Below, piece by piece: positions 1 through 64,000 of a stretch of DNA of 64,000 bases. The DNA is from a bacterium (GTDB lineage Bacteria > Vulcanimicrobiota > JABDET01). Under the pieces are notes generated by a model, which was given only the letters and a program-made list of their open reading frames with translations, was not told where the DNA came from and made no database searches. The position numbers and the translations under genes are program-made. Positions within the stretch are counted from its first letter, which is position 1; each line of letters starts with the position of its first letter. Location: the NCBI GenBank assembly GCA_021800275.1, contig JAJYZB010000002.1, positions 70,997 through 134,996 on the forward strand, given 5' to 3'.

Positions 1-438
1 GAAAGTTATGATGAGGCTGCTGCTCAAGAATTTTTAAAACGAGGAGCACAATTAATTCTATTAGCTGGCTTTATGCGAATCCTCTCCACAAAATTTTTGT
101 CCTATTTTCCTGGAGCCGTGATCAATATCCATCCTGCTCTCCTGCCTGACAATCCCGAAGAAAATGAAATCATTCTCCCTGATGGAACCACTTCCAAAGT
201 ATTTAGAGGGAGCAGTGCAGTCAAACAAGCCCTAGAAGCAGGAACATCCTGGTCTGGCTGCACGATTCACCTAGTTACTGAAAAAGTTGACGCTGGACCT
301 GTTCTCATAAAAAAACCGATTAAAATCTACCCGGACGATACCATTTTTTCGCTGCATTCACGAATTCAAGAACAAGAACATATCCTTTTGCCTCTTGGAA
401 TTCAAGTGTGGATGAAGAAAAGGTTAACGATCTGTTAA
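1..438 (+). CDS. purN: Phosphoribosylglycinamide formyltransferase (PurN), C-terminal part; 5' end truncated by window edge
   Basis: Frame is open from position 1; translation contains the PurN-type 'INIHPALLP' and 'GCTIHLVTEKVDAGPVL' motifs; stop at 436-438. Confidence 0.8.
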   Translation, partial: ESYDEAAAQEFLKRGAQLILLAGFMRILSTKFLSYFPGAVINIHPALLPDNPEENEIILPDGTTSKVFRGSSAVKQALEAGTSWSGCTIHLVTEKVDAGPVLIKKPIKIYPDDTIFSLHSRIQEQEHILLPLGIQVWMKKRLTIC

Positions 439-525
439 TTCTCTGTAAATTCTTTCCTTTTCCTCTAGACAAAAGCTGTATTTGGAGGTAAAATAAAAAT
501 AAGAAATTTATATGGAGGTGTGCAA

Positions 526-882
526 ATGGCAATCAATCCGAGTTCATTAACAGGGAGTTATCTCCAAAACGATCCCGCTTACGGCGTTTTACAAGCCGCT
601 AAATCAGCCCAAACAGCCCATACAATTGGAAGCATTGGTGGATCCCTGGGGGGAGGAGCAATTGGAGCTCTTGTAGGAACAGCGGTGAGCCCAGGGGTAG
701 GGACACTGATTGGAGGTATGATAGGAGGTATGGCGGGAAATGCGGTAGGAAATGGAATCGCCAGCGCTGCGACCCAGCCAAAACTAAATCAAGCTTTCCA
801 AAATCAGACCAACACTTATCTTCAGCAGGATCAAACCATGCAGTCAAACGTTTTCGCTGCTATACAGTCTGGAGCCATCTAA
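526..882 (+). CDS. Small glycine-rich hypothetical protein (glycine-zipper-like GxxxG repeats)
   Basis: ORF 520-882; GGAGG at 514-518 sits 7 nt before the ATG at 526, so 526 is preferred over the GTG at 520; central 'GGSLGGGAIGALVGTAV...GGMIGGMAGNAVGNG' segment. Confidence 0.5.
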   Translation: MAINPSSLTGSYLQNDPAYGVLQAAKSAQTAHTIGSIGGSLGGGAIGALVGTAVSPGVGTLIGGMIGGMAGNAVGNGIASAATQPKLNQAFQNQTNTYLQQDQTMQSNVFAAIQSGAI

Positions 883-1006
883 TTTACCGCTGAAGATTTT
901 TAGAAAATAATACTTAAAAAAGCTAGGTCTTTTTAGAAAAAATAGAAAGACCTGATTTTTTTATGGTAAAAGAGTAAAATCCAAAATCTTGTAGAATAAC
1001 TCTTTT

Positions 1007-2224
1007 ATGTCATTATTTGAAAGTTTTTCATTAGTTGCAGATGAAATCCGACATGGAAAAGTGGAAGACCAAACTTTTTCTAACCACCTCAACATCCTGG
1101 AATCGGACTGCCTGCAGACAGAAAAACAAATTCAAGAATGGGCAGACCCTGAATTTGAAGAAGAACTCATCAGGCTGAAATCATCTTTTTCACAACTAAA
1201 GGATGGTATTTCTGAACTAAAAAGTTACTTTCAAAACCGCCGCGAAGAGAAGATAGAGAAAGGGCTTGCTCTTCTTGAATCCGCATTTGGAGAGATCTCA
1301 AGTGGAATAAATAACTTTTTCCTCCAAAAAGCAGCCAAATCCCCCTCTAAAGATGGTCCACTCAACATTTTAATTCATGCTGCTCCTGGTCTAGAACAGG
1401 GGGTTGGAGAGGCTTTTTTCGGAAACATGCTTCCACTTTTTGAACGGCACTTTAAAGGAATCAGGCGCAATTTTCGTCATATCCTCCAAATTTGTGAAAT
1501 GAACTCCCACTTGCAAGAAGCAGAAGAATCAACTCTCCCTGATATTCAAACAGCCTCCCATGCTCTTCAACAAATCCAAGAATCTTTTAAAAGAAAGAGT
1601 TACGCAGAAATTCAAGAGAATTTAAAAATCCTTGTAAAATTCATTGAACAGTATAATGAATTTTGCAAGAAAATTTTAGATGTCATCGCAAAGAAAGAAG
1701 AAAAAATATGTCCTAGGTGTGGAACTCACAATCCAGGAGAGACTAAAACCTGTGTTTACTGCAGCTTTGTTTTCCCGTTTCAAGATGATCGACCAACTTT
1801 CGCTGCCAATCTAGATGTAAAAGAAGGGGAAGCTCCTTTGGGTGAACCGATTTTATCTAGAAACCTAGCAAAAATTTACCGAGATTTAGGAAAAATCCAC
1901 AACATGGCAGAAGATTATCAAGATGGAGAAGTCAGCAAACAAGATTTAACCGCAGCCATAGAACAAGCAAAAGAAAAAACAGTCAATATCCTGAATCGTC
2001 TTTCTTCAGAAAAAGAAAAATTAGGAACACCTTCTTCTAAGAATGAAGAAAATATTAAATTAATAGAAACTGAACAAGAGGGATTCCAATTAATTTTAGA
2101 AGGGCTGCACACAACCCAAACCTGGATAGAATCAAAAAAAACAGAAGATTATTGGAATGGCTTCAAACAAGGTTTTTCAGGAATGGTGAGGCTGCAGGAA
2201 ACAAAATCACTCCAACATTCCTAA
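1007..2224 (+). CDS. Hypothetical coiled-coil protein with a CPRC...CVYC zinc-ribbon
   Basis: 405 aa ORF, E/K/Q-rich; 'CPRCGTHNPGETKTCVYCSF' four-cysteine motif; no family recognised. Confidence 0.5.
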   Translation: MSLFESFSLVADEIRHGKVEDQTFSNHLNILESDCLQTEKQIQEWADPEFEEELIRLKSSFSQLKDGISELKSYFQNRREEKIEKGLALLESAFGEISSGINNFFLQKAAKSPSKDGPLNILIHAAPGLEQGVGEAFFGNMLPLFERHFKGIRRNFRHILQICEMNSHLQEAEESTLPDIQTASHALQQIQESFKRKSYAEIQENLKILVKFIEQYNEFCKKILDVIAKKEEKICPRCGTHNPGETKTCVYCSFVFPFQDDRPTFAANLDVKEGEAPLGEPILSRNLAKIYRDLGKIHNMAEDYQDGEVSKQDLTAAIEQAKEKTVNILNRLSSEKEKLGTPSSKNEENIKLIETEQEGFQLILEGLHTTQTWIESKKTEDYWNGFKQGFSGMVRLQETKSLQHS

Positions 2225-2399
2225 AAAAATCTTTAAAAATCTTTAAAAAAGCCCTTTTTCTAGAAGGAATCTTAATTTATCAAGGCAAATTTGCCATAAA
2301 GCAAGCATATTTTACAAAGTGAAAGGAGGGTAGAGGGTTACAACGCTAGCTTGCATCAATCCCCAAAGGGGAAGAAATTAATAAAAGGGAGAGTGACTT

Positions 2400-2705
2400 A
2401 TGGCTTCAGGAAACAACAAAACAATGACAAAAAGCAGAATCATTTCGCACTTAGCGGAAAAAGTGGAAACCACAAAAAAACAGGTAACTGAACTTTTAGA
2501 AGAACTTGTTTCTCTGGCTATCAAAGAGACCAAGAATAATGGACAATTTGTGGTCCCTGGAATCGGCAAATTGGTGAAAGCGAATCGAAAAGCCAGAACG
2601 GGAAGAAATCCACAAACTGGGGAAGCGATTAAAATTCCCGCCAAGACCGTTGTAAAATTCCGAGTTGCGAAAGCTTGCAAAGAAGCAATTGTGCCAAAGA
2701 GATAA
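2400..2705 (+). CDS. hup: HU/IHF-family nucleoid-associated DNA-binding protein
   Basis: 101 aa; HU-like 'TKKQVTELLEEL...FVVPGIGKL...ARTGRNPQTGEAIKIPAKTVVKFR' arm; AGGGAGAG upstream of the ATG. Confidence 0.85.
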   Translation: MASGNNKTMTKSRIISHLAEKVETTKKQVTELLEELVSLAIKETKNNGQFVVPGIGKLVKANRKARTGRNPQTGEAIKIPAKTVVKFRVAKACKEAIVPKR

Positions 2706-2747
2706 GATAAAGCAGATTACTGCTTCTGCGTAACTGCATCACGATTG

Positions 2748-2783
2748 AAAGAGGGTTGTATGAAACAGCCCTCTTTCTTTTAT
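2748..2783. terminator. Candidate bidirectional intrinsic terminator between convergent genes
   Basis: 8 bp stem aaagaggg (2748-2755) pairs with ccctcttt (2769-2776), 13 nt loop, followed by a T-rich tract; lies between the HU gene (+) and the 2780-4318 gene (-). Confidence 0.45.
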
Positions 2784-4318
2784 ATTGAACGATAAAGATT
2801 TTCTCCAGAGATTCCTAGCAAAGAGTACATCTGAACAAAAGCGGACTGATCCAAATAATCAGGTACAGTTCCTCCATAATGCCCAATTCCCCCCTGATCC
2901 AATAACCCTGTTTTAGGATCCCTGGCATTATTCCAAGCTGACTGCAGATAACTCTTCAGCAGAACCCTTCCAGCCATTGAATTAGACTGAGCTTGCTCCA
3001 CTAAAGGAGAAGCAGCAGGAACCTTACCTCCTCCCTGGCTTGCAGCATCTCCAAGACTGAGCAAATTCCTGAAATAAATGGCATTAAAAGCTGGAGGCTG
3101 TTTCCAGAGACGGGTTTCACCTGCAGAATTGTGTGATTCTGCCGGCTGGCTCAGCTCTTTCATAGAAGCTATAGCAGTCTGATTAGCCAGAGCAAGATAA
3201 TGATTGGCAAGAGCCAGGTCTCCTGAATTCTCTCCAGGATTCTCCTGATACATTTGATAATAAGCTTTTGCCAGCAGAGCATTGGCTCCTAAAGTAACCC
3301 CTTGATTATAACTGTAAATCGCTTTCGCTGATTGATCTGAACCTTGATGATCCTGGTAAAGCCCTTGAGGAGTCCTGAGATGCGTATTCAAATAATCCAT
3401 GTTTTTCTGGGCAAATTGAAGATACTCTTGACGCCCAGCAGCAAAATAAAGCTCCATCGCAAACTCTGATGAGGCTCCAGTAGCAATCGTATTAATCCCC
3501 TGACTTTTCGTTCCATCCAGTTCTCTCCAGTGCATTCCACCTGTTTCAGCCTGCCCAGTTCGAATAAACTGATAAAGCTGCTCAGCTTGTGTTAAATACT
3601 GCTGTTCATGAGTTTGAGAGTAAGCCTGCATTAAATCAAGCCCAATCCAGGAATTGTCATCATAATAAAAATATTCATCTTGTCTTGGAATTCCTAATAA
3701 ACCCGTTGGTCCGCTGGGACTGTAAGCAGAAACTGTATGCTCATTTCCATTTGGACCTTTGACTTGAATGCCGCTGATTTGATAAAATCTTAAAGAATCC
3801 AAAAGGGCTTTTGAGTCAATACAACTCCCATTCAATGCCGACAAATCCAAAGCTCCTGCAGTCCCTTGAGACTGAGGCCAGGCTCCCGCAAATTTAGAGC
3901 CAAATCCTAAAAATTGTTCAATACTTCCTGCAGTGGAACTGTTGGGTTGAAGGGTATTCTTAAACAATCCGCTTGAAGTCTCAGAAAATGGTTTTAAAGC
4001 ATCCCAGCTTTTCTCTGCAGCAGCGCTTGGATTCTGAACAGCCTGTTCACCTGTTATGAGCTGGGCTTTTGCCTCTTCGCTGAAACTGACTTTATCCCCA
4101 GGGATTACAGAAGAACTTGTATCAGTTAAATCATGATAGGCATGATCCACAACATGAGTTACATAACTTTCCCCATAATGCGCTCCCTCTTCTACCCAAT
4201 GAGGCAAATTTCCCGCCCCTCCTAATGCTGAAGCTGAAATGGCTGAGGCTGCAAGAGCTGCCCCAAACAAACGCTTTGTCTTATCAAATCTAGTATGAGA
4301 TCTGGAATGAATTCTCAT
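2780..4318 (-). CDS. Secreted (alpha/alpha)6 glycoside-hydrolase-like protein, possibly GH76-like
   Basis: ORF 2780-4342; ATG at 4318 gives an N-terminus 'MRIHSRSHTRFDKTKRLFGAALAASAISASA' that looks like a signal peptide; 'YFYYDDNSWIGLD' and 'GGMHW' resemble GH76 motifs; family call is from memory. Confidence 0.4.
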   Translation of the reverse strand: MRIHSRSHTRFDKTKRLFGAALAASAISASALGGAGNLPHWVEEGAHYGESYVTHVVDHAYHDLTDTSSSVIPGDKVSFSEEAKAQLITGEQAVQNPSAAAEKSWDALKPFSETSSGLFKNTLQPNSSTAGSIEQFLGFGSKFAGAWPQSQGTAGALDLSALNGSCIDSKALLDSLRFYQISGIQVKGPNGNEHTVSAYSPSGPTGLLGIPRQDEYFYYDDNSWIGLDLMQAYSQTHEQQYLTQAEQLYQFIRTGQAETGGMHWRELDGTKSQGINTIATGASSEFAMELYFAAGRQEYLQFAQKNMDYLNTHLRTPQGLYQDHQGSDQSAKAIYSYNQGVTLGANALLAKAYYQMYQENPGENSGDLALANHYLALANQTAIASMKELSQPAESHNSAGETRLWKQPPAFNAIYFRNLLSLGDAASQGGGKVPAASPLVEQAQSNSMAGRVLLKSYLQSAWNNARDPKTGLLDQGGIGHYGGTVPDYLDQSAFVQMYSLLGISGENLYRSI

Positions 4319-4420
4319 TATTTTCTCTTTATAAGATAACACAAAAGTAAAAGCATTTACATTAACAAAACGTTAAATGTAGTTCATTAAAATAACAGAA
4401 GAAACATTGCGCTCAAGGAA

Positions 4421-6379
4421 CTAAAAACTTTTTTCTATGGCTTCTAAAGCTCCCAGACTTTCAAGTCCTGACAAATCCCCTAAATCATTCAACCTCAGAT
4501 ATTTAGCACGGATGACCCGCCTCATGACTTTCCCGTTTCGAGTTTTCGGAATCTCTCTCACAAAGCGAATTAGCTGCGGAGCAACCGCTTTACCTAGAAC
4601 TTTTTCCCCTGTTTTTCGAAGTTCTTCTCTGAGCTTTTCATCAGGATCTGTATTAGGTTTTAAAACCACAAAACAAACAATAGATTCCCCTTTCAACTCA
4701 TCAGGAATTCCGATGGCTGCTGCTTCTGAAACAGCAGGATGAGCTGTAAAAGCAGATTCTACCTCAGCGGGTCCAATCCGTTTTCCCGCCACTTTAATGG
4801 TATCATCAGAACGCCCTTCAATGAACCAGAACCCCTCTTCATCTTTTTTCACCCAATCTCCATGGACCCAAACATCAGAAAAACGAGACCAGTAAGTCTC
4901 TTCATAGCGTTTCGGATCTTTCCAGAATCCTCGCGTCATTCCAACCCAGGGTTTTCGAATCACCAGCTCTCCTACTTCCCCCTCTATAGATTCCCCTTTT
5001 TCATTCACGACATCTGCAGCGATTCCAAGGGTTGGTCCCGCGAAAGAGCAGGGTTTCAAAGACTGCAAAAAACTGCAGGCTAAAATCCCGCCCGAAATTT
5101 CAGTTCCTCCTGAGTAATTGATTATGGGAATTTTTTTCTTGCCGATTTCTTCAAAATACCAATTCCAGGCTTCTAGATTCCATGGCTCACCCGTTGATCC
5201 TAAAACACGAAGAGAAGATAAATCACGTTTTCGAACTCCATCTAAAGAGTATTTCATAAAAGCCCTGATTACGGTTGGAGACAGTCCGAGCATAGTAATT
5301 CCATAAGATTCAATGAGATTCCACAAACGATCCGGTTCAGGATAATCAGGAGCTCCATCATAAATAAAAAAAGTGCTTCCCACAGTTAATGTACCAGCAA
5401 CTTCCCAGGGTCCCATCATCCATCCCATATCACTGAACCAGAAAAGGATATCCTCAGGTTTTAAATCAAAATGATAGGCTAAATCCATTGCCGCTTTAAA
5501 AGGAAAGCCGCAGTGCACATGAACTGTCCCTTTCGGTTTTCCTGTTGTTCCAGAAGTATAGATAATCATGTAAGGATCTTCAGGATCCATGATTTCTGTT
5601 TCACAGTGAAAAGAAAAACGATTTAAAAATTCTCCCCAATCCAAATCTCTTGCCTCATCCCAGGGGATTTCATCTCCAATTCGGCGGTGGACAAGACAGT
5701 GTTTAACCGTTGGAGAAAGCGCTAGAGCTTCATCCGCTGTTTCTTTCATGGAAATTTTTTTTCCACGGCGGTAAAAACCATCTGAAGTCATTAAAAGTTT
5801 AGCTTCACAGTCATTTAATCTGGAAGCAATAGCCTGAGCCCCATAGCCTGAAAAAAGAGGAACAAAAATAGCTCCAATTTTAGAAGCAGCAAGAGTAGAA
5901 ATCACACATTCAGGGGTCATCGGCATAAAAATCCCAATCCGATCCCCTTTTTTAATCCCAAGAGCCTTTAAACCATTTGCCAATTGAGAGACTGCTCTGT
6001 TGAGGTCATAATAAGAAAGTTTTTGACTTTTTCCTTCTTCCCCTTCCCAAACTACTGCCAACTGATTTCTCCGAGTACTTTGGATATGCCGATCAATAGC
6101 ATTTCGAATTAAATTCATCTTTCCCCCAGAAAACCACTTTGCCCACTTCCAGTCAGCTGCAGGGATATCTAAAACTTTCTGATAAGACTGATACCATTCC
6201 AGATTTAAATCCTTAACAAAAGCATCCCAAAACCAGGAAACATCCTGGACTGTTTTTCGATAGAGAGATTCATAAGAATCAAATCCATGTTTTCTCAAAA
6301 ACGCATACAGACGACTGGAGCAAGTTTGATCTTCAGTGGGCTTCCAAGCGATCTGATCCAAAGTGTTCCACCTCACCAT
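4421..6379 (-). CDS. AMP-forming acyl-CoA synthetase (acetyl-/acetoacetyl-CoA synthetase family)
   Basis: 652 aa; 'YTSGTTGKPKG' adenylation P-loop; N-terminal 'WFSGGKMNLIRNAIDRH' typical of Acs/AacS. Confidence 0.75.
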   Translation of the reverse strand: MVRWNTLDQIAWKPTEDQTCSSRLYAFLRKHGFDSYESLYRKTVQDVSWFWDAFVKDLNLEWYQSYQKVLDIPAADWKWAKWFSGGKMNLIRNAIDRHIQSTRRNQLAVVWEGEEGKSQKLSYYDLNRAVSQLANGLKALGIKKGDRIGIFMPMTPECVISTLAASKIGAIFVPLFSGYGAQAIASRLNDCEAKLLMTSDGFYRRGKKISMKETADEALALSPTVKHCLVHRRIGDEIPWDEARDLDWGEFLNRFSFHCETEIMDPEDPYMIIYTSGTTGKPKGTVHVHCGFPFKAAMDLAYHFDLKPEDILFWFSDMGWMMGPWEVAGTLTVGSTFFIYDGAPDYPEPDRLWNLIESYGITMLGLSPTVIRAFMKYSLDGVRKRDLSSLRVLGSTGEPWNLEAWNWYFEEIGKKKIPIINYSGGTEISGGILACSFLQSLKPCSFAGPTLGIAADVVNEKGESIEGEVGELVIRKPWVGMTRGFWKDPKRYEETYWSRFSDVWVHGDWVKKDEEGFWFIEGRSDDTIKVAGKRIGPAEVESAFTAHPAVSEAAAIGIPDELKGESIVCFVVLKPNTDPDEKLREELRKTGEKVLGKAVAPQLIRFVREIPKTRNGKVMRRVIRAKYLRLNDLGDLSGLESLGALEAIEKSF

Positions 6380-6474
6380 ACTATCTGTTGAATTGTTTTA
6401 TACTGAATTCTGCACTGCAAGGATGACTGCTGAAGATTTTCCAGACGAATCAAATTCCAAAACATTCGATCGGG

Positions 6475-7563
6475 CTAACTGCTGACAGGAGTTAATACAG
6501 GAAGTCCTGCTTTTAAAACGCTCAATCTTCCTGCCATCTTACCCGCCACTTCTCTGAATGCACGAGAAGCAGGAAGGGCTGGATCAAAAACAACAACAGG
6601 TTTACCTTCATCCCCTGATTCTCTGACTAAAGGATGAAGAGGGATTTTCCCTAAGAATGGAACCCCATTTTCTCGGGAAGCCATCTCCCCGCCTCCATTT
6701 CCAAAAATCTCTTCTTTATGATGGCAGGATGGACATTCATAATAACTCATGTTTTCAACAACTCCTATGATCGGGGCTTTTAGTTTTCCAAACATGCTGA
6801 TCGCTTTTGCGGCAATTCGAGTGGCTGCTTCTTGGGGAGTTGTAACAACCACGACTCCTGACAAAGGAATCAATTGAGCAACAGTTAAAGCCGCATCCCC
6901 TGTGCCAGGAGGGAGATCAATCAATAAATAATCTAAATCCCCCCATTCTACAGCTCCCACAAATTCATGCACCATTTTTGCAACCATGGGGCCTCTCCAA
7001 ACGACTGCTTCTCCTTTAGGAAGGATCAATCCCATGCTCATAACTTTACACCCATACTGAAGGAGAGGAGCTAATCTTCCATTATGAACCTGTGGAGTCT
7101 GTTCCGAGATATTCATCATAAAAGGAATTGTAGGTCCATAGATGTCAGCATCCAAAATGCCTACTTTTGCTCCTTCTTGCACTAAAGCCACTGCCAAATT
7201 AGAAGCAACTGTTGATTTCCCCACCCCTCCTTTACCACTGGCAACTGCAATTGAGTACTTAACCCCTGGAAGAATCTCTTCCTTTCCAGAAATTTGAAAA
7301 GGAATCTTTTTCGCCATGTTCGAAGAAAGATTCACAACAACTTCTTTTGCTCCTGTTTTTAATACTGCTTGACGAACTGCTTCCTGAAACTCCCCTTTGA
7401 TAGGACAAGCTGGAGTCGTCAGTTCAAGAGTTAAACTGACAGCCCCATCCTCATTTACTTTTAAATCTTTAATCATATTTAAACTCACAACGTCACGTCC
7501 AAGCTCAGGATCTTTGACTGACTTTAATGATTCGAGAACAACTTCAGAACTTAATTTTGACAT
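6475..7563 (-). CDS. apbC: Mrp/NBP35-family Fe-S cluster carrier ATPase (ApbC) with N-terminal MIP18/DUF59-like domain
   Basis: 'GKGGVGKST' deviant Walker A, CPxC-containing C-terminus; ATG at 7563 with AGGTG upstream preferred over the GTG at 7575. Confidence 0.85.
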   Translation of the reverse strand: MSKLSSEVVLESLKSVKDPELGRDVVSLNMIKDLKVNEDGAVSLTLELTTPACPIKGEFQEAVRQAVLKTGAKEVVVNLSSNMAKKIPFQISGKEEILPGVKYSIAVASGKGGVGKSTVASNLAVALVQEGAKVGILDADIYGPTIPFMMNISEQTPQVHNGRLAPLLQYGCKVMSMGLILPKGEAVVWRGPMVAKMVHEFVGAVEWGDLDYLLIDLPPGTGDAALTVAQLIPLSGVVVVTTPQEAATRIAAKAISMFGKLKAPIIGVVENMSYYECPSCHHKEEIFGNGGGEMASRENGVPFLGKIPLHPLVRESGDEGKPVVVFDPALPASRAFREVAGKMAGRLSVLKAGLPVLTPVSS

Positions 7564-7756
7564 TCTTATTTTCACCTGCCTCAGAAATTATTACCCAAAA
7601 GTCAGATTTATCCCTGCGTAAATTTAAACAGGCAATTGTAAAAATTTTGTAATCCATAAGTTAAATCTTGGTAAACTCCCTAGACAGTCTTTAATTTCTG
7701 CGTGATAACAACGTCATTCGAGGAGTGTAATCATTAACCATTTCCGCTACAAGGCA

Positions 7757-9019
7757 ATGGACTGGCAGGATCGGGTCATAGATGGTATTATCCAAGCCCA
7801 GACCCTTGAACAGGCTTATCGAAATTTAGACAAAAAATTCCCTACCATTATTAAAGTAATACAGATCGCTCCCGAAGATCTTCCTGAAAATCCAGCTTCC
7901 ACGCAGCTTAAAAAAGTTTATTGGAAGCTGCCTGTTATTTCTGAACTTCTGTTCTCCAAACAGCGAAATCAAATTTGGAAAGGGAAAATTTCAACTGAAA
8001 ATTCAGCTCTTGCTGCAAAGCAGCTGTGGATCTTGCTGCATGCAGGATTTCCTGTGACTAAAGGATTAACTTTAATTGAACAAACTTCTGAGCCGCACCT
8101 TGGTTCAATCATAAAAGACATTCATCAAAACATCAAAAATGGGATTTCTTTTTCACAAGCAGTGGCAAAACATCCCAATCTTTTCCCACCTGTATGTCTG
8201 GCTATTATTCGCAGTGGAGAAACTTCGGGAAAATTAGAATACTGTTTCCAAGAGATTTCTGAACTTCTGGAAAAACAATTTGTTTTAAAGAAAAAGATTT
8301 GGGCGGCTCTGAGTTACCCTTTCACACTGACAGTGGTCAGTTCATTGATTTTATTCTTTTTTTTGGGGTATCTGCTGCCATCAGGAATGGCAGTTTATCA
8401 AAATTATCATTTTCAGCTGCCTCTTGCTACCAAATGCCTGCTAATCGTCATTTCTATCTTCCATTCCCAGCTTTTTAAAATCGCCATTTCAGCAGGAGCT
8501 GCTGTTTTTATTTTCCTGTATTTTTTCTTGTTTGGAACCGACATTTTTAAGAAAAAAATAGATCTGTGGCTTTTAAAAATTCCCGGGGTCAAAGATCTGA
8601 CTCTAAAAATCTGCATTCATCGTTCTCTATTCACTCTGGCATTTTTGATTGAAAATGGAATCTCAATTACGGAATCCTGCAATCTGGCAGCCGATGTCTC
8701 CGGAAACGCAATTTTTAGTAATAAATTTAAAACTATTGGCGAGCACATGAAAAAAGGGGAAGGAGTTCATGAATCATTTCGTTCCACTGACTTATTTACA
8801 AAACTAGCGCTGGATCTCATTGGAACAGGCGAATCTTCCGGAAAACTTCCTGAACTCTTAAAAAAAGCTTCTCAAATTTATGCACAGGAAGTGGATACTA
8901 AATTAGACACCCTGGTCAAACTCCTTGAACCCTGTTTTCTAGTAGGACTGTCTGGAATCGTTTTATTGATCGCTATTTCAGCTTTTATGCCAATGCTGAC
9001 CTTATCGCAGCATCTATGA
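7757..9019 (+). CDS. Type II secretion / type IV pilus inner-membrane platform protein (GspF/PilC family)
   Basis: 420 aa, two GspF-like repeats ('SGETSGKLEYCFQEISELLE', 'GTGESSGKLPELLKKASQIY') and TM segments. Confidence 0.8.
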   Translation: MDWQDRVIDGIIQAQTLEQAYRNLDKKFPTIIKVIQIAPEDLPENPASTQLKKVYWKLPVISELLFSKQRNQIWKGKISTENSALAAKQLWILLHAGFPVTKGLTLIEQTSEPHLGSIIKDIHQNIKNGISFSQAVAKHPNLFPPVCLAIIRSGETSGKLEYCFQEISELLEKQFVLKKKIWAALSYPFTLTVVSSLILFFFLGYLLPSGMAVYQNYHFQLPLATKCLLIVISIFHSQLFKIAISAGAAVFIFLYFFLFGTDIFKKKIDLWLLKIPGVKDLTLKICIHRSLFTLAFLIENGISITESCNLAADVSGNAIFSNKFKTIGEHMKKGEGVHESFRSTDLFTKLALDLIGTGESSGKLPELLKKASQIYAQEVDTKLDTLVKLLEPCFLVGLSGIVLLIAISAFMPMLTLSQHL

Positions 9020-9072
9020 AAGGACAAAGGCGATATGCAGATACTCATTCTCAACAAAACAGAGGAATACCG

Positions 9073-9528
9073 ATGAAAAAAAAAGGATTTTCTCTTTTAG
9101 AAGTAATGACTGCTCTCCTGGTCATCACGATTGGAATTCTTGGCGTAGCTTCTGTGTATATCTGGACATTGACAGGAGCAGAACATGGAACCCAGGTAGG
9201 AGCTGCTCTCCAAACAGCACAAGCGTTAATTGGACTAATCAAATCAGAGAACCAGGTTCCTTTTGGAAGCCCCTCCCTTCAAGTTGATGACTCATATCAA
9301 GACAATTCAGGCTTGTTTGATGCCTCTGGAGTTCAAAGACCCTTAAATTATAAACCTTTTGCCAGCAATTTTCCCGCCCATTCACCTTTTACAAGAAATA
9401 TCCATATTTCTCTTTTAGGAGAGGAATCATATCAACAAAATATTGCTGTTATTCAGGTTAAAGTTTTTTGGAAAGAAAAAGGAGCGGAAAAAGATGTTTC
9501 TTTTGTCGCCTATCAAAGGCAGCCGTAA
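9073..9528 (+). CDS. Prepilin-type N-terminal cleavage/methylation-domain protein (minor pseudopilin, GspH/PilV-like)
   Basis: ATG at 9073 after AGAGGA; N-terminus 'MKKKGFSLLEVMTALLVITIGILG' is a class III signal-peptide motif. Confidence 0.75.
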   Translation: MKKKGFSLLEVMTALLVITIGILGVASVYIWTLTGAEHGTQVGAALQTAQALIGLIKSENQVPFGSPSLQVDDSYQDNSGLFDASGVQRPLNYKPFASNFPAHSPFTRNIHISLLGEESYQQNIAVIQVKVFWKEKGAEKDVSFVAYQRQP

Positions 9529-10201
9529 GAACAAGTCCTCTGTCAGGCATGCCAATGCTATCCTGCACAGGTCCGGGTTTACCCTTTTCGAACTTTTGAC
9601 TGCTGCTGTGATTTCTGCTTTTATGACAGGAATTGTTCTTTTAATTTACACTGCCTTAAGAAATGCTTACTGGCAGGGAACAAACGTGATAGGAGCTCAG
9701 GAAGGTGCAAAAATCGCGATGATGCAGATTAAAGAAGTTCTAGGAAATGCCTGTCCTCCCAGCCCTATTCAAGATGCTCTTGTATCCCCTTCCATTGGAG
9801 GAAACAGTTCAGAAGTGGAATTTTGGGAACCCTGCGGCGGGCTCAGTCACCCTTTGAATCCAAACAGCCCTCTTTATACCCAATGCAGTCGAGAACTTCA
9901 GAATGCCGGCGTCAAACTGAAAGGGGGAGGATTGTTTTTTAATCCTCAAAACCCTTTCTATACAGAGATGGTTTTATCGCTCTTAAAAAATCAAGTTGTC
10001 TTATACAACGTGCAGGAAAATTTAACGCTTTACCAGCCTGAACAAACTGCGAACTTTATTACTAATGTCAATTTTGACAGACTTGAAGAAAACGCATTAG
10101 AAGTGACCATTACAAAACAAGAGGTGAGCAAAAATGCAGCAGGACAGAATAAAATTATTACCTCTCAGGCAGAGCAAATCATCTTCTTTCCACAAAAGTA
10201 A
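9494..10201 (+). CDS. Prepilin-type pseudopilin (GspJ/PilW-like), unusually long leader
   Basis: 'GFTLFELLTAAVISAFMTGIVLL' prepilin motif; ATG at 9494 with GGAG 10 nt upstream; start uncertain (ORF track opens at 9443). Confidence 0.6.
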   Translation: MFLLSPIKGSRKNKSSVRHANAILHRSGFTLFELLTAAVISAFMTGIVLLIYTALRNAYWQGTNVIGAQEGAKIAMMQIKEVLGNACPPSPIQDALVSPSIGGNSSEVEFWEPCGGLSHPLNPNSPLYTQCSRELQNAGVKLKGGGLFFNPQNPFYTEMVLSLLKNQVVLYNVQENLTLYQPEQTANFITNVNFDRLEENALEVTITKQEVSKNAAGQNKIITSQAEQIIFFPQK

Positions 10202-11906
10202 AGAGTTTGAAGCTCCTGTTTTCAAACCAAGCTCAAATGGAAAAAGAGGGAGCATTCTCCTTTTATCCCTCTTTATGATGATCATCTTATTTTTATTGGG
10301 AACTGCTCTCTTTGTACTTCTTCCCACTAATTTTTCCGTGATCATGAAAGAACAAAATGATGCTCAAGCCCGATATGCGGCAGATGCTGGCATTCAGGTG
10401 GCTTCTGCCCTGATTTCTGATGATATTCAAAACGGAGAAGCTGACGAAATTCCTGGAGAACTAGATTCCTCTTCTGGCAGTCCACTTGCTCCTTGGAAGT
10501 ATCAAGTCCAAATAACTCCTGGAGCAGAAAACGGCTCAGGTTCTTTATTAAGTTATGCTCTTGAATCCACTGGAACCAATGGAACTTTCAGCAAAAGGAT
10601 CACCACTGTGATTGAACAGGAAAGTTTTGGAGAGTATCTTGTTTTTACTAATTCAGAAATAGCCCCGGATGGTTCGACACTCTGGTATGTTCCAGGACTA
10701 ACACTCATGGATGGACCTGTTTTTACCAATGGACAATTTAATGTTGACATCCCTGAGAATTATTATCAAGATGGGTTCTGCTGTGACAGCAGCGGAAATA
10801 ACCTCCCTCCATCCCCCTTTTTTCTCTCTACTGCAACAAGTGTCTCTCCTCCAAGCTACCAGTACCCTGACGGCGTGAATTATGGGGGTTCACCTCCTTA
10901 TGACAGCAGTGGAAACCCTATCCCAGGTGATTACGAAGATATTTATAAAGGGGGAAGATCCGATCTTATAACAGGAGCAAAACCCATCCCGTTTCCAACT
11001 GGATATCTAAATATTCAAGATGCTTCATGGGGTGGAAACAGCGGATTTCCAACGGCTTCAGGACTCTATGTGAACCAATCACTAATTGGGACCAGCGCTC
11101 CAACTCATGGAAGAGGAAATCCATCATCTCAAAATTACCCTTATGTTACAACTGGCATCTACGTTCAAGGAACTGTGAATCAAATCACTATGGGAACTGA
11201 TCCAGTTTCTGAAAATTCAACCACTACTCTATCTCAAGGAGCCTCTGTGTACAAAATTACTTATGTGAACACAAATCCAGTTACCCTTCCTGCGGAAACA
11301 ATTGTCAATGAAAAACCAATTTCAGGGCCCAGGACGATCAACACAAACTCCCTGATCATCCGAAATAATAACCAATATTTTATCTATCAAGGACTTTCCA
11401 ATGGAACTATTTTTGTTAATGGGAATATTGGCTCCAGTTCAAGAGGAGGAATTTTGGGAAAAATTAAAGGGAAATACAGTGTCGCAGCCATTGGAAATCT
11501 CTATATTGATGGGAATCTTGATTATCAAGACACTCAGGCGGGGCAGCCCCCCACAAATTCCAATGACCTGCTGGGACTAATTGGAACCAATGTGATTATT
11601 GGAAACTCTGCTCCTTCCAATCTTACTATTTATGCCGATATCTATGCAGGAAAACAGAGCGACGGATCATTAAAAGGATGGGTCTATGCCCAAAATTTTG
11701 ATACAAGACAAACTGGAACTCTGCAGTTATTCGGCGGAGTAGTTTCAGTTTACCGTATTACAACTGGAATGATTGATCTTTACACTGGTGAAATGTTGAG
11801 TGGATACGCAAAAACACTCCACTATGACCCCCGCCTAGCCCAAACTCCTCCCCCTTATTTTCCAACAACAGGAAAGTTCAGAACGATTTACTGGCATGAA
11901 GAATAA
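10134..11906 (+). CDS. Large PilX-N-like minor pilin / pseudopilin-associated protein with G/N/S/T-rich extracellular region
   Basis: GAGGTG 8 nt before the ATG; 'KRGSILLLSLFMMIILFLLGTALFVLL' resembles the PilX N-terminal domain; 590 aa. Confidence 0.45.
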   Translation: MQQDRIKLLPLRQSKSSSFHKSKEFEAPVFKPSSNGKRGSILLLSLFMMIILFLLGTALFVLLPTNFSVIMKEQNDAQARYAADAGIQVASALISDDIQNGEADEIPGELDSSSGSPLAPWKYQVQITPGAENGSGSLLSYALESTGTNGTFSKRITTVIEQESFGEYLVFTNSEIAPDGSTLWYVPGLTLMDGPVFTNGQFNVDIPENYYQDGFCCDSSGNNLPPSPFFLSTATSVSPPSYQYPDGVNYGGSPPYDSSGNPIPGDYEDIYKGGRSDLITGAKPIPFPTGYLNIQDASWGGNSGFPTASGLYVNQSLIGTSAPTHGRGNPSSQNYPYVTTGIYVQGTVNQITMGTDPVSENSTTTLSQGASVYKITYVNTNPVTLPAETIVNEKPISGPRTINTNSLIIRNNNQYFIYQGLSNGTIFVNGNIGSSSRGGILGKIKGKYSVAAIGNLYIDGNLDYQDTQAGQPPTNSNDLLGLIGTNVIIGNSAPSNLTIYADIYAGKQSDGSLKGWVYAQNFDTRQTGTLQLFGGVVSVYRITTGMIDLYTGEMLSGYAKTLHYDPRLAQTPPPYFPTTGKFRTIYWHEE

Positions 11907-12104
11907 AACACGAATCCTTTCAGTCCTTGATTTCTTGGCAACATTCACCAGTTCCACATTTCCAGGGAGCTGTCTGCTTCAATATCTCACTGCAAATCAT
12001 ATACCCACTTAAAAAAGTTTTGTACGTTCCAAGGATAGAAAAAATGAGGAAACTGGATAAGCTGAAGCAGGCTTTCTCATCATAAAATAGAACATTAACT
12101 CGGA

Positions 12105-12581
12105 ATGAAAACAGAAAAAGCAGTGCTTGCAGCAGGCTGCTTCTGGGGTGTTGAATCTGAATTAGCAAAACTTCCAGGAGTTGTCTCCACAACAGTTGGA
12201 TACACGGGGGGAACTTTCCCAAATCCGACTTATGAGGATGTCTGCACCGATAAAACTGGACATGCTGAAGCTGTTGAGGTTCTCTTTGACCCTGAAAAGA
12301 TCTCTTATGAAAAACTTTTAGAGCATTTCTGGGAGATCCATGATCCCACCACTATCAATCGCCAGGGACCAGATGTTGGAACCCAATATCGATCTGCGGT
12401 TTTCTTTTCAAATGCTGAACAGGAAAAAACAGCAAAACAGTTAAAAGAAAAGTTAAATCACTCGAAAAAGTTTAAAAAACCCATTGTGACAGAAATTGCT
12501 CCTTCCAAAGAATTTTATCCCGCTGAAGAGTATCATCAAAAATATTACTTAAAACACACCAATCTGCACTGCGGAATATAA
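12105..12581 (+). CDS. msrA: Peptide methionine sulfoxide reductase MsrA
   Basis: 'AVLAAGCFWGVE' active-site motif, 158 aa. Confidence 0.9.
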   Translation: MKTEKAVLAAGCFWGVESELAKLPGVVSTTVGYTGGTFPNPTYEDVCTDKTGHAEAVEVLFDPEKISYEKLLEHFWEIHDPTTINRQGPDVGTQYRSAVFFSNAEQEKTAKQLKEKLNHSKKFKKPIVTEIAPSKEFYPAEEYHQKYYLKHTNLHCGI

Positions 12582-12685
12582 TTATTCCAATCCTTGATTC
12601 AAATCGAATCAGATATCATCTGATCACGACAAACACTTTTAGATATGAAAAGCAGCATGGCATCACAGGGAACTGTTCCCAACCA

Positions 12686-13873
12686 TTACTTCTGAATCAG
12701 TTCCAGATTTCCCCTTGGAAGAACCCAGTGTGTTCCATCTTTCAAAATCACTTCAGCGACCCTGACCTTAGCTTCGGTTTGAATGGTCTGCGGATCTGAG
12801 GGAAGAGCAGCAATTTTTGCAGTCTGCCCAAAATAAGGATCTCGAATAATGCGAACAGAGCTTCCCTCCTGCAGCATCATGCTCTCATGAGCATCATGCT
12901 CTTTTCCAGAAATCCCTTCATCCCGACTTTTTTCAGAAATCATTCCAACAAAAGTTGTTCCTTTTTCTCCTATCCCTTCTTCAAGATATGAAATGATCAC
13001 TTCAGGACGAATCACTCCCGCCCGTATCTGAGTGGTCCCATTGATTGCAACCTGCCTCCCTTCTGATTCTTTCAATAACCGAAAAGTTTTTTCTGCCATA
13101 GAAATCCTTCCAAATCCCTCGGTTAAAATGATCGTAATTCCCTTGTTTTCCCCTCCAGTTACAGCAACCCCTAAATCATACCCTAGAAAATCTCGAAGAT
13201 CCTGATCCTCAATTCCGCCAATAATGATCCCTTTAATCCCCAATTGTACTGCTTTTTGAAGAGCTTTCAGGGTGATGAGACTCCCCCCAAAAAGAATTTT
13301 TCCTAGAAAACTTGAATCTAAAGCTTTTTCATCCAAAATCTCATCTGGTTTATCAACAGCAGATTGTAAAACTCCCCAGGTCTCCCCTCCAATGCCAAAA
13401 ATCCCGTGAATATATGTTCCATAAGTTTTAATTACAACCCCTTCACCAGGGATAACTTCTTCCACAATTCCACTCACATACGCTTTCATTTCAAGGGGGA
13501 CAGGCTCTTGTCTTAATGTTATTTTTCCAGTAGCTTCTGAAATCGTTTCCACAAAACCTGAGACAGGAGATAAAAATTCAGATTTAAATAATCCAAACAA
13601 TCCGGGATTCTTGGCAATTAACTCCCCTTTACTGACGTGCTCTCCTTCTTTTTTTAAAAGATACTTCCGAACAGCTTTTGGATCAATCCCCAAATGATTT
13701 GCCACATTGACTAATTCCACATTTCCAGGAAGATGAGTTCTGGCAGCAGCAGTATCACTTTCCACTTTTTCTCCCAGTGAAACCAGAACCTCCCCTTTTA
13801 AAGGAAGCCGACGCTCTTTCCTAACAAGGGCGCGTTTAACAACTTTTAACCCAGGTGTATAGGCATTTCCCAT
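12686..13873 (-). CDS. Conserved hypothetical protein with a lipoyl/biotinyl-like hairpin segment
   Basis: 395 aa ORF with ATG start; 'GELIAKNPGLFGLFKSEFLSPVSGFVETI' resembles a barrel-sandwich hybrid; no family recognised. Confidence 0.4.
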   Translation of the reverse strand: MGNAYTPGLKVVKRALVRKERRLPLKGEVLVSLGEKVESDTAAARTHLPGNVELVNVANHLGIDPKAVRKYLLKKEGEHVSKGELIAKNPGLFGLFKSEFLSPVSGFVETISEATGKITLRQEPVPLEMKAYVSGIVEEVIPGEGVVIKTYGTYIHGIFGIGGETWGVLQSAVDKPDEILDEKALDSSFLGKILFGGSLITLKALQKAVQLGIKGIIIGGIEDQDLRDFLGYDLGVAVTGGENKGITIILTEGFGRISMAEKTFRLLKESEGRQVAINGTTQIRAGVIRPEVIISYLEEGIGEKGTTFVGMISEKSRDEGISGKEHDAHESMMLQEGSSVRIIRDPYFGQTAKIAALPSDPQTIQTEAKVRVAEVILKDGTHWVLPRGNLELIQK

Positions 13874-14086
13874 ATCAAGGTGAACAAGCCGCCATGACTG
13901 AGCTCTTGTACTCCATTTAAACTTTCGTTAAACCACGCATCAAAAATTTTCGCAAACCTTGCCCCTCCTCTTTCTACCGTATTTCGAGATCCAAAATCTT
14001 TCTCATTCTATATTGACACAAAGGGCTTCAGTCAGTGTCATTTTATCATCCTCCAAGGGTGAGTCTGTGAAACCTTCCATGTGCTA

Positions 14087-14503
14087 TTAGCCCGTTTTAA
14101 GAGTAGGCTCAAGTTCCGGATTAATGGCTTTCATGAGTTGATTGAGCTTTTCGATAGTAGGAATACTTCTACCCTGCTCGTAGCGCGCGTATGCATTCGG
14201 AGATTTTGAATCAAGCCTGTGCGCCATCTCCAGCAAGGTCAGATTGTGCGCTTCCCTCTGCCGTTTCAACATCAGGGCGAATAGTGTCCCTTCCTGGTTG
14301 GCGCCAATTGTAAAGCTCGACCCTGCAGATGGCCGCACGTCCACCTTAAAATCTTTTCTGCCGATCAAGACTTTAATTGCATCGGCAATCATCCAGTACG
14401 CGCTCTTTTTTGATGTGGCTTGTGTCATGATGTCTAGCAGTGGAACTTCGATCAACCAATAGCCGCTTCTTCTGTCTTTCCAAACACGTCCTTCAAATCT
14501 CAT
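14087..14503 (-). CDS. hicB: HicB-family antitoxin with C-terminal XRE-type helix-turn-helix
   Basis: N-terminal 'SGYWLIEVPLLDIMTQATSKKSAYWMIADAIKVLI' HicB fold signature; C-terminal 'LTLLEMAHRLDSKSPNAYARYEQGRSIPTIEKLNQLMKAI' HTH; GGGAGA RBS. Confidence 0.75.
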   Translation of the reverse strand: MRFEGRVWKDRRSGYWLIEVPLLDIMTQATSKKSAYWMIADAIKVLIGRKDFKVDVRPSAGSSFTIGANQEGTLFALMLKRQREAHNLTLLEMAHRLDSKSPNAYARYEQGRSIPTIEKLNQLMKAINPELEPTLKTG

Positions 14504-14714
14504 ATTTTTCTCCCTTCACTCCTGGATGTGCCTGGGCTTTTCGAAGGATTTTTCGGGCCAAGGGCTCGGCAATCTCCCTGTGTCGAGGAACAGGCTCTGT
14601 TTCTTTTCCGTTCGTCCATATTTCGTGATTCCCGCCTTCTCACGACAACCACCATCCGAAGGAGCTCAAGCAGCTTTCCAGGTCACGCTTCTTCACTAAA
14701 ATAATTTTACACAT
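14493..14714 (-). pseudogene. hicA: HicA mRNA-interferase toxin gene interrupted by an in-frame TGA at codon 25
   Basis: Minus-strand translation 'MCKIILVKKRDLESCLSSFGWWLS*EGGNHEIWTNGKETEPVPRHREIAEPLARKILRKAQAHPGVKGEKYEI'; the stop is plus 14640-14642 (tca); the 3' end overlaps the hicB start by 11 nt. Confidence 0.65.
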
Positions 14715-14726
14715 AAATGTGTAAAA
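14705..14726. promoter_or_regulatory. Perfect 10 bp inverted repeat (TTTTACACAT-AA-ATGTGTAAAA) overlapping the hicA start codon; candidate HicB operator
   Basis: Read directly from sequence; the right half-site contains the hicA ATG. Confidence 0.4.
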
Positions 14727-14850
14727 AGTTAAGAGTCCGAATCGAGTCATATATAATCTTACCACGGAGAGCATTATCGCGTCATAAATTTTCCCCTTTA
14801 TGTCAATGGAAGCAGCCAGGTGTATAGGCGTTTACCATTCGTTAACCCAT

Positions 14851-15336
14851 CTAAATCTCTCTAAAAAGTTTCTTCACTCCCACTATAAGAACACCCACTT
14901 TCCTCTCCCATACCTCTACTTCATAAGATTGAAACACGTTTTTTTCTGCAGGAGCTGTCCACTTCTTATCTTTCTCAAAAGGATACTCTGTGTTTCTCTT
15001 AGTCCATTTATCAGATGGAGCAGTTTGTTCCATTTCAAACAAAAACTTTTTCATTTCCTTAGAAAATAAGCGAGAAATACTGCCGCGAAGTTTTGGTGAA
15101 GATTCTGCTGCCCTTAAAATGCCTTGTATAAAACCTTTGAGAGCATGTGATGGCTTTATTTCTCCTACTGCCTTCAAAAAAAGAGCTTTGACAGCTTTTT
15201 CGCTAGCCTGCTGACAGTGAGCAGCTCGATAGCAAAGAGGAGTCAAAGGAAGACTATTTTTAATCTCAGCGACAAACTGATAATCGAATTCAGCCTGTTT
15301 TAAGAAAGCGCTGCTTTTCTCGCTGCGGCTGTTCAT
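14851..15336 (-). CDS. HEPN-domain protein
   Basis: 'CYRAAHCQQASEKAVKALFLKAVGEIKPSHALKGF' matches the HEPN core (QQAxEKAxKA...H). Confidence 0.6.
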   Translation of the reverse strand: MNSRSEKSSAFLKQAEFDYQFVAEIKNSLPLTPLCYRAAHCQQASEKAVKALFLKAVGEIKPSHALKGFIQGILRAAESSPKLRGSISRLFSKEMKKFLFEMEQTAPSDKWTKRNTEYPFEKDKKWTAPAEKNVFQSYEVEVWERKVGVLIVGVKKLFREI

Positions 15337-15718
15337 CTTTATAAAGTCTAGAAATTAAATTTTTACACTCAGGATCTTGATATAAAATTTCAAACTGATC
15401 GCTTCTAATTTCCCTGATGATACTCCACTTTTCTTCCAGTGAACGATCAAAATCTTGCTTTGAGAGTAAAGAGAGTTTAAGCAGACCATGAAGAACTATA
15501 AAATCACTGGAGGAACCAAATGAAACATGATAAATTTCTTTTTCATTTGCGACGTTTGGAAACTGATCAAGCACTTCAAGCAAATAAACATTCTTTTTAT
15601 CATGAATTTTGTACCAGACAGCAGCAAGAAGGGGGCTGTCATCCAATCTTTTATGTCTCCTTATTAATTTCTTTAAATGCGTTTTTTGAAAATTATAAAA
15701 CGCGTTGTCATCTTGCAT
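15290..15718 (-). CDS. Hypothetical protein immediately upstream of and overlapping the HEPN gene (possible cognate partner)
   Basis: 142 aa, ATG start 21 nt after the upstream gene's stop; 47 nt overlap with the HEPN ORF; 'VSFGSSSDFIVL' only loosely resembles a nucleotidyltransferase motif. Confidence 0.35.
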   Translation of the reverse strand: MQDDNAFYNFQKTHLKKLIRRHKRLDDSPLLAAVWYKIHDKKNVYLLEVLDQFPNVANEKEIYHVSFGSSSDFIVLHGLLKLSLLSKQDFDRSLEEKWSIIREIRSDQFEILYQDPECKNLISRLYKDEQPQREKQRFLKTG

Positions 15719-15739
15719 TGACTCACCATCCTCTTTTTT

Positions 15740-17545
15740 TCAATTCGCTCCAGCATCAGGGTAAACCTTTAACACACGATTCCACTCATTCAATTTTTCA
15801 ATTCTGTCAGATTTATTTTTAGGAAGAGAAAAAGGGCGTCCTCTCCCATCTAAAATAATCCCCACAGCCCCTCCCTTTACTTCAGTTTCAAAGGCTTCCC
15901 CTTTTCCTTTTCCGCAGTCTATCCCAGAGGCTGGCTGCAGAAAAACTTTTGCAGTCTCCCCTATTCCTAAAGGAATACACTGCAGGGTTCTCCTGTTTAA
16001 TTCAAGTTCTTCAATTTTTCCATTCTTAAACTGAATTCGAATTTTAGCCAGAGGTTTCCCCTCTTTCACTTCTCCAACAGGGGAGATGCAGGTTCCAAGC
16101 CAGATCAAGCAGTCTTTCTCAAAAACCTGTTCTGCTGCTTCAGGATGAACCTGACTTAAAACTCCTAATTGAGGCATCATGAAAATACTGTCCACAGTTA
16201 AAAAAGTGACTCCTTCAGGGAGATAGGCATCTATCATCATTAAAGCTGCTTGAGAGCGCCTGGGGGCATGACTTAAAACTCCGCCGCTGCCGATCAGCAT
16301 ATCCAGTTCCATCATTTTAATCAGAGTTTCTCCAGACTCGGTTTGAGCAAATGCATCCGAAATATTTCTCTCCTGCTGCACCCCTTTTAATCCAACTGCT
16401 AATAATTTATGCTGCTCAAATGAGAGCCTTAAAGCCTCTCTACAGACTGCCTGCTCTACAATCAATTCTTCCAGCAGCTGAGGGATTGTGGTCGGACGAA
16501 TCATTTTGTTTTTAATCTTATTTCGCAGCTCTTTTTCATTTAAATCAAAAGGTACCCACTGCAGAATCTTTTCAAGACCTGACTCTTTAAACACATTGGA
16601 TATCGAATAACTCATTCCTAAATTCGCGCTGACTGTGCGATTGTAAACATGATGAAAAACCGAAAAAACATCTGTAGTTGCCCCTCCAATATCAGCTCCC
16701 AGCACATTCATTTTATGTTTTTCAGCAATTTTCTGCATCAAAAGTCCAACAGCAGCAGGAGTTGGCATAATAGGGACATCAGTCCATTCCATCAGATTTT
16801 TATAACCAGGGGCATGAGCCATCACATGATTTAAAAAAAGCGCCTGAATGCTCTGACGAGCAGGAGCTAAATTTTCTGTTTTATCTGTAGGTCTTAAATT
16901 GTCAGTAATTTGAAGAGCAGTTTTATGATCCAGAATCTGTTTTACACTTTCTCTTGCCTCTATGTTTCCTGCATAAATCACAGGCAGCTCATAGCCGGAT
17001 CCGAGTCTTGGCTTAGGATCCGCTGCAGAGATCAATTGTGCAGCTTCCACCACATGAGAAACAGTCCCTCCATCCATTCCTCCTGATAAAAGAATCATAT
17101 CCGGTCTTAGAGATCGAATTCTTTCAATTCTCTGGTGAGGAACTCTGCCATCATTGGCAGCTGTCACATCCATCACAATAGCTCCAGCCCCTAAGGCTGC
17201 TCGAGCAGCTGATTCAGCAGAAATCTCTTTCACAACTCCTGATACCAGCATCTGCAGCCCACCTCCAGCGCTGGAGGTGGATACATAGAGATCCACCCCC
17301 TCATTTCCTGTTTGAGGTTTGATGATTTTCTCGTTTTTTAAAAGAGGTCTGCCAGCTAATTCTTCTACTTCAGTGATCGCGTTAATAACTCCACGAGTCA
17401 CATCTTCCACAGGAGCTTCTACTGTTGTCGGAGCTTCTCCGCGAGCCACTAAACGGTACTCTTCCCCTTTTTTGGCGATTAAAATCGCTTTAGTGGTAGT
17501 GGAGCCGCAGTCTGTGGCAAGGATGCTGCAGATTTCTGGTTTCAA
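15740..17545 (-). CDS. ASKHA-fold ATPase-like protein of the GlmL/MutL (glutamate-mutase accessory) family, function unknown
   Basis: 601 aa; N-terminal 'ILATDCGSTTTKAILI', 'ILLSGGMDGG' and 'LGADIGGATTDVFSV' phosphate-binding-like motifs; family assignment from memory. Confidence 0.45.
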   Translation of the reverse strand: MKPEICSILATDCGSTTTKAILIAKKGEEYRLVARGEAPTTVEAPVEDVTRGVINAITEVEELAGRPLLKNEKIIKPQTGNEGVDLYVSTSSAGGGLQMLVSGVVKEISAESAARAALGAGAIVMDVTAANDGRVPHQRIERIRSLRPDMILLSGGMDGGTVSHVVEAAQLISAADPKPRLGSGYELPVIYAGNIEARESVKQILDHKTALQITDNLRPTDKTENLAPARQSIQALFLNHVMAHAPGYKNLMEWTDVPIMPTPAAVGLLMQKIAEKHKMNVLGADIGGATTDVFSVFHHVYNRTVSANLGMSYSISNVFKESGLEKILQWVPFDLNEKELRNKIKNKMIRPTTIPQLLEELIVEQAVCREALRLSFEQHKLLAVGLKGVQQERNISDAFAQTESGETLIKMMELDMLIGSGGVLSHAPRRSQAALMMIDAYLPEGVTFLTVDSIFMMPQLGVLSQVHPEAAEQVFEKDCLIWLGTCISPVGEVKEGKPLAKIRIQFKNGKIEELELNRRTLQCIPLGIGETAKVFLQPASGIDCGKGKGEAFETEVKGGAVGIILDGRGRPFSLPKNKSDRIEKLNEWNRVLKVYPDAGAN

Positions 17546-17619
17546 GATGCTTCTAAATTTCCTTATCTAATGCTTTTTTCCTGGAAAGCACCTTCATGGA
17601 ATCGGTATGACTGCGTATT

Positions 17620-18270
17620 CTAATTTTCTAAAATTAAAATTCCTTCTCGAATTGCATATTTGATCAGTTCTGTTCGATTGTGCAGATTCAATTTTTCCAT
17701 GATATGATATCTGTGGGTCTGGACAGTTTTTACAGAAACAAACAATTGATCCGCAATCTCCTGATTTGATTTTCCATCCGCTAAAAGCTTTAAAACTTCT
17801 AATTCACGAGGGCTTAACGTTCGCTGCATAGAAGCTAATGTTTCCCCTGATGCGCACCCTTTTAAAAGAGTTCGTGTTAATGAAGGAGAAAAGTAAAGAT
17901 CCCCCTCATAAGCTGTAAAAATAGCTGAAATCAGCTCCTCTCGATTCGTTCCTTTTAAAATATATCCTGAACTCCCTGCTTGAACAGCTGAAAAAAAATA
18001 GTATTCTGACTCATATTGAGTCAGAATTAAAATCTTAATCTCTGGATAAAGTTTTTTAATGGTTTGAGTGGCTTTTAATCCATTCAAAATAGGCATCCCA
18101 ATATCCATTAAAATAACATCTGGCTTCAATCTTCCCGCCAGCTCCACTGCTTCTTCTCCATGGGAAGCTTTTCCAATGACTGAAATTTCAGGTTCCCGTG
18201 ACAGCAGACTTTCAAGCCCTTCCCTTAAAATCGTATGATCATCAGCTATCAGCACTTTAATCATGGACAA
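17620..18270 (-). CDS. Two-component response regulator, NarL/LuxR family
   Basis: REC domain ('VLIADDH...DVILMDIGMP') plus LuxR HTH ('LSPRELEVLKLLADGKSNQEIADQLFVSVKTVQTH'). Confidence 0.85.
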   Translation of the reverse strand: MSMIKVLIADDHTILREGLESLLSREPEISVIGKASHGEEAVELAGRLKPDVILMDIGMPILNGLKATQTIKKLYPEIKILILTQYESEYYFFSAVQAGSSGYILKGTNREELISAIFTAYEGDLYFSPSLTRTLLKGCASGETLASMQRTLSPRELEVLKLLADGKSNQEIADQLFVSVKTVQTHRYHIMEKLNLHNRTELIKYAIREGILILEN

Positions 18271-19395
18271 TCACTTCCTTTTTTGAAAGTTGCTCTGCTG
18301 CTCTGATGAAGAAAGCCCTGAATCTCCTGCAGGGAAAACAGCAGAAGGAAGAAAAACCTTTATTGAAGCGCCTCTGTTTATGGAAGAGTGCACTTCAAAG
18401 ATTCCTGAGAGTAAAGAAGCCCTTTCTGCGATTCCTAAAAGTCCCATACCCTGACTTGTTTTTCGAGCTGTTTCGACATCAAATCCAATGCCATTATCTT
18501 CAACTTTTAACATCACTCCATCGGGCTGAAAACAGAGTCGTACTGAAACTTTTGTCGCTTTAGCGTGCTTCATAATATTATTCGCAATCTCCTGAGAAAT
18601 CCGATAAACTGCAACTTCTGCAGCATCAGACAAAAGAATCTCCTTTCCTTCTGTGGCAAAATCTGTGTGGATTCCATTTTTTCCTAATTCTTCTCGAAAA
18701 AGTGACAAGAGTGCCTGTTTCAGCCCCATGTCTTCCAGCAGCATAGGACGTAGATTAAAAACCAGGTGCCTCAGTTCTTTTAAATCTTGATCAATCACTT
18801 GTTTCACCTGTGCCAAAGTCATTTTACACGAATCCAAGACTGAAGAATCAAGAGGAGCAGAAATGAGCAGTTCCACTTCTTCAATCCGCATTCTGAGGGT
18901 GGTCAGCCCCTGCATGGTTTCATCATGAAGATCACGAGCAATCCGCCGGCGTTCTTCTTCCTGCGCAAAAATCAATCTCTCAGCTAACAGATGAGATCTC
19001 TGTCTCTCTAAATTGAGAACATCCAGCATTTGATTTAAAGATCGAACACACAAATTGACTAAAGGTCCTGATGCAGGATGAGAAGCAGCGCGAAAATTTA
19101 AATCACCTTTTGCCACCTGATCCATGGCTTGAGATAAAGAACGGAGTGGAGCAAGAACCATTTTAACAAACCAGGAGCTTAACCAAAGGGTTCCTGCAGC
19201 AGATAAAACAATCAACAAAATCCCCTGACTATGGGTTAAAGGAAGACCTCTCATTCCAATGAATACTAAAAAACACCAGAACAAAACAATAAAAAAATTG
19301 GCCCAGAAAATTTTCTTGGATGTGTCCAGTCTTTTAAACCACTGCAGAAATTCTGTCGAATCATCCAAAGAAGAAATCTTTTTAGAATCTGTCAT
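18271..19395 (-). CDS. Sensor histidine kinase (HisKA_3/NarX-type) with N-terminal TM segments
   Basis: 'ERRRIARDLHDETMQGLTTL' H-box, 'EDNGIGFD' and 'GMGLLGIAERA' HATPase motifs; directly abuts the response regulator gene. Confidence 0.8.
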   Translation of the reverse strand: MTDSKKISSLDDSTEFLQWFKRLDTSKKIFWANFFIVLFWCFLVFIGMRGLPLTHSQGILLIVLSAAGTLWLSSWFVKMVLAPLRSLSQAMDQVAKGDLNFRAASHPASGPLVNLCVRSLNQMLDVLNLERQRSHLLAERLIFAQEEERRRIARDLHDETMQGLTTLRMRIEEVELLISAPLDSSVLDSCKMTLAQVKQVIDQDLKELRHLVFNLRPMLLEDMGLKQALLSLFREELGKNGIHTDFATEGKEILLSDAAEVAVYRISQEIANNIMKHAKATKVSVRLCFQPDGVMLKVEDNGIGFDVETARKTSQGMGLLGIAERASLLSGIFEVHSSINRGASIKVFLPSAVFPAGDSGLSSSEQQSNFQKRK

Positions 19396-19591
19396 AACCT
19401 AACCTCTTGCATCATAGATCCAATAATCCTCTATGCTTTTTTTATCGTATCAGAAGTTTCCTGGTTTTTCTATCAGTCAGATACCTGATTTGTTATACTG
19501 GTCTTCTGGCCTCTTTTCTGCAGCATAAAAAATCAGGTGTTTTACTGATACTCTGCATTCATTTTTTATGCTATGATAGAATTTGTTCTTG

Positions 19592-20263
19592 ATGATTATG
19601 GACTTAAGCGTTCGAGAGACCTCTTCTCTATTAAATATTTCTGAAAATAAAATTTACCGCTGGATTCAAAACGGTTCCATTCCCGCACACAAGCTGCATG
19701 AACAGTATTACTTAAACCGTGTATATCTCCTGGAATGGGCTGCTGCACATCATTATTCTGTGTCAAACCCATCTTTTAACATTAATCCACTGCAGCAGAA
19801 GGCTCCTCTTTCCATGGCTTTAAAAAAAGGAGGAATTTTTTATAATCTTTCTGGCGTCTCTAAAAAAGAAATTTTCCAAGCAGCAGCACATCTGCCTGGA
19901 ATCCCCAGCTGCATCAATCGCAAGCTTTTAAATCAAATTTTACAAAGGGACAGCATGACTCCACTCCTTTCTTTTACTAAAGAGGGAATCTTTATTCCTC
20001 ATCCTCGATATCCATTTGTATTTTCGATTCCTGATCCAGTCCTGCTGCTGTGTTCTCTCAAGTCACCTGTTATTTTTACCCTGAACTGTCCACCTGCTCA
20101 AGCTTTTTTTCTTCTTTTTTCCCCCTCTGTTCTCTTCCACATTCAAATCACAACTCTCTTAACAGTTTTCCTATCCGATGCTGTTCTGAAGGATCTCATT
20201 CTTCTGAGCGCCCCTGGAGAAGCTATTCTAGATCGCATCAAAACTCTAGAAGCGCAAATTTGA
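19592..20263 (+). CDS. Helix-turn-helix (excisionase/MerR-like) protein fused to a PTS EIIA(Ntr)-like domain
   Basis: 'LNISENKIYRWIQNGSIPAHKL' HTH; C-terminal 'GIFIPHPRYP' resembles the EIIA-2 His region; stop TGA overlaps the ATG of the next gene (TGATG at 20261-20265); start ambiguous (TTG 19583, ATG 19592 or 19598). Confidence 0.5.
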   Translation: MIMDLSVRETSSLLNISENKIYRWIQNGSIPAHKLHEQYYLNRVYLLEWAAAHHYSVSNPSFNINPLQQKAPLSMALKKGGIFYNLSGVSKKEIFQAAAHLPGIPSCINRKLLNQILQRDSMTPLLSFTKEGIFIPHPRYPFVFSIPDPVLLLCSLKSPVIFTLNCPPAQAFFLLFSPSVLFHIQITTLLTVFLSDAVLKDLILLSAPGEAILDRIKTLEAQI

Positions 20264-22257
20264 TGCAGGTACTTATTTTAATTTCGCTGCTGATCCTTGG
20301 CACAGTCCCTCTGCTGATCCTGTTTTTCGCTGAAAACGAAAAGCTAATTCTTGCTGTTGGAACAATTGGAAATGGAGCTGCCTGCTGCATCGGTTTAACT
20401 GCAGCTCTTGGAGCTCTTATAACGGGAGAAACCTGCTCTTTAAAAGCAGTATGGTCACTTCCCTTGGGAAAAGTTGCCATTGGACTTGACCCTCTTTCCT
20501 CCTTTTTCCTGGTCTGTATTTTCCTGGTATCCGGGCTTTCAGTCCTGTATGGAAATGGATATTTTTCTTATGAGATAGGAAAAAAAAAGTTAAAGTCCCC
20601 TCTTATTTTTTCCAGCCTGTTAACAGCTTCTATGGTAGGAGTCGTCATTTCGCGAAATGGAATTTTATTCCTTATGTCATGGGAGATCATGTCTCTTTCC
20701 TCATTTTTCCTGGTCACCTTTGAAAATGAGCGCAGAGAGGTTCGCAGAGCAGGGATCTTATATCTCATGGCATCCCAGGCAGGGGCTCTTCTTCTTTTTG
20801 TCTTATTCGCTCTTTTAAACCGAAATTCAGGCAGCTTTAATTTTAATTCTTTTCACATTTCTTATGCGAAAATGCCGCGGACTGCTGATCTCTGTTTTTT
20901 ATTAGCGCTGCTTGGATTTGGGACAAAAGCAGGTTTCTGGCCTATTCATATTTGGCTGCCTGAAGCCCATCCAGCTGCTCCAAGCCCTGTTTCTGCTGTC
21001 ATGTCAGGGGTGATGATTAAAATGGGAATTTACGGAATTCTACGCACCCTTCTTTTTTTAGGAACTCCGCCGCTCTGGTGGGGAGGAGTGGTGCTTGGAA
21101 TAGGAGTAGTTTCAGGAATATTAGGAGTCCTGCATGCTTTAACAGAGCATGATCTAAAACGTCTTCTGGCCTATCACAGTGTTGAAAATATTGGAATTAT
21201 TACAATTGGGATTGGACTCGGTCTTTTAGGCAAGGCTTTAAATAACCCTGTCGTCACTTTTTTAGGATATGCTGGAGCCCTGCTGCACGTGCTGAATCAT
21301 GGAATTTTTAAAGGGCTGCTGTTCCACAGCGCTGGAAGTGTGATTCATGCAGCTGGAACAAGGAATATGGAAGAGCTTGGAGGATTGTACCGCTTTATGC
21401 CAGTAACAGGAAGCGCTTTTTTAGTTGGTTCTATCGCCATCTGCGGACTCCCCCCTTTCAATGGATTTATCAGTGAATGGCTGCTCTATATGGGAGGATT
21501 CATCGGTTCTTCTCATTTTTTTTCGACAGCAGGGGAGCTGCTCTGTCTAACTGCAGTACCAGCTTTAGCCCTGATTGGCGGGCTGGCAGTTACCTGTTTT
21601 GTAAAAGCTTTTGGGATCACTTTTCTCGGAAATCCCAGAGTCAATATCCCTGTTAAGATCCATGAATCCAATCACTCCATGCTGATCCCCATGATTCTAG
21701 GCTCTTTTCTGTGTGTTCTGATCGGCTGCTGGCCCCTTGGAATTCTCAATATCATCACTCCTGCTGCAGCAGTTTTAGGAGGGGGAGCTAGTGGCACAGC
21801 ATCTGTGCTGAAAACTCTTGCTAGAGTCCCTTACTTTGCAGCCCTGCTCTTTATTCTAATCCTTTTATTTTCCCTGCTGCGGTGGAAACTGCTTCAAAAT
21901 CGCGATGTCAGAACAGCTTCTACCTGGAGCTGTGGTTATACCACCTATCATACAAGAATGCAGTACACGGCTTCCTCTTTTGCTGAACCAATCCTCACCC
22001 CTTTTGCATCCTTAATCCATTCTCAGATACGGCATGGAAAAAAAGTGGATGGGTATTTTCCCGCTGAAGCCCGATATGAAAAACATTTAGGGGATATTGC
22101 TCATCAAAAATGGTTTCTCCCGTCTATTCGAAAAGCAGTCGGCTTTCTTTCGCAGCTTCGCATCCTGCAGCATGGGAAAGTCCAACTGTACCTTCTCTAT
22201 ATTGGTGGAGCTTTTGTCATGCTTTTAATATGGCTCTCCATCTGGGGAGGTCATTGA
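20263..22257 (+). CDS. Proton-pumping antiporter-like membrane subunit (HyfB / NuoL / MrpA family)
   Basis: 'WPIHIWLPEAHPAAPSPVSAVMSG' signature, many TM helices; ATG at 20263 overlaps the upstream stop. Confidence 0.8.
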   Translation: MQVLILISLLILGTVPLLILFFAENEKLILAVGTIGNGAACCIGLTAALGALITGETCSLKAVWSLPLGKVAIGLDPLSSFFLVCIFLVSGLSVLYGNGYFSYEIGKKKLKSPLIFSSLLTASMVGVVISRNGILFLMSWEIMSLSSFFLVTFENERREVRRAGILYLMASQAGALLLFVLFALLNRNSGSFNFNSFHISYAKMPRTADLCFLLALLGFGTKAGFWPIHIWLPEAHPAAPSPVSAVMSGVMIKMGIYGILRTLLFLGTPPLWWGGVVLGIGVVSGILGVLHALTEHDLKRLLAYHSVENIGIITIGIGLGLLGKALNNPVVTFLGYAGALLHVLNHGIFKGLLFHSAGSVIHAAGTRNMEELGGLYRFMPVTGSAFLVGSIAICGLPPFNGFISEWLLYMGGFIGSSHFFSTAGELLCLTAVPALALIGGLAVTCFVKAFGITFLGNPRVNIPVKIHESNHSMLIPMILGSFLCVLIGCWPLGILNIITPAAAVLGGGASGTASVLKTLARVPYFAALLFILILLFSLLRWKLLQNRDVRTASTWSCGYTTYHTRMQYTASSFAEPILTPFASLIHSQIRHGKKVDGYFPAEARYEKHLGDIAHQKWFLPSIRKAVGFLSQLRILQHGKVQLYLLYIGGAFVMLLIWLSIWGGH

Positions 22258-23183
22258 TGCTGGTTCTTGACATTTTTATTCACCTGATCCTCCTAATTTT
22301 ATTCCCTCCTTTTTTAATTGGATTTATCAATAAAGTAAAAGCCTGGACAGCAGGAAAACAAGGTCCTTCTTTATTTCAAGTCTATTATGACATAGAAAAG
22401 CTTTTAAAAAAAGGGGCTGTATACAGCAGCACAGCCACCTGGATCTTTAAAGCAGGACCTATCCTGACTTCTGCCAGTCTTGTCTGCGCAGGATTAATCC
22501 TTCCCATGATGAGAAATCACTCTACTTTTGGATTCACAGGAGATCTCATTTTTTTTGTCTATCTCTTTGCTCTTGGACATTTTTTTCTTTTAATTTCAGC
22601 CCTTGATGTGGGATCCAGTTTTGAAGGAATGGGAGCCAGCAGAGGAGCTGCTTTTGGAACTTTCGCAGAACTGGCTCTTTTTTCAGCCTTGGCGATTTTC
22701 TGCATCCCTGCTGGAAGCCCTACTTTTAAATCTGTTTTCACAGCTTTACCCTGGAAAACATGGGGTTTTGCTCACCCCGCATATTTAGCAGGAGCCCTCG
22801 TTCTATTGGCTGTGCTGCTGACAGAAAATTCGCGGCTTCCCATTGATGATCCCAATACCCATCTTGAACTCACCATGATCCATGAAGTCATGGTTCTGGA
22901 TCACGGAGGTCCTGATTTTGCTTTTATCCTTTACAGCAGCTCTCTGAAACTACTTCTGCAGGCAGACCTTTTGATTCACTTCCTGCTTCCTTTCCCTTCT
23001 CATCTCACAGAGGAAGGAGTTCTTCTTCTCCTCAGCGGTATTTTGGGGATAGGAATTCTGATTGGGATTTTAGAGTCTGTTACTGCGCGGCTCAGACTGC
23101 AGCGAATCCCTCAATTTTTAATCGGCGCTTTTATCCTGACAGTTTTAGGGTTAATGATCTCTTTTTATCGAGGGGCGCCGTGA
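22257..23183 (+). CDS. HyfC / HycD / NuoH-like membrane subunit
   Basis: N-terminal 'FLIGFINKVKAWTAGKQGPSLFQVYYDIEKLLKK' (NuoH-like); TGATG overlap with the upstream gene; GGGGAGG RBS. Confidence 0.75.
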   Translation: MLVLDIFIHLILLILFPPFLIGFINKVKAWTAGKQGPSLFQVYYDIEKLLKKGAVYSSTATWIFKAGPILTSASLVCAGLILPMMRNHSTFGFTGDLIFFVYLFALGHFFLLISALDVGSSFEGMGASRGAAFGTFAELALFSALAIFCIPAGSPTFKSVFTALPWKTWGFAHPAYLAGALVLLAVLLTENSRLPIDDPNTHLELTMIHEVMVLDHGGPDFAFILYSSSLKLLLQADLLIHFLLPFPSHLTEEGVLLLLSGILGIGILIGILESVTARLRLQRIPQFLIGAFILTVLGLMISFYRGAP

Positions 23184-23833
23184 TCCCTTACGTTAATTTT
23201 ATCCTGACTGCTGCTATTGCTCTAAATCTTTATATTGTCTCTTCAAGCAGACTGAGGAGCTGTGTTCAGGCAGCTGCTTTACAAGGGAGTGTTTTAGCTT
23301 TTCTTCCTATTCTGCTCTGGGGAACCCAGGCTTCTAAACTAGAAATCATCAATCTCCTTTTAATCGGGATTGGAACCCTGGGTGTGAAAGCCCTCCTGAT
23401 TCCTTTCCTTATGTTTCGTTCTATTCAAGAAGCCAATGTGCGCCGAGAAGTAGAACCTTTTATCAGCCTCCATCTTTCTCTTTCTGCTGCAGCAGTTCTG
23501 GTGATCATTTCCTTTTGGATTTCGAAGGTGACGGGTCTCCCCCATCCTCCCTCTGCCTATCTTGTTCCAGCGGCTTTTTCTGGGATTTTGATTGGGTTCT
23601 TAATCATGGTCAGCAGACAGAAAGCGATCACTCAGGTGATCGGCTACTTAATCTTTGAAAATGGAATCTTTATTTTTGGACAAATACTGTTTCAAAAGAT
23701 CCCCTTAGCTGTAGAATTAGGGGTGCTGCTGGATCTTCTTGTGGGGATTCTTGTCATGGGAATCGCCATTTATCATATCAGCCGAGAGTTTGACCATATT
23801 GATGTCAGTCGTTTGGATGGATTAAAAGGATGA
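23180..23833 (+). CDS. HyfE-like small membrane subunit
   Basis: 217 aa polytopic membrane protein; GTG start overlapping the upstream stop (GTGA); position in operon matches hyfE. Confidence 0.6.
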   Translation: MIPYVNFILTAAIALNLYIVSSSRLRSCVQAAALQGSVLAFLPILLWGTQASKLEIINLLLIGIGTLGVKALLIPFLMFRSIQEANVRREVEPFISLHLSLSAAAVLVIISFWISKVTGLPHPPSAYLVPAAFSGILIGFLIMVSRQKAITQVIGYLIFENGIFIFGQILFQKIPLAVELGVLLDLLVGILVMGIAIYHISREFDHIDVSRLDGLKG

Positions 23834-25296
23834 ACCACAGCTCCCTTCTCATCTGGATTTTCCTTCTTTTTCCTGCTGCAGCTGCAGTGGGATGTCTTAT
23901 CCTCAGAAAAGCAAGCTGGATATTTCGTTTTATTATGGTTGGGGCCGCAGTGGATGCAGGGCTTGGTTTTATCCTTATTCAATCACTTTTTCAAAAAGGC
24001 GCCCTGCGCGCAGCAGGTTCATGGCTTCGAGTTGATACTCTTTCAGCTTATTATATTCTCATCATGATTCTCGTATTTTTAATGGCTTCAATTTATGCTG
24101 CCCGATATTTCAATGAGGAGATTCAAAAAGGATCCTTAAGTGACAAAACAGCTGCTCGATTTGGATCCCTCTGGTTTGGAACTTTAAGTGTTATGACCCT
24201 GGTCCTTCTTTCTAACAATCTCGGATTAATGTGGGTTGGAATTGAAGCCACCACGTTAGCCACGACGTTTCTTATCAGTCTGCATCCTTCTCCATTATCT
24301 TTAGAAGCCGCCTGGAAATATGTGCTGATCTGTTCTGTTGGGATTGCTCTTGCCTTCCTTGGAACTCTTTTTGTGGGAGCAGCAGACAGCAGCAGTCTAA
24401 TATGGACCAAACTGGCAAGCCATGCTTCAATCTTAAATCCTCAGTTAATGAAAATGGCTTTTATTTTCCTTCTGATAGGATATGGCACAAAAGTAGGGCT
24501 GGCTCCTCTTCACACCTGGCTGCCGGATGCCCACAGCCAGGCCCCTGCGCCAGTCTCAGCAGTTTTTTCCGGATTCATGGTCAATGAAGCCATGTACTGC
24601 ATTATGCGTTATCTTCCAATTGTTAATGGAGCAGTTGGGAATTCCCATTTTTCAAGGGATCTTCTTTTATTTTTTGGCATCTTTTCAATGGCTGTCGCAG
24701 CAGTCTTTATTCTATTTCAACATGATATTAAAAGACTGCTGGCTTACAGTACAGTGGAACATCTAGGAATTACTGCAATTGGCTTAGGACTTGGAGGACT
24801 CGGGGTTTTTGCAGCGCTTTTTCATACGTTAAACCACTCCATCTGCAAAACAACTGGTTTTTTGTCTGCAGGAAAATTAGGCCAAAAATACGGCACTCAT
24901 GATTTAAGAAAAATGCCAGGAACTCTTCAGAAAGAACAGGTCTGGGGATTGGGTCTATTCTTGAGCCTTATTATCTTAGTCGGATCTGCCCCTTTTGCTG
25001 TGTTCATGAGTGAACTCCTGATCATCAAAGCAGCTGTGGATCATCACCACTTTCTGCTTTTAACATTTTTTCTAACAGCTCTGGGAATTGTTTTTATAGG
25101 AGTTCTTTCTCACGCAGTTTCAGCAGTTTGGGGAGAACCCCCAGGTGATCATGTTCTTCCTGAACCCAATCACCTGGGAGATATGCTGCTGGTTGGAGCC
25201 CCACTTCTTTTACTTTTAATATTAGGAATCTGGATGCCTCATCCACTTCGAGAGCTTTTAGAAAAATCAACTTTTATTTTAACAGGAAAACAATGA
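23830..25296 (+). CDS. HyfF / NuoN / NuoM-like antiporter-type membrane subunit
   Basis: 'LAPLHTWLPDAHSQAPAPVSAVFSG' signature; ATGA overlap with the upstream gene. Confidence 0.8.
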   Translation: MNHSSLLIWIFLLFPAAAAVGCLILRKASWIFRFIMVGAAVDAGLGFILIQSLFQKGALRAAGSWLRVDTLSAYYILIMILVFLMASIYAARYFNEEIQKGSLSDKTAARFGSLWFGTLSVMTLVLLSNNLGLMWVGIEATTLATTFLISLHPSPLSLEAAWKYVLICSVGIALAFLGTLFVGAADSSSLIWTKLASHASILNPQLMKMAFIFLLIGYGTKVGLAPLHTWLPDAHSQAPAPVSAVFSGFMVNEAMYCIMRYLPIVNGAVGNSHFSRDLLLFFGIFSMAVAAVFILFQHDIKRLLAYSTVEHLGITAIGLGLGGLGVFAALFHTLNHSICKTTGFLSAGKLGQKYGTHDLRKMPGTLQKEQVWGLGLFLSLIILVGSAPFAVFMSELLIIKAAVDHHHFLLLTFFLTALGIVFIGVLSHAVSAVWGEPPGDHVLPEPNHLGDMLLVGAPLLLLLILGIWMPHPLRELLEKSTFILTGKQ

Positions 25297-26798
25297 ACGT
25301 AAACTCTTCTTCACCCTCTGTGTTCTGGATCCGAAATGGAGACTCCATCCCATTATCCCGGGTTCCTTTCTACACTCCTGAAGATTTCCGCAGAATCTGC
25401 CTTGAACAGGTTTATTCAGGGGGAAGGCTTGCTCTGCTTTCATCAGTTCCCGCTCTCTACGGCAGAAAAGGAGGGAAGACCCTCCTGGCTCTTGCAGCTG
25501 ATGATGAGAATGGAAAAATTGGAGTTCTGTGCGCTGATTTAGAAGAGAAAAACTCTTATTTAAGCCTTTCTTCAGAAATTCCGCAGGCTCAGGGATTTGA
25601 GAGAGAAATCTTTGAAGAACAAGGGATTCTTCCAAAAAATCACCCCTGGCTTAAGCCCTTAAGAAAACAAGAAACTCCTTATCCGTTTTTTAAAGTAAAA
25701 GGGGAGGGAATACATGAAGTGGCTGTTGGTCCTGTTCATGCAGGAATTATTGAACCAGGGCATTTTCGATTTCAATGTTCAGGAGAAACTGTTCACCATT
25801 TAGAAATCCAGTTAGGGTATCAGCACAGAGGAGCTGAAGAGCTTTTTCTTCGATCCTCACCTGAACGAAGATTGGTCATCTCAGAATCTTTTGCTGGTGA
25901 TACGGTTATTGGACATGCTCTGGCTTACTGCATGGAAATTGAAGCCCTTTCTAAGTCAGAACCCCCACTTTATGCCCATATTCTTCGAGGGGCAGCCCTT
26001 GAATTAGAACGAATTTCGAATCATATAGGGGATCTAGGGGCTCTGTGCGGTGATATTGGGTATCTTCCTGGAGCTGCCTGGTTCGGGAGAATCAGAGGGG
26101 AATTTTTAAACTGGCTAATGGAACTATCCGGGAACCGATTTGGAAGAGGACTTCTGAAGCCAGGAGGGGTGAGGTTTAATTTGAGCGCTCAACAAACAGA
26201 AAATTTCTTAATCCGCTTAGATAAAGCAGAAAGAGATCTAAAAGAAACAGCTGAACTGACCTTCAATCATCCTGCAGTTTGTTCAAGATTTGAAGAAACA
26301 GGGATCGTTTCGCGCGCTGCTGCAGAGGCTTTAGGAATGGTAGGACCAGCAGCCCGCTCCAGCGGCTGTGAAAGAGATGTCAGAAGGGATCACCCCTTTG
26401 GGATTTTTCGATTTTATCATATTCCAACAGCTGCAGCAGATACAGGAGACGTCATGGCTCGCGCTGTGCTGAGGTGGCTCGAAACAGAACGTTCTATTCA
26501 ATTTATCCGGGAGCAGCTGACAGGACTCCTTGAACAATCGCTGGAAGTTGAACTGCAGACAGAAATTCAAAAAATGTCTCCAGAACACCTTGCTGTTTCA
26601 ATGGTAGAAAGCTGGAGAGGAGAAATTCTGCATTTGGCTGTCACCACTTCAAAAGGGGAAATAACAGGATATAAAATTGTGGATCCTTCTTTCCACAATT
26701 GGTTTGGACTGGCTCTTGCTTTACGCGGAGGCCAGATCTCTGATTTTCCTTTGTGCAATAAAAGTTTTAACCTTTCGTACTCTGGACATGATTTATAA
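25293..26798 (+). CDS. Fused NuoC-NuoD-like 'large subunit' (HycE/HyfG-like) lacking both NiFe-binding cysteine motifs
   Basis: NuoC-like 'FEREIFEEQGILPKNHPWLKPLR'; NuoD-like 'GPVHAGIIEPGHFRF...LGYQHRGAEE'; L1 position reads 'ERRLVISESFAGDTVIGH' (no CxxC); C-terminus reads 'DPSFHNW' instead of DPCxxC. Confidence 0.75.
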   Translation: MNVNSSSPSVFWIRNGDSIPLSRVPFYTPEDFRRICLEQVYSGGRLALLSSVPALYGRKGGKTLLALAADDENGKIGVLCADLEEKNSYLSLSSEIPQAQGFEREIFEEQGILPKNHPWLKPLRKQETPYPFFKVKGEGIHEVAVGPVHAGIIEPGHFRFQCSGETVHHLEIQLGYQHRGAEELFLRSSPERRLVISESFAGDTVIGHALAYCMEIEALSKSEPPLYAHILRGAALELERISNHIGDLGALCGDIGYLPGAAWFGRIRGEFLNWLMELSGNRFGRGLLKPGGVRFNLSAQQTENFLIRLDKAERDLKETAELTFNHPAVCSRFEETGIVSRAAAEALGMVGPAARSSGCERDVRRDHPFGIFRFYHIPTAAADTGDVMARAVLRWLETERSIQFIREQLTGLLEQSLEVELQTEIQKMSPEHLAVSMVESWRGEILHLAVTTSKGEITGYKIVDPSFHNWFGLALALRGGQISDFPLCNKSFNLSYSGHDL

Positions 26799-26821
26799 AT
26801 ATTGATCATGGAGAAAAACCA

Positions 26822-27607
26822 ATGTTTAAACTTTTAAAAGCAAGACTGCACCAGGGATATCAAACTTCCCGATTTCCTGAAGCAGAGATAAAACTCCCTG
26901 AGCGATTTAGGGGAAAACCTGTCCTTGATCCTGCCCCTTGTCAAGAGAACTGCTCAGCCTGTGCAGCAGTTTGTCCTACACAGGCGATAACTCTTGATCC
27001 TTTTCAAATCGATCTCGGAGCCTGTTTGTTCTGCCCTCTCTGCCAGGAAGTATGTCCCGAGAAAAAAATTCATTATACCCCTGATTATCATTTAGCCGTC
27101 AATTCCAAAAAGGACTTAAAAATTTCAGAAAAAGAAGCAAAATTAGCAGAGGCGCTGAAGACTGAAATGCTGAAAGTGTTGGGACGATCCTTAAAACTCC
27201 GTCAGGTTTCTGCAGGGGGATGCAGTGGATGTGAAGCAGAGCTGACAGCCTTAGGAAATGTCGTGTTTGATTTGAGCCGCTTCGGCATACAATTTACAGC
27301 ATCCCCTCGTCATGCTGATGGAATTGCTGTAACAGGGCCTGTTTCAAAAAATATGGAAGCAGCGCTGCGAGAAACCTATGCAGCAGTCCCCTCTCCTAAA
27401 ATAGTGATTGCTGTAGGAGCCTGCGCCATCAGCGGCGGCCCTTTTGCAGGAGCCAAAGCAGCTCTCCTAGGAATTCCTGAAGATATCCCTGTGGATCTGT
27501 ATATCCCAGGCTGCCCTCCACATCCCTTAACCATTCTGGATGGCCTGCTGCGATTATTGAACCGAATCAAAGGATCTCCTTCCCCATTCCAAAAATCAGG
27601 TGTTTAA
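26822..27607 (+). CDS. Fusion of a 2x[4Fe-4S] ferredoxin domain (HyfH/NuoI-like) with a NuoB/HycG-like small subunit
   Basis: 'CQENCSACAAVCP' and 'CLFCPLCQEVCP' clusters; then 'GGCSGCEAE', 'GACAISGGPF', 'PGCPPHP' small-subunit cysteines; GGAGA RBS. Confidence 0.75.
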   Translation: MFKLLKARLHQGYQTSRFPEAEIKLPERFRGKPVLDPAPCQENCSACAAVCPTQAITLDPFQIDLGACLFCPLCQEVCPEKKIHYTPDYHLAVNSKKDLKISEKEAKLAEALKTEMLKVLGRSLKLRQVSAGGCSGCEAELTALGNVVFDLSRFGIQFTASPRHADGIAVTGPVSKNMEAALRETYAAVPSPKIVIAVGACAISGGPFAGAKAALLGIPEDIPVDLYIPGCPPHPLTILDGLLRLLNRIKGSPSPFQKSGV

Positions 27608-27708
27608 CCGATACCCTTTTTTTCCTTTTTCTGATAGTCTAAGGAAAGAGACTGTATTAAATCTTCCGTTTTCGAGGAAAACAAGGGAGACAGCAGTAGA
27701 GGAAAACA

Positions 27709-28131
27709 GTGAAAATGCAACCAAAGAAAAAAGTAAAAAAGGGTCCTCTTTTGTTAAAAGCCGTCAAAAAGAGACCAGGGCAAAAGTCAGATCCTGAGAG
27801 TTCTGCCTCAAATTTTACAAAGAACGATTTATTTGGGATAAAAGACTGCCTCGGAATCTCTGATAAAGAACTAGCTCAAATCCTTTTAATTGAGCCTGAA
27901 GTCTTAACAGAACCTGATTTTAAAAACATTCCTATTTCCAGAATCGCTGATCTGCAGAAGGTCGTCAGCAGGGCTGTCGAAATCTTTACTTTAAAAGGAA
28001 TGAGTGAGTGGTTTCATCAACCCCATCCTGAACTCGAGGATCAGTCCCCTCTGGAAGTTTTGAGAGCGCCAGAAGGGGATCAAAAAATTCTGCAGCTTCT
28101 TGCAGCAATTGAATGGGGGGTACCTGTATGA
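27709..28131 (+). CDS. Xre-like antitoxin with DUF2384 (MbcA/ParS-type) toxin-binding domain
   Basis: C-terminal 'WFHQPHPELEDQSPLEVLRAPEGDQKILQLLAAIEWGV' matches the DUF2384 signature; stop overlaps the downstream RES gene start. Confidence 0.65.
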   Translation: MKMQPKKKVKKGPLLLKAVKKRPGQKSDPESSASNFTKNDLFGIKDCLGISDKELAQILLIEPEVLTEPDFKNIPISRIADLQKVVSRAVEIFTLKGMSEWFHQPHPELEDQSPLEVLRAPEGDQKILQLLAAIEWGVPV

Positions 28132-28703
28132 ATATTTTAATGCAGGAAGGAACATTTTACCGAATTGTCATAGGCTGCCGCAGAAAAGAGATTCATAAGC
28201 CTGCCGAGAACTTAATTTTCGGAGGACGATTTACCCCCCCAGAACTTTCCAATACTCTTTATTTAAGCTCTTCTGTTCAAGGATGTCTGGAAGAAATTCG
28301 ATTTAGAATCGGAGGGGATCTAAGAAAAGTTAAACCTCTTGTTTTAGGAACTTTTCAGACGCGATTTTCAAAAATATTAGATTTAACAGATGAAGCTGTT
28401 GTTAAAGTTTTTTTAGGAGATAATCACAGTAAAATTTTTTCCTCAAACTCTGCAAATTACGAGACAACACACCGTCTTGCAGCAGCAGCTGTAAAACGCG
28501 GTTTTGAAGGAATTTTGTATCATTCTGCTGTTTCTCCAGAACATAAAAATCTGGCTGTTTTTTTAGACAATCTGGGTCCAAATTCGTTTATTAAGAAGAT
28601 TTCTATAGATAAAGTGAATATCGGGTGTCAGCCTTTGTCTGGCCGCAGCGCCTGCAGCAGATCTTCAGAATCGGTCTGGCAGAAGGTTTATCAGGTTATT
28701 TAA
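28128..28703 (+). CDS. RES-domain toxin (MbcT/ParT-like NAD+-targeting family)
   Basis: 'GGRFTPPELSNTLYLSSSVQGCLEEI' and 'GILYHSAVSP' carry the R, E and S positions; ATG at 28128 overlaps the antitoxin stop (ATGA). Confidence 0.7.
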   Translation: MNILMQEGTFYRIVIGCRRKEIHKPAENLIFGGRFTPPELSNTLYLSSSVQGCLEEIRFRIGGDLRKVKPLVLGTFQTRFSKILDLTDEAVVKVFLGDNHSKIFSSNSANYETTHRLAAAAVKRGFEGILYHSAVSPEHKNLAVFLDNLGPNSFIKKISIDKVNIGCQPLSGRSACSRSSESVWQKVYQVI

Positions 28704-28807
28704 AAAATAATATCCTATAAAAGATAAAAACTCAAAATCCTGTCAAAAATTTGCCAAAACTTTAAAACAGGAAATAGGCTCGCAAATCGTAATGGAGGGT
28801 AATAACT

Positions 28808-29488
28808 ATGCTGAAAGTAGGAGTGGTTTTAAGTGGATGTGGAGTCATGGATGGTTCAGAAATTCATGAAGCCGTTTTGACCCTGTATTTCCTTGACAAA
28901 CAAGGTGCAGAGGTGGTTTTTATGGCTCCTGACCTATCCTTTAAAGCGGTGGACCATTTATCAGGGAGAGAAACAGGGGAAATGCGGAATGTTCTCGTGG
29001 AATCCGCCAGGATTGCCCGCGGAAAAATTCGAGATATAAAAGAGGTGAAAGCTGCTGAATTAGATGCTTTGATCTTACCAGGAGGATTTGGAGCCGCTAA
29101 AAACCTCTGCGATTTTGCTTCTAAAGGAGCTGGTGCTGCCCCTCATCCAGAAGTTGCAAGACTGGTGAAAGAGATGCATCAGTTTAAAAAACCGATCGGA
29201 GCAGTCTGCATTTCTCCTGCTTTAATCGCCAGTATTTTTAAAGGCACATCCATAACACCCCTTCTAACCATTGGAACAGACTCCTCAACAGCAGAAGCTC
29301 TAGAAAAAATGAATGCCAGACATGAACCCCATTCTGTTCATGAAATTTCAGTTGATCGAGAGAATAAAATTGTCAGCACTCCTGCTTATATGCTGGGACA
29401 GCGAATCTCAGAAGTTGGTTCAGGAATTGAAAAATTAGTCAGTGAAGTTTTGTCGCTGGCTCGAGAAAAAGCAGGAGCGGTCCGGTAA
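28808..29488 (+). CDS. elbB: DJ-1/PfpI-family glyoxalase ElbB
   Basis: 'KVGVVLSGCGVMDGSEIHEAVLTL' N-terminus and 'AVCISPALIA' nucleophile elbow. Confidence 0.8.
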   Translation: MLKVGVVLSGCGVMDGSEIHEAVLTLYFLDKQGAEVVFMAPDLSFKAVDHLSGRETGEMRNVLVESARIARGKIRDIKEVKAAELDALILPGGFGAAKNLCDFASKGAGAAPHPEVARLVKEMHQFKKPIGAVCISPALIASIFKGTSITPLLTIGTDSSTAEALEKMNARHEPHSVHEISVDRENKIVSTPAYMLGQRISEVGSGIEKLVSEVLSLAREKAGAVR

Positions 29489-29644
29489 GATAATTCAAAA
29501 AATCCACCTTTTCTGATTTTTCAGCGCCCTACTTTTCTCAATCAATTTCCAGAATAAATAGAAAGCAACATGGGAATTGAAATTTTAGATGCCTCAAAAC
29601 ATTTAGAACTTAACCGATCCGCTCCAAAGGTGAAACTGGAAAAT

Positions 29645-29995
29645 TTAAAATCGGCTTGAAGTTGTAATTTTTTTTATAATTTCAAACCTATTTTTGACAG
29701 GGGTATGCTGCGATAAAAAGGAGATGAAATCTGATGGCGATTCTGCATCAAAAACGGAAATAAACTTATGAGGATTATCGCAAACTCCCTTTCTGAACGC
29801 AAAAGCTGATACTTCACTTCTGCTTTCGTCGTTTTCTAATCTCTGACATAATCTCTTTTGCTGTGCCAGAACTGAGACGGCCTGCTTTAATATCTCCACT
29901 GGCTTTTCGTTCTCCTTCCTGCCAGGCTGGAGACCCGACAGGATCATTTCTAGAGCCATTGGTGGAATTTCTATCCACGGCAGAAATATGCCCAC
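29645..29995 (-). CDS. Hypothetical ORF of doubtful validity
   Basis: 116 aa ORF with no recognisable domain; an overlapping alternative frame also encodes a long open stretch. Confidence 0.2.
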   Translation of the reverse strand: MGIFLPWIEIPPMALEMILSGLQPGRKENEKPVEILKQAVSVLAQQKRLCQRLENDESRSEVSAFAFRKGVCDNPHKFISVFDAESPSDFISFLSQHTPVKNRFEIIKKITTSSRF

Positions 29996-30046
29996 CTTTT
30001 AGGTGCTTAACTTTGCCGCCAAAATCTCGTGGAACTGATAATATTT

Positions 30047-30445
30047 TTAAGTTTGCTCAAATCGCCAGAAGTCGCTCGGTTTAATCACAGGAATTCCATC
30101 AAAATTCTTAAGAGCCAGTAAATCGCTGTCGCCACTGATAAGACAGTCAGAGCCTCCATTCCGCCCTGCAGCTAGAATCCCATTATCATCCGGATCTCGG
30201 CAAATAGAAGGGATAGGTAATTTAACATCCACTAGGCAGGCATTTTCTCTAATAAATTCCAAAAACAGACCTACATTATCTTTTGAAAAGTGAAGTTTAT
30301 TCATTAATTTGTCTAAAATCTCATGCAGAATCTGCTGGGATGTCAAAAGAGAATGATTTAACAGGCAGTGGTCCAGAAGTTCGCTGCACGCGCCTGGAGA
30401 AACAAATGCAGCAATCCAGATATTAGTGTCAAAGAAAACTTTCAC
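30047..30445 (-). CDS. PIN-domain ribonuclease toxin (VapC-like)
   Basis: 'KVFFDTNIWIAAF', 'RDPDDNGILAAG', 'DCLISGDSDLL' PIN acidic motifs; GTG start overlapping the upstream reading frame. Confidence 0.75.
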   Translation of the reverse strand: MKVFFDTNIWIAAFVSPGACSELLDHCLLNHSLLTSQQILHEILDKLMNKLHFSKDNVGLFLEFIRENACLVDVKLPIPSICRDPDDNGILAAGRNGGSDCLISGDSDLLALKNFDGIPVIKPSDFWRFEQT

Positions 30446-30513
30446 GAAATAATACGAAAAACATCTTCTTCTGAAAAGATACCTTTACTTCTAGCCTCCA
30501 GCATCAGACGCTG

Positions 30514-30659
30514 CTAAATTTCTTTAAATTCACGACGGGCTAAATAAATGCGCACAGCTTCCCGAACAATGTCGCTGCGATTGACTTTTTCTTGTTTTGA
30601 CACTTGATCCAGCTTTTTTTGATCTCTTTAGGAAGAGAAATAGTAACCGAATCTCTCAT
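30514..30659 (-). pseudogene. Ribbon-helix-helix (CopG-like) antitoxin gene disrupted by a frameshift in an A7 homopolymer
   Basis: GGAGGA RBS then ATG at 30659; 'MRDSVTISLPKEIKK' continues as 'KLDQVSKQEKVNRSDIVREAVRIYLARREFKEI' only if one A is added to the run (plus-strand T7 at 30614-30620); the span is 146 nt, not a multiple of 3. Confidence 0.55.
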
Positions 30660-30752
30660 TCATGTCCTCCTGTATTAAATTGTAACACATCTCTGTGGTT
30701 CAGTCAATGGAAACTTCTCTATGAAGATAAGGGGTTTGCAAGAAGTACCTTT

Positions 30753-32075
30753 TTACTTCCTCAAATCAAGAATTCTCCTGAGCTTCCCTGTTCTGGGATT
30801 GACCCCCATTTTATCCAAAGTGGTCCATTCGACCTCCATCGGATGAATTAAATTTCGTTCCACAGCAATTAAATACGCAGAACGTTCCTGATTGAAACAA
30901 TTCAAAATTTTCTCCCAGGCATTTTTCAACTTTTCCAATCTCTTTTCCTGAACTTGCAGTGATCTGTCCTCCTCAGGCTGAATCGCAATTCTCACCACAA
31001 GACCATCTTTCCTGTCCTTATGGTAAATCATGAATTGAAACCCTGAAATTTGAACCCCTGGATCGGCTTGTTCCATCACAGATCTCATATCTTCATAATA
31101 AACAGAAAGAGGACCAACTCTAGCGGCATCTTCAGCTCTCCCTAAAAGTCGAAATTTTCGGTCCTGATTCTCCCCATGATAAACTTCTTTCCACTCTGCT
31201 CTATCTCCAACAGGATAGCGAATAATTGGCATCAGGCGCCTCATTAAGCTCGTAGCCACCAGTTTTCCGGGCTGGTTTATCTCGTGAATCGGCTCACCTG
31301 TATCTTCATCCAGAATTTCAAGAATAACCACTTTTGAAAAACTTTTGTGCTCATCCAGTTCACAGTCTGCATCCGCATACCCCAGCAGCCCTGCATCCAC
31401 ACTGGCGTATCCAACAGAAGAAATTTTCACCCCAGGAAAAACAGACTGGAGCTGTTCCCTTTGATCCTGGTAAACAGACTCTCCTCCATACAGCAGCTTC
31501 TGGATCCGAATCTCTGGATACACAGAACGATTTTCAGAATAATAAGCTGCTGCACTGAGAAGAGTGGTTGGAGGACCCACCAGAACATTGAGTTTAAAAT
31601 CCTGAATCGTTTTTAAAATAACCTCGATTGGAGTTCCCCCTCCAATCGGAAACTGCAGCACAGGAACAGGTCCTTCTTCTAAAGATCTCATGATAAAAAT
31701 AAATGAACCATACAAATCTCCAACATAAAAAAGATTTCCTACTCTATCCCCTTCTAAAATTCCAGTCCTGCTCATCCCTTCTCCAAAAAGCCGAACCATA
31801 CATGACCATTCTTCACGACTGAAAACAGAAAACTTCGGGTTCCCTGTGGTTCCTCCGCTTTTAAACACAATCCCATCAGGTGCTGCGGAAGTCAGAACAC
31901 GATTATCATGAATCGTGTTAGCTTTCCAAAAATCATCTTGATTGATGATTGGGAGATTCGAAAGTTTTTCAAATGAAAAAATCCCTTGATAAAGCTTCTT
32001 ATAATACGAAGAATGTTTCAGCGCCCACTCCACTATCTCTTGCCAGGTATATTTTTTTATTCCATCCTGTCTCAT
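30753..32075 (-). CDS. Adenylate-forming enzyme of the PaaK/F390-synthetase/CapK family
   Basis: 'FKSGGTTGNPKF' phosphate-binding loop; N-terminal 'YKKLYQGIFSFEKLSNLPIINQDDF' PaaK-like; 440 aa. Confidence 0.65.
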   Translation of the reverse strand: MRQDGIKKYTWQEIVEWALKHSSYYKKLYQGIFSFEKLSNLPIINQDDFWKANTIHDNRVLTSAAPDGIVFKSGGTTGNPKFSVFSREEWSCMVRLFGEGMSRTGILEGDRVGNLFYVGDLYGSFIFIMRSLEEGPVPVLQFPIGGGTPIEVILKTIQDFKLNVLVGPPTTLLSAAAYYSENRSVYPEIRIQKLLYGGESVYQDQREQLQSVFPGVKISSVGYASVDAGLLGYADADCELDEHKSFSKVVILEILDEDTGEPIHEINQPGKLVATSLMRRLMPIIRYPVGDRAEWKEVYHGENQDRKFRLLGRAEDAARVGPLSVYYEDMRSVMEQADPGVQISGFQFMIYHKDRKDGLVVRIAIQPEEDRSLQVQEKRLEKLKNAWEKILNCFNQERSAYLIAVERNLIHPMEVEWTTLDKMGVNPRTGKLRRILDLRK

Positions 32076-32396
32076 TTCACTCTCGCTTCATTTTCCCCAT
32101 TAATCTCGAACACAGATCTGGATAAACAGCATCTAGTCGTTTTTTGATCGTCTCTTTCATGTTCATCTTTGTTATGTTCTGCCCTTAAAAAAGAAATCTT
32201 GCTCTGCAAAGCTTTTTCTTGAGTGGAATTAGAAGCTGGCATTTCTCAAACTCTGGCAAAAATTTGGCCCTAAAATCCTGCATTCCTAGCAGCGAGGATT
32301 AGACAGGGAGTAGATAATATTCAAATCATTTCCCACAGCGATATATTTTCAATTAACAGGAAAAATAACAGGTGCAAGAAAAATGTAAATGAAATT

Positions 32397-33350
32397 ATGA
32401 AAACCGATAAAAAGCTGTTTGGATTGATTTCAGATCCGGCTGATCCTCATACTCTTTCCATTGCAGAAGAGCTGAGAAAACTAGGGCATGAGTCCCAAAT
32501 CATCGTCTCTTCTGGCGGAGGAAAGTTCTCTTTTTACGAAGGAGAATGGAAATATGAGGGACAGAATCTGGATAAAATAAAAGTTTTCTATTTCCGAAAT
32601 ATGCTGAGTCAAACCCCTGCCGCTAAACAAGAAGGGGGAGAACACAGACTTTACAGGGATTGGTACTACCAGTCCATGCATGCTCGGGAAATTTATGGAG
32701 TCCAGCTTTCCTGGATTCAAGGGCTCCAATCTGCCGGCAAAATTCTCGTGAATCCTCCAACCCCAATGATTGTTGGAGTGCTGAAGCCTCATCAACTTTA
32801 CCTTTTAAAAAAAGCTGGATTTCCTGTCCCGCCCACAATCATTACCCGTGATCCTGAGGAAGCCAGAACCTTTATCCAAGCTCATGGAAAAGTCATTTAT
32901 AAACCGGTGATGGGAGGGGCTTTTGCAGAGTTAATAGATGAAAAAGCGATGCAGCGCCTGGATGCCATCCGGAGTCATTATGTGATTTTTCAGGAATATA
33001 TTGAAGGAACCGATATTCGAGTAACCGTGACAGAAGATGAAATTCTGGCTGCTGCTGAACTGGAGAGTCAGGCTGTAGATTTCCGCGCCACACCCGGGTA
33101 TTTGGAAAACAAAGCCGAAGTCAATTCCTGTGAAATTCCGGAGAAAATCTCAAAAATATGTTTTGACGGATTAAAACTTTTAAACCTTCATTACTCTGGA
33201 ATTGATTTAAAAAGAACTCCTGATGGAAAATATGTTTTTTTAGAATTTAATCTTCATCCCGCCTTTCTGTGGATTGAGCAGAAACTCAATAAACCGATTT
33301 CTCACGGGATAGCCGATCTCCTAATAAAAATAGCGCGTGAGGCAGACTGA
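32397..33350 (+). CDS. ATP-grasp-fold ligase (RimK-like)
   Basis: 'VIYKPVMGGAF', 'VIFQEYIEGTDIRVTV', 'VFLEFNLHPAF' ATP-grasp motifs; 317 aa. Confidence 0.65.
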   Translation: MKTDKKLFGLISDPADPHTLSIAEELRKLGHESQIIVSSGGGKFSFYEGEWKYEGQNLDKIKVFYFRNMLSQTPAAKQEGGEHRLYRDWYYQSMHAREIYGVQLSWIQGLQSAGKILVNPPTPMIVGVLKPHQLYLLKKAGFPVPPTIITRDPEEARTFIQAHGKVIYKPVMGGAFAELIDEKAMQRLDAIRSHYVIFQEYIEGTDIRVTVTEDEILAAAELESQAVDFRATPGYLENKAEVNSCEIPEKISKICFDGLKLLNLHYSGIDLKRTPDGKYVFLEFNLHPAFLWIEQKLNKPISHGIADLLIKIAREAD

Positions 33351-33418
33351 CTTTAAGGAGCCAATCTAACTCACACGCAAGGGGTGTGTTATGGGTGAGT
33401 TTCAATTATAAGTGATGA

Positions 33419-34054
33419 TTAGCCATCATCTGTGCCGCCGCCAGGCAGACCAGCGCTCATCATCATCGTGTGCAGACCTCCTGGCTGTGATTGACCAGGC
33501 AGTGGATAATTGATAAAACCAGGGGGCTGCGGGTTTTCCCAGAAAGGGGGATTCGAGTAACTGAATTCATTGACCTGATCATAAGGATTCTGACCCCATG
33601 GATCTCCATATCCGCCATATCCGCCGCATCCGCCAGGAGCCTCTCTCTGAAAATCAGTTGTTGTTTCGTTCTGGCGTCCGCCAAATCCGATATTATCCTG
33701 CTGAACCTGCATATTGCCATTCTGATCAAGAGTATAAGAAGTTGTGCTGGGGCCAGTTCCAAAATCGTTCGGAGGGGCAGGAGTCGTTATCTGAACACAT
33801 TGATCCCCATTTTGATTAATCCAAACATTATAATTATTCCCATTCGCAGAATAGGTCGTATGCTGTATTCCATTTTGATCCGTATAAGTATTGGTATCGT
33901 ACTGACCATTAAACGCATTTTGTGTTGCCTGATCAATGATCCCTAAATTCTGGTTGTACTGCTGATCCTGTGAATTAAACGGCATGACCGGCGATACCCA
34001 GGAAGTTGGACTCATCTCCTGCAGCAAATTATTCAAGCCTCCGATTCCACCCAT
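33419..34054 (-). CDS. Q/N/G/T-rich low-complexity protein beginning 'MGGIGG'
   Basis: AAGGAGG 8 nt before the ATG; 211 aa dominated by Q, N, G, T, with a 'GGCGGYGGYGDPWG' segment. Confidence 0.5.
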   Translation of the reverse strand: MGGIGGLNNLLQEMSPTSWVSPVMPFNSQDQQYNQNLGIIDQATQNAFNGQYDTNTYTDQNGIQHTTYSANGNNYNVWINQNGDQCVQITTPAPPNDFGTGPSTTSYTLDQNGNMQVQQDNIGFGGRQNETTTDFQREAPGGCGGYGGYGDPWGQNPYDQVNEFSYSNPPFWENPQPPGFINYPLPGQSQPGGLHTMMMSAGLPGGGTDDG

Positions 34055-34356
34055 TTTTTTACCTCCTTAAAAGAGCTTTGCTGTTTTTTATATCAATTCA
34101 CTAACTCTTTTTTTTGATTTTCTTTAATTATAATCCATTTCAGCCCTTATTTCTTGCATTCTTGTGTAGAAAATGTTAAAATTTTGTTAAAATGAACCTT
34201 GGACTCAATCATCTGTGTTTAGCGCTATTCCCAGCAGAGGTGAAATGAACAGGAGAACGGAGCTGCAAATCCATTTTTGTAAATTTACCATACTTGTTCT
34301 ATAAATTTGCCGTCCTTTAGTAAGGAAAACGAGAAAATAGATAGAAAAATCTCTCT

Positions 34357-36627
34357 ATGGCAAAAATTCTGCTGGTTGAAGATGATGTCCATATTTTGAA
34401 AACTCTAGAGAAGATCCTAAAAGAGCGAGGATTTGAAGTTGTCACTGCTGCCAATGGCTTGGAAGCTATCGAATTAGCGCAGAAAGAAGAACTCTCAATG
34501 GTCATTACCGATGTAAGAATGCCTGGAATGGATGGGATTGAAGCCCTTGGAAAAATAAAAACTTATCAACCTGATGCCAGAAAATTAATTATCACAGGTT
34601 ATGCGGGAGATGATGCTCCAATTAGAGCTATTCATCTTTCTGTGGACGACTATTTAATGAAACCATTTTCCCCCGAAAAGTTTTTGCAAAGTGTTGAAAC
34701 AGCGATTCTGAAATATCAATCTGAAGCGCAAAAAACTGAGGCTGCAATTTTCTCTTCCAGCCTACAGCAAAGTCTTAGAACTCTTGTGCAGGAGATTGAA
34801 ACAAGAATTCCAAATGGAACTGAGCGTTCCCGAAGGATCTCTGAATTGGGAACAAAGCTTGGTCAAATAGCAAAACTTGAAAAAAATCAAACTGAAATCC
34901 TGCTTTTTCTTTTATCTTTCCATGATCTCGGCTATTTATCTTATTCAGATCAAGAACTGGAAAATTTACTTTCCATCAAACATGCCGAATGTCTGGGAAA
35001 AATTTTCAAAGGGATGCCCGGTGGTGAACAAATCGCGCTCCTTTACTTGAATCACCATATGCCTTTTGAAGAATCAGATGAAAATTTTTCTATCCTGCCT
35101 CATCTCCTTTTCCTCAGCGAGTCTTTCGAAAACTTAATCTCTACAGGGCTCAGCTCAAAAGAAGCTCTGCAGACCCTGTTAAAAGATGCGGGAAAACTTT
35201 GGGAGCCTTCTCTCCTCGAGATGCTTGAGGATGCTTTGTTCAATCCTCTGCAGAGATTTTCTGAAAAACCCTCCTCAAAAATTTATGAAATACTCCTGCA
35301 TCTCGGAAAAACTTATACTTCTATCGGAGAAATTGAAACAGGAAAAGCGGCCATCCAAAAACTTTTAGAAAAAGAACACGAGATAGATGATCCAGATTTT
35401 AAGTTCAGGCTTCATCTCGCCTTGGCGCAGAACTTAATTCGAGATCAGAAATTCTTGGAAGGGGAGGAAGAAGCCTGCAGAACCCTTGAAACCGCTCTGA
35501 CTTTAAATCTCAGCCCACTCATGATCTCATCGGTTCTTCTGGAAATTGTTCTAGCAAGACTGTTTCTGGAAAAGACCGATAAACTGGAAGAATTCCTTGA
35601 AAAGGGAAAAAGCCATTTTGAAAAATTCAGCGATAAACGGAATTTAGCTCGAACCGAGCTCTATTTTTCCATTCTTGCCGGGATCCTCAAAAAAAGTGAT
35701 CACGCCAAAAGTCATTTCGAAGTCTGCAGAAAGATTGTGGAAGAAGAAAAACTTGAAGACTTCTGGGAATCCGAATTCTCAGCCTTGAAACTTATGAAAA
35801 CACGCTCGGATTCTGATCAGGTCTTCAATTCGAACATTCCTGAAGAAAAAGGACTTAAAATTTACTCTCTTGGACCCGTTCGGATTTATCGAGATGGAAC
35901 TATGATTTCAGAAGAGGCATGGAAAAGCAAAAAAGGAAAAATTCTCTTAAATTATCTTCTGCTGAACATGGAACGGCCTGTTTCAGAAGATAAATTATGC
36001 GATCTATTCTGGCCTCAAGGGGATCCAGAAAGATCCAGAAAAAATCTCCATCATGTCATCTATCTTTTAAGAAGAATTCTTGAACCAGACTTAAAAGATG
36101 GGGCTGATTCGCAGTATATTCTTTCACAACACAATGCCTATCAATTTAATAAATCATCAACCTACTGGTGGGACGTCCATGAGTTTAAAGAAAATATCCA
36201 GAAAGCCCAGTCTTTCTGCAGTTCGAAACAGCACGAAAAAGGGATTGAAACCATACGAAAATTAGAGAATCTTTATGGAGGGGATCTTCTAGAAGATTAT
36301 CTGGAAGAAACCTGGTGCAATTTTGAGCGAGATAGATTAAAGGAACCATTCTTAAATTTGCTTTTAGCCGCTTCATCCTATTATGAACAAAAACAAGACG
36401 ACGTGATGGCTTTAGAATTTGCCCAAAAAACCCTATCCCTGGAGCCATTCCGTGAAAAAACGGCTCAACTGGTCATCCATCTCTTATATAAAAGCGGGAA
36501 AAGAACAGAAGCAGTCAGAAAATATCAAATTTGGTGTTCCCAATTAGAAAAAGAGTTAAATTTAAAGCCCTCACCTGAATTCGCTGCGCTTTATGAAAAA
36601 ATGGTGATTGGCAGCACCTCTTATTGA
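34357..36627 (+). CDS. Multidomain regulator: REC receiver, degenerate HD-GYP-like domain, OmpR-type winged helix and BTAD (SARP-like) domain
   Basis: REC 'ILLVEDD...MVITDVRMPGMDG'; middle 'LSFHDLGY...NHHMPFEE' (HD-GYP-like without the GYP signature); 'IYSLGPVRIYRDGTMISEEAWKSKKGKILLNYLL' wHTH followed by a helical BTAD-like tail. Confidence 0.6.
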   Translation: MAKILLVEDDVHILKTLEKILKERGFEVVTAANGLEAIELAQKEELSMVITDVRMPGMDGIEALGKIKTYQPDARKLIITGYAGDDAPIRAIHLSVDDYLMKPFSPEKFLQSVETAILKYQSEAQKTEAAIFSSSLQQSLRTLVQEIETRIPNGTERSRRISELGTKLGQIAKLEKNQTEILLFLLSFHDLGYLSYSDQELENLLSIKHAECLGKIFKGMPGGEQIALLYLNHHMPFEESDENFSILPHLLFLSESFENLISTGLSSKEALQTLLKDAGKLWEPSLLEMLEDALFNPLQRFSEKPSSKIYEILLHLGKTYTSIGEIETGKAAIQKLLEKEHEIDDPDFKFRLHLALAQNLIRDQKFLEGEEEACRTLETALTLNLSPLMISSVLLEIVLARLFLEKTDKLEEFLEKGKSHFEKFSDKRNLARTELYFSILAGILKKSDHAKSHFEVCRKIVEEEKLEDFWESEFSALKLMKTRSDSDQVFNSNIPEEKGLKIYSLGPVRIYRDGTMISEEAWKSKKGKILLNYLLLNMERPVSEDKLCDLFWPQGDPERSRKNLHHVIYLLRRILEPDLKDGADSQYILSQHNAYQFNKSSTYWWDVHEFKENIQKAQSFCSSKQHEKGIETIRKLENLYGGDLLEDYLEETWCNFERDRLKEPFLNLLLAASSYYEQKQDDVMALEFAQKTLSLEPFREKTAQLVIHLLYKSGKRTEAVRKYQIWCSQLEKELNLKPSPEFAALYEKMVIGSTSY

Positions 36628-36637
36628 TTGGCATAAA

Positions 36638-38533
36638 TTAAAGCTGATCTAAAGCTCTATCAATCACAGACGCTTTTTCGAGAGAAGGCTTTATATTTTC
36701 TACTGCTGGGATTTTTAAAACAAACTGACTCCCCTCCCCCTTCTTGCTTTTCACCTGAATTTCCCCACCCATTGATTTGATAATTCCAAAACTGACTGAC
36801 AATCCTAACCCTGTCCCTTTTCCGATCTCTTTTGTCGTGAAAAACGGATCAAAAATTTTAGAAAGATTCTCTTCTGAGATTCCGCAGCCATTATCCGAAA
36901 TGCGCAAAATACTTTCTCGAGAATCTCCAAAAATATTGATCTCAATCACACCTGGGTTTTCTTTTTTTTCAAAAATCGCGTCTCTGGCATTTGATATTAA
37001 ATTCGCAAGAACCTGTATTAAATTATCAGGAACTCCATACACAGGCAGGCAGTCTTGAAAATCCGCTTTAACTTGAATATTATCCAGAGTTAACTGCTTA
37101 TCCCATAAATTCAAAGCCGCTGCAGCAGCCTCCTCAAGCTTGAAATTCTTTTTTTCATCAGCAGATTTTCTGGAAAAATTTAAAAGTTTTTGAACGATTC
37201 CCTGACATCTCTGAGAAGCTTGAAGAATGGTTTCAACAGCATCTTTATCCTCAGGTTTCTGCTGCAGCTGCCAGGCATTCAACACAATGGCTCCAAGGGG
37301 ATTATTAATTTCGTGCGCAACTCCTGCGGCCAGCTGCCCAACAGCAGCCAGTTTACTAGTTTCAATCAGCTGCGCCTGCATTTTTTTTAAATGATCGTTC
37401 GCCTGCAGGACTTCCTGATACAAAAAACTATTATTGACAGATGAAGAAATCTGACCCGCTAAAATCGTCAGAAATTTCTCCTGCTCTTCTCCAATGAAAG
37501 GGCGGCTGAGAAGCAGATATCCCAGGATTTCTCTTTCTGTTCTGAGAGGAATGACAGCTAGGGGAAGAAGGGCTTTAGGAAAAAGATGAGTGGGATGTTT
37601 GATGACACTCGTCAATTCGCCTTTTTCATTTAGAAAATCATTCTCCATCAAAGTCTCGGGCAGAGGGCTTCTCTCAAACTCCCCACAAGAATTTTTTTTA
37701 CAAAAAGAATCTTTCTCTTTTAAATAGATACTCACTCCAGAGGCTTTCAGTTTTTCCATAAGACCCATTAAAATCTCAGGAGCCATCTTCTGAAAATCCA
37801 AAGCCGCGGACAATTTTTTAGAAAGTTCGTAAATAATTTGCAGCTTTTCTTTTTCAACGTAAGATTTAAATCCAAATTTAAAAACAAAAAAAGCCACAAA
37901 AAATGAAACTGGGATAAAAAGAAAAAGGGGAGTTGAAAGGGAATGCTTTGCAATCGGAACAAAAGGCGCTAAAAGATAAAAAGGCAGTTCGAAAGCATAT
38001 CCGGCGCCAATCTCTTTTAATGAGAACTTCTCTTGAAATCTTCCAGCTTGAAAGACAAATGTCGTAAAATCGGTAAGAAGATGAAAAATAACAGCTGCTG
38101 CCAAAGGAAAAAATAAAGCATCTGAAAAGTTAAAAAAGTTTATTTTGCCCCCAATCTGTCCATAAAATAGAGAGGTCAGTCCTGTTGTGAAAGTATATCT
38201 GCTCACATTTGAAAAAATGGTATCAAAATTTATGCGGCCTTTTCTAACGAAGAAAAAAATAAGGAAGCCAAAGAAAACGGGTAGAACAGTTTGATTTCCC
38301 CATAATAAAATATAACAAAAAATCAGCGGATTTTCAAATCCAAAAGTAATGCTTGACCAGGGAAGTCGAACATACGTAAAAAGGGCGAGAACCAGAAATA
38401 CAGCTCCTAAAACAGTCTCTGTCCAATGGCTGAAAGGATGGCGCAAAAAAGCGCGCGCTAAAAATAAAATTGACACAATAGAGATAAGAATCTCAACAGC
38501 TAAGAATTTAAATCTCTTCTTATTAATGCTCAA
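36638..38533 (-). CDS. Membrane sensor histidine kinase (multi-TM N-terminus, HisKA plus HATPase_c)
   Basis: 'AAGVAHEINNPLGAI' H-box; 'ISDNGCGISEENLSKIFDPFFTTK' and 'GTGLGLSVS' ATPase motifs. Confidence 0.8.
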   Translation of the reverse strand: MSINKKRFKFLAVEILISIVSILFLARAFLRHPFSHWTETVLGAVFLVLALFTYVRLPWSSITFGFENPLIFCYILLWGNQTVLPVFFGFLIFFFVRKGRINFDTIFSNVSRYTFTTGLTSLFYGQIGGKINFFNFSDALFFPLAAAVIFHLLTDFTTFVFQAGRFQEKFSLKEIGAGYAFELPFYLLAPFVPIAKHSLSTPLFLFIPVSFFVAFFVFKFGFKSYVEKEKLQIIYELSKKLSAALDFQKMAPEILMGLMEKLKASGVSIYLKEKDSFCKKNSCGEFERSPLPETLMENDFLNEKGELTSVIKHPTHLFPKALLPLAVIPLRTEREILGYLLLSRPFIGEEQEKFLTILAGQISSSVNNSFLYQEVLQANDHLKKMQAQLIETSKLAAVGQLAAGVAHEINNPLGAIVLNAWQLQQKPEDKDAVETILQASQRCQGIVQKLLNFSRKSADEKKNFKLEEAAAAALNLWDKQLTLDNIQVKADFQDCLPVYGVPDNLIQVLANLISNARDAIFEKKENPGVIEINIFGDSRESILRISDNGCGISEENLSKIFDPFFTTKEIGKGTGLGLSVSFGIIKSMGGEIQVKSKKGEGSQFVLKIPAVENIKPSLEKASVIDRALDQL

Positions 38534-38539
38534 TGTGGA

Positions 38540-39082
38540 TTAATGATCCACCCGCGGACCTAAAATTGGACCCACTGCACTACACATATTATCCATTAAA
38601 TTTTCCGGATTTTCCCAATTGAAATCTTCTTCAACTTTTTTTCTTCCCAGATCGTAGCTCCTAATTGTATTGTAAATGGAAGGCTGTGAAGAAAAATTCT
38701 GAGGATCGATCCATGGACCCTGAATTGGACCCTGGCTGTCAAATCCTGATGAAATTCCACCTGTCCCGAAGAAAGAACTCCATGGAGAACCAAGCCCTGA
38801 AAGAAATCCAGGAGAGTATAAAGGCGAAGAATACGGACTGCCGTAAAATGAATTCAACCAGTTTCCTGACCACGGGCTTTCACAAAACTGTTCACAAGGA
38901 GGGCAGCTGCAGAACCCGGAATCAGACCCCAAAGCATTCTCCCAGGAAGACTTAAATTGAAGTTGGGGATACGAGGATGAACAAGGATTAAAAGAAGGAC
39001 TTGCCGGACAGCTGCATGCTACTTCCGATGGAGCAGAAAAATCAAAAAACTGATTTCCCGAAAAAATCTCTCCTATGCTCAT
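38540..39082 (-). CDS. S/P/G/C-rich low-complexity hypothetical protein
   Basis: 180 aa ORF; TTTACA-N16-TATAAT promoter-like sequence and a GGGGG RBS upstream. Confidence 0.4.
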   Translation of the reverse strand: MSIGEIFSGNQFFDFSAPSEVACSCPASPSFNPCSSSYPQLQFKSSWENALGSDSGFCSCPPCEQFCESPWSGNWLNSFYGSPYSSPLYSPGFLSGLGSPWSSFFGTGGISSGFDSQGPIQGPWIDPQNFSSQPSIYNTIRSYDLGRKKVEEDFNWENPENLMDNMCSAVGPILGPRVDH

Positions 39083-39149
39083 CTGAAAACCCCCTTTGTT
39101 TGTATTATACCTTCAAAACTCTATTTGTAAAGTTCTGACAAAAAAAATT

Positions 39150-40172
39150 TCACGCCTCCTGGTGATTTTTTAGTGATTTTGTGAATCCATCGGGATGTTT
39201 TTTATGCCATTGATAGGCTGAAGAAAGAATTTTATCAAGAGATTGGCATTGGGGAACCCAGGACAGCTCCTGGCGAATTTTTTTAGAACTGGCGACAAGA
39301 ACAGCAGGATCCCCGGGTCTTCTTCCCGCAGTCTGAACAGGAACTTTTCTGCCCGAAATTTTCTCCAGATTTTCAATAACCTCTCTCACACTGTACCCTT
39401 TTTCACTCCCGATGTTATAGACTGTTGAAGCTAAACCCTTATCAAGGGCTTCTGCGGCTAAAAAATGCGCCTGAGCCAGATCCCAAACATGAACATAATC
39501 TCGGATACAGGTTCCATCTGGAGTGGGATAGTCCATTCCATACATAGAAAGAAAAGGGATCAAGTTAAGGGACGCTTGACAGGCTAAAGGAATCAGATGG
39601 GATTCAGGAAGATGTGCCTCTCCTAAATTACCGGAAGGATGGGCTCCAGAGGCATTAAAATAACGGAGACAGACTGAACGAATCCCAAAACTTCTCTCAT
39701 ACACCTGGAGCATCTCTTCCATCATCAATTTTGTCAATCCATAAGGACTTGTCGGCCTCAAAGGAAAGCTTTCTGATATTGGATTCTCAACCGGTTCTCC
39801 ATAAACAGCTGCTGAAGAAGAAAACAGAACCCAGGGAATCCGACATTTCCTGACAACTTCTAAAAAGGGAATCGCTTTTGAGACATTATTCTCAAAATAC
39901 TTTCCTGGATTTTTCACGGATTCTCCAACCTCAATGAACCCTGCAAAATGCAGCACCCCAGCCACAGGATAAGTATTGAATATTTGGTTTAGAATTTCTA
40001 CATCTGAAATATCAGACTGAAAAAAAGGAATGTCAGCAGGAACCGCTTCTCTGTACCCTTTTGACAAATTATCCAGAATAATGCACTTTTTTTCCCTCTC
40101 AAGAAAAAAACTTAAAACATGACTGCCTACGTATCCAGCAGCACCTGTGAAAAGATAATACTTTTGGGACAT
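39150..40172 (-). CDS. galE: NAD-dependent epimerase, UDP-glucose 4-epimerase-like
   Basis: 'FTGAAGYVGSH' Rossmann motif; 340 aa with GalE-like overall layout. Confidence 0.8.
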   Translation of the reverse strand: MSQKYYLFTGAAGYVGSHVLSFFLEREKKCIILDNLSKGYREAVPADIPFFQSDISDVEILNQIFNTYPVAGVLHFAGFIEVGESVKNPGKYFENNVSKAIPFLEVVRKCRIPWVLFSSSAAVYGEPVENPISESFPLRPTSPYGLTKLMMEEMLQVYERSFGIRSVCLRYFNASGAHPSGNLGEAHLPESHLIPLACQASLNLIPFLSMYGMDYPTPDGTCIRDYVHVWDLAQAHFLAAEALDKGLASTVYNIGSEKGYSVREVIENLEKISGRKVPVQTAGRRPGDPAVLVASSKKIRQELSWVPQCQSLDKILSSAYQWHKKHPDGFTKSLKNHQEA

Positions 40173-40354
40173 GTCAGGGATCGTTCTTGTCCTCTATTGT
40201 TTCTCCTTTTCTTCTTTTTTCTTCATTTTCCACAGATTTTTGACATCGCATTATATTTATGTCAGATTATTGTCTTGAACTTAAAATTTTAAAAAAAATG
40301 AAGATTGACTATTTCACAATTGTCGTGATATTAAAAACAAGAACCTCAACAAGA

Positions 40355-40384
40355 TTTACAAAATGTTAAACTTCTTGTCATAAC
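40355..40384 (+). promoter_or_regulatory. Sigma70-like promoter (TTTACA-N18-CATAAC) with a conserved AAAATGTTAAACTT spacer motif
   Basis: About 50 nt upstream of the 40436 gene; 24 of 31 positions are shared with the 43123-43153 element. Confidence 0.4.
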
Positions 40385-40435
40385 TTAGCAGCAAGAAAGT
40401 GTTATGATAAGGGGAACAGCAGGAGGGTGAGAATT

Positions 40436-41716
40436 ATGGGCGGCATTAGCGTAGCATTAGGAAACATAGAAAAATCTGCAGTTAATTCAGTTGATAATAT
40501 TGGAAATACGCTTGGACATGATCTCGGCATAAACAAACCAGCGACTCCACCACCCCAGACACAAACTCCTGATGTTCAAACACAGACACAAGCTCAGGGT
40601 GGAACTCAGCCCCAAACTCAGGATAAAACCTCAATCTTATCCCAAGCAAAATCCACTCTCACAAACTTTGGTCATTCTGTGGCAGGGGCTTTAGGAGTCG
40701 GTAAAACCAGCGCAGGCGCTGTGGCGACTGCTGCAGTCACAGGAGGTGCAGTGGCAGGACCCCTTGGAGCTGCTGCAGCAGGTGGAGTAACGGCAGCAGT
40801 TGTGGGTGGAGCAAGTCTTGCAGCTAATCAGGAAAACAAACAAGGGGCAGATGCTAGCGCAGGCTCAATTCTTAAAGATAATCTTGTCAGTGGAGTAACA
40901 GGAATTGGCCAGGATCTAGGACTGCTTCAAAATTCTCCTCTCACAAAGACAGGTTATCCTCCAATTTATGGAGGAACTCAAGCACAGGCGAATCAAATCT
41001 GGGGATACATGGACGGAAAACCTCCTATGCCTCTTGCTGACAGGCAAGCCGTTCATTCCATCCATGTGGGATCCAATTACACAACAGGAGCTTTTCAAAC
41101 TGTGGCTAAAGGAGCGAATGGACAAGACCAGAATTTCGGAGATATTTATCTCAATACAAATGATTTAAAAAATCAAGGGCAGTATGTTGTTCTTCATGAA
41201 TCAGGACATGCGGTAGAAATACACAATGGAACCTTACAGGGTCCGACAGCGAGTGTCTGGAATGGACCAGATATCTACGGCACAGCTGCAGCTGATTCTC
41301 AAGCAGGGGAAGCGAATAATCCAGCAGCAGAAACTTTTGCTGATGCTTATGCAGCATATTACAGTGGAAATGGAGCTGCTCTGCAGAAAGTTGCTCCCCA
41401 GGAATATAATGCCATTGCATCAGGAGCTTACAAAGCCCAGGGACCTTCAACTGTTACTACAGGAGATCAAGTGATGAGTGGACTCACTAATTTTGGAGAG
41501 GCAGTCTCCTCTGGAATTGGGTGGTTAGGAAACACAATTGGAGGAGCTGTTGGAGCAGGGTTAGCCGCTGCGGGGAATGGCTTTCTAGCGAATACCGGAT
41601 TTGGAGCCAATGCTTTTGCAGGATCAGCTGCTCCTGTTTTGCAAGGAATAGGAGCTGGCAATCTGGCGGATAATTCTGCTGGCGGCGGACCGAGGGTTCC
41701 AGTCTGGGGTGGGTAA
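40436..41716 (+). CDS. HExxH zinc-metallopeptidase-like protein with anthrax-lethal-factor-like (ATLF / M34-like) catalytic core and Gly/Ala-rich flanks
   Basis: 'VVLHESGHAVE' followed ~40 aa later by 'AAETFADAYAAYY' (HExxH plus E-x-F-A-E/D-A-F/Y); AGGAGG 9 nt before the ATG at 40436 (ORF track opens at the GTG at 40427). Confidence 0.5.
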   Translation: MGGISVALGNIEKSAVNSVDNIGNTLGHDLGINKPATPPPQTQTPDVQTQTQAQGGTQPQTQDKTSILSQAKSTLTNFGHSVAGALGVGKTSAGAVATAAVTGGAVAGPLGAAAAGGVTAAVVGGASLAANQENKQGADASAGSILKDNLVSGVTGIGQDLGLLQNSPLTKTGYPPIYGGTQAQANQIWGYMDGKPPMPLADRQAVHSIHVGSNYTTGAFQTVAKGANGQDQNFGDIYLNTNDLKNQGQYVVLHESGHAVEIHNGTLQGPTASVWNGPDIYGTAAADSQAGEANNPAAETFADAYAAYYSGNGAALQKVAPQEYNAIASGAYKAQGPSTVTTGDQVMSGLTNFGEAVSSGIGWLGNTIGGAVGAGLAAAGNGFLANTGFGANAFAGSAAPVLQGIGAGNLADNSAGGGPRVPVWGG

Positions 41717-41727
41717 GAATATGCAGA

Positions 41728-43089
41728 ATGTTTGTGTCTAAAAATAAAAATTATTCTTTACAGGTTTATCTAGGATTTTTAAATTTAACAGCATTTTTTT
41801 GTTTATTTTTCTCATTGCACAAAAACTCTTTTGATATCAGCGAAGTCTTACTAGGATTCTGGGTTCTCCTTTTCTTTTTTGCGAATATGCTTTCAACAAA
41901 AGTTTTTATAAAAAATTTCGAAATGTACTTAAATGTTTCTTCTGCCATCAGCACAGCGAGTTATTTTCTATTCGGTTTAACCCCTTGCCTTTTAGTCATT
42001 ATCTTCGGATTTTCAAGTTTTTTTCTATGGAAGCGATGGCATTTTTATAAGTGGGCAGGAACAGTCTCATTTTGGGTGATCAGTTATTCGATTGATAGTT
42101 TTTTTATTTCTCTAATTCAAACCCCTTTTTCTTATCCATGGATTATCGTAAAGGTGATTGTTTTTCAAGCGATTTTTATTCTACTTGGAACCCTTCTTGC
42201 TGATCTTCTCATCAGTTTTGGGCAAAAAATTTCATTAAAAACACTTTTACTTTCAGAAACAAAAGAAGTTTTGTCAGGAAATCTCATGGAAACTTTCATT
42301 TATTCCATGCTTGCCTGCATCCTGATGTCTCTCTGGCTCCACACCCCCTGGGCAGTCTCCCTTCTTTTCATTCCATTTTACGGATTAAAACTCGTGATGG
42401 AAAGCGGACAGAAAATTCAAGCTGAACTGGCAAAAGCCATGAATGCCTTAAATGACATTTTAGAGGCAAAAGATGAATACACTGAACGGCATACAGATCG
42501 AGTGGCTAAATATGCAGTGATCATTGCTAAACATTATGGAGGGTTCTCTGATGAACAATTAGACCTGATCGCCAAAGTGGGGAAGATTCATGATGTCGGA
42601 AAAGTGATGGTCAGAGATGATGTATTGAAAAAACCAGGAAAATTAACTCCTGAAGAATATGAACACATCAAACTTCATGTCCAGAAAGATTTTGTCACAA
42701 ATACAATCCCTCCTGAATATCCGCTTGCCAAATGGCTGCAGCTTGCCAGACTGCATCATGAACGATATGATGGCAAAGGATATCCGTTTGGATTAAAAGG
42801 AGAAGAAATTCCGATAGAACTCAGAATTATCTCTGTGGCTGATGCCTGGGATGCCATGACCACCCGCAGGGTTTATCGGGCAAGTCTCGCAAATGACACC
42901 GCTCTGCAAACTCTTAAAGAGGGGGCTGGAACTCAATGGGATCCAACCGTTATCAACGCTTTCTTCAAAGCTTATGATTCAGGACAAATTCAAGCGCTTC
43001 AAGCTGAACACAAAGCAAAGCTGCAAAAGCAGAAATGGGATGCCCTTCAAAAACTAGACCAGTATCTGTCTCTTGAAAGCAGTCTTTAA
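41728..43089 (+). CDS. Membrane-anchored HD-GYP phosphohydrolase, paralogue 1
   Basis: Multi-TM N-terminus; 'KIHDVGKV' and 'HHERYDGKGYP' HD-GYP motifs; starts 11 nt after the metallopeptidase-like gene. Confidence 0.8.
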   Translation: MFVSKNKNYSLQVYLGFLNLTAFFCLFFSLHKNSFDISEVLLGFWVLLFFFANMLSTKVFIKNFEMYLNVSSAISTASYFLFGLTPCLLVIIFGFSSFFLWKRWHFYKWAGTVSFWVISYSIDSFFISLIQTPFSYPWIIVKVIVFQAIFILLGTLLADLLISFGQKISLKTLLLSETKEVLSGNLMETFIYSMLACILMSLWLHTPWAVSLLFIPFYGLKLVMESGQKIQAELAKAMNALNDILEAKDEYTERHTDRVAKYAVIIAKHYGGFSDEQLDLIAKVGKIHDVGKVMVRDDVLKKPGKLTPEEYEHIKLHVQKDFVTNTIPPEYPLAKWLQLARLHHERYDGKGYPFGLKGEEIPIELRIISVADAWDAMTTRRVYRASLANDTALQTLKEGAGTQWDPTVINAFFKAYDSGQIQALQAEHKAKLQKQKWDALQKLDQYLSLESSL

Positions 43090-43098
43090 CCCAGAGCC
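42331..43098 (+). repeat. Direct repeat copy 1 (3' part of HD-GYP paralogue 1)
   Basis: Aligns base for base with 44108-44875 at a constant 1777 bp offset; the 3' portion is nearly identical by eye. Confidence 0.8.
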
Positions 43099-43123
43099 AT
43101 AGGCTTAAGACCGGAGACCAAAA

Positions 43124-43153
43124 TTTACAAAACGTTAATCTTTCCATCATAAT
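43124..43153 (+). promoter_or_regulatory. Sigma70-like promoter (TTTACA-N18-CATAAT) with a conserved AAAACGTTAATCTT spacer motif
   Basis: About 50 nt upstream of the 43204 gene; near-duplicate of the 40355-40384 element. Confidence 0.4.
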
Positions 43154-43203
43154 GCTGCAATACTTGTATGTTATACTAAAACCAGGAAGAGGAGGCATTA
43201 ATA

Positions 43204-43488
43204 ATGAATGTAGCCTTGATTCGTTCTCACAACACAGGAAGCATTGTTTCAGGCAGCACAGGAACAGCCGCAGCAAAAGCTCTTAATACTGCTCCCCCAC
43301 ATGTCAACTCTCAAGTCCGAGACACAGCTTCAATTTCGTCCCCAACAGTGGATGCTTTTGCAAAATTCCACAATTCCATAAAAGGAGCATTAGACGGCAC
43401 CAGTGGAAGTAAAGAGAAGAATTCTCCAAAATTTCATCATAAAAACCACGGCAAAATCACAATAGGGATTGGAAACCCACATCCTTAA
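43204..43488 (+). CDS. Small S/T/G-rich hypothetical protein
   Basis: 94 aa ORF with AGGAGG 8 nt upstream of the ATG; its stop lies inside the apparent start region of HD-GYP paralogue 2. Confidence 0.45.
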   Translation: MNVALIRSHNTGSIVSGSTGTAAAKALNTAPPHVNSQVRDTASISSPTVDAFAKFHNSIKGALDGTSGSKEKNSPKFHHKNHGKITIGIGNPHP

Positions 43489-44866
43489 GGAGTCACAAGA
43501 AAACCTCTTGTCAGAACCTAAGAATCTCTCCTTAAGAATTTTCCGCTGTGCTTCAATTATAATTGGAATTACAGCTTTTCTTTATGGAACTTTTCACTCC
43601 AACGCAGCAGTAAATCTTTTTTCTCTTTTTGTTTGGAGCTTATTTCTTTTTTGCGCCAGTATGCTGGAATGTAAAATCTCAATTAAAAATCTCACTTTCT
43701 ACTTGGATATTTCTAATGCCATTGGAATTGGAGCTTATTTTCTTTTTGGATTAAAATTCTTTCTGCTGGTTCTAGGGTTAGGAAAACTGATGTTTTATCT
43801 ATTGAAAAAATACCCTCTTTATCCCTGGTGGGCTCAAGCCATTACTTTCTGGTGTATTTCTTATGTAATCCCAAGCTTATTTATCCCATACAATTTAGTT
43901 CATCTCACTTTCCCAGAAAAAATACTTCATATTATCCTTTTCTCGGTAATCTCAGGTCTAATTTTAATTCTGCTTATGGATCTTTTAAACGGTTTTCAGG
44001 AGAATATCTCTCTAAAAGAAATGCTCATGATCGAAATAAAAGAAGGGCTATTTATAGATTTTATCCAGATCTTCATTTTTGCCATGCTTTCCTTTGACTT
44101 AATCTTCCTCTGGCTCCACACCCCCTGGGCAGTCCCCCTTCTTTTCATCCCATTTTACGGGTTAAAACTCGTGATGGAGAATGGCCAGAAGATCCAGGCT
44201 GAACTGGCAAAAACCATGAATGCCTTGAATGACATTTTAGAAGCCAAAGATGAAGACACAGAAAAACATACTGAAAGGGTTTCTAAATATGCCGTGATCA
44301 CTGCTAAACATTATGGAGGATTTTCTGATGAGCAATTAGACCTGATCGAAAAAGTGGGAAAACTCCATGATGTCGGAAAAATTTTGGTCAGAGATGACGT
44401 ATTGAAAAAACCAGGCAAATTAACTCCTGAAGAATATGAACACATCAAACTTCATGTCCAGAAAGATTTTGTCACAGATACAATCCCTCCTGAATATCCG
44501 CTTGCCAAATGGCTGCAGCTTGCCCGACTGCATCATGAACGATATGATGGCAAAGGATATCCGTTTGGATTAAAAGGAGAAGAAATTCTGATAGAACTCA
44601 GAATTATTTCAGTGGCTGATGCCTGGGATGCCATGACCACCCGCAGGGTTTATCGGGCAAGCCTCTCAAACGAAACCGCGCTGCAGACTCTAAAGGAAGG
44701 GGCTGGAACTCAATGGGATCCAACCGTTATCAACGCTTTTTTCAAAGCTTATGATTCCGGAGAAATTCAAGCGCTTCAAGCTGAACACAAAGCAAAGCTG
44801 CAAAAGCAGAAATGGGATGCCCTTCAAAAACTAGACCAGTATCTCTCCCTTGAAAGCAGTCTTTAA
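43469..44866 (+). CDS. Membrane-anchored HD-GYP phosphohydrolase, paralogue 2
   Basis: Same motifs as paralogue 1; the N-terminal TM region also aligns; the start at 43469 is a TTG and is uncertain. Confidence 0.8.
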   Translation: METHILKESQENLLSEPKNLSLRIFRCASIIIGITAFLYGTFHSNAAVNLFSLFVWSLFLFCASMLECKISIKNLTFYLDISNAIGIGAYFLFGLKFFLLVLGLGKLMFYLLKKYPLYPWWAQAITFWCISYVIPSLFIPYNLVHLTFPEKILHIILFSVISGLILILLMDLLNGFQENISLKEMLMIEIKEGLFIDFIQIFIFAMLSFDLIFLWLHTPWAVPLLFIPFYGLKLVMENGQKIQAELAKTMNALNDILEAKDEDTEKHTERVSKYAVITAKHYGGFSDEQLDLIEKVGKLHDVGKILVRDDVLKKPGKLTPEEYEHIKLHVQKDFVTDTIPPEYPLAKWLQLARLHHERYDGKGYPFGLKGEEILIELRIISVADAWDAMTTRRVYRASLSNETALQTLKEGAGTQWDPTVINAFFKAYDSGEIQALQAEHKAKLQKQKWDALQKLDQYLSLESSL

Positions 44867-44875
44867 CCCAGAGCC
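44108..44875 (+). repeat. Direct repeat copy 2 (3' part of HD-GYP paralogue 2)
   Basis: See copy 1; both copies end with the same stop context 'TAACCCAGAGCC'. Confidence 0.8.
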
Positions 44876-45037
44876 GCCTCAAAAATATTCTGAGCGCTTT
44901 TTAAACAAAAAGTAAACTTAAAAACGCGAAGTTAATTTTCGGTGAACATTTGCTGACTGCCGTTGACTCTTAAAATTTTGTCGTGTAAAATATAATTAGT
45001 GAAGAGCAGTAAAAAATAAATGGAGAGGAGAAGTGCT

Positions 45038-46429
45038 ATGACATTTACGTTTGATGATGTGTTTGAGAGTCATTTAGATTTCCCCGAAAAATCTCTTTAT
45101 TTTTTCGATCTTTTTTTAGCGGCAACTCTTATTTGCCTTGCTGCCGTTACTCTGCTTTTCCCTTTTCACTTCAACCTGCAAACTTTTCTTTTATGGGGAA
45201 TTTTAGCGTGGGTAGGGCACAGACGCAAATTTTTTCTAAAAATCAAACAAACTTCTTACACCCTGGATCTCGCGCATCCAATTTATCTGGCTGCATTCTT
45301 CCTCCATGGACTTCCTTTTGCTCTCTGGGTTTTCACTGCTTCAGGAGCGATTCAAGTTATTCTCGCAAACAAAGGTATCAGGCGCTTTGGTCTGGAAGTA
45401 GGAACCACTGTTTTAATCTCAACCCTCATCTATTCAATCCCATTTTTCCGTTCACCCATCAATAAAACTAATTTGCCCCAAGCTCTGCTCTTCATCCTGT
45501 TATTTCAGGCTCTTTATGTTCCATTTCATGCCATGATGCTCAGACTTTTTCAAGGAAGACGAACCAATCTCAAATCTTTCGAAAAAAATTCAAAAGAAAC
45601 ATTCGACTTGCTAAATATTAAAGAAATAATAGAGGAATTGGGTTTTCAACCCTTTCTATCCAGTCTGGTCATTCTAATTTCTTTATGGCACGAACTTTTA
45701 ATCCTCTTCTTTTTCTTGTTCGTGTCAGACATAATTTTTTCCCTGGAAGAACAATCCCGCCTTGGGAGAGGACTCGAGCAGACCACCCAAATTTTAAATC
45801 AAGCCCTCTTGACAAAAGATGGAACCACAGAACGCCATACCGAAAGAGTCAGGAGATATGCGGAACTCATTGCCAAAGAAATGAGACTCTCTCCTAAAGA
45901 AATTGAAAAAATTGGCTGGGCTGCTAAACTCCATGACATTGGAAAACTCTTTATTAAAGACGAAGTGTTAAAAAAAGCGTCTAATTTAACACAGAACGAA
46001 TACGAACACATCAAGCTTCACGTAAAACTGGATAACCTTCTGGATCCTTTGTTTAAAATACACAATCCCCTTGCTGAATTCATACACGTGGGGAGACTGC
46101 ACCATGAACGATACGATGGACAAGGATACCCTTTCGGATTAAAAGCGTCAGAAATCCCGCTTGCAGCTCGCATTATTTCTGTTGCTGATGCCTGGGATGC
46201 CATGACTTCCAACCGCCCCTATCGAAAACCCTTTGAGGAAAAACTAGCTCTGAAAATCTTAAAACAGGGGGCAGGGACTCAATGGGATCCTGAAGTTGTT
46301 TTCATCTTTAATCACCTGTATGATTCTCCAGAAATGATGGGCATCAGAAATGAATATCAGGATTGGAAAAAAACCGAAACAAAAAGAACACTGCAGAGAT
46401 TCGCAAGGCTCCTGGCATTTGAGACGTAA
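45038..46429 (+). CDS. Membrane-anchored HD-GYP phosphohydrolase, paralogue 3 (more divergent)
   Basis: 'KLHDIGKL' and 'HHERYDGQGYP'; GAGAGGAG 8 nt before the ATG at 45038 (ORF track opens at 45020). Confidence 0.75.
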   Translation: MTFTFDDVFESHLDFPEKSLYFFDLFLAATLICLAAVTLLFPFHFNLQTFLLWGILAWVGHRRKFFLKIKQTSYTLDLAHPIYLAAFFLHGLPFALWVFTASGAIQVILANKGIRRFGLEVGTTVLISTLIYSIPFFRSPINKTNLPQALLFILLFQALYVPFHAMMLRLFQGRRTNLKSFEKNSKETFDLLNIKEIIEELGFQPFLSSLVILISLWHELLILFFFLFVSDIIFSLEEQSRLGRGLEQTTQILNQALLTKDGTTERHTERVRRYAELIAKEMRLSPKEIEKIGWAAKLHDIGKLFIKDEVLKKASNLTQNEYEHIKLHVKLDNLLDPLFKIHNPLAEFIHVGRLHHERYDGQGYPFGLKASEIPLAARIISVADAWDAMTSNRPYRKPFEEKLALKILKQGAGTQWDPEVVFIFNHLYDSPEMMGIRNEYQDWKKTETKRTLQRFARLLAFET

Positions 46430-46545
46430 GCCTGTTTTTCACACGATTGCAGAAATTCACGCAGCAGGACATGATCGCGTGGAATAACAATTATCACGCT
46501 GCAAGAGGATTTTTAAAAACCGTCTCGAACAAGCAATCAAGGTTT

Positions 46546-47460
46546 ATGAACGTGCGAAAAATAATTCTGCTGCTGAACATCTATCTGTTTTTATCGCTCA
46601 CCGCTTTTGCCTCTACATACTGGCATTATGCGGGATATGACATTTCCCCAGATGGTCTGATGCTCTCAAACTGGACAATCTCTGGACCTGCCGGTGGACC
46701 TAATCCAAGGTTATCCCATCCTCTTGGGAAAGCCATTTACGCGACTTTTACCCTGACCAATGTCAGCGATCAACCCATTCTTCTAACGAAAATTTATGTG
46801 GCATGTCATTATACGGGAAAGGCTCAAAAAATTCAAGCAGAACAAAAAGAAGATTTCGGCTTTCTTCAAAATGTAAGATTGAACCCTGGAGAATCTAAAA
46901 CTTTAACAGCGAGCTTTCCTTTAAACAAAACAGGAAATTGGAGACTCTGGCCTGCCTACAGGATTGGAAAAATTAAAAGCCACATCAGGTGGCATGATGT
47001 GATTTTAAGAGTCAGCAGAAGAGCTCTAGGTTTATTAGGCGGGATTCAATATTACAGAGGACCTGAAATAGTAAAAAGAGATGGACTCGAAGTGACAAAC
47101 TTCAAGTTGCATACCGTCAAAAATCCAAAAGTTGGAGATTATGCTGTTGTTGATTTTGACATTACCAATACAACCCAATATCGAATTTCTCTCAGCCCAA
47201 ATGGACTTTTTGTGTCTGCCAGAGACAATTATCCAACCGTGATTAAAAATTTTGGATTTAAATCCATTGTTCTTTCTCCCGGGCAAAGCGCCCATGTTCA
47301 TGCTGCCAGAGTGATGGATGGGAAAGGATTGTGGATGTTCTGGGCAGGCTACCAGATTAAGAAAGGCAAAAACACCTATTTTGGCAGAACAGTGACAACG
47401 ACTGGAGATATTTCACCTTTTAAATGGCATGATTTAGATGTGATTGTTCACGGCCACTAA
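46546..47460 (+). CDS. Secreted hypothetical protein built from two homologous domains
   Basis: ATG at 46546 gives a signal-peptide-like '[23 protein letters not shown]'; the two halves end in similar 'W..WPAYRIGK...WHDVIL' and '[11 protein letters not shown]...WHDLDVIV' segments. Confidence 0.5.
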
Positions 47461-47471
47461 GGGCTTGCTCA

Positions 47472-49268
47472 ATGCCCTCACGACAATCTCTAATCCGCAA
47501 TTTTTCTATTATTGCTCATATTGATCACGGAAAAAGCACGCTGGCTGACCGCCTTCTTGAAATCACTGGTTCCATCTCAAAGCGAGAAATGCAGGATCAA
47601 ATTTTAGACAGCCATCCTCTTGAAAAAGAAAGAGGAATTACAATCAAAGCTCACCCTGTTCAGCTGCATTACAAAGCTAAAAATGGATCTATTTATACCC
47701 TCCACCTTATTGATACTCCTGGCCATGTAGATTTCAATTATGAAGTTTCTCGATCTCTAGCAGCCTGCGAAGGAGCTCTTCTGGTGGTGGATGGAACTCA
47801 AGGAGTAGAAGCCCAGACTCTTGCCAATTATCTCCTGGCTGTTGAAAACATGCTGACCATTATCCCTGTCATCAATAAAATTGACCTGCCAACCGCTGAA
47901 CCCGATCGAGTTGAAAAAGAACTAAACGAACATCTTCTTCTAGAACCCTCAAAAATTTTAAAAGTAAGTGCAAAACAGGGAACTGGAATTGACGAAATCC
48001 TGGAGATGATTGTTGAAAAAATCAAACCCCCGGCAGGGAGCCCTGAATCCCCTCTCCGCGCTCTAATTTTTGACTCACATTATAACGCTTATCGTGGAGT
48101 CGTTGTGTCAGTCCGTGTGGTAGATGGAATTCTTAAAGCGCAGCAGAGGATCAAGATGATCTCAACTGAAAAAGAATATATTGTTGAAGAAGTAGGCGTT
48201 TTTACTCCTGAAATGAAACCCGTTGAACAAATTGAAGCTGGGGAAGTCGGTTATGTGATCGCCGGCATAAAAACAATCAGTGACACGCAGGTAGGAGACA
48301 CATTGACACATGCTGAACGCCCTGCCCTTCAGCCTCTTCCAGGGTATCGCAAAGTCACCCCAATGGTTTACTGCGGGTTTTATCCAATCGAAAATTCAGA
48401 TTATCTCTCTTTAAAAGATGCGCTCGAAAAACTAAAACTAAATGACTCCTCTTTATTTTATGAACCAGAAACATCGGCCGCTTTAGGATTTGGATTTAGA
48501 TGCGGATTTTTAGGGCTTCTCCACATGGAAATCATTCAAGAACGGCTGGAAAGAGAATACACCTTAACCCTTTTATCCACTGCTCCTAATGTGGTCTATC
48601 ACATTAAAACAGGCGACGGGAAAAACCATGTTATTCATAATCCGGCTGACTGGCCTGATGGAAAAATTGAAATAGTTGAAGAGCCATTTGTAAAAGCCAT
48701 CCTTTTTACTCCTGAAGAATATGTTGGATCTCTGATGGACATCTGTCAAATGAAGAGAGGAATTTACCAGCATCTGGAATATCTATCTCCTGGAAAAGTG
48801 GAGCTCCAGTATGAGCTTCCTCTTGCAGAAGTGATTACTGATTTCTATGATCAACTAAAAAGCAGAAGCCATGGTTACGCCTCTATTGATTATGAATTCT
48901 CAGGATACAAAGCTTCTGATCTGGTTAAACTTGAAATTTTGATCGCTGAAGAGGTTGTGGATGCTTTAAGTTATATTATCCATAGAGATAATGCCCAGCA
49001 GTTAGGGCGTTCTCTGGCAAATAAATTAAGAGAAGTGATTCCCAGGCAGTGGTTCGATGTCCCTATTCAAGCTGCGATTGGCGGCAAAATCATCGCTAGA
49101 GAAAATATAAAAGCGATGAGGAAAAATGTGCTTGCCAAATGTTATGGAGGAGACATAACCCGGAAAAGAAAGCTTCTAGAAAAACAAAAAGAGGGAAAGA
49201 AAAGAATGAAACAGTTAGGTAAAGTTGAAATTCCTCAAGAAGCCTTCTGGGCAATCCTAAAATTATGA
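47472..49268 (+). CDS. lepA: Translation elongation factor 4 (LepA)
   Basis: '[20 protein letters not shown]' G1 motif, 'DTPGHVDF', full-length 598 aa. Confidence 0.95.
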
Positions 49269-50674
49269 TCGAAAAAATCCTTGTCGTAGATGACGACCCC
49301 CATATCCTTTATCTTTTGAGAATCACTTTAAAAACAGAAGGATTTGTGGTTGTCACATGCCAGGATGACCACGGTCTTTTAGAAGTCATTAAAAAAGAAA
49401 AACCCAATCTTTTGATTCTAGATATCCTGCTGCCTGAGACAAACGGCTGGGATATCTGCAAACAGTTGCGAAAAGAACCTGAAACCAGCCAACTTCCTAT
49501 CATCTTTTTGTCTGCCCTGCCTTTGAAGGAAAAAGAAAGACTTCTTTTATCAGAATTAAACATCTTCGACTATATCACAAAACCGTTCGAACCTACTTCT
49601 CTTCTTGCAAAAGTAAAGAACCTTTTTGGAGTGCCCCAATCCCTGCGTCATCTCCTTCTTAAAACTTCTGATAAACCAGAAATAAAAAGAGGAATCTCCA
49701 CAAAAAAAGAAGAGGTTGTGATCATGGGAGCTGGACTTGCAGCTGTGGCAGCTGCAGAATCCTGCGCCAAGATGGGAATAGAACCATTAGTCATCAGCCC
49801 CTGGCCCTTTCTAGGAGGAGAAGTTTTAGCTTTGTATTCTCTTCTTCTACCAGCAGATGCACTGGAATGGAAAAACGAGAAAATTTTTCGCCTCCTGGAG
49901 AAACGAGAAAATATCAGATTTATAAAAGCTTTAAATAATTTTGTCCTTGATCCCGAAGGGGTCCGCCTGTCTGTCTATCAGATTCTGAAAGACTGCAGCG
50001 CTCCTTTTTATCTAAACAACCATCTTCTGGATATTATTCGAGAAGGAACAACTGTAAAGGGGGTCGTTGTAGAAGGAGAAAATGGCCCTGAAAGAATTGA
50101 AAGTAAAATCGTGATTGACGCAACTCTCGATAATAAAGCCAGTGAGATCGCTGGCATCCCCATTATTCATGAAAAAATAGAAGCAGAGGGAAATTTTATT
50201 TGGGGAGGAGTGGATGGAAATGCTTTCGAGAAAAGCCAGGAATCTGGAAAATTCACCTGGGGATGGAAACTCGAACTTCTGCCTTCCCTCAAAGAAGCTG
50301 TTCTGCTGAATGTAAAAATGGGTGAAGACTGGGAATCTTTCTTTTATGAAGGGATTGAAAAGCTGACCCTGTCTCTGAGAGAAAAGATCCCGGGATTTGA
50401 AAAAACATACTTATTGAGAAGGCCCCTCCATATTATGCTTGAAAAAAGAAAAATTTCCATGAGTTCATTCCCAGGTTATGGAAACATTATCCCTAAAACT
50501 TATGATCACATTCTAGTTGTTCAATCCTCTCCACTTGACCTCGGGAACTTTTACAAATCGGGAAAAATCGCCGGAATATTGGCAGGAATTTCAGTTTCGT
50601 TAAATCAAAATCCAAAAGAAATTGAATCCGGAATCATTCGAGAGCATCTTGAAAAAGAAGGAATCCATATCTGA
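49265..50674 (+). CDS. Receiver (REC) domain fused to an FAD/NAD(P)-binding oxidoreductase-like domain
   Basis: '[14 protein letters not shown]...[15 protein letters not shown]' REC; '[21 protein letters not shown]' dinucleotide-binding motif; start overlaps the lepA stop (ATGA). Confidence 0.6.
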
Positions 50675-50682
50675 GTAAAAAT

Positions 50683-51927
50683 TTAAGGGATATCTTTCAT
50701 CAAAAGATCGGCTTTTGCCCATGCCCTCAACCCTGAAATCTCAACAGGATAAATGCTTTTCTTTTTTCGCATCGTTTTGCTGCCAACAGACAATTGTATC
50801 CGCTTTCCACTTTTCTCCCATAATTTTATCACTGCCGCAGGCTTAAAAATTCCAGGAGGGCTGCCAGAATAGAGAGGGCTTTCCAATCCTTTTAAATCAT
50901 TAATGATCAAATTGGCTTTCCAGCCTCTTACTTTTGTTTTCAAAGGTTTCTCAATCTTCCATCCTTTGCTTGTTTTCTTAAAAAGATAATCCTGAGTTCC
51001 ACGCTCAACTTCCAATTTTTCCACAGAACTTTCTTTAAAACCAAGCAGATGCAGATCCACAAAATGGCGAGGAGACTTCTCCAAGTCTTTTACAAGGGAT
51101 CCCGTTACAAAATAAGGATAATTCCGAGTGCTACTGAAAGCAGGGAATCCAATGCTAATTTTCTTAAAAATCTCTACATATTCAGGTTTTGCTTTGCCGA
51201 CTGTCCAGAGAGACAAAACAATCTGCGGCAGCTTTTCTTTCAAAGTTTCCTTTGTGCCTGAGGAAAACTTTTTCATTCGGAAACCAGAAATCTCACTCAA
51301 TAAATTCTGCACTTTCGCTGTTTCTGCTTTTGCCTTCAGAGGAGATATTAAAATCCATCCCATTTTTTTTCTTTTTAAAACAAGGGGCATCCCCTTAGAC
51401 TGAATCTCAATCTGAGATACATCGGCTGGTTTCAGATGAAAAAGCTTTTTAGATCTCCAGCGATTCAAAGGCTGCTCCACCAGTTTGCCTAGAAAAAGAG
51501 AAACGATGCACAATTTTTTTTGAGCGGGAATATAGGCATAATAGCCCTGATTAGTCGGAGTTAAATCACCAAGCAGCAAAGTCAAAATAGCGCCTGAACT
51601 CTGCCGGATTGAAACTGCATAAGAAAGCTTTGAAAGGCCATAATCCCTCATCTTTTCCTTTTGGAGTACACTGCCTTCACTGCTCAAACGAGAAAGAGAC
51701 TCTGTCAAATTTTCTGCCTGCACAGAAGATGCCCAATCAAAAATTGGCTTTCCCAGCAGCCAGCTTCTCTTTCCCTTTCGCTTCAACTCAATCACTTCTG
51801 TCCCATGTTTAATTTGTACCATTTGAATTTCACCCGCTTTAAGATCCTTGAAAATCCTATTTTTACTCCGCGCAGCAGGATGTTTTTGAAGATAAAAAAA
51901 ATACCCTAAAAGTCCAAGAAAAAGCAA
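50683..51927 (-). CDS. DUF4340-like protein, terminal gene of a GldG-type ABC transporter operon
   Basis: 414 aa, N-terminal TM helix; position downstream of the GldG-like gene matches the usual operon layout; domain call from memory. Confidence 0.55.
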   Translation of the reverse strand: MLFLGLLGYFFYLQKHPAARSKNRIFKDLKAGEIQMVQIKHGTEVIELKRKGKRSWLLGKPIFDWASSVQAENLTESLSRLSSEGSVLQKEKMRDYGLSKLSYAVSIRQSSGAILTLLLGDLTPTNQGYYAYIPAQKKLCIVSLFLGKLVEQPLNRWRSKKLFHLKPADVSQIEIQSKGMPLVLKRKKMGWILISPLKAKAETAKVQNLLSEISGFRMKKFSSGTKETLKEKLPQIVLSLWTVGKAKPEYVEIFKKISIGFPAFSSTRNYPYFVTGSLVKDLEKSPRHFVDLHLLGFKESSVEKLEVERGTQDYLFKKTSKGWKIEKPLKTKVRGWKANLIINDLKGLESPLYSGSPPGIFKPAAVIKLWEKSGKRIQLSVGSKTMRKKKSIYPVEISGLRAWAKADLLMKDIP

Positions 51928-51956
51928 AAAATAAACGAGAGTAGAAATACTTCTTT

Positions 51957-53348
51957 TCAGAGGCTTCTCCTGCGAATCCAGTTGGAAAATCCAAAGGCAA
52001 TCCCAAATCCTGGGAGAATAATAAAAACCAATAAAAGCAGCTGAGCAGCAGAAACTCTGTCCAAAATTAAAGGCTGCCCCTGATTATTTTTGGGAGGAAT
52101 CGCAAGGGTGTTAGGACTCTGGGAAAGCCAGGAGACAATATTCAAAACAAAATCCTGATTGGCGTAATCTTGTATCCACTGATTATCCGCAAATGAACCG
52201 CTCCCGATCACAACAACTCTTCCAGGAAGTTTTTTGTTTTTTAAATTTGGAAGCTGCACTGTCATGGCAACTGGAATCTTTCCACTTAAAATTGGTTTTT
52301 TAAATGTGACTTGCACCTTTTTGCCCTGAAAATGCAGCGGGAATGCCTGACCAAACGTAGAAGTGCTGACCAGAGGAGAAACCTTCATGGCAGAAGGAAG
52401 GGACATAGATGGCAAGAGGTTCCTGGCTAAAGGCAGCACCAGAAAAGAGGGAGTATTGGTTTTTTCAAAAGGGCGCGTAATCGGGCTTTGCCCATAATGA
52501 TTCGCAACTAAAATCCCAGGACCAGCTCCTAAAAGTCTCACGTTTGGATCCGCATCAATCACCAGATTCTTTCCTGCTTCAATCCCAAAAGACTTCAAAA
52601 AATTCACGTTCTTAGGGGAAGTTCTAAATCCGATAAAAAACAAAATTCTTCCACCTTTGTGAAAATAACTTAAAAGCTCCTTTTTTTCAATAGAAAAAAA
52701 AGGATAATGAGGGTCTGCCTCAATGACACAGGAAGCATTCTTAGGAATGGCTTTTTCTTTATATAAAACAAGATTTCTAACCACGAAATTCTCATGTGTC
52801 ATGGCTTGAATCACTTGAGAATAGCCGGTTGAACCACTCGAATTTGGATTAGGGGCTCCGGGCTCATCCAAAAAATAAACAACCCGTTTTTTCCCTGTGA
52901 TGAGCAAATTAATGGCATTCGTGATTCGGCTCTCATCAGGCTGGGTAATAAGGGTAGGAGGATTGTTCTGATACTTTACAGCAACCACAGGAGGAGGAGA
53001 TGTAATTCCAAATTTTCTAGCTGTCAAAGGTTCTGAATTCGGATTCACAAAATGCACCCTGATCTCCGAAGAAGCAGCTCTGTATTCATGAATCAACTCT
53101 TCCAAAGATTGGTCATGAGGAGAGATAAACGCCCAGAGATTTAATCTGTGATGCAGAGAGGAGAGCACTTTTTTCGATAGTCCTGAAAGAGAAAAAATTT
53201 TATTTTTCGTTAAATCCCACTGCTTTGGATGGAGAGAGATGAAATACTGAATGAGAATGCAAATTCCTAAAACAAGAACAATATTGAACCATGAACCTGC
53301 GCCTTCTTTAAAGGAACGAGAAAATCTCATTCTTTTGCTCCCTGCCAA
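51957..53348 (-). CDS. GldG-like ABC-transporter auxiliary component
   Basis: 463 aa with N- and C-terminal TM helices; overlaps the upstream ABC-2 permease gene. Confidence 0.6.
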   Translation of the reverse strand: MAGSKRMRFSRSFKEGAGSWFNIVLVLGICILIQYFISLHPKQWDLTKNKIFSLSGLSKKVLSSLHHRLNLWAFISPHDQSLEELIHEYRAASSEIRVHFVNPNSEPLTARKFGITSPPPVVAVKYQNNPPTLITQPDESRITNAINLLITGKKRVVYFLDEPGAPNPNSSGSTGYSQVIQAMTHENFVVRNLVLYKEKAIPKNASCVIEADPHYPFFSIEKKELLSYFHKGGRILFFIGFRTSPKNVNFLKSFGIEAGKNLVIDADPNVRLLGAGPGILVANHYGQSPITRPFEKTNTPSFLVLPLARNLLPSMSLPSAMKVSPLVSTSTFGQAFPLHFQGKKVQVTFKKPILSGKIPVAMTVQLPNLKNKKLPGRVVVIGSGSFADNQWIQDYANQDFVLNIVSWLSQSPNTLAIPPKNNQGQPLILDRVSAAQLLLLVFIILPGFGIAFGFSNWIRRRSL

Positions 53349-54109
53349 ACTCGACTCTGCAAAACTTGATACGTTAAAAACTGGAAGAAAAAAATAAAAA
53401 GCAAATAAAAACTCAAATCAGGGATGCTTAAAACTCCTTTGGAAAAATTGACAAAATGAATCAAAATAGAGAACTGATGCAAGATTTTAGCGATTTTAAT
53501 AGTAGAAAAGCGATTTATTCCCCATGAGAGCATCCACAACATGAGCAGAACTCCAAGAGTGATGACAAAAGATGTTCCTGTATTTTCATTTAGAGATGAA
53601 ATCCAGGTTCCCACAGAAATATAAAGCCCGCCCATCAAAAACATCCCTAAATACTGCACAAAAATAACGGGCCACTGAATTTGCGCCAAATGTTTCAACT
53701 GAAGAAACAAAGGATACAACAGGGTTGGGAGAACGATAAAAGCCATCAGGGTTATAGCACCGAAAAACTTGCCTAACATCAAGTCTAAATCACTGATTGG
53801 ATAGCTGAATAAAAGTTCAATGGTTCTAGTTCTCTTTTCCTCAGAGAAAAGTCTCATGGTAAAAAGAGGTGTCAAAAATAAAAGAATCAAGGTCAAATTT
53901 TGAACAAGGGAACGAAAAACAAACTGCATCACATCAACATCTGACATCCCGAATGGGTTTGAGCTGTTCATGGCTAGAGAATAAACAATAGCCCAGAACA
54001 GGTAGCCAGAGACAAAAAGAAAACAGGTGAATGCTGCATAAGCTGCAAACGAAGCAAACGCAATTTTAGTCTCTTTCGCCCAGATAATCCAGACGTTTCT
54101 TAATTTCAT
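53327..54109 (-). CDS. ABC-2 type transporter permease
   Basis: 260 aa, six predicted TM helices; start overlaps the ATPase gene stop. Confidence 0.65.
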   Translation of the reverse strand: MKLRNVWIIWAKETKIAFASFAAYAAFTCFLFVSGYLFWAIVYSLAMNSSNPFGMSDVDVMQFVFRSLVQNLTLILLFLTPLFTMRLFSEEKRTRTIELLFSYPISDLDLMLGKFFGAITLMAFIVLPTLLYPLFLQLKHLAQIQWPVIFVQYLGMFLMGGLYISVGTWISSLNENTGTSFVITLGVLLMLWMLSWGINRFSTIKIAKILHQFSILIHFVNFSKGVLSIPDLSFYLLFIFFFQFLTYQVLQSRVWQGAKE

Positions 54110-55035
54110 GCGGATTCTTCCTTAGTAAGGATTTTCAGATAAACATCTTCAAAGCTCATCTCGCGCGTTTTCAGAGTCAATAAACTCCAATGATTATTAA
54201 TCACTGTGCTGGCAATCTCGTTACGCACATCTGTTTCTTGTGTTTCAAGGATAAAGGTCTGGGTTTCATCTGAAGGCTGACTTAAAACATTGACTTTTAA
54301 AATACCCTGAAGTCCTGATAACACCTTAACAATAGACTCCTGGGGACCTTTTATTTCGACTTCAACCTGGGGGGCATTTTGAATGCTTTTTCCAAGTGAT
54401 TCTGGGGAGCCTTCTGCCGCGATTTCGCCCTTGTGAATAATCACGACTTTTTGGCATGTCATGCTGACCTCTGGCAAAATATGGGTGCTCAGGATAACGG
54501 TCTTTTTTCTGGAAAAGCTCTTAATTAAATCCCGAATCTCTCGAATCTGTTTAGGATCAAGACCCACTGTAGGTTCATCTAAAATCAACACATCAGGGTT
54601 ATGAATAAGCGCTTGAGCCAGTCCAACTCTCTGCCTGTATCCTCTTGAAAGACGAGTAATAAGGGCATTAGACACTGATTCTAAGCCGCATTGTTCAATC
54701 ACCAGATCCCTATCTTTCTTTCCGCATTTCCAGATAGAAGCCACAAAATCCAAATATTCCATAACAGTTAACTCTGGATAAAGCGGGACTTGTTCAGGCA
54801 GATAACCAATCTTTCTTTTTACTTCCATTGGCTCTTTAATCACATCCATTCCTGCCACAATCGCTCTGCCTGAAGTAGGAGGAATAATTCCTGCCAGAAT
54901 GCGCATGGTTGTGGTCTTCCCCGCCCCATTAGGACCTAAAAAACCTAAAATCTCCCCGTCCTTTATTGTAAACGAAAGCTTTGATACAGCCTGTACTGCT
55001 CCAAAACTCTTCGTTAATTCTCTAACTTCGATCAT
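54106..55035 (-). CDS. ABC transporter ATP-binding protein
   Basis: Walker A 'GPNGAGKTT', signature 'LSRGYRQRVGLAQAL', Walker B 'LILDEPTVGLD'. Confidence 0.9.
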   Translation of the reverse strand: MIEVRELTKSFGAVQAVSKLSFTIKDGEILGFLGPNGAGKTTTMRILAGIIPPTSGRAIVAGMDVIKEPMEVKRKIGYLPEQVPLYPELTVMEYLDFVASIWKCGKKDRDLVIEQCGLESVSNALITRLSRGYRQRVGLAQALIHNPDVLILDEPTVGLDPKQIREIRDLIKSFSRKKTVILSTHILPEVSMTCQKVVIIHKGEIAAEGSPESLGKSIQNAPQVEVEIKGPQESIVKVLSGLQGILKVNVLSQPSDETQTFILETQETDVRNEIASTVINNHWSLLTLKTREMSFEDVYLKILTKEESA

Positions 55036-55146
55036 GCTCTTATCACAGCTGACAGCAAAATCTTATTTTCCAAACATGATTGTTTTCCTGCTTCAATTCC
55101 TGCCCAAAGGATAAAAATTCTAAATAGTTTAATAGGATTTCTAGAA

Positions 55147-56085
55147 TTAATGGCTTCCAATTCTATACTTAACACCCGTGTCAATAATCGTGGGAACCGG
55201 CGGGTCAGCCACATAATCGTAAAACCCTTTTTTTACTTTTCTTCCTAAATATCCCATTCTAACCATAAAGCGATTTAAAGGACAGGGTCTAAACTTGGGA
55301 TCCCCAAACTCTCGGTAAAGAGTTTCACAGGCATGAAGCTGGACATCCAAACCCACTAAATCTAAAAGCTGGAGTGGGCCAATCGGCATATTCCCCCCCA
55401 GCTTCATGGCTTTATCAATATCTTCCACTTTCCCAATCCCCTCATAAACAGCCCAGAAAGCCTCGTTTAAATAAGGAATGATCAAACGGTTAAAAATAAA
55501 CCCAGGTGTATCTTGAGCTTCAATGGGTTCTTTTCCCATTTTTTTTGCCAGATCCCAGGTTGTTTGAAACGTTTCCTGAGAAGTCAGTCCTGTTCTCACT
55601 ACTTCTACCAACTTCATCACTGGAACAGGATTAAAAAAGTGCATTCCTACAACCTTTCCCCCTCTTTTTGTGCAAAGGGCAAGTTCTGTTACAGAAAGAC
55701 TGGAAGTATTGGTGGCAATTACAGCTTCTGGTTTCGCGAGAGAATCCAGCTGCCGAAATACTTCTTTTTTTATTTCAAGATCTTCGGTAACAGCCTCAAT
55801 GATAAAATCTCCATTTTTAACCTTCTCAAACTCTGTTGTCAACTTCAAACGGGACAAAATTCCATCTTTATCAGAAAGAGAAATAGTCCCCTTTTTAACC
55901 AGTCGAGAAAGACTGTCTTCAATCCCTTCTTTTCCTTTCTTTAAAAATCGCTCTTCTGTATCCCGAACAATCACGGAGTATCCTGATTGAGCAAGAACCT
56001 GAGCGATTCCAGCTCCCATGGCTCCTGAACCTAAAACAACCACGGTTTTTATTCCTGCTACTGTATCTGCTAAAGATGCTGCCAT
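55147..56085 (-). CDS. hbd: 3-hydroxyacyl-CoA / 3-hydroxybutyryl-CoA dehydrogenase
   Basis: 'VVVLGSGAMGAGIAQV' NAD-binding motif and Hbd-like C-terminal domain. Confidence 0.85.
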   Translation of the reverse strand: MAASLADTVAGIKTVVVLGSGAMGAGIAQVLAQSGYSVIVRDTEERFLKKGKEGIEDSLSRLVKKGTISLSDKDGILSRLKLTTEFEKVKNGDFIIEAVTEDLEIKKEVFRQLDSLAKPEAVIATNTSSLSVTELALCTKRGGKVVGMHFFNPVPVMKLVEVVRTGLTSQETFQTTWDLAKKMGKEPIEAQDTPGFIFNRLIIPYLNEAFWAVYEGIGKVEDIDKAMKLGGNMPIGPLQLLDLVGLDVQLHACETLYREFGDPKFRPCPLNRFMVRMGYLGRKVKKGFYDYVADPPVPTIIDTGVKYRIGSH

Positions 56086-56090
56086 GTTGA

Positions 56091-59000
56091 TTACCCCCTC
56101 TCTGCCAGAATCACTTTGATCTGTTTAGCAACAGTACTTTGATTCCCGGCTCCATTGAATGCGCGAACTTGAATTTGCTTGATGTTTGAAACAGGGATAC
56201 CTAAGAAATTAAAATAAAACTTTTCTTTTTTTGAATCAAAAAGCCCATTTTCAGGGACCGCTTGAAACCAGGCTCCACCTTTCATTCGAATTTCAACGTT
56301 CCTAACATAACTTCCCAAATCCTCTGCTTTTCCCTCTACATGAAGAAATCCATTCTGCACATCTACTTTCGTCACAGAAATCTGAGGGATGGTGGAATCA
56401 AACGTTAAATTTTTAATCACTTTCTTCTCTATTATGACCTGTGTAGGAAGATTAGAAGGGGCATTAGAAATAGCAAGTTTCAAATTTAACGTCCCATTTT
56501 GGTGTATAAAATTCAATGGGATTATAAAAGGAACTGCTCCTTTTATAGGAGTCGAAAAAAGATTGGAATAAACTTTTTTCTCCTTTCCATTTCTCTGAGT
56601 CCAGATTTGAAGAAGGAGAGTATTCCCATCAGAATCCTGCAGAGTTCCACGCAGCATTGATTTAAAGTCAATCACATCTCCTGATTTGGGCAGCAAGAGG
56701 TTAACAACAGGGGGAACACTTTCAGGTTTCCAAAAAATCTGTACTCCACTTAGAAGAGGACTCTTTCCTCCAGAGGCTTTAGCAAGAGATATCCTGAACT
56801 GCAGATATCTTCCATTTCCTACAATCTTTCCTCCTGAAGAAGGATAGGGGGGTGACCATGAACTCCAAGAAGAATTAACGATAGGAGTGCTGCCAGTCCT
56901 TGTTCTGACCACAATATCAGAACCTTTGGGTGTTTTCCCATACCATATGAGTCTTCCCCACAGCGAATTAATCCCAGAGTTCAGGACCTGAGACAAAAAT
57001 ACTCCATGATTAAACTCTTCATCCGAAAAATGGAAGAGTCGAGAAGAGATTCCCGAAACAACAAAATCATCCCCCTTCCCGCTCCCTTTCAATCCAATTT
57101 TTAAAGAACTGTCCAGTGAAAGCGCTCCATTCCATAAAAGAGAAACAGCTCCGTTATGGCGGATAGAATAAAGCGCCGCTGGAATTCCAGTTCCCGCCAA
57201 CAAAGTTCCGCGCTTTATCCCTAGCCAGGTAACATCCTGTGAAGGCAGAGTGGCTAAAAGACGCAGAACACCATCAGGTTTAAGCTTATAAACCATTCCA
57301 TTTCCTGAAACACCAATGAATAAATCCCCTGCTGAATTTTCGACCAAAGAAAGAACTGCCTGGGCATTTAAATCAGCTGCAGTTTGAACTTTCCCTTTTC
57401 GGCTAATCCGTAGCAAAAGCCCGTTGTTTGCTGTGCCTGCGTAAACGCCATGAGCATCCGGACAAATGACAGTGATGTGTGACTCCGCTGTTCTAGCAAA
57501 AAGAATGGGAGGATGCTCAGGATCCAGGCGATTTATCGTATAAAGGGCGCCTTCAGGATTCCCTGCGGAAAAATAAACGGTATTACCATAAGGAATAATA
57601 TCCCAAATATATTTTTGAGGAATCTGATAATCATGAATGATTTTCCCATGAGGACTAAGCCAGTAAAGACGTCCATCCATAGTTCCAGCTAACAGATCTC
57701 CGTTTGGTAAAGAAGCCAGACTTAAAATTGCAATACTTCTAGAGTCAAAAAATAAAACTTTCTTTTTTTTAGTAATTTTATAAATTTTTCCAGGGTTCGC
57801 AGTTCCAACATAGGCAGCTTCATTAAACCAGGCAAGTGAAAAAAGATTGTTTTGTTTAAAATACGCTAAAGTCCTTAAATCAGGAGAAATTAAAAGATTC
57901 CCATCTGGTGAGACGGCAAGATGTTTCAGTATTCCATTCTGCCAGCTCTGCATCCGATCAAAAGAAAGTGTCATCACATTGCTCGGCTGCTGCAAGTTCA
58001 CCATGGGAAGAGAAGGTAATGGGTTAGCAATTCCTTTCTTCTCTCCCTGGGTTGAAATTCCAGATAATTTCTTCTTGACCGTTTGCTCAGATCCAGTTTT
58101 ATTAGATAAATCAGCCTCTGCAGGCAAATCACTTGACAGAAATCGAAATCCATTCTGAGATGTCCCAGATAAAATGGGATGGGGCTGAACAGGAAGAATA
58201 TGAATCTGAGGCTGCTTCAGCTTGGGCTGAAAGCTTCCCTCAACCATTACGTGTTTAATTATATTCCCCAAGATGACATATGGCATTCGATAGACTTCTT
58301 TCAAAGTATCGGGATGTATAACTAAATTTTCAGAACCTGCTGTTTTTAAAAGAGCGGCAAAAGGGGAGGGAAAATTCGAATACGATTTTCCTTCCCAATT
58401 AATGGCCCCTCTAGGCAGCCCAAGGCGAACTATCAAAGAATTAAAAGGAGGCGATTTTTGAATCTGATGAATAATCTCTCTAATATTTAAAGGAGATGCC
58501 TCTGGAATATTCATGTTCCTTTTCAGCAGATCATTGGCTGTTCCCCCAGCCACTCCAACCTGAATCATTCCTTGAACATCAGACGGAATTTTAATTCTCA
58601 ATTTTTTTTCTACCACTTTCTGGTCATACGGTTTCAGCCAAACTCTAACTCCTAAAAATCTGCCTGGTCTAACTTCTTCTCTATCTAAAACCACTTTCTG
58701 CAGAGTTGCTTCCCTGATCCCTGACTTAACATTGACTCGAACATTCACTTTCAATAAATGAACTTTTTTAAAATTATTTTCCAGTACTTTTTCAATTGGG
58801 GCTAGAACGTCTAAGGTCGTAATGGCTGAAATGCTCGCTTGAGAAAAAAGAAGATTTTTCTTTCGAATTGGAGGATATCCTTGAAATTGCACCGTGTAAG
58901 CAAGTGATGCTGTTGCTCCTCCTAATAATTTTGTAACAGCAGGAATCGCCTGACTCACTGCCAGAGTCGCAAGTCTTGGGGTCAAAACAGAAGATCGGAT

Positions 59001-60056
59001 AATTCGAACATGAAACTCTTTTTTTATCCTTCTCCGCTTGTCGAAAACAGTGATGTTAATCGGTATAAGAGAAGCTGGTTTGCCCAAAAATCCCCCAATT
59101 CCATAAAGCCTATCCTGGGCTATTTGCCCCACGGGTCGAATAGGAGAAGCAAACTTAAAAGGAAGCTCCAAACTTGGAAGGATATAATGGACATAGGTTT
59201 GGACCATTGGAAAATCCACATTCCCAAGGAAAAGGAATGGATGGCCGAAAGCCAAAACCTGAGATCCACTGCGGTAAGTCAGTGTCCCGGTAGCCACCAA
59301 ATTCATGTCGCCTTCCATTAAAGCAACTCCAACAGATTGTCCGGGCTCAACAGGAGGAGGATCTTTCACTGTCATTTTTCCTCCCCCAGGAACGATCGCA
59401 TCCATTGGGAAGATCCTCCCAAGAGTTTCTAATCCTTCGGCATTAAATCCTGAAGCTGATAAGACTCCTCCCAATGGGACTAAAGACAATGAATTGGGGG
59501 AAGCATTGAAATCTTCTCGACTCTCAGCATTCTGCCCTCCGGGAATGTCAGCAGTTATCGTGCTGACCATTTTCCCGCCAATCCTCAAGGCTTTTCTTAA
59601 GTGATAAGCGCCATTATAAGCGAGAGGAAGATTCTTTTCAGGGAGATTCGTTGTCAACATGGCATGAATAGGGACGACTCCAGCAACAGCGGCTTTCGTA
59701 AAGGGCCATCCATAGGCAATGGCTCCAGCTAATTTTCCGTCAAAATAAACAGGAGAACCACTCATCCCAGCGACCAGGCCAATTCCTCTCTTAGCGAGGA
59801 AAGGGCTCTCAACTTTTACGAGAATCAAATCAGCCCCTGAAATAAACTTTGGAATAACTCCTAAAACAACCACCTTAAACGTCGAAATTTTAGTTCCCTC
59901 AAAAACTGTTTTGCCATACCCAACCATTCCGCGATGCAAATTCCGAGCAGAGATAAAATGTCCTGAAGCAAAAGCAGGAAAAATTAAAAGGATGGCAGCA
60001 AAGGCAAAAAAGAAAAAGCGTCTCATCTTTCTGATTTCAATTTTTCTCCGTTTCAT
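56091..60056 (-). CDS. Very large secreted protein: N-terminal SpoIVB-like (S55) serine peptidase domain plus long beta-rich C-terminal region
   Basis: 'GLVAGMSGSPVYFDGKLAGAIAYGW' serine-protease motif; ATG at 60056 gives 'MKRRKIEIRKMRRFFFFAFAAILLIFPAFASG', which looks like a signal peptide (ORF track opens at 60155, overlapping tsaD). Confidence 0.6.
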   Translation of the reverse strand: MKRRKIEIRKMRRFFFFAFAAILLIFPAFASGHFISARNLHRGMVGYGKTVFEGTKISTFKVVVLGVIPKFISGADLILVKVESPFLAKRGIGLVAGMSGSPVYFDGKLAGAIAYGWPFTKAAVAGVVPIHAMLTTNLPEKNLPLAYNGAYHLRKALRIGGKMVSTITADIPGGQNAESREDFNASPNSLSLVPLGGVLSASGFNAEGLETLGRIFPMDAIVPGGGKMTVKDPPPVEPGQSVGVALMEGDMNLVATGTLTYRSGSQVLAFGHPFLFLGNVDFPMVQTYVHYILPSLELPFKFASPIRPVGQIAQDRLYGIGGFLGKPASLIPINITVFDKRRRIKKEFHVRIIRSSVLTPRLATLAVSQAIPAVTKLLGGATASLAYTVQFQGYPPIRKKNLLFSQASISAITTLDVLAPIEKVLENNFKKVHLLKVNVRVNVKSGIREATLQKVVLDREEVRPGRFLGVRVWLKPYDQKVVEKKLRIKIPSDVQGMIQVGVAGGTANDLLKRNMNIPEASPLNIREIIHQIQKSPPFNSLIVRLGLPRGAINWEGKSYSNFPSPFAALLKTAGSENLVIHPDTLKEVYRMPYVILGNIIKHVMVEGSFQPKLKQPQIHILPVQPHPILSGTSQNGFRFLSSDLPAEADLSNKTGSEQTVKKKLSGISTQGEKKGIANPLPSLPMVNLQQPSNVMTLSFDRMQSWQNGILKHLAVSPDGNLLISPDLRTLAYFKQNNLFSLAWFNEAAYVGTANPGKIYKITKKKKVLFFDSRSIAILSLASLPNGDLLAGTMDGRLYWLSPHGKIIHDYQIPQKYIWDIIPYGNTVYFSAGNPEGALYTINRLDPEHPPILFARTAESHITVICPDAHGVYAGTANNGLLLRISRKGKVQTAADLNAQAVLSLVENSAGDLFIGVSGNGMVYKLKPDGVLRLLATLPSQDVTWLGIKRGTLLAGTGIPAALYSIRHNGAVSLLWNGALSLDSSLKIGLKGSGKGDDFVVSGISSRLFHFSDEEFNHGVFLSQVLNSGINSLWGRLIWYGKTPKGSDIVVRTRTGSTPIVNSSWSSWSPPYPSSGGKIVGNGRYLQFRISLAKASGGKSPLLSGVQIFWKPESVPPVVNLLLPKSGDVIDFKSMLRGTLQDSDGNTLLLQIWTQRNGKEKKVYSNLFSTPIKGAVPFIIPLNFIHQNGTLNLKLAISNAPSNLPTQVIIEKKVIKNLTFDSTIPQISVTKVDVQNGFLHVEGKAEDLGSYVRNVEIRMKGGAWFQAVPENGLFDSKKEKFYFNFLGIPVSNIKQIQVRAFNGAGNQSTVAKQIKVILAERG

Positions 60057-60069
60057 CTGGTTCTCTGCA

Positions 60070-61074
60070 TCAACTAAGAAACCCTTCCAATTGAGGAATA
60101 ACATCCATGGTAAGTTCTTCTTGAACTCCTTTTTGATATAAAAAACTAGCGGCACAAGCGATCATTGCGGCGTTGTCAGTGCAAAATTTGGGGGAGGGGT
60201 AATACAGAGAAAAATTAAGTTCTTGAGAGGCCTGTTTTAGTTTCTCCCTTAAACGGGTGTTGCAGGCAACTCCACCTGCAAGCAAAACCTGCTTAATGCC
60301 GGTGTTGGAAATCGCTCGCTTAGTTTTTTCCACCAGAGGATCTACCACTGCCTCCTGAAAAGAGGCAGCAGTATCTTCTATGGAAAAATTTTTAAACTCC
60401 CCTCTTTTCTGCGCATTCATCACAGCGGTTTTCAATCCGCTGAAACTGAAATCCAGAGAATTAGATTCTAAATAGCTCCGAGGAAATCGAATTTTCTTTG
60501 GATCTCCTTTTGCAGCCAGCTTATCAATGATAGGCCCGCCAGGATATCCTAAACTCAAAATCCGCGCCACTTTATCAAAAGCTTCTCCTGCGGCGTCATC
60601 ACGGGTTGTCCCAAGAGTTTCCCAAGAAAAATGCTCTCTCATTTTAACGAGGCAGGTATGCCCTCCTGACACAACAAGAGCGATAAAAGGAAACTCTAGT
60701 TCGGAGTGCTCTAAAAAGTTAGCATAAACATGAGCAACCAGGTGGTTGACACCCACCAGAGGGAGATTCAAAGCAGCAGCCAGGCTTTTCGCTGCTGCTG
60801 CACCTACCAACAAAGCTCCTACCAGACCTGGACCTTTTGTGACAGAAATTAAATTCACCTGATTCCAAGAAATGGCGCTCTGCTGAAGCGCCTGATCTAT
60901 TAAAATATTAATATTCTCAAGATGTTTGCGTGAAGCAATTTCAGGGACTACTCCTCCATACTCGCTGTGGATCTCAACTTGAGAAGATATCAAGTTTGCT
61001 TTTATTTTAACGGCATCTTCCACAAATGCGACTGAAGTTTCATCACAACTGGTCTCAATTCCTAAACAAATCAT
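60070..61074 (-). CDS. tsaD: tRNA N6-adenosine threonylcarbamoyltransferase TsaD
   Basis: 'MICLGIETSCDETSVA' N-terminus, 'GVNHLVAH' motif. Confidence 0.9.
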   Translation of the reverse strand: MICLGIETSCDETSVAFVEDAVKIKANLISSQVEIHSEYGGVVPEIASRKHLENINILIDQALQQSAISWNQVNLISVTKGPGLVGALLVGAAAAKSLAAALNLPLVGVNHLVAHVYANFLEHSELEFPFIALVVSGGHTCLVKMREHFSWETLGTTRDDAAGEAFDKVARILSLGYPGGPIIDKLAAKGDPKKIRFPRSYLESNSLDFSFSGLKTAVMNAQKRGEFKNFSIEDTAASFQEAVVDPLVEKTKRAISNTGIKQVLLAGGVACNTRLREKLKQASQELNFSLYYPSPKFCTDNAAMIACAASFLYQKGVQEELTMDVIPQLEGFLS

Positions 61075-61616
61075 GATGGTTGGATTTCCTGGAAATCCGA
61101 TTCTCCTTTATCAAAAGGTTCTTTTAATTTTTGCAGTTTGAGTTTGAAATTTTCTCCTCTTAAATTTCCCGCCCACATAATAACAGCATTTTCATTTTCT
61201 TCCATATAATAGTTCTTTCTAATCCCGACAGATAAAAATCCAAATTTTTTATATAAATTCTGGGCAGCCTGGTTGGATTCTCTGACTTCGAGAGTAGCCC
61301 ATCTAGAACCTTTCGAGGAGGCAAACGCCAGTAAATGGAAAAGGAGCTGTTCTCCAATTTTTTTTCCTCTATATTCAGGATGAACAGCAATAGTCGTAAT
61401 ATGAGCTTCATCCAGCACAATCCAAATGCCTGTGTAACCCACTAAAATTTTTTCATATCGAGCAGCGAAATAAAAAGCTAAACGATTGTTGGTTATTTCA
61501 TTTATAAAAGCGACCGCTGGCCAATATGACTTGAAAGTCTGTCTCTCGATGGACATCACTTCATCAATATCGCTTTCAACCAGTGGCTGGATGGAAACTC
61601 TCAAAACATCGCTCAT
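61071..61616 (-). CDS. rimI: GNAT N-acetyltransferase, RimI-like
   Basis: 'HITTIAVHPEYRGKKIGEQLL' acetyl-CoA-binding motif; sits between tsaB and tsaD. Confidence 0.75.
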   Translation of the reverse strand: MSDVLRVSIQPLVESDIDEVMSIERQTFKSYWPAVAFINEITNNRLAFYFAARYEKILVGYTGIWIVLDEAHITTIAVHPEYRGKKIGEQLLFHLLAFASSKGSRWATLEVRESNQAAQNLYKKFGFLSVGIRKNYYMEENENAVIMWAGNLRGENFKLKLQKLKEPFDKGESDFQEIQPS

Positions 61617-61619
61617 GTC

Positions 61620-62306
61620 CTAGCTTCTCTTTCTTTCTATTTCGGCGTTAGATCCTCTTAAATACAGCGGATCAACAGCAAATAAATCGCCACTCAATAT
61701 ATTCTTCTTCTGATAAGCCAGAATCCCTATCGTAGAAGCTTTTATGATACCCGAAGAATCAGCGAATAAAGCTTCAGGAAGCCCTGCTGCAAGCGCATCG
61801 CGAAAAGGATTATTTTCACCCACCACAATCCAGGATCCCTTGTATCTCTGCGCCTTGATCACAATTTTGTCAGGAGAAAGACACCCAAGCTCTTCTTTTA
61901 AACTCAAAGAAGAGCCGCGGCCTTCGAAAAAGCCATAAAAAAGCTCTCCCCTTCTTGCGTCAATACAAGATAAAATCATCCCATTCCAGGGGAGAACTTG
62001 GAAGGCTAAAGTCTCAAGTCCTGATATTCCGTATAAAGGAATTCCACGAGCTTGAGCAAAAGCGCGTGCTGTTGCCAACTGAAGCCTCACCCCGGTAAAT
62101 GAGCCTGGACCAATTCCAACAGCAAGAGCATGCACTTGCTCCACTGGCAGATTCGTTTCTTTTAATATTTTTTGAATGGTTGGAGAAAGCCAGATTAGCA
62201 GGTTCATTGGGGAACGAATCAGTTCTTCTGCATGAAGAACACCATTTTTAAAAATAGCCACGCTCCCAACATCAGTTGAAGTGTCAAATGCTAAAAGGTG
62301 AGCCAT
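61620..62306 (-). CDS. tsaB: tRNA threonylcarbamoyladenosine biosynthesis protein TsaB
   Basis: 'LLAFDTSTDVGSVAI' N-terminus. Confidence 0.8.
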   Translation of the reverse strand: MAHLLAFDTSTDVGSVAIFKNGVLHAEELIRSPMNLLIWLSPTIQKILKETNLPVEQVHALAVGIGPGSFTGVRLQLATARAFAQARGIPLYGISGLETLAFQVLPWNGMILSCIDARRGELFYGFFEGRGSSLSLKEELGCLSPDKIVIKAQRYKGSWIVVGENNPFRDALAAGLPEALFADSSGIIKASTIGILAYQKKNILSGDLFAVDPLYLRGSNAEIERKRS

Positions 62307-62746
62307 TCAGCCGAAATTCCTTTAGGTATGAAAGAAAATATTCTAGAATCTGAAGTCTCTCCATAAGATATCGAAATCTCCAAATGCGGAAAAGAAAAAC
62401 TGCCTTCAGCTCTGTCAATCCACTCCAGGAGTGAAATTCCATTTCCGCCCAGATACTCTTCCAGCCCAAGATCCAAAAAATCTTTAGAAGTAAGTCTGTA
62501 TAAATCAAAATGATAGACAGGGACTTTTTGACCTCGAATTTCTCCTGAGTACACATTCATTAAAACAAAAGTTGGACTGACCACTAATTCAGAAACCTTC
62601 AATCCTCTGCAGATCCCCTGAATAAAAGTAGTTTTTCCTGTTCCCAGCTCCCCCTTGAAACCCAAAACAAAACCTCGATCTAAATAACTCGATAATTTTT
62701 CTCCTAATTCCTGAGTTTGTTCAAATGAGCTTGTTTCAATCACCAT
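62291..62746 (-). CDS. tsaE: tRNA threonylcarbamoyladenosine biosynthesis ATPase TsaE
   Basis: 'GELGTGKTTFIQG' P-loop. Confidence 0.85.
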   Translation of the reverse strand: MVIETSSFEQTQELGEKLSSYLDRGFVLGFKGELGTGKTTFIQGICRGLKVSELVVSPTFVLMNVYSGEIRGQKVPVYHFDLYRLTSKDFLDLGLEEYLGGNGISLLEWIDRAEGSFSFPHLEISISYGETSDSRIFSFIPKGISAEWLTF

Positions 62747-62879
62747 TTAAATTATTTCCTGTTCAAGTGGCATTCCAAACCTTATCTTTAATCTCGCAGC
62801 ATAACATAATTCGAGTCAAAATGCAAATACCTCCCAGGAATCCTGAAAAATCGGCGGAATTTTAATCATTGGGCAAACA

Positions 62880-63827
62880 ATGGAAGGTCTAGCTAAAATC
62901 TTATTTCTGATGTTCATGGGGGGAGGAATTGCCCTTGTCGGGGATCGAATTGGGAAATATTTCGGGAAAAAAAAATTGACTATTTTCAATATCAGACCGC
63001 GCTATACCTCCATGATCTTTACTTTTCTTTATGGAATGGCAATCAGCCTTGTAACCATTGGATTTTTAGTTCTTGTATCAGGAAATGTCCGAATTTCTTT
63101 ATGGGGTGTCCATTCCCTGGAAACAGCCAAAAATAAACTGGAAAATGAAGTTCAGCAGCTGACCCATGTAACAGCAGAAACCCAGCTTGTTTTTCATTTA
63201 AATCAGCCTCTTGTTATGGGAGTTGTGAAAGGCGGCGAACCTGCTCAAATAATCGCCCGGCAGCTGCATTCCCTTTTAAAAAAAGCGAATGCGCAGTCTA
63301 TCAAAGATTACAATCGGATTGAAGCCATTCAAGGGAAAAATCAGGTTCCACTCAATACCCGTTTAATTTCTATTAAAAACACCAATTACAGCCAGGTTGT
63401 CCATTTTCTATCTGCAGCTTCAAAAAGTTACGTCGTCATCATTTCCACTACTCGCAATACTTATCTTATGGAACCCGTTTCTGTAAAATTCGGCTTAACG
63501 GCTAACAGAAAAGTGTTTGCGGCTGGCCAGATTATCACCAGCATTGAAATTGACGGGACCCAGCCTGGGAATCAAATTTTAGTCAGTCTTTTTAAACTTC
63601 TAAGCCTCCTCCAAAAATCTGCTTTAAAGGCAGGAATGATTCCCAATCCAGTGACAAATGATTTTGGCGGGAAAATTCTGGTGGCAACTCTTTTAGATAA
63701 GAAAGCTGAAATTAAAGCGATTGACGGACCTGCTGTAATTCGAGTTATAGCCCAAAAAAACATCTACATCACAGGGCCATTGGACGTCACCTTCCAAGTT
63801 AGCCCTGCTGGCATTAGTTCAGAATGA
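62880..63827 (+). CDS. Hypothetical membrane protein (N-terminal TM helices plus coiled-coil)
   Basis: 315 aa ORF with ATG start; no catalytic motif recognised. Confidence 0.45.
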   Translation: MEGLAKILFLMFMGGGIALVGDRIGKYFGKKKLTIFNIRPRYTSMIFTFLYGMAISLVTIGFLVLVSGNVRISLWGVHSLETAKNKLENEVQQLTHVTAETQLVFHLNQPLVMGVVKGGEPAQIIARQLHSLLKKANAQSIKDYNRIEAIQGKNQVPLNTRLISIKNTNYSQVVHFLSAASKSYVVIISTTRNTYLMEPVSVKFGLTANRKVFAAGQIITSIEIDGTQPGNQILVSLFKLLSLLQKSALKAGMIPNPVTNDFGGKILVATLLDKKAEIKAIDGPAVIRVIAQKNIYITGPLDVTFQVSPAGISSE

Positions 63828-64000
63828 TTTTGCTCTCTATCGATCCGGGTAGAGAAAAATGTGGATTAGCCGTCCTGGAAGATAAAGGAGAAATATTGGA
63901 TCAGGCAGTCATTCCTACTTCACAATTTGAGATAGAATTTGAAAAAAAACTTAAACAGTGGAATCCAGAAATTATCCTGGTTGGGGATGGAACATTTTCA
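63824..64000 (+). CDS. ruvX: RuvX/YqgF-like putative pre-16S rRNA nuclease, 3' end truncated by window edge
   Basis: 'MILLSIDPGREKCGLAVLED...IILVGDG' matches the YqgF N-terminus; ATGA overlap with the upstream gene. Confidence 0.6.
   Translation, partial: MILLSIDPGREKCGLAVLEDKGEILDQAVIPTSQFEIEFEKKLKQWNPEIILVGDGTFS

What the first reader, a model, noticed from the sequence alone, without database searches (positions are those of the whole stretch)
14493..14714. hicA toxin gene carries a single in-frame TGA while hicB is intact
The minus-strand frame is an unmistakable HicA ('...GWWLS * EGGNHEIW...PVPRHREIAEPLARKILRKA') with one TGA exactly where HicA proteins have a residue, and its 3' end overlaps hicB as in functional operons. 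TGA is a genuine stop elsewhere in the window (for example at 9017-9019 and 22255-22257), so genome-wide recoding is unlikely. The likeliest readings are a recent nonsense mutation leaving an orphan HicB-HTH regulator, a sequencing error, or low-level readthrough.
Basis: seen in the sequence. Interest (0 to 1): 0.55.

Follow-up and report, generated by a model that had tools for sequence, protein, structure and literature searches.

The report
Toxin gene hicA killed by nonsense mutation
A small toxin gene (hicA) of a toxin-antitoxin pair has been knocked out by a single C-to-T change that made a stop codon, while its antitoxin/repressor partner (hicB) stays whole; this is the ordinary, well-documented way such gene pairs decay.

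Summary
On the minus strand there is a HicA-family gene (true start GTG 14696, natural stop 14495-14493) with one in-frame TGA at 14642-14640 (codon 19). It overlaps by 11 nt a full-length 138-aa hicB.

- **Origin of the stop.** Homologues have a near-invariant Arg at this position. The closest relative locus (88% aa identity) has CGA there, so the stop is a single C>T transition.
- **Not an assembly error.** The same TGA is in four metagenome contigs from four different samples.
- **Not recoding.** TGA ends 19 of 50 long ORFs in the window, including lepA at its conserved C-terminus. There is no SECIS-like structure or Rfam hit.
- **Effect on the toxin.** The stop lies 5 codons before the invariant His, so only an 18-residue peptide is made.
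- **Timing.** Nothing else in hicA is damaged, and dN/dS is 0.24 against 0.18 for hicB, so the event looks recent.
- **What stays intact.** hicB keeps its own Shine-Dalgarno sequence. A perfect 22-bp palindromic operator sits inside a sigma-70-like promoter.
- **How common this is.** Among 79 related loci from other species, 21 carry a visibly wrecked hicA beside a full-length hicB. One has TGA at the same codon.

Verdict: an ordinary toxin-first decay of a class-3 hicAB module. Low interest.

The parts
14493..14696 (-). hicA pseudogene (67 codons plus stop; GTG start; class-3 HicA toxin)
   Evidence: Pfam HicA_toxin 34.3 bits; 88% aa identity to P0001; start defined by the alignment with homologues and with E. 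coli HicA 6hpb_A.
14640..14642 (-). premature TGA at codon 19, replacing Arg (CGA in the nearest relative)
   Evidence: Identical in L001-L004.
14625..14627 (-). CAC codon for the invariant His24 (aligned with His23 of E. coli HicA), 5 codons downstream of the premature stop
   Evidence: Invariant column H in alignment A2; aligned to GSNH of 6hpb_A. Its catalytic role is from prior knowledge of HicA.
14087..14503 (-). hicB antitoxin/autorepressor, intact, 138 aa (N-terminal partial RNase H fold plus C-terminal Xre-type HTH)
   Evidence: Pfam HTH_3 39.2 bits; homologues almost all 138 aa; AF2 model pLDDT 91.4; best full-length PDB fold matches are E. coli HicB 6u0i and 6hpb_B, and the N-domain matches 2yzt.
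14510..14516 (-). Shine-Dalgarno-like AAGGGAG, 6 nt before the hicB ATG
   Evidence: Read directly from the sequence; conserved in L005 and L008.
14705..14726 (.). perfect 10+10 inverted repeat TTTTACACAT-TT-ATGTGTAAAA, the putative HicB operator (hicO-like)
   Evidence: An ACAC-N4-8-GTGT palindrome lies within 100 nt upstream of hicA in 36 of 44 scored intact related loci.
14704..14732 (-). sigma-70-like promoter TTAACT-17 nt-TAAAAT; the -10 ends 7 nt before the GTG start
   Evidence: conserved as TTGACT-17-TAAAAT in L005 and as TTGACT-17-TAAACT in L009.

Best explanation
This is a class-3 hicAB toxin-antitoxin module (HicA RNase toxin, HicB antitoxin with a C-terminal HTH) whose toxin gene was recently inactivated by one C>T transition. 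The change turned Arg19 (CGA) into TGA. Translation from the GTG start ends after 18 residues (helix 1 only), before the invariant His24, the beta-sheet and the C-terminal helix, so no active toxin is made. No in-frame start codon follows before codon 46, so re-initiation cannot rescue it. hicB is intact, has its own Shine-Dalgarno sequence, and sits behind an intact promoter that carries a perfect palindromic operator. It is therefore inferred to still be made and to repress its own promoter as an orphan antitoxin/regulator. This is the first step of the usual two-step decay of chromosomal TA modules: the toxin goes first, because losing the antitoxin first would be lethal. Shown here: the mutation, its ancestral state, its presence in several assemblies, the standard genetic code, the intactness of hicB and of the operator, and the frequency of the same fate in relatives. 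Inferred: loss of toxicity, continued HicB expression and autorepression.
For: HicA identity. Ancestral CGA in the nearest relative, whose cassette is about 89% identical in DNA. Arg is near-invariant at that column, and 13 of 14 further metagenome loci have Arg codons there and one has Lys. The identical TGA is in contigs from four samples, with 0-1 SNP over up to 6.4 kb. No intact allele closer than 88% exists among 5.8 billion protein clusters. TGA terminates 19 of 50 long ORFs, and lepA ends at TGA exactly at the end of the LepA_C profile. No tRNA or Rfam hit, no SECIS at E<=10, and the downstream fold has z = -0.10. hicA dN/dS is 0.24 against 0.18 for hicB, all invariant residues downstream of the stop are retained and there are no indels. 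hicB fold and length. Operator and promoter. The same fate in relatives: of 79 assessable HicB-homologue loci, 51 have intact hicA, 4 premature nonsense (L018 has TGA at the same codon), 5 frameshift, 12 deletion remnants and 7 no trace, and all 21 wrecked loci keep a full-length hicB. Frameshifted hicA fused to hicB also occurs in metagenome proteins P0234 and P0258. Literature: toxin-only pseudogenes far outnumber antitoxin-only ones (185 vs 8) and a two-step decay model is proposed in PMC13617665; TA decay by nonsense mutations is described in PMC7167474.
Against: The reading frame after the stop is perfectly preserved, which recency explains but which would also fit continued selection through readthrough. 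The four contigs are near-clonal, so they show that the TGA is real but not that it has persisted for long. Loss of toxicity and HicB expression were not measured. The rest of the genome, where a suppressor tRNA or other hicA paralogues might lie, is not visible from this window.
Confidence: 0.9

Rival explanations
1. Leaky stop. The UGA is read through at low frequency by a near-cognate tRNA, for example tRNA-Trp. A trickle of full-length HicA is still made and the module stays functional but attenuated, possibly under selection.
For: The 48 codons after the stop are undamaged and keep every invariant residue. An unrelated Acidobacteriota locus (L018) has TGA at the same codon. UGA is generally the leakiest bacterial stop codon (prior knowledge).
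Against: Recency explains the intact downstream frame, and dN/dS cannot separate the two readings. The coincidence with L018 is expected. The intact relative's hicA has only 6 codons that one transition can turn into a stop, and CGA19 is one of them. The other three nonsense cases hit other codons, and they sit among frameshifts and deletions that cannot be read through. TGA is not conserved at this codon: 14 of 14 further loci have sense codons. There is no stimulatory structure downstream. The +4 base is G, which as I recall is not the weakest termination context.
Confidence: 0.05
2. Sequencing or assembly error. The true codon is CGA and the gene is intact.
For: Single-base errors do occur in metagenome assemblies.
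Against: The region is identical over 421 nt, TGA included, in contigs assembled from four different samples (JGI 3300039716; ENA ERZ27237044, ERZ27237364, ERZ27236928). One of them differs from the window by a synonymous SNP elsewhere, so it is not the same assembly. No gene caller called hicA in any of them.
Confidence: 0.01
3. Recoding. UGA encodes selenocysteine here, or is a sense codon in this organism (code 4 or 25).
For: None beyond the in-frame TGA itself.
Against: TGA ends 19 of 50 long ORFs, and lepA ends with TGA at its conserved C-terminus. Homologues have Arg at this position, never Cys or Sec. The 81 nt around and after the UGA fold no better than shuffles (z = -0.10). No SECIS or other Rfam family was found even at E<=10. 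The downstream DNA is almost the same in the relative that has CGA.
Confidence: 0.005

Closest known systems
E. coli K-12 hicAB (class 3 of Gerdes 2024, PMC10865869; structure 6HPB)
   Same: Gene order hicA then hicB. HicA is small (58 aa in E. coli, 67 codons here) with the G-x-N-H and P-R-H motifs. HicB is 138 aa, with an N-terminal partial RNase H fold and a C-terminal HTH. A palindromic operator lies in the promoter. In E. coli the operator-controlled P2 transcript yields HicB but not HicA. Here the only recognisable promoter also puts the transcription start at or next to the hicA start codon.
   Different: Sequence identity is low: about 14% for HicB by structural alignment, and the HicA profile match is only E 0.55. 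Arg19 of this subfamily corresponds to Ala in E. coli HicA. Above all, the toxin gene here carries a premature stop.
hicAB of Candidatus Eremiobacteraeota MAGs GCA_023381495.1 and GCA_023475635.1 (L005, L006)
   Same: Same cassette: HicA 88% and HicB 86% aa identity, the same 11-nt overlap, and the same promoter/operator and GTG start.
   Different: hicA is intact there (CGA at codon 19). The genomic neighbourhood is different (mer-like operon, cytidylate kinase), so the cassette is mobile or was acquired independently.
Eroded chromosomal TA modules (ccdO157 in E. coli, Mine et al. 2009; Photorhabdus TA repertoire, PMC13617665)
   Same: The toxin is inactivated by a point mutation, truncation or deletion while the antitoxin is retained. 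This is the first step of a two-step decay.
   Different: Those studies cover other organisms and mostly other TA families. Here the same pattern is seen for one HicB-HTH clade across many phyla of uncultured bacteria.

Membership tests
HicA toxin (Pfam PF07927) | Sequence matches the HicA_toxin profile above the curated threshold | tested here: met
   34.3 bits against a cut-off of 27, profile positions 2-57 of 58, with the stop masked.
HicA toxin (Pfam PF07927) | Uninterrupted ORF encoding the whole alpha-beta-beta-beta-alpha dsRBD-like domain, including the conserved His | tested here: not met
   TGA at codon 19, five codons before His24. It is therefore a HicA pseudogene, not a functional member.
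HicA toxin (Pfam PF07927) | Paired with an adjacent hicB in one operon | tested here: met
   hicB starts 11 nt before the hicA stop on the same strand. The arrangement is the same in L005.
HicA toxin (Pfam PF07927) | RNase activity and growth inhibition that HicB neutralises | not testable with these tools
   Needs a kill/rescue assay.
HicB antitoxin, class 3 (HTH type) | N-terminal partial RNase H fold (beta-beta-beta-alpha-beta...) | tested here: met
   The AF2 model (pLDDT 91.4) has E3-9, E16-20, E25-29, H32-47, E54-58, E63-68. Foldseek top hits are 6u0i_A and 6hpb_B (E. coli HicB, full length), and 2yzt matches the N-domain with TMt 0.69. No Pfam HicB model hit at E<=0.1.
HicB antitoxin, class 3 (HTH type) | C-terminal helix-turn-helix DNA-binding domain | tested here: met
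   HTH_3 39.2 bits, residues 79-128; Xre-type fold matches.
HicB antitoxin, class 3 (HTH type) | Palindromic operator in the hicAB promoter, bound by HicB | tested here: inconclusive
   A perfect 10+10 palindrome lies inside the promoter and is conserved across the clade (36 of 44 scored loci). Binding itself was not testable.
Bacterial selenoprotein gene | SECIS hairpin just downstream of the UGA, and Cys or Sec at the homologous position | tested here: not met
   Fold z = -0.10; no Rfam hit at E<=10; homologues have Arg.
UGA-sense genetic codes (table 4 or 25) | TGA is not used as a terminator | tested here: not met
   19 of 50 long ORFs end in TGA. lepA ends in TGA at the end of the LepA_C profile.

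The most novel reading that the evidence does not exclude
The UGA at Arg19 is a tolerated leaky stop that throttles HicA synthesis to a trickle. The module would then be kept as an attenuated, conditionally active toxin (for example, active when termination efficiency drops under stress or phage infection) rather than as a dead gene. The same TGA at the same codon in an unrelated Acidobacteriota locus (L018) would then be convergence.
Probability: 0.04. Interest if true: 0.55.

Novelty: new member of a known kind. Interest (0 to 1): 0.12.

Why it matters
It matters little by itself. It is a textbook example of toxin-first erosion of a chromosomal toxin-antitoxin module, useful mainly so that annotators label it as a hicA pseudogene beside an orphan hicB.

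The by-products are modestly useful. In one widespread HicB-HTH clade, about a quarter of species-representative genomes (21 of 79) carry a wrecked hicA beside a full-length hicB, which extends the toxin-first decay pattern to many uncultured phyla. The clade also shares a conserved operator/promoter layout that places the hicA start codon at the predicted transcript 5' end.

Tried and rejected
- An exact 45-mer scan of metagenome contigs for CGA or TGA alleles of this lineage found nothing. That collection does not hold the source contigs.
- The genome-contig scan found no representative of the window's own species; the best HicB hit was 85%.
- A PDB sequence search with the single HicA sequence found no HicA. 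The profile search reached E. coli HicA only at E 0.55.
- NCBIfam and PADLOC gave no HicA or HicB family hit.
- The LepA search did not name the organism. The closest named relatives are about 65% identical Bacillota, and closer hits are unnamed metagenome proteins.
- My automatic 'nonsense' class first over-counted, because natural stops at profile positions 57-61 were included. I corrected it by hand.
- Re-initiation after the stop was considered and rejected, because no in-frame ATG, GTG or TTG occurs before codon 46.
- The overlapping 51-aa ORF 14500-14655 in another frame was considered and dismissed as the alternative frame of conserved hicA DNA. The same ORF appears in L008.

Full report
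**Observation**

The minus strand of 14493-14714 translates to MCKIILVKKRDLESCLSSFGWWLS*EGGNHEIWTNGKETEPVPRHREIAEPLARKILRKAQAHPGVKGEKYEI*.
- With the stop masked, the sequence passes Pfam HicA_toxin (34.3 bits, cut-off 27). It is 88% identical to an annotated HicA (P0001).
- Homologues start at MKKRDLE.
- The premature TGA is codon 19 (14642-14640). The natural stop is TGA 14495-14493.
- hicB runs from ATG 14503 to stop codon TAA 14089-14087. It is 138 aa and overlaps hicA by 11 nt.

**What the stop replaced**

- In an alignment of 24 homologues the column is near-invariant Arg.
- The closest locus comes from two 'Candidatus Eremiobacteraeota' MAGs (L005, L006). It carries the same cassette, about 89% identical in DNA, with the same overlap, promoter and GTG start. 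It reads CGA where the window reads TGA. One C>T transition explains the stop.
- In that intact relative only six hicA codons can become stops by a transition, and CGA19 is one of them.
- Fourteen further metagenome loci sharing the WW..EGGNHEIWTNG motif all have sense codons at this position: AGA 9, AGG 3, CGA 1, AAA 1. TGA is not a conserved feature, and most relatives use Arg codons that cannot mutate to a stop in one step.

**Not an error and not recoding**

- HicB of exactly this sequence was found on 8 contigs. The four that were shown come from four samples (one JGI, three ENA). All four have no called hicA gene and the identical TGA.
- Those four differ from the window by 0-1 SNP over up to 6.4 kb. 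The one SNP is at 14180 and is synonymous in hicB. The allele is therefore real, but the population is near-clonal.
- No intact HicA closer than 88% exists in the 5.8-billion-cluster protein collection.
- TGA ends 19 of 50 ORFs of 150 aa or more in the window. One of these is lepA, whose TGA falls exactly at the end of the LepA_C profile.
- The window holds no tRNA gene and no Rfam family.
- A permissive Rfam search of 14000-14900 found nothing SECIS-like. The RNA around and after the UGA folds no better than shuffles (z = -0.10).

**Consequence for the toxin**

- The product ends after 18 residues. That is before the invariant His24, which aligns with the GSNH His of E. coli HicA 6hpb_A, and before the invariant W-T-N-G and P-R-H motifs.
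- No in-frame start codon occurs before codon 46, so re-initiation cannot restore a toxin.
- The catalytic role of that His is prior knowledge of HicA toxins and was not tested here.

**Age of the mutation**

- Against L005, hicA has 19 differences (dN/dS 0.24) and hicB has 51 (dN/dS 0.18).
- hicA has no indels and no second stop. Every invariant residue downstream of the stop is retained.
- Most divergence therefore accrued under purifying selection, and the nonsense mutation is recent. The power of this test is low, and it cannot separate recency from continued selection via readthrough.

**hicB and the control region are intact**

- Nearly all listed HicB homologues are 138 aa.
- An AlphaFold2 model built with a 30-sequence alignment has pLDDT 91.4. 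[quoted passage not shown]
- The best full-length PDB fold matches are E. coli HicB (6u0i, 6hpb_B). The N-domain matches T. thermophilus 2yzt, and the C-domain matches Xre-type repressors. Pfam finds HTH_3 at residues 79-128.
- This is class 3 of the hicAB classification in PMC10865869.
- hicB has its own AAGGGAG 6 nt before the ATG, so its translation need not depend on hicA translation.
- Upstream of hicA, a sigma-70-like promoter (TTAACT 14732-14727, 17-nt spacer, TAAAAT 14709-14704) encloses a perfect 10+10 palindrome at 14705-14726.
- An ACAC-N4-8-GTGT palindrome lies within 100 nt upstream of hicA in 36 of the 44 intact related loci scored. My rough estimate of the chance expectation is below 1% per locus. 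I read this as the HicB operator. Binding was not tested.

**How common this fate is**

A genome-contig scan with HicB returned 80 loci from species-representative genomes of many phyla. I classified the region upstream of hicB with tblastn, an HMM on six-frame translations and inspection by eye. Of 79 assessable loci:

| State of hicA | Loci | Examples |
|---|---|---|
| Intact | 51 | |
| Premature nonsense | 4 | L018 TGA at the same Arg codon; L069 TAG; L072 TAG at Trp27; L073 TGA |
| Frameshift | 5 | L030, L059, L074, L077, L085 |
| Deletion remnant | 12 | L009 keeps promoter, operator and 12 codons of hicA directly before hicB; L008 lost the promoter and first 9 codons |
| No trace | 7 | |

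- All 21 wrecked loci keep a full-length hicB.
- Metagenome proteins P0234 and P0258 (203 aa) are frameshifted hicA read into hicB.
- The set is HicB-anchored, so it cannot measure hicB-first loss.
- The pattern agrees with published work. Toxin-only pseudogenes (185) far outnumber antitoxin-only ones (8), and a two-step decay is proposed, in PMC13617665. Decay of TA systems by nonsense mutations is described in PMC7167474.

**The coincidence with L018**

L018 has the same codon and the same TGA. This is expected under mutation alone, because few codons are one transition away from a stop.

**Conclusion**

- This is a recently pseudogenised hicA in a class-3 hicAB module, leaving an apparently functional orphan HicB with its operator.
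- Readthrough at a low level cannot be excluded from sequence, but nothing supports it.
- The case is ordinary.

Noticed in passing
window 14694-14732 (minus strand); also L005, L007, L009, L010, L012, L014, L017 upstream of hicA: The -10 hexamer ends only about 7 nt before the hicA start codon (GTG, ATG or TTG) and no Shine-Dalgarno sequence lies between them. The operator-controlled transcript would therefore be leaderless or nearly so for hicA. This recalls the E. coli P2 transcript, which yields HicB but not HicA (PMC10865869). The layout is conserved across the clade.
   Followed up: partly
L008-L087 (80 loci from genome contigs): 21 of 79 assessable loci of this HicB-HTH clade carry a visibly inactivated hicA (4 nonsense, 5 frameshift, 12 deletion remnants) beside a full-length hicB. 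Several deletion remnants keep the promoter and operator (L009, L026, L048, L050, L079).
   Followed up: yes
window 14851-15336 and 15290-15718 (minus strand): Directly upstream of hicAB lies a HEPN-domain gene (161 aa; Pfam HEPN 28.2 bits). A 142-aa gene with no hit above threshold in Pfam and none in NCBIfam or PADLOC overlaps it by 47 nt. This may be a second toxin-antitoxin-like pair with an unrecognised partner.
   Followed up: partly
proteins P0234 and P0258 (203 aa), P0231, P0223: Metagenome 'HicB' proteins with N-terminal extensions are frameshifted or alternative-frame hicA remnants fused in frame to hicB. They could be mistaken for fused class-11 HicAB proteins.
   Followed up: partly
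L008 3700-4011 versus L005 3895-4204: L008 (MAG YP4.bin17) shares the neighbourhood of L005 and a nearly identical cassette. Its promoter, operator and first 9 hicA codons are replaced by unrelated sequence, leaving a 63-aa TTG-start ORF. This is an independent, different way of disabling or silencing the same hicA.
   Followed up: partly
window 14180: The only difference between the window and the JGI contig L001 over 6.4 kb is a synonymous G/A SNP inside hicB.
   Followed up: yes
window 47433-49268 (lepA): LepA is at most about 66% identical to any named organism (Bacillota). It is 75-90% identical only to unnamed metagenome proteins. The window therefore comes from a deep, uncultured lineage that was not identified here. 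The hicAB cassette sits in a different neighbourhood from its closest relative, which suggests the cassette is mobile.
   Followed up: partly

What the first reader, a model, noticed from the sequence alone, without database searches (positions are those of the whole stretch)
14705..14726. Perfect 22 bp palindrome overlapping the hicA start codon
TTTTACACAT-AA-ATGTGTAAAA is a perfect 10 bp inverted repeat with a 2 bp spacer, and the hicA ATG lies inside the right half-site. HicB here has an XRE-type HTH, so this is a plausible autoregulatory operator. If so, HicB may still repress the locus despite the damaged toxin.
Basis: partly seen in the sequence, partly recalled or inferred. Interest (0 to 1): 0.45.

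Follow-up and report, generated by a model that had tools for sequence, protein, structure and literature searches.

The report
Conserved HicB operator at hicAB promoter
The palindrome is real and is very probably the DNA site where the HicB antitoxin shuts off its own promoter, because the same site sits at the same place in front of about 120 related hicAB loci from many phyla; this is an ordinary kind of toxin-antitoxin self-control, here next to a toxin gene killed by a stop codon.

Summary
The palindrome TTTTACACAT-AA-ATGTGTAAAA is at 14705-14726 as described. Perfect inverted repeats with arms of 10 bp or more are rare in the window: 4 sites against about 0.6 expected.

The locus is on the minus strand. 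hicB (14503..14087) is intact and has a C-terminal XRE helix-turn-helix. hicA (14696..14493) has an in-frame TGA at codon 19, where the closest relative has CGA.

The palindrome core, TACAC-N6-GTGTA, recurs at a fixed place upstream of hicA or hicB. It is found in 119 of 141 non-redundant homologous loci at 9/10 or better, against about 1% of shuffled controls, and the loci come from many phyla. The core lies between a TTGACA-like -35 and a -10 that begins in the right half-site. It is also kept in loci that have lost hicA. This supports the reading of a HicB autorepression operator. No binding was tested.

One correction: the true hicA start is the GTG 8 nt downstream of the palindrome, not the ATG inside it. 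That ATG is operator sequence.

Promoter spacing puts the transcription start at the start codon, which suggests a leaderless transcript (inferred).

About a quarter of family members have a dead or missing hicA but keep the operator and hicB.

Verdict: a new member of a known kind, of modest interest.

The parts
14705..14726 (.). Inverted repeat with 10-bp arms and a 2-bp spacer, TTTTACACAT-AA-ATGTGTAAAA; the predicted HicB operator
   Evidence: Sequence read; rarity shown; conservation of its core in homologous loci shown
14708..14723 (.). Family-conserved 16-bp operator core TACAC-N6-GTGTA (minus strand: TACACATTTATGTGTA). Half-site centres are 11 bp apart, about one helical turn
   Evidence: Single occurrence in the window. 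Column counts over 127 loci: C3, A4, C5, G12, T13, G14 are at least 125/127. The central A8 (113/127) and T9 (119/127) were not used to select the loci
14727..14732 (-). Predicted -35 hexamer TTAACT (family consensus TTGACA)
   Evidence: Promoter scan. A -35 with at least 4/6 matches at a 16-18 nt spacing is present in 101/127 loci, and a perfect TTGACA in 47
14704..14709 (-). Predicted -10 hexamer TAAAAT. Its first two bases are the last two of the operator's right half-site
   Evidence: Promoter scan; TAnnnT at this position in 113/127 homologous loci
14493..14696 (-). hicA pseudogene: GTG start at 14696-14694, 67 codons, premature in-frame TGA at codon 19 (14642-14640) upstream of the GNHEIW histidine motif. 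It overlaps hicB by 11 nt
   Evidence: Translation. With the stop read as Arg it matches Pfam HicA_toxin at E=1.3e-9. Residue 1 of the homologues aligns to the GTG. L005 has CGA at that codon. The sequence is identical in 4 other metagenome contigs
14510..14516 (-). Shine-Dalgarno-like AAGGGAG 6 nt upstream of the hicB ATG, so hicB can be translated independently of hicA
   Evidence: Read directly from the sequence
14087..14503 (-). hicB: 138-aa antitoxin with an N-terminal partial RNase H-like HicB fold and a C-terminal XRE HTH; the predicted repressor that binds the palindrome
   Evidence: Pfam HTH_3. AlphaFold model with pLDDT 91. Best full-length Foldseek matches are E. coli HicB 6u0i and 6hpb_B, and the N-domain matches 2yzt. 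It keeps all family-invariant residues. dN/dS is 0.21 against L005

Best explanation
The palindrome is the operator of the hicAB promoter. A dimer of the HicB antitoxin, joined through its C-terminal XRE helix-turn-helix domains, binds the two half-sites TACAC and GTGTA. Their centres are 11 bp apart, about one turn of the helix. The site fills the spacer between the -35 (TTAACT) and the -10 (TAAAAT), and its right half-site overlaps the first two bases of the -10. Bound HicB should therefore exclude RNA polymerase and repress its own operon. The -10 ends 7 nt before the GTG start of hicA, so the transcript should begin at or within a base or two of the start codon. hicA then has no Shine-Dalgarno sequence (leaderless or nearly so), while hicB has its own strong one. 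This favours antitoxin over toxin, much as the HicB-repressed P2 promoter of E. coli does. In this genome hicA is dead (Arg19 CGA changed to TGA). What remains is a self-repressing orphan antitoxin gene with its operator intact. Shown here: the sequence, its rarity, its family-wide positional conservation, the domain architecture of HicB and the nonsense mutation. Inferred: HicB binding, repression, the transcription start, and the leaderless nature of the transcript.
For: The palindrome and its rarity are shown. The promoter-like site on the minus strand, TTAACT-17-TAAAAT, brackets the palindrome. TACAC-N6-GTGTA scores 10/10 in 92 and at least 9/10 in 119 of 141 non-redundant homologous loci. 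Shuffled upstream regions reach 9/10 in 27 of 2820 cases, and downstream control regions in 0 of 119. ACAC-N6-GTGT occurs 63 times in 331 kb of loci: 52 just upstream of hicA, 9 just upstream of hicB where hicA is missing, and 2 elsewhere. The geometry is constant: TTGACA, 2-3 nt, TACAC-N6-GTG, TAnnnT, about 6 nt, ATG or GTG. The start codon lies 10 nt after the motif in 44 of 94 intact loci and 7-11 nt after it in 64. The loci come from Acidobacteriota, Aminicenantes, Desulfobacterales, Latescibacterota, Melainabacteria, Planctomycetota, Nitrospinota, Omnitrophota and other groups. This argues for a regulator that travels with the cassette. The recognition helix S-x-N-A-Y-A-R-Y-E-Q-G is nearly invariant. 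HicB has the architecture of E. coli HicB. Published work shows that HicB proteins bind palindromic operators overlapping the -10 and autorepress (Y. pestis BS2, B. pseudomallei, E. coli hicO; PMC11594946, PMC10865869). It also shows that the E. coli autoregulated promoter gives a transcript truncated at the hicA ribosome-binding site, which yields HicB only (PMC7167474).
Against: No binding or expression data exist for this subfamily. The promoter and transcription start are consensus predictions, and the host's sigma-factor preferences are unknown. The window's -35 matches TTGACA at only 4 of 6 positions. The central dinucleotide of the window's site (TT on the minus strand) differs at one position from the family's conserved AT. 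A GTG start is a poor initiator on leaderless mRNA in E. coli. The closest genome relative (L005) has lost the promoter and operator altogether, so hicB can persist without them. The 127-locus column counts were taken from loci chosen for at least 8/10 matches, which inflates the conservation of the ten specified positions; it does not affect the central AT or the promoter elements.
Confidence: 0.85

Rival explanations
1. The conserved palindrome is bound by a host-encoded global regulator and not by HicB, for example a stress or nutrient regulator that controls the TA cassette.
For: TA promoters can carry sites for host factors; CRP-Sxy acts at E. coli hicAB P1 (PMC7167474, PMC11594946). Nothing here tests directly which protein binds.
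Against: The motif travels with hicB through more than ten phyla and appears almost nowhere else in 331 kb of flanking DNA: 2 of 63 hits. No other copy exists in the 64-kb window. It stays with hicB when hicA is deleted. The only DNA-binding domain in the cassette has an invariant recognition helix.
Confidence: 0.05
2. The palindrome acts at the RNA level, as a 5' hairpin in the hicAB mRNA that controls translation or stability, or that forms the end of an upstream transcript.
For: As RNA it can form a 9-bp A/U-rich stem with a 4-nt loop; the 61-nt segment folds at -11.4 kcal/mol, z=-1.75. No terminator separates the upstream HEPN gene from hicA on the minus strand, so read-through transcripts would contain it.
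Against: The fold is not significantly better than shuffles: 11 of 200 fold as well. The half-site sequence itself is conserved (C3, A4, C5 and G12, T13, G14 at 125/127 or more), and the central unpaired AT is conserved too, whereas an RNA stem would be expected to covary. The element lies between conserved -35 and -10 boxes, so it is upstream of the predicted transcript. There is no T-run or GC-rich stem as in a terminator.
Confidence: 0.04
3. It is a chance A/T-rich palindrome in an A/T-rich intergenic region and has no function.
For: The window is 41% G+C and the spacer is A/T-rich. Single half-sites with one mismatch occur at chance frequency.
Against: Only 0.6 such repeats are expected per window. 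The core is conserved in about 120 independent loci whose coding sequences are saturated at synonymous sites.
Confidence: 0.01
4. The site is a HicB operator, but in this genome the locus is a decaying remnant: hicB is no longer expressed or needed, and the operator is conserved only because the toxin died recently.
For: The hicA remnant still shows dN/dS of 0.16 against L005, so the nonsense mutation is recent. L005 shows that further decay, including loss of the promoter, does happen.
Against: hicB keeps every family-invariant residue. Many lineages keep operator, promoter and hicB long after hicA has been deleted outright (L006, L016, L022, L024, L031, L033, L034, L044, L062, L091, L165). 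This suggests that orphan hicB is maintained.
Confidence: 0.05

Closest known systems
E. coli K-12 hicAB P2 promoter with operator hicO, and HicB with a C-terminal HTH (class 3 hicAB; PDB 6hpb, 6u0i)
   Same: The gene order is hicA then hicB. HicB has a partial RNase H-like N-domain plus an XRE HTH, and it is the top full-length Foldseek match. There is an inverted-repeat operator at the autoregulated promoter. hicA starts with GTG. The autoregulated transcript lacks a hicA ribosome-binding site, so antitoxin is favoured (PMC7167474, PMC10865869).
   Different: HicB sequence identity is only about 14%, and phmmer finds no PDB relative. The E. coli inverted repeat upstream of hicA is GTAAACA-N4-TGTTTAC, which is a different sequence with different spacing. 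It lies upstream of the apparent -10, whereas here the operator spans the spacer and overlaps the -10. No second, upstream P1-type promoter with a CRP-S site was identified here. hicA and hicB overlap by 11 nt here, against a 45-nt gap in E. coli.
Yersinia pestis HicB3 operators BS1/BS2 and the Burkholderia pseudomallei HicB operator
   Same: The antitoxin alone represses through a palindromic site that overlaps the -10 of the hicA promoter (PMC11594946).
   Different: Those HicB proteins use ribbon-helix-helix domains and act as tetramers. Y. pestis has two 15-bp sites; here there is a single 16-22 bp site and an HTH domain.
Reverse-order type II TA systems whose HTH antitoxin binds a palindrome, such as MqsRA and HigBA
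   Same: The toxin gene comes first, and an XRE/HTH antitoxin dimer binds a palindrome in the promoter (PMC7167474).
   Different: The toxin and antitoxin folds differ. These systems serve only as a mechanistic analogy.

Membership tests
HicAB type II toxin-antitoxin, class 3 (hicA then hicB; HicB with C-terminal HTH) | A HicA toxin gene (dsRBD-like fold with a catalytic His) lies immediately upstream of hicB | tested here: met
   With codon 19 read as Arg, the ORF matches Pfam HicA_toxin PF07927 at E=1.3e-9, 38.4 bits against a cut-off of 27. It overlaps hicB by 11 nt. In this window the gene is a pseudogene with a TGA at codon 19.
HicAB type II toxin-antitoxin, class 3 (hicA then hicB; HicB with C-terminal HTH) | HicB has an N-terminal partial RNase H-like fold (beta-beta-beta-alpha-beta) | tested here: met
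   The AlphaFold model has pLDDT 91 with elements E3-9, E16-20, E25-29, H32-47, E54-58, E63-68. Foldseek matches: E. coli HicB 6u0i_A at E=8e-4, 6hpb_B at E=7.5e-3, and the N-domain to 2yzt with TM 0.70 and rmsd 2.3. No Pfam HicB model hit by sequence.
HicAB type II toxin-antitoxin, class 3 (hicA then hicB; HicB with C-terminal HTH) | HicB has a C-terminal XRE-type helix-turn-helix DNA-binding domain | tested here: met
   Pfam HTH_3 at E=7e-10 over residues 79-128. The structure matches XRE-type regulators: C.Esp1396I, ClgR, DdrO.
HicAB type II toxin-antitoxin, class 3 (hicA then hicB; HicB with C-terminal HTH) | HicA is toxic (an RNase) and HicB neutralises it | not testable with these tools
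   This needs expression and rescue assays. The window's own hicA is truncated before the catalytic His.
Antitoxin autorepression operator (such as E. coli hicO, Y. pestis BS2) | An inverted repeat overlaps core promoter elements of the TA operon | tested here: met
   The palindrome at 14705-14726 lies between the predicted -35 (14732-14727) and overlaps the -10 (14709-14704). The same geometry holds in the 127 homologous loci that carry the motif. The promoter elements themselves are predictions.
Antitoxin autorepression operator (such as E. coli hicO, Y. pestis BS2) | The site is conserved together with the cognate antitoxin gene | tested here: met
   119 of 141 loci score at least 9/10, against about 1% of shuffles. 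The site is retained upstream of hicB in loci without hicA.
Antitoxin autorepression operator (such as E. coli hicO, Y. pestis BS2) | The antitoxin binds the site and represses transcription; excess toxin relieves repression | not testable with these tools
   This needs EMSA or footprinting and reporter fusions.
Leaderless mRNA | The transcription start coincides with the start codon and there is no Shine-Dalgarno sequence | tested here: inconclusive
   Only spacing supports it. The -10 ends 6 nt before the ATG or GTG in the modal family arrangement and 7 nt before it in the window. No 5'-end data are available. Fifteen of 94 intact loci have a start codon 20-23 nt after the motif and so have a short leader.

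The most novel reading that the evidence does not exclude
This HicB-HTH family carries a self-contained, host-independent expression module that is conserved across more than ten phyla. In one stretch of about 45 bp, a TTGACA -35, a TACAC-N6-GTGTA operator and a -10 are fused, and the stretch starts transcription exactly at the hicA start codon. The toxin is then made only by inefficient leaderless initiation, while the antitoxin has a strong Shine-Dalgarno sequence. In roughly a quarter of natural loci, including this one, the toxin has been inactivated while operator and hicB are kept. This would suggest that orphan, self-repressed HicB is selected in its own right, for example as immunity against incoming hicA-bearing mobile elements.
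Probability: 0.3. Interest if true: 0.5.

Novelty: new member of a known kind. Interest (0 to 1): 0.35.

Why it matters
HicB operators have been defined experimentally for only a few systems, and the reviews note that each characterised HicB recognises a different site. This work supplies a precise operator, TACAC-N6-GTGTA with a conserved central AT. It is supported by comparison across about 120 loci of a large, uncharacterised, environmentally widespread HicB-HTH subfamily. The promoter geometry predicts a leaderless hicA, and that prediction can be tested. For annotation, the work fixes the hicA start at the GTG, marks hicA as a pseudogene, and shows that the antitoxin with its operator can outlive the toxin. 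This bears on how TA loci decay and on counts of orphan antitoxins in metagenomes. It does not change any established concept.

Tried and rejected
(1) I searched for other copies of the half-site TTTTACACAT and of the core in the window. Only the palindrome itself matches exactly, and 1-mismatch half-sites occur at chance frequency. There is no regulon within these 64 kb.

(2) I considered whether TGA is recoded or read through. I rejected this because TGA ends 16 of 33 long ORFs in the window. Premature stops in homologous hicA genes are a mix of TGA, TAG and TAA. L005 has CGA at the codon in question.

(3) I considered the ATG in the palindrome as the hicA start and rejected it.

(4) A sequence search of the PDB with HicB found only generic HTH proteins at E above 0.006. 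NCBIfam gave only sub-threshold RstR and MqsA HTH matches. A fold search was needed to link the protein to E. coli HicB.

(5) I looked for covariation between recognition-helix residues and operator variants. The helix is nearly invariant, so there is no informative covariation. Left half-site variants (G/A/C-ACAC, TCCAC) occur with the same helix. The right half-site is more constrained, probably because it doubles as the start of the -10.

(6) The RNA hairpin reading is not better than shuffles.

(7) A literature search for the motif together with HicB found no paper whose title or abstract concerns a HicB operator; the TACAC hits were not opened. The primary E. coli paper (Turnbull and Gerdes 2017) is not in the library, so its findings are cited through reviews.

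(8) I did not identify the window's organism. The closest genome hits are unclassified MAGs.

Full report
**Observation**

Bases 14705-14726 read TTTTACACATAAATGTGTAAAA. This is two perfectly complementary 10-bp arms around an AA spacer. The window (41% G+C) holds four distinct perfect inverted repeats with arms of at least 10 bp and spacers of at most 6 bp. Dinucleotide-preserving shuffles give a mean of 0.6. The half-site has no other exact copy in the window, and 1-mismatch copies occur at chance frequency.

**Anatomy of the locus**

The locus is on the minus strand.

- **hicB** runs 14503..14087 and encodes 138 aa with a C-terminal Pfam HTH_3 domain (E=7e-10).
- **HicB fold.** An AlphaFold model built on 39 homologues is confident (pLDDT 91). 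Its best full-length matches among solved structures are E. coli HicB (6u0i, 6hpb_B). The N-domain matches the partial RNase H-like protein 2yzt, and the C-domain matches XRE regulators. Sequence searches of the PDB and NCBIfam do not find this link. The protein is therefore a divergent class 3 HicB in the sense of PMC10865869.
- **hicA** lies directly upstream in one frame: VKKRDLESCLSSFGWWLS*EGGNHEIWTNGKETEPVPRHREIAEPLARKILRKAQAHPGVKGEKYEI. With the stop read as Arg it matches Pfam HicA_toxin above threshold.
- **The premature stop** is TGA at 14642-14640. TGA is an ordinary stop in this genome, ending 16 of 33 long ORFs. The closest genome relative, L005, has CGA (Arg) at that codon. Four other metagenome contigs carry the identical sequence, TGA included. 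The catalytic His region lies after the stop, so the toxin is dead.
- **hicB translation.** hicB has its own AAGGGAG Shine-Dalgarno sequence 6 nt before its ATG.

**Start codon**

There is an in-frame ATG at 14714-14712, but three lines of evidence point to the GTG at 14696-14694, 8 nt past the palindrome.

- Residue 1 of about 100 homologous HicA proteins aligns to that GTG.
- In L006, which shares this promoter almost base for base, the palindrome has no ATG, and hicA (there an 11-codon remnant) begins at the same GTG AAG AAG CGT GAC CTG GAA.
- In L087 the ATG in the palindrome is followed by an in-frame stop before the GTG.

The ATG is therefore part of the operator consensus (CAyrTATGTG) and not a start codon.

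**Comparative test**

I collected 160 homologous loci from one scan of species-representative genomes and one of metagenomes. After removing duplicates and loci with too little upstream DNA, 141 remained.

| Set | TACAC-N6-GTGTA at 10/10 | at 9/10 or better |
|---|---|---|
| 400 nt upstream of hicB, 141 loci | 92 | 119 |
| Shuffled upstream regions, 2820 | 1 | 27 |
| Downstream control regions, 119 | 0 | 0 |

In 331 kb of genome loci, ACAC-N6-GTGT occurs 63 times. Of these, 52 lie just before hicA, 9 lie just before hicB where hicA is missing, and 2 lie elsewhere.

Aligned on the motif, the family consensus is TTGACA, 2-3 nt, TACAC-rT-AT-Ay-GTG-TAnanT, about 6 nt, then ATG or GTG. Over the 127 loci with the motif at 8/10 or better:

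- A -35 with at least 4/6 matches lies 16-18 nt from the -10 in 101 loci.
- TAnnnT is present at the -10 position in 113 loci.
- The central AT, which played no part in choosing the loci, is A in 113 and T in 119.

The right half-site (GTGTA) is more uniform than the left. Its TA is also the start of the -10, which would explain this.

The loci come from many phyla. Coding sequences are saturated at synonymous sites even among the closer relatives. The conservation therefore reflects constraint and not recent common descent. The HicB recognition helix S-x-N-A-Y-A-R-Y-E-Q-G is almost invariant, which fits an invariant CAC/GTG core.

**Mechanism**

The operator fills the -35/-10 spacer and overlaps the -10. 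The window's own promoter-like site is TTAACT-17-TAAAAT on the minus strand. A HicB dimer bound to half-sites 11 bp apart would block RNA polymerase.

Published HicB systems behave the same way. Y. pestis HicB3 binds BS2 over the -10, B. pseudomallei HicB binds a palindrome over the -10, and E. coli HicB binds hicO at P2 (PMC11594946, PMC10865869). The E. coli repeat I read upstream of hicA, GTAAACA-N4-TGTTTAC, is unrelated in sequence. That is expected at 14% protein identity.

The spacing also predicts the transcription start. The -10 ends 6 nt before the start codon in the modal family arrangement: 44 of 94 intact loci have the start 10 nt after the motif, and 64 have it 7-11 nt after. In the window the distance from the -10 to the GTG is 7 nt. 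Transcription should therefore begin at or next to the start codon, which leaves hicA without a Shine-Dalgarno sequence.

This is an inference from spacing only. It parallels E. coli, where the autoregulated promoter yields a transcript truncated at the hicA ribosome-binding site and so makes only HicB (PMC7167474).

**Does it still work without the toxin?**

- The window's HicB retains every family-invariant residue.
- hicB shows dN/dS of 0.21 against L005.
- The hicA remnant shows 0.16 over the same interval, so the nonsense mutation is recent.
- Toxin loss is common in the family. Of 127 loci with the operator, 94 were classed as having intact hicA. A further 30 were classed as truncated, disrupted or absent, although 4 of these have a full-length hicA followed by a longer gap before hicB. 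In 3 loci the operator sits directly before hicB.
- The lesions include premature TGA, TAG and TAA codons, lost start codons (ATA, ACG), frameshifts in A-runs, and deletions.
- L018 has a stop at the same Arg codon as the window.
- Operator, promoter and hicB persist in many of these loci.
- In E. coli HicB alone is sufficient for repression (PMC11594946).

A counter-example is L005, where hicA is 5'-truncated and the promoter and operator are gone.

**Rivals**

- **A host regulator binds the site.** This is unlikely, because the site travels with hicB across phyla and is absent elsewhere.
- **An RNA hairpin.** This is unlikely. The fold is no better than shuffles. The sequence is conserved rather than only the pairing, and so is the central unpaired AT. 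The element also lies upstream of the predicted start.
- **Chance.** The comparative data exclude it.

**Verdict**

The operator interpretation is well supported by comparison but is untested biochemically. It is a new, well-defined member of a known kind of element, of modest interest. The predicted leaderless geometry and the frequent survival of operator plus antitoxin after toxin death are the most interesting by-products.

Noticed in passing
window 14851-15336 (-) and 15290-15718 (-): A HEPN-domain protein (161 aa, PF05168) overlaps by 47 nt an upstream 142-aa ORF that has no Pfam or NCBIfam hit. This may be a second toxin-antitoxin-like pair immediately upstream of hicAB on the same strand. 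Both cassettes sit between a MutL-type gene (15740-17545) and a 395-aa gene (12686-13873).
   Followed up: partly
window 17259-17280, 18003-18027, 56523-56547: Three other perfect inverted repeats with arms of at least 10 bp: CCACCTCCAGCGCTGGAGGTGG (inside the MutL-like ORF), ATTCTGACTCATATTGAGTCAGAAT (inside ORF 17620-18270), and TATAAAAGGAACTGCTCCTTTTATA.
   Followed up: no
loci L018, L035, L058, L067, L079, L082, L093, L094, L066, L076, L095, L113, L015, L043, L073 (hicA regions): Many hicA genes of this family in MAGs and metagenomes carry premature stops (TGA, TAG, TAA), lost start codons (ATA, ACG, TAA) or frameshifts in A-runs, while the operator and hicB stay intact. L018 has a stop at the same conserved Arg codon as the window.
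   Followed up: partly
L006, L016, L022, L024, L031, L033, L034, L044, L062, L087, L091, L144, L146, L165: hicA is partly or wholly deleted, yet the TTGACA / TACAC-N6-GTGTA / -10 module remains directly in front of hicB. These are orphan, presumably self-repressed antitoxin genes.
   Followed up: partly
L005 1650-2010: In the closest genome relative (85% HicB identity), hicA lacks its first 9 codons and the promoter and operator are absent. This is an independent and different route of toxin decay. The same MAG holds a second, hicA-less hicB paralogue (L045, 46% identity) without the motif.
   Followed up: partly
window 14729-14757 (+): A plus-strand promoter-like site, TTAAGA-17-TATAAT (10/12 matches), abuts the palindrome. 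It points away from hicA and is antisense to the HEPN gene. It could be a divergent promoter sharing the operator, or a chance match in A/T-rich DNA.
   Followed up: no
L085 4237-4254 (E. coli K-12 hicA upstream): The only inverted repeat of at least 7 bp in the 190 bp upstream of E. coli hicA is GTAAACA-N4-TGTTTAC. It lies about 33 nt before the GTG start and just upstream of a TATACT -10-like hexamer, so it is presumably hicO.
   Followed up: partly

What the first reader, a model, noticed from the sequence alone, without database searches (positions are those of the whole stretch)
14851..15718. HEPN-domain gene with an overlapping upstream partner at the end of a long co-directional gene string
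A clear HEPN protein (QQASEKAVKAL...H) is preceded by a 142 aa ORF that overlaps it by 47 nt. The pair follows the sensor kinase, response regulator and GlmL-like genes on the same strand with only a 21 nt gap, and is followed by hicAB. HEPN domains are RNases in toxin-antitoxin and abortive-infection systems. The partner lacks a recognisable nucleotidyltransferase motif, so it may be an unusual cognate.
Basis: partly seen in the sequence, partly recalled or inferred. Interest (0 to 1): 0.5.

Follow-up and report, generated by a model that had tools for sequence, protein, structure and literature searches.

The report
HEPN toxin with motif-less nucleotidyltransferase-fold partner
Two overlapping small genes form a self-contained, widely conserved toxin-antitoxin-like cassette (a HEPN protein plus a partner with a nucleotidyltransferase fold but none of that enzyme's signature motifs) that has been inserted into a housekeeping operon; it is a divergent variant of the known HEPN-MNT system, not a new kind of system.

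Summary
On the minus strand, a 142-aa ORF (15290-15718) overlaps a 161-aa HEPN gene (14851-15336) by 47 nt, 21 nt after a GlmL-like gene.

- **HEPN:** it passes Pfam PF05168 (28.2 bits, cut-off 22).
- **Partner:** it has no Pfam, NCBIfam, PADLOC or PHROGs match, but belongs to a family of at least 66 cluster representatives. Its AlphaFold model (pLDDT 90) matches Pol-beta-type nucleotidyltransferases in three structure libraries, including HEPN-neutralising MNT antitoxins. The catalytic GSX10DXD signature is absent in 0 of 102 family members.
- **Co-conservation:** all 35 genomes with this HEPN subfamily carry the partner gene immediately upstream, usually overlapping by 1-8 nt.
- **Decay:** in four lineages the HEPN gene is deleted or truncated while the partner stays intact. 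The reverse was not seen.
- **Insertion:** in six related loci the GlmL-like gene directly abuts the 395-aa gene. The 1.87-kb segment carrying this pair and hicA*/hicB is therefore an insertion.

Best reading: a divergent HEPN/MNT-fold toxin-antitoxin cassette, probably neutralised by binding rather than AMPylation. The HEPN lacks a canonical Rx4-6H motif, so RNase activity is inferred, not shown. Novelty: a new variant of a known kind. Interest is moderate to low.

The parts
15290..15718 (-). Partner gene (142 aa): predicted antitoxin with a Pol-beta/MNT-type nucleotidyltransferase fold and no GSX10DXD motif. Family invariants are H22, A33 and E48; position 89 is acidic (E in 97%, D in the window copy). 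The C-terminal tail (about residues 128-142) is a low-confidence extension that creates the unusually long 47-nt overlap.
14851..15336 (-). HEPN gene (161 aa): predicted toxin of the classical PF05168 ('HEPN-T') type. Subfamily invariants are Q14, D18, Q42-Q43, E46-K47, K50, H64, P107, N115, E117, P119 and P129. The signature motif is [RK]-N-T-E-Y-P-[FY] (window R114-F120).
   Evidence: Pfam 28.2 bits against cut-off 22. 29 of 36 subfamily members hit PF05168. Weak profile hits to the HEPN structures 1o3u, 1ufb and 1wol. Conservation. Motif counts.
15290..15336 (-). 47-nt overlap of the two reading frames, implying translational coupling. Homologous pairs overlap by 1, 4 or 8 nt in 25 of 32 cases.
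13874..15739 (.). Inserted accessory segment between the GlmL-like gene and the 395-aa gene. It carries the partner-HEPN pair and hicA*/hicB.
   Evidence: In L070, L071, L072, L076, L077 and L079 (GlmL-like 50-72% identical), the 395-aa homologue follows the GlmL-like gene after about 1-185 nt. None of these loci has a HEPN, partner or HicB hit.
14493..14714 (-). hicA pseudogene (neighbouring cassette, not part of the pair): in-frame TGA at 14640-14642.
14087..14503 (-). hicB-like antitoxin gene with a C-terminal HTH_3 domain (neighbouring cassette, not part of the pair).
   Evidence: HTH_3, E 7e-10.

Best explanation
The two genes form a self-contained, horizontally acquired toxin-antitoxin-like cassette of the HEPN/MNT architecture. 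The upstream 142-aa protein is a highly diverged minimal nucleotidyltransferase-fold protein that acts as the antitoxin. The downstream 161-aa classical (PF05168-type) HEPN protein is the growth-inhibiting component, presumably an RNase or RNA-binding protein. The genes are translationally coupled by their overlap, so the antitoxin is made first. They appear to be transcribed by read-through from the host operon into which the cassette inserted, since the gap to the upstream gene is 21 nt and no promoter signal stands out. The partner family has lost the GS motif and one of the two beta2 carboxylates, and the window copy has also lost the beta3 carboxylate. Neutralisation is therefore most likely by stoichiometric binding to the HEPN protein (type II-like), not by the tyrosine AMPylation used by canonical MntA (type VII). 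What is shown: gene structure, HEPN family membership, the partner's fold, strict co-conservation, the asymmetric decay, and the insertion. What is inferred: toxicity, the RNA target, and the mode of neutralisation.
Against: No toxicity, RNase or binding data exist. The HEPN subfamily lacks a positionally conserved Rx4-6H motif (Rx4HxY in 0 of 37). Its arginine is only 83% conserved, and it is replaced by L, M or I in some intact pairs, including the closest relative L080. Catalytic RNase activity is therefore uncertain. The partner keeps invariant H22 and E48, and 75% of the family has a beta3 glutamate, so a derived enzymatic activity cannot be excluded. A 97%-conserved Tyr118 sits inside the HEPN signature motif, where canonical HepT is AMPylated. 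Residue-level structural superposition and a heterocomplex model could not be made. The HEPN model itself was poor (pLDDT 47). No match was found on plasmids, phages or viral contigs, so mobility is inferred from synteny only. Some of the 'degraded' HEPN copies (L011, L023/L024) may be long-read assembly frameshifts and were not counted.
Confidence: 0.6

Rival explanations
1. Type VII-like mechanism. The partner is an active but highly derived nucleotidyltransferase using a non-canonical site (E48 on beta2, E or H at position 64 on beta3, R or H at position 39, H22). It neutralises the HEPN by nucleotidylylating the conserved Tyr118 inside the N-T-E-Y-P motif, as MntA does to HepT.
For: The partner has the nucleotidyltransferase fold. 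E48 and H22 are invariant, and a beta3 glutamate is present in 75% of the family. Tyr118 is 97% conserved next to the HEPN signature residues. Canonical HepT is AMPylated on a Tyr adjacent to its active-site motif (PMC7641770).
Against: No GS motif and no DxD are present in 0 of 102 sequences. Even conservative D-to-E changes in DXD abolish MntA activity. The helix that follows the GS motif is replaced by a 7-residue hairpin loop in the model. The window copy has H, not E, at position 64. There is no sequence-level similarity to the one nucleotidyltransferase compared, a from-memory kanamycin nucleotidyltransferase sequence, and no match to Pfam/NCBIfam nucleotidyltransferase models.
Confidence: 0.25
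2. Not a toxin-antitoxin system. The two proteins are subunits of a split kanamycin-nucleotidyltransferase-like enzyme, with a nucleotidyltransferase domain plus a HEPN-type substrate-binding domain. The enzyme would modify a small molecule or another protein, and catalytic residues would come from both subunits.
For: The best structural matches include ANT(4'), ANT(4')-IIb, LinB, ANT(6) and 3c18. These are fusions of a nucleotidyltransferase domain with a HEPN-like helical domain. The HEPN subfamily has many invariant polar residues (D18, E46, H64, E117) that could complete an active site. The module often sits in housekeeping operons such as hemB-hemL and sufB-sufD.
Against: The decay is asymmetric: four lineages keep an intact partner ORF but have lost the HEPN, and the reverse is not seen. 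An obligate two-subunit enzyme should lose both. Distribution is patchy and the flanking genes differ between clades. The module is an insertion here, next to other toxin-antitoxin cassettes. The nucleotidyltransferase catalytic signature is missing.
Confidence: 0.08
3. Reversed polarity. The nucleotidyltransferase-fold partner is the toxin (as in MenT/AbiEii-type systems) and the HEPN protein is its antitoxin.
For: Nucleotidyltransferase-fold toxins exist, and this was the original prediction for MNT-HEPN modules before experiments, as recounted in PMC3710099.
Against: Lineages with a deleted HEPN and an intact partner ORF (L025-L028, L015, L021/L022) would then carry an unopposed toxin. The partner lacks the catalytic motifs. 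The upstream position is typical of antitoxins.
Confidence: 0.03

Closest known systems
HepT/MntA (HEPN/MNT) type VII toxin-antitoxin systems: Shewanella oneidensis SO_3166/SO_3165, Aphanizomenon HEPN-MNT, Legionella pneumophila HEPN-MNT
   Same: The architecture matches: a two-gene dyad with the nucleotidyltransferase-fold gene 5' of the HEPN gene, small overlapping ORFs and patchy distribution. The partner's predicted fold matches the solved MNT antitoxins (5yep_A, 7ae2_B, 8xeh_E, 6m6v, 7bxo). A conserved Tyr lies next to the HEPN signature motif.
   Different: Those HEPNs are the DUF86/PF01934 type with an RX4HXY motif, whereas this one is PF05168-type with [RK]NTEYP[FY] and an invariant His elsewhere (H64). 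Those MNTs match PF01909 and carry GSX10DXD. This partner matches no model and has neither GS nor DXD. AMPylation is therefore doubtful.
Classical HEPN (PF05168, 'HEPN-T' of Anantharaman et al. 2013) paired with MNT, e.g. TM0613 (1o3u), TT1696 (1ufb), ST1454-type (1wol)
   Same: It belongs to the same Pfam family and shares the 'QQxxEKxxKA' helix-2 motif. It gives weak profile hits to these structures. As PMC3710099 notes for HEPN-T, the canonical His of Rx4-6H is missing and a conserved His occurs elsewhere.
   Different: It forms a distinct subfamily with its own invariant N-x-E-Y-P motif and an obligatory partner family that is not a recognisable MNT at sequence level.
Kanamycin nucleotidyltransferase ANT(4') and related nucleotidyltransferase + HEPN-like fusion enzymes
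   Different: They are single-chain, catalytically active and confer antibiotic resistance.

Membership tests
HEPN domain, Pfam PF05168 (HEPN-T) | Match to the family HMM above the curated gathering score | tested here: met
   28.2 bits against cut-off 22, residues 22-92. 29 of 36 subfamily members match at E<=0.01.
HEPN domain, Pfam PF05168 (HEPN-T) | All-alpha four-helix up-down bundle | tested here: inconclusive
   The single-sequence AF2 model is all-helical but has pLDDT 47. Only weak profile hits to the HEPN structures 1o3u, 1ufb and 1wol (E 0.15-1.2).
HEPN superfamily RNases | Conserved Rx4-6H catalytic motif at the start of the last helix | tested here: not met
   No positionally conserved Rx4-6H, and Rx4HxY in 0 of 37. 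The equivalent motif is [RK]NTEYP[FY], with R in 83% and L, M or I in some. The invariant H64 lies elsewhere, as PMC3710099 describes for part of HEPN-T.
HEPN superfamily RNases | RNase activity or growth inhibition | not testable with these tools
   Needs expression and in vitro RNase assays.
HepT/MntA type VII TA (HEPN/MNT) | Nucleotidyltransferase-fold gene immediately 5' of the HEPN gene, co-directional | tested here: met
   In the window and in 35 of 35 genomes.
HepT/MntA type VII TA (HEPN/MNT) | Partner has the Pol-beta minimal nucleotidyltransferase fold | tested here: met
HepT/MntA type VII TA (HEPN/MNT) | Partner matches MNT sequence families (PF01909 NTP_transf_2 or relatives) | tested here: not met
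   No Pfam or NCBIfam hit for the window protein, and no nucleotidyltransferase family among the 65 homologues.
HepT/MntA type VII TA (HEPN/MNT) | GSX10DXD catalytic motif in the antitoxin | tested here: not met
   0 of 37 and 0 of 65. Only one beta2 carboxylate (E48) is conserved.
HepT/MntA type VII TA (HEPN/MNT) | RX4HXY motif with an acceptor tyrosine in the toxin | tested here: not met
   0 of 37. A different conserved Tyr (Y118, 97%) lies in the NTEYP motif.
HepT/MntA type VII TA (HEPN/MNT) | Covalent (oligo)AMPylation of the toxin by the antitoxin | not testable with these tools
   Needs mass spectrometry of the co-expressed proteins.
Toxin-antitoxin module (generic genomic criteria) | Two small adjacent or overlapping genes strictly co-conserved as a unit, in varying genomic contexts | tested here: met
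   35 of 35 adjacency. Only these two families are shared across 40 loci. Distance correlation r = 0.83. The segment is an insertion relative to six related loci.
Toxin-antitoxin module (generic genomic criteria) | Asymmetric decay: toxin gene lost or inactivated while the antitoxin is retained | tested here: met
   HEPN truncated or deleted with an intact partner in L015, L021/L022, L025/L026 and L027/L028. No HEPN without a partner among the 35 HEPN-anchored loci.
Toxin-antitoxin module (generic genomic criteria) | Toxicity of one component rescued by the other | not testable with these tools
   Needs an expression experiment.
   The HicA_toxin domain (34.3 bits against cut-off 27) is recovered only by reading through the in-frame TGA at 14640-14642. 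The stop is present in six contigs.

The most novel reading that the evidence does not exclude
The partner family would be a previously undescribed class of HEPN-cognate protein: a nucleotidyltransferase-fold pseudoenzyme that has given up catalysis and neutralises its HEPN purely by binding. Alternatively, it would be an enzyme with a new catalytic constellation (H22/E48). The N-x-E-Y-P/H64 HEPN subfamily would act through an active site different from the canonical Rx4-6H. Together they would form a distinct HEPN toxin-antitoxin subtype found mainly in Planctomycetota, Verrucomicrobiota, Armatimonadota and Myxococcota.
Probability: 0.35. Interest if true: 0.5.

Novelty: new variant of a known kind. 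Interest (0 to 1): 0.35.

Why it matters
HEPN/MNT is considered the most abundant toxin-antitoxin architecture in prokaryotes. Its accepted neutralisation mechanism, AMPylation by a GSX10DXD nucleotidyltransferase, was established on one branch (DUF86/PF01909). This family shows an evolutionary end-point in which the fold and gene order are kept but the catalytic signature is gone on the antitoxin side, and the canonical Rx4-6H is gone on the toxin side. If confirmed, it would be a natural test case for whether MNT antitoxins can work by binding alone. It would also give names to two unannotated or barely annotated families in poorly studied phyla. For genome annotation, the partner family (at least 66 representatives of 50%-identity clusters) is currently 'hypothetical protein' with no model in Pfam, NCBIfam, PADLOC or PHROGs. 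The practical gain is modest, since this is an incremental extension of a known system.

Tried and rejected
- **Word-indexed protein searches:** searches with either single protein found only the protein itself. The exhaustive HMMER search was needed to find the partner family.
- **Locus search with the partner alignment:** The search for related loci with A1 failed because no stretch was conserved enough. The HEPN alignment was used as the anchor instead.
- **Sequence searches against PDB:** the partner, alone or as a profile, gave only spurious hits to designed TIM barrels and DARPins.
- **hhalign against kanamycin nucleotidyltransferase:** The link is at fold level only.
- **Structure resources:** the afdb50 fold library was unavailable. 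The single-sequence model was too poor to use (pLDDT 47).
- **Mobile-element collections:** viral contigs, plasmids and phage genomes gave no relatives.
- **Other scans:** Rfam found nothing in the window. Promoter and terminator scans were not above shuffled expectation.
- **Rejected, chance ORF or overlap artefact:** both families are conserved.
- **Rejected, alternative genetic code explaining the hicA stop:** long standard-code ORFs run throughout the window.
- **Rejected, a third conserved component:** no third gene family is shared across loci. ABC and SufBD neighbours are clade-specific housekeeping genes.
- **Not counted as decay evidence:** L011 and L023/L024, because they may be frameshift errors in low-coverage long-read assemblies.

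Full report
**1. What is in the sequence**

Both genes are on the minus strand. The partner ORF runs 15290-15718 (142 aa). The HEPN ORF runs 14851-15336 (161 aa). They overlap by 47 nt (15290-15336).

The partner starts 21 nt after the stop of a 601-aa GlmL/MutL-family gene (15740-17545; PF13941, E 2e-124). That gene follows a LuxR-type response regulator (17620-18270) and a HisKA_3 kinase (18271-19395). A GAGGA Shine-Dalgarno-like element precedes the partner ATG (read).

The window is identical or nearly identical (0-1 mismatches in 1,710 nt) to contigs from ten independent assemblies of one uncultured organism, including the MAGs GCA_027371935.1 and GCA_027421905.1. The window's GC content is 41%.

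**2. The HEPN gene**

- It passes Pfam's curated threshold for PF05168 (28.2 bits against 22).
- It has no NCBIfam, PADLOC or PHROGs match.
- A profile of the subfamily gives weak hits to the classical HEPN crystal structures TM0613, TT1696 and 1wol.
- 29 of 36 subfamily members match PF05168 individually.
- In 37 aligned members the invariant residues are Q14, D18, Q42, Q43, E46, K47, K50, H64, P107, N115, E117, P119 and P129. Y118 is 97% conserved.

The canonical catalytic motif Rx4-6H is not conserved in position, and RX4HXY occurs in 0 of 37. The subfamily signature is [RK]-N-T-E-Y-P-[FY]. The arginine is present in only 83% of members and is replaced by L, M or I in some intact pairs, including the closest relative.

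This fits the description of 'HEPN-T (PF05168)' in Anantharaman et al. 2013 (PMC3710099). There the canonical His is often replaced and a conserved His elsewhere may contribute to activity. RNase activity is therefore an inference for this subfamily, not something the sequence demonstrates.

**3. The partner**

The partner has no hit in Pfam, NCBIfam, PADLOC, PHROGs or PDB sequences. The word-indexed search of 5.8 billion proteins found only the protein itself.

An exhaustive HMMER search of 1.84 billion cluster representatives found 66 relatives at E<=1e-3, almost all of them 100-180 aa long. None of 65 aligned members matches any nucleotidyltransferase Pfam family.

With that alignment AlphaFold2 gives a confident model (pLDDT 90.3, pTM 0.82). 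Its topology is alpha1(4-23)-beta1(30-36)-beta2(44-50)-beta3(63-67)-beta4(80-86)-alpha-alpha-beta5-alpha.

Three independent structure libraries place it in the Pol-beta nucleotidyltransferase fold:
- **Foldseek against PDB:** the same families, with E about 3e-3 and TM 0.45-0.55.
- **Foldseek against BFVD:** the top 9 hits are nearly all annotated nucleotidyltransferases.

The catalytic signature is gone, however. GSX10DXD occurs in 0 of 37 and 0 of 65 members. In the model, the GS motif and helix alpha2 of canonical nucleotidyltransferases are replaced by a 7-residue hairpin loop. Only one beta2 carboxylate is invariant (E48, in h-h-E-V). A beta3 glutamate is present in 75% of the family but is His in the window copy. 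Other invariants are H22 and A33, and position 89 is almost always acidic within a likely helix-capping 'LTNPxE' box. According to PMC7641770, even D-to-E changes in DXD abolish MntA activity.

**4. Co-conservation**

*Partner-anchored look-ups.* These covered ten distinct homologues. A HEPN gene of the same subfamily overlaps the 3' end of the partner gene in L012, L013/L014, L016, L017/L018, L019/L020 and L080-L082.

*HEPN-anchored scan.* A scan of one genome from each of 185,579 species returned 41 loci. In 35 the HEPN match is strong (67-248 bits per segment). In all 35 a partner-family gene lies immediately upstream on the same strand.

The other six loci are weak matches (27-29 bits, and one below threshold) to other HEPN families (Treponema, Ruminococcus and others) and have no partner.

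*Spacing and co-inheritance.*
- The gap between the genes is -8, -4 or -1 nt in 25 of 32 measurable pairs. The window's 47-nt overlap comes from a low-confidence C-terminal extension of its partner.
- Pairwise distances of the two proteins correlate (Pearson 0.83).
- No third gene family is shared across the 40 loci.

*Hosts.* The hosts are Planctomycetota (Isosphaeraceae, Gemmataceae, Tepidisphaeraceae, Phycisphaerales), Verrucomicrobiota, Armatimonadota, Sumerlaeota and Myxococcota. The Myxococcota include the cultured Polyangium fumosum DSM 14668 and Sorangium cellulosum So ceGT47.

**5. Polarity**

In four lineages the partner ORF is full length while the HEPN is damaged:
- L015 has a 3' truncation at profile position 119 that removes NTEYP. 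The same partner protein sits next to an intact HEPN in L016.
- L021/L022 have an internal deletion that leaves only positions 100-159. It is seen in two samples.
- L025/L026 retain only a 33-aa remnant.
- L027/L028 retain nothing detectable.

L011 and L023/L024 are also broken, but they could be long-read frameshift errors and are not counted.

Among the 35 HEPN-anchored loci, none has a HEPN without a partner. In one of them (L030) the partner is present but split across reading frames, and in two (L047, L056) the HEPN itself is split or lacks a start.

This asymmetry is what is expected if HEPN is the harmful component and the partner is its antidote. It argues against reversed polarity and against an obligate two-subunit enzyme.

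**6. Genomic context**

In six related metagenome loci the GlmL-like protein is 50-72% identical to the window's. There its gene is directly followed, after about 1-185 nt, by the homologue of the window's 395-aa protein (12686-13873). None of these loci has a HEPN, partner or HicB hit.

Window 13874-15739 is therefore an insertion carrying two cassettes: partner-HEPN and hicA*-hicB. The pair is not the natural end of the kinase/regulator/GlmL string. It interrupts a conserved gene pair.

hicA (14493-14714) has an in-frame TGA at 14640-14642. It reaches HicA_toxin 34.3 bits (cut-off 27) only when that stop is read through. The stop is present in six contigs. This is another case of a decayed toxin next to an intact antitoxin.

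The window also holds an Xre/ParS-RES pair (27709-28703) and a PIN_3 gene (30047-30445).

No relatives of the module were found in viral contigs, plasmids or phage genomes. Rfam found nothing in the window, and promoter and terminator scans were not above background.

**7. Mechanism**

*Best supported (confidence about 0.6).* This is a HEPN/MNT-architecture toxin-antitoxin cassette. The upstream nucleotidyltransferase-fold protein neutralises the HEPN protein. Expression is coupled by the overlap and probably driven by read-through from the host operon. Neutralisation is most likely by direct binding, because the nucleotidyltransferase signature is lost.

*Main rival (0.25).* The partner is a derived but still active transferase that modifies Tyr118.

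*Minor rivals.* A split kanamycin-nucleotidyltransferase-like enzyme (0.08) and reversed polarity (0.03).

*Shown:* gene structure, HEPN family membership, partner fold, absence of the motifs, co-conservation, decay asymmetry and the insertion.

*Inferred:* toxicity, the RNA target and the neutralisation chemistry.

**8. Comparison with what is known, and verdict**

The module works like HepT/MntA in architecture, but it fails three defining sequence tests of that family: a PF01909 match, GSX10DXD and RX4HXY. I therefore do not file it as a member of the characterised type VII family.

It is a member of the PF05168 HEPN family paired with an unannotated, motif-less MNT-fold family. That makes it a new variant of a known kind.

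A specialist would find it mildly interesting as a possible pseudoenzyme antitoxin and an unmodelled protein family, but not surprising. Interest is 0.35.

Noticed in passing
window 14493-14714 (-), stop codon at 14640-14642: hicA is interrupted by an in-frame TGA at the position where HicA proteins usually have Arg. Reading through it recovers a HicA_toxin domain (34.3 bits). The stop is identical in six independent contigs, while the hicB-like antitoxin gene (14087-14503) is intact. This is most likely a fixed toxin pseudogene.
   Followed up: partly
window 12686-13873 (-) and 15740-17545 (-); L070-L072, L076, L077, L079: The GlmL/MutL-family gene and the uncharacterised 395-aa protein (only weak RnfC_N-barrel and KOW hits) are directly adjacent in six related loci. 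They form a conserved gene pair of unknown function that is split in this genome by the 1.87-kb toxin-antitoxin insertion.
   Followed up: partly
window 27709-28131 (+), 28113-28703 (+), 30047-30445 (-): There are further toxin-antitoxin-type genes in the same 64 kb: an Xre/MbcA/ParS-type antitoxin overlapping a RES-domain toxin, and a PIN_3 (VapC-like) gene. The genome region is rich in toxin-antitoxin genes.
   Followed up: no
L017 2649-3281, L019 3001-3627 (proteins P0080-P0086): In some lineages the partner is 208-210 aa long, with an extra N-terminal region of about 75 aa that has no family match, fused in front of the nucleotidyltransferase-fold core.
   Followed up: no
L013, L017, L019, L030 (hemB-pair-hemL); L034, L041, L048, L067, L069 (sufB-pair-...-sufD): The module repeatedly sits co-directionally inside housekeeping operons with short gaps: between ALAD/hemB and the Aminotran_3/hemL gene, or between two SufBD genes. 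In the window it likewise sits behind the GlmL-like gene. It may rely on host-operon transcription. The upstream neighbour was co-directional in about 22 of 29 loci in a rough ORF-based count.
   Followed up: partly
L005 3519-4708 (GCA_027421905.1): In one MAG of the same organism the 395-aa gene is called as two ORFs (118 + 288 aa). This is either a frameshift variant or an assembly error.
   Followed up: no
L043 (labelled Alcaligenaceae) and L048 (labelled Janthinobacterium lividum): These two MAG contigs carry pairs that appear close to those of Isosphaeraceae and Capsulimonadaceae respectively; L048 also shares that clade's flanking gene families, whereas for L043 only sequence resemblance was noted. 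They are probably mis-binned contigs and not true proteobacterial occurrences.
   Followed up: no
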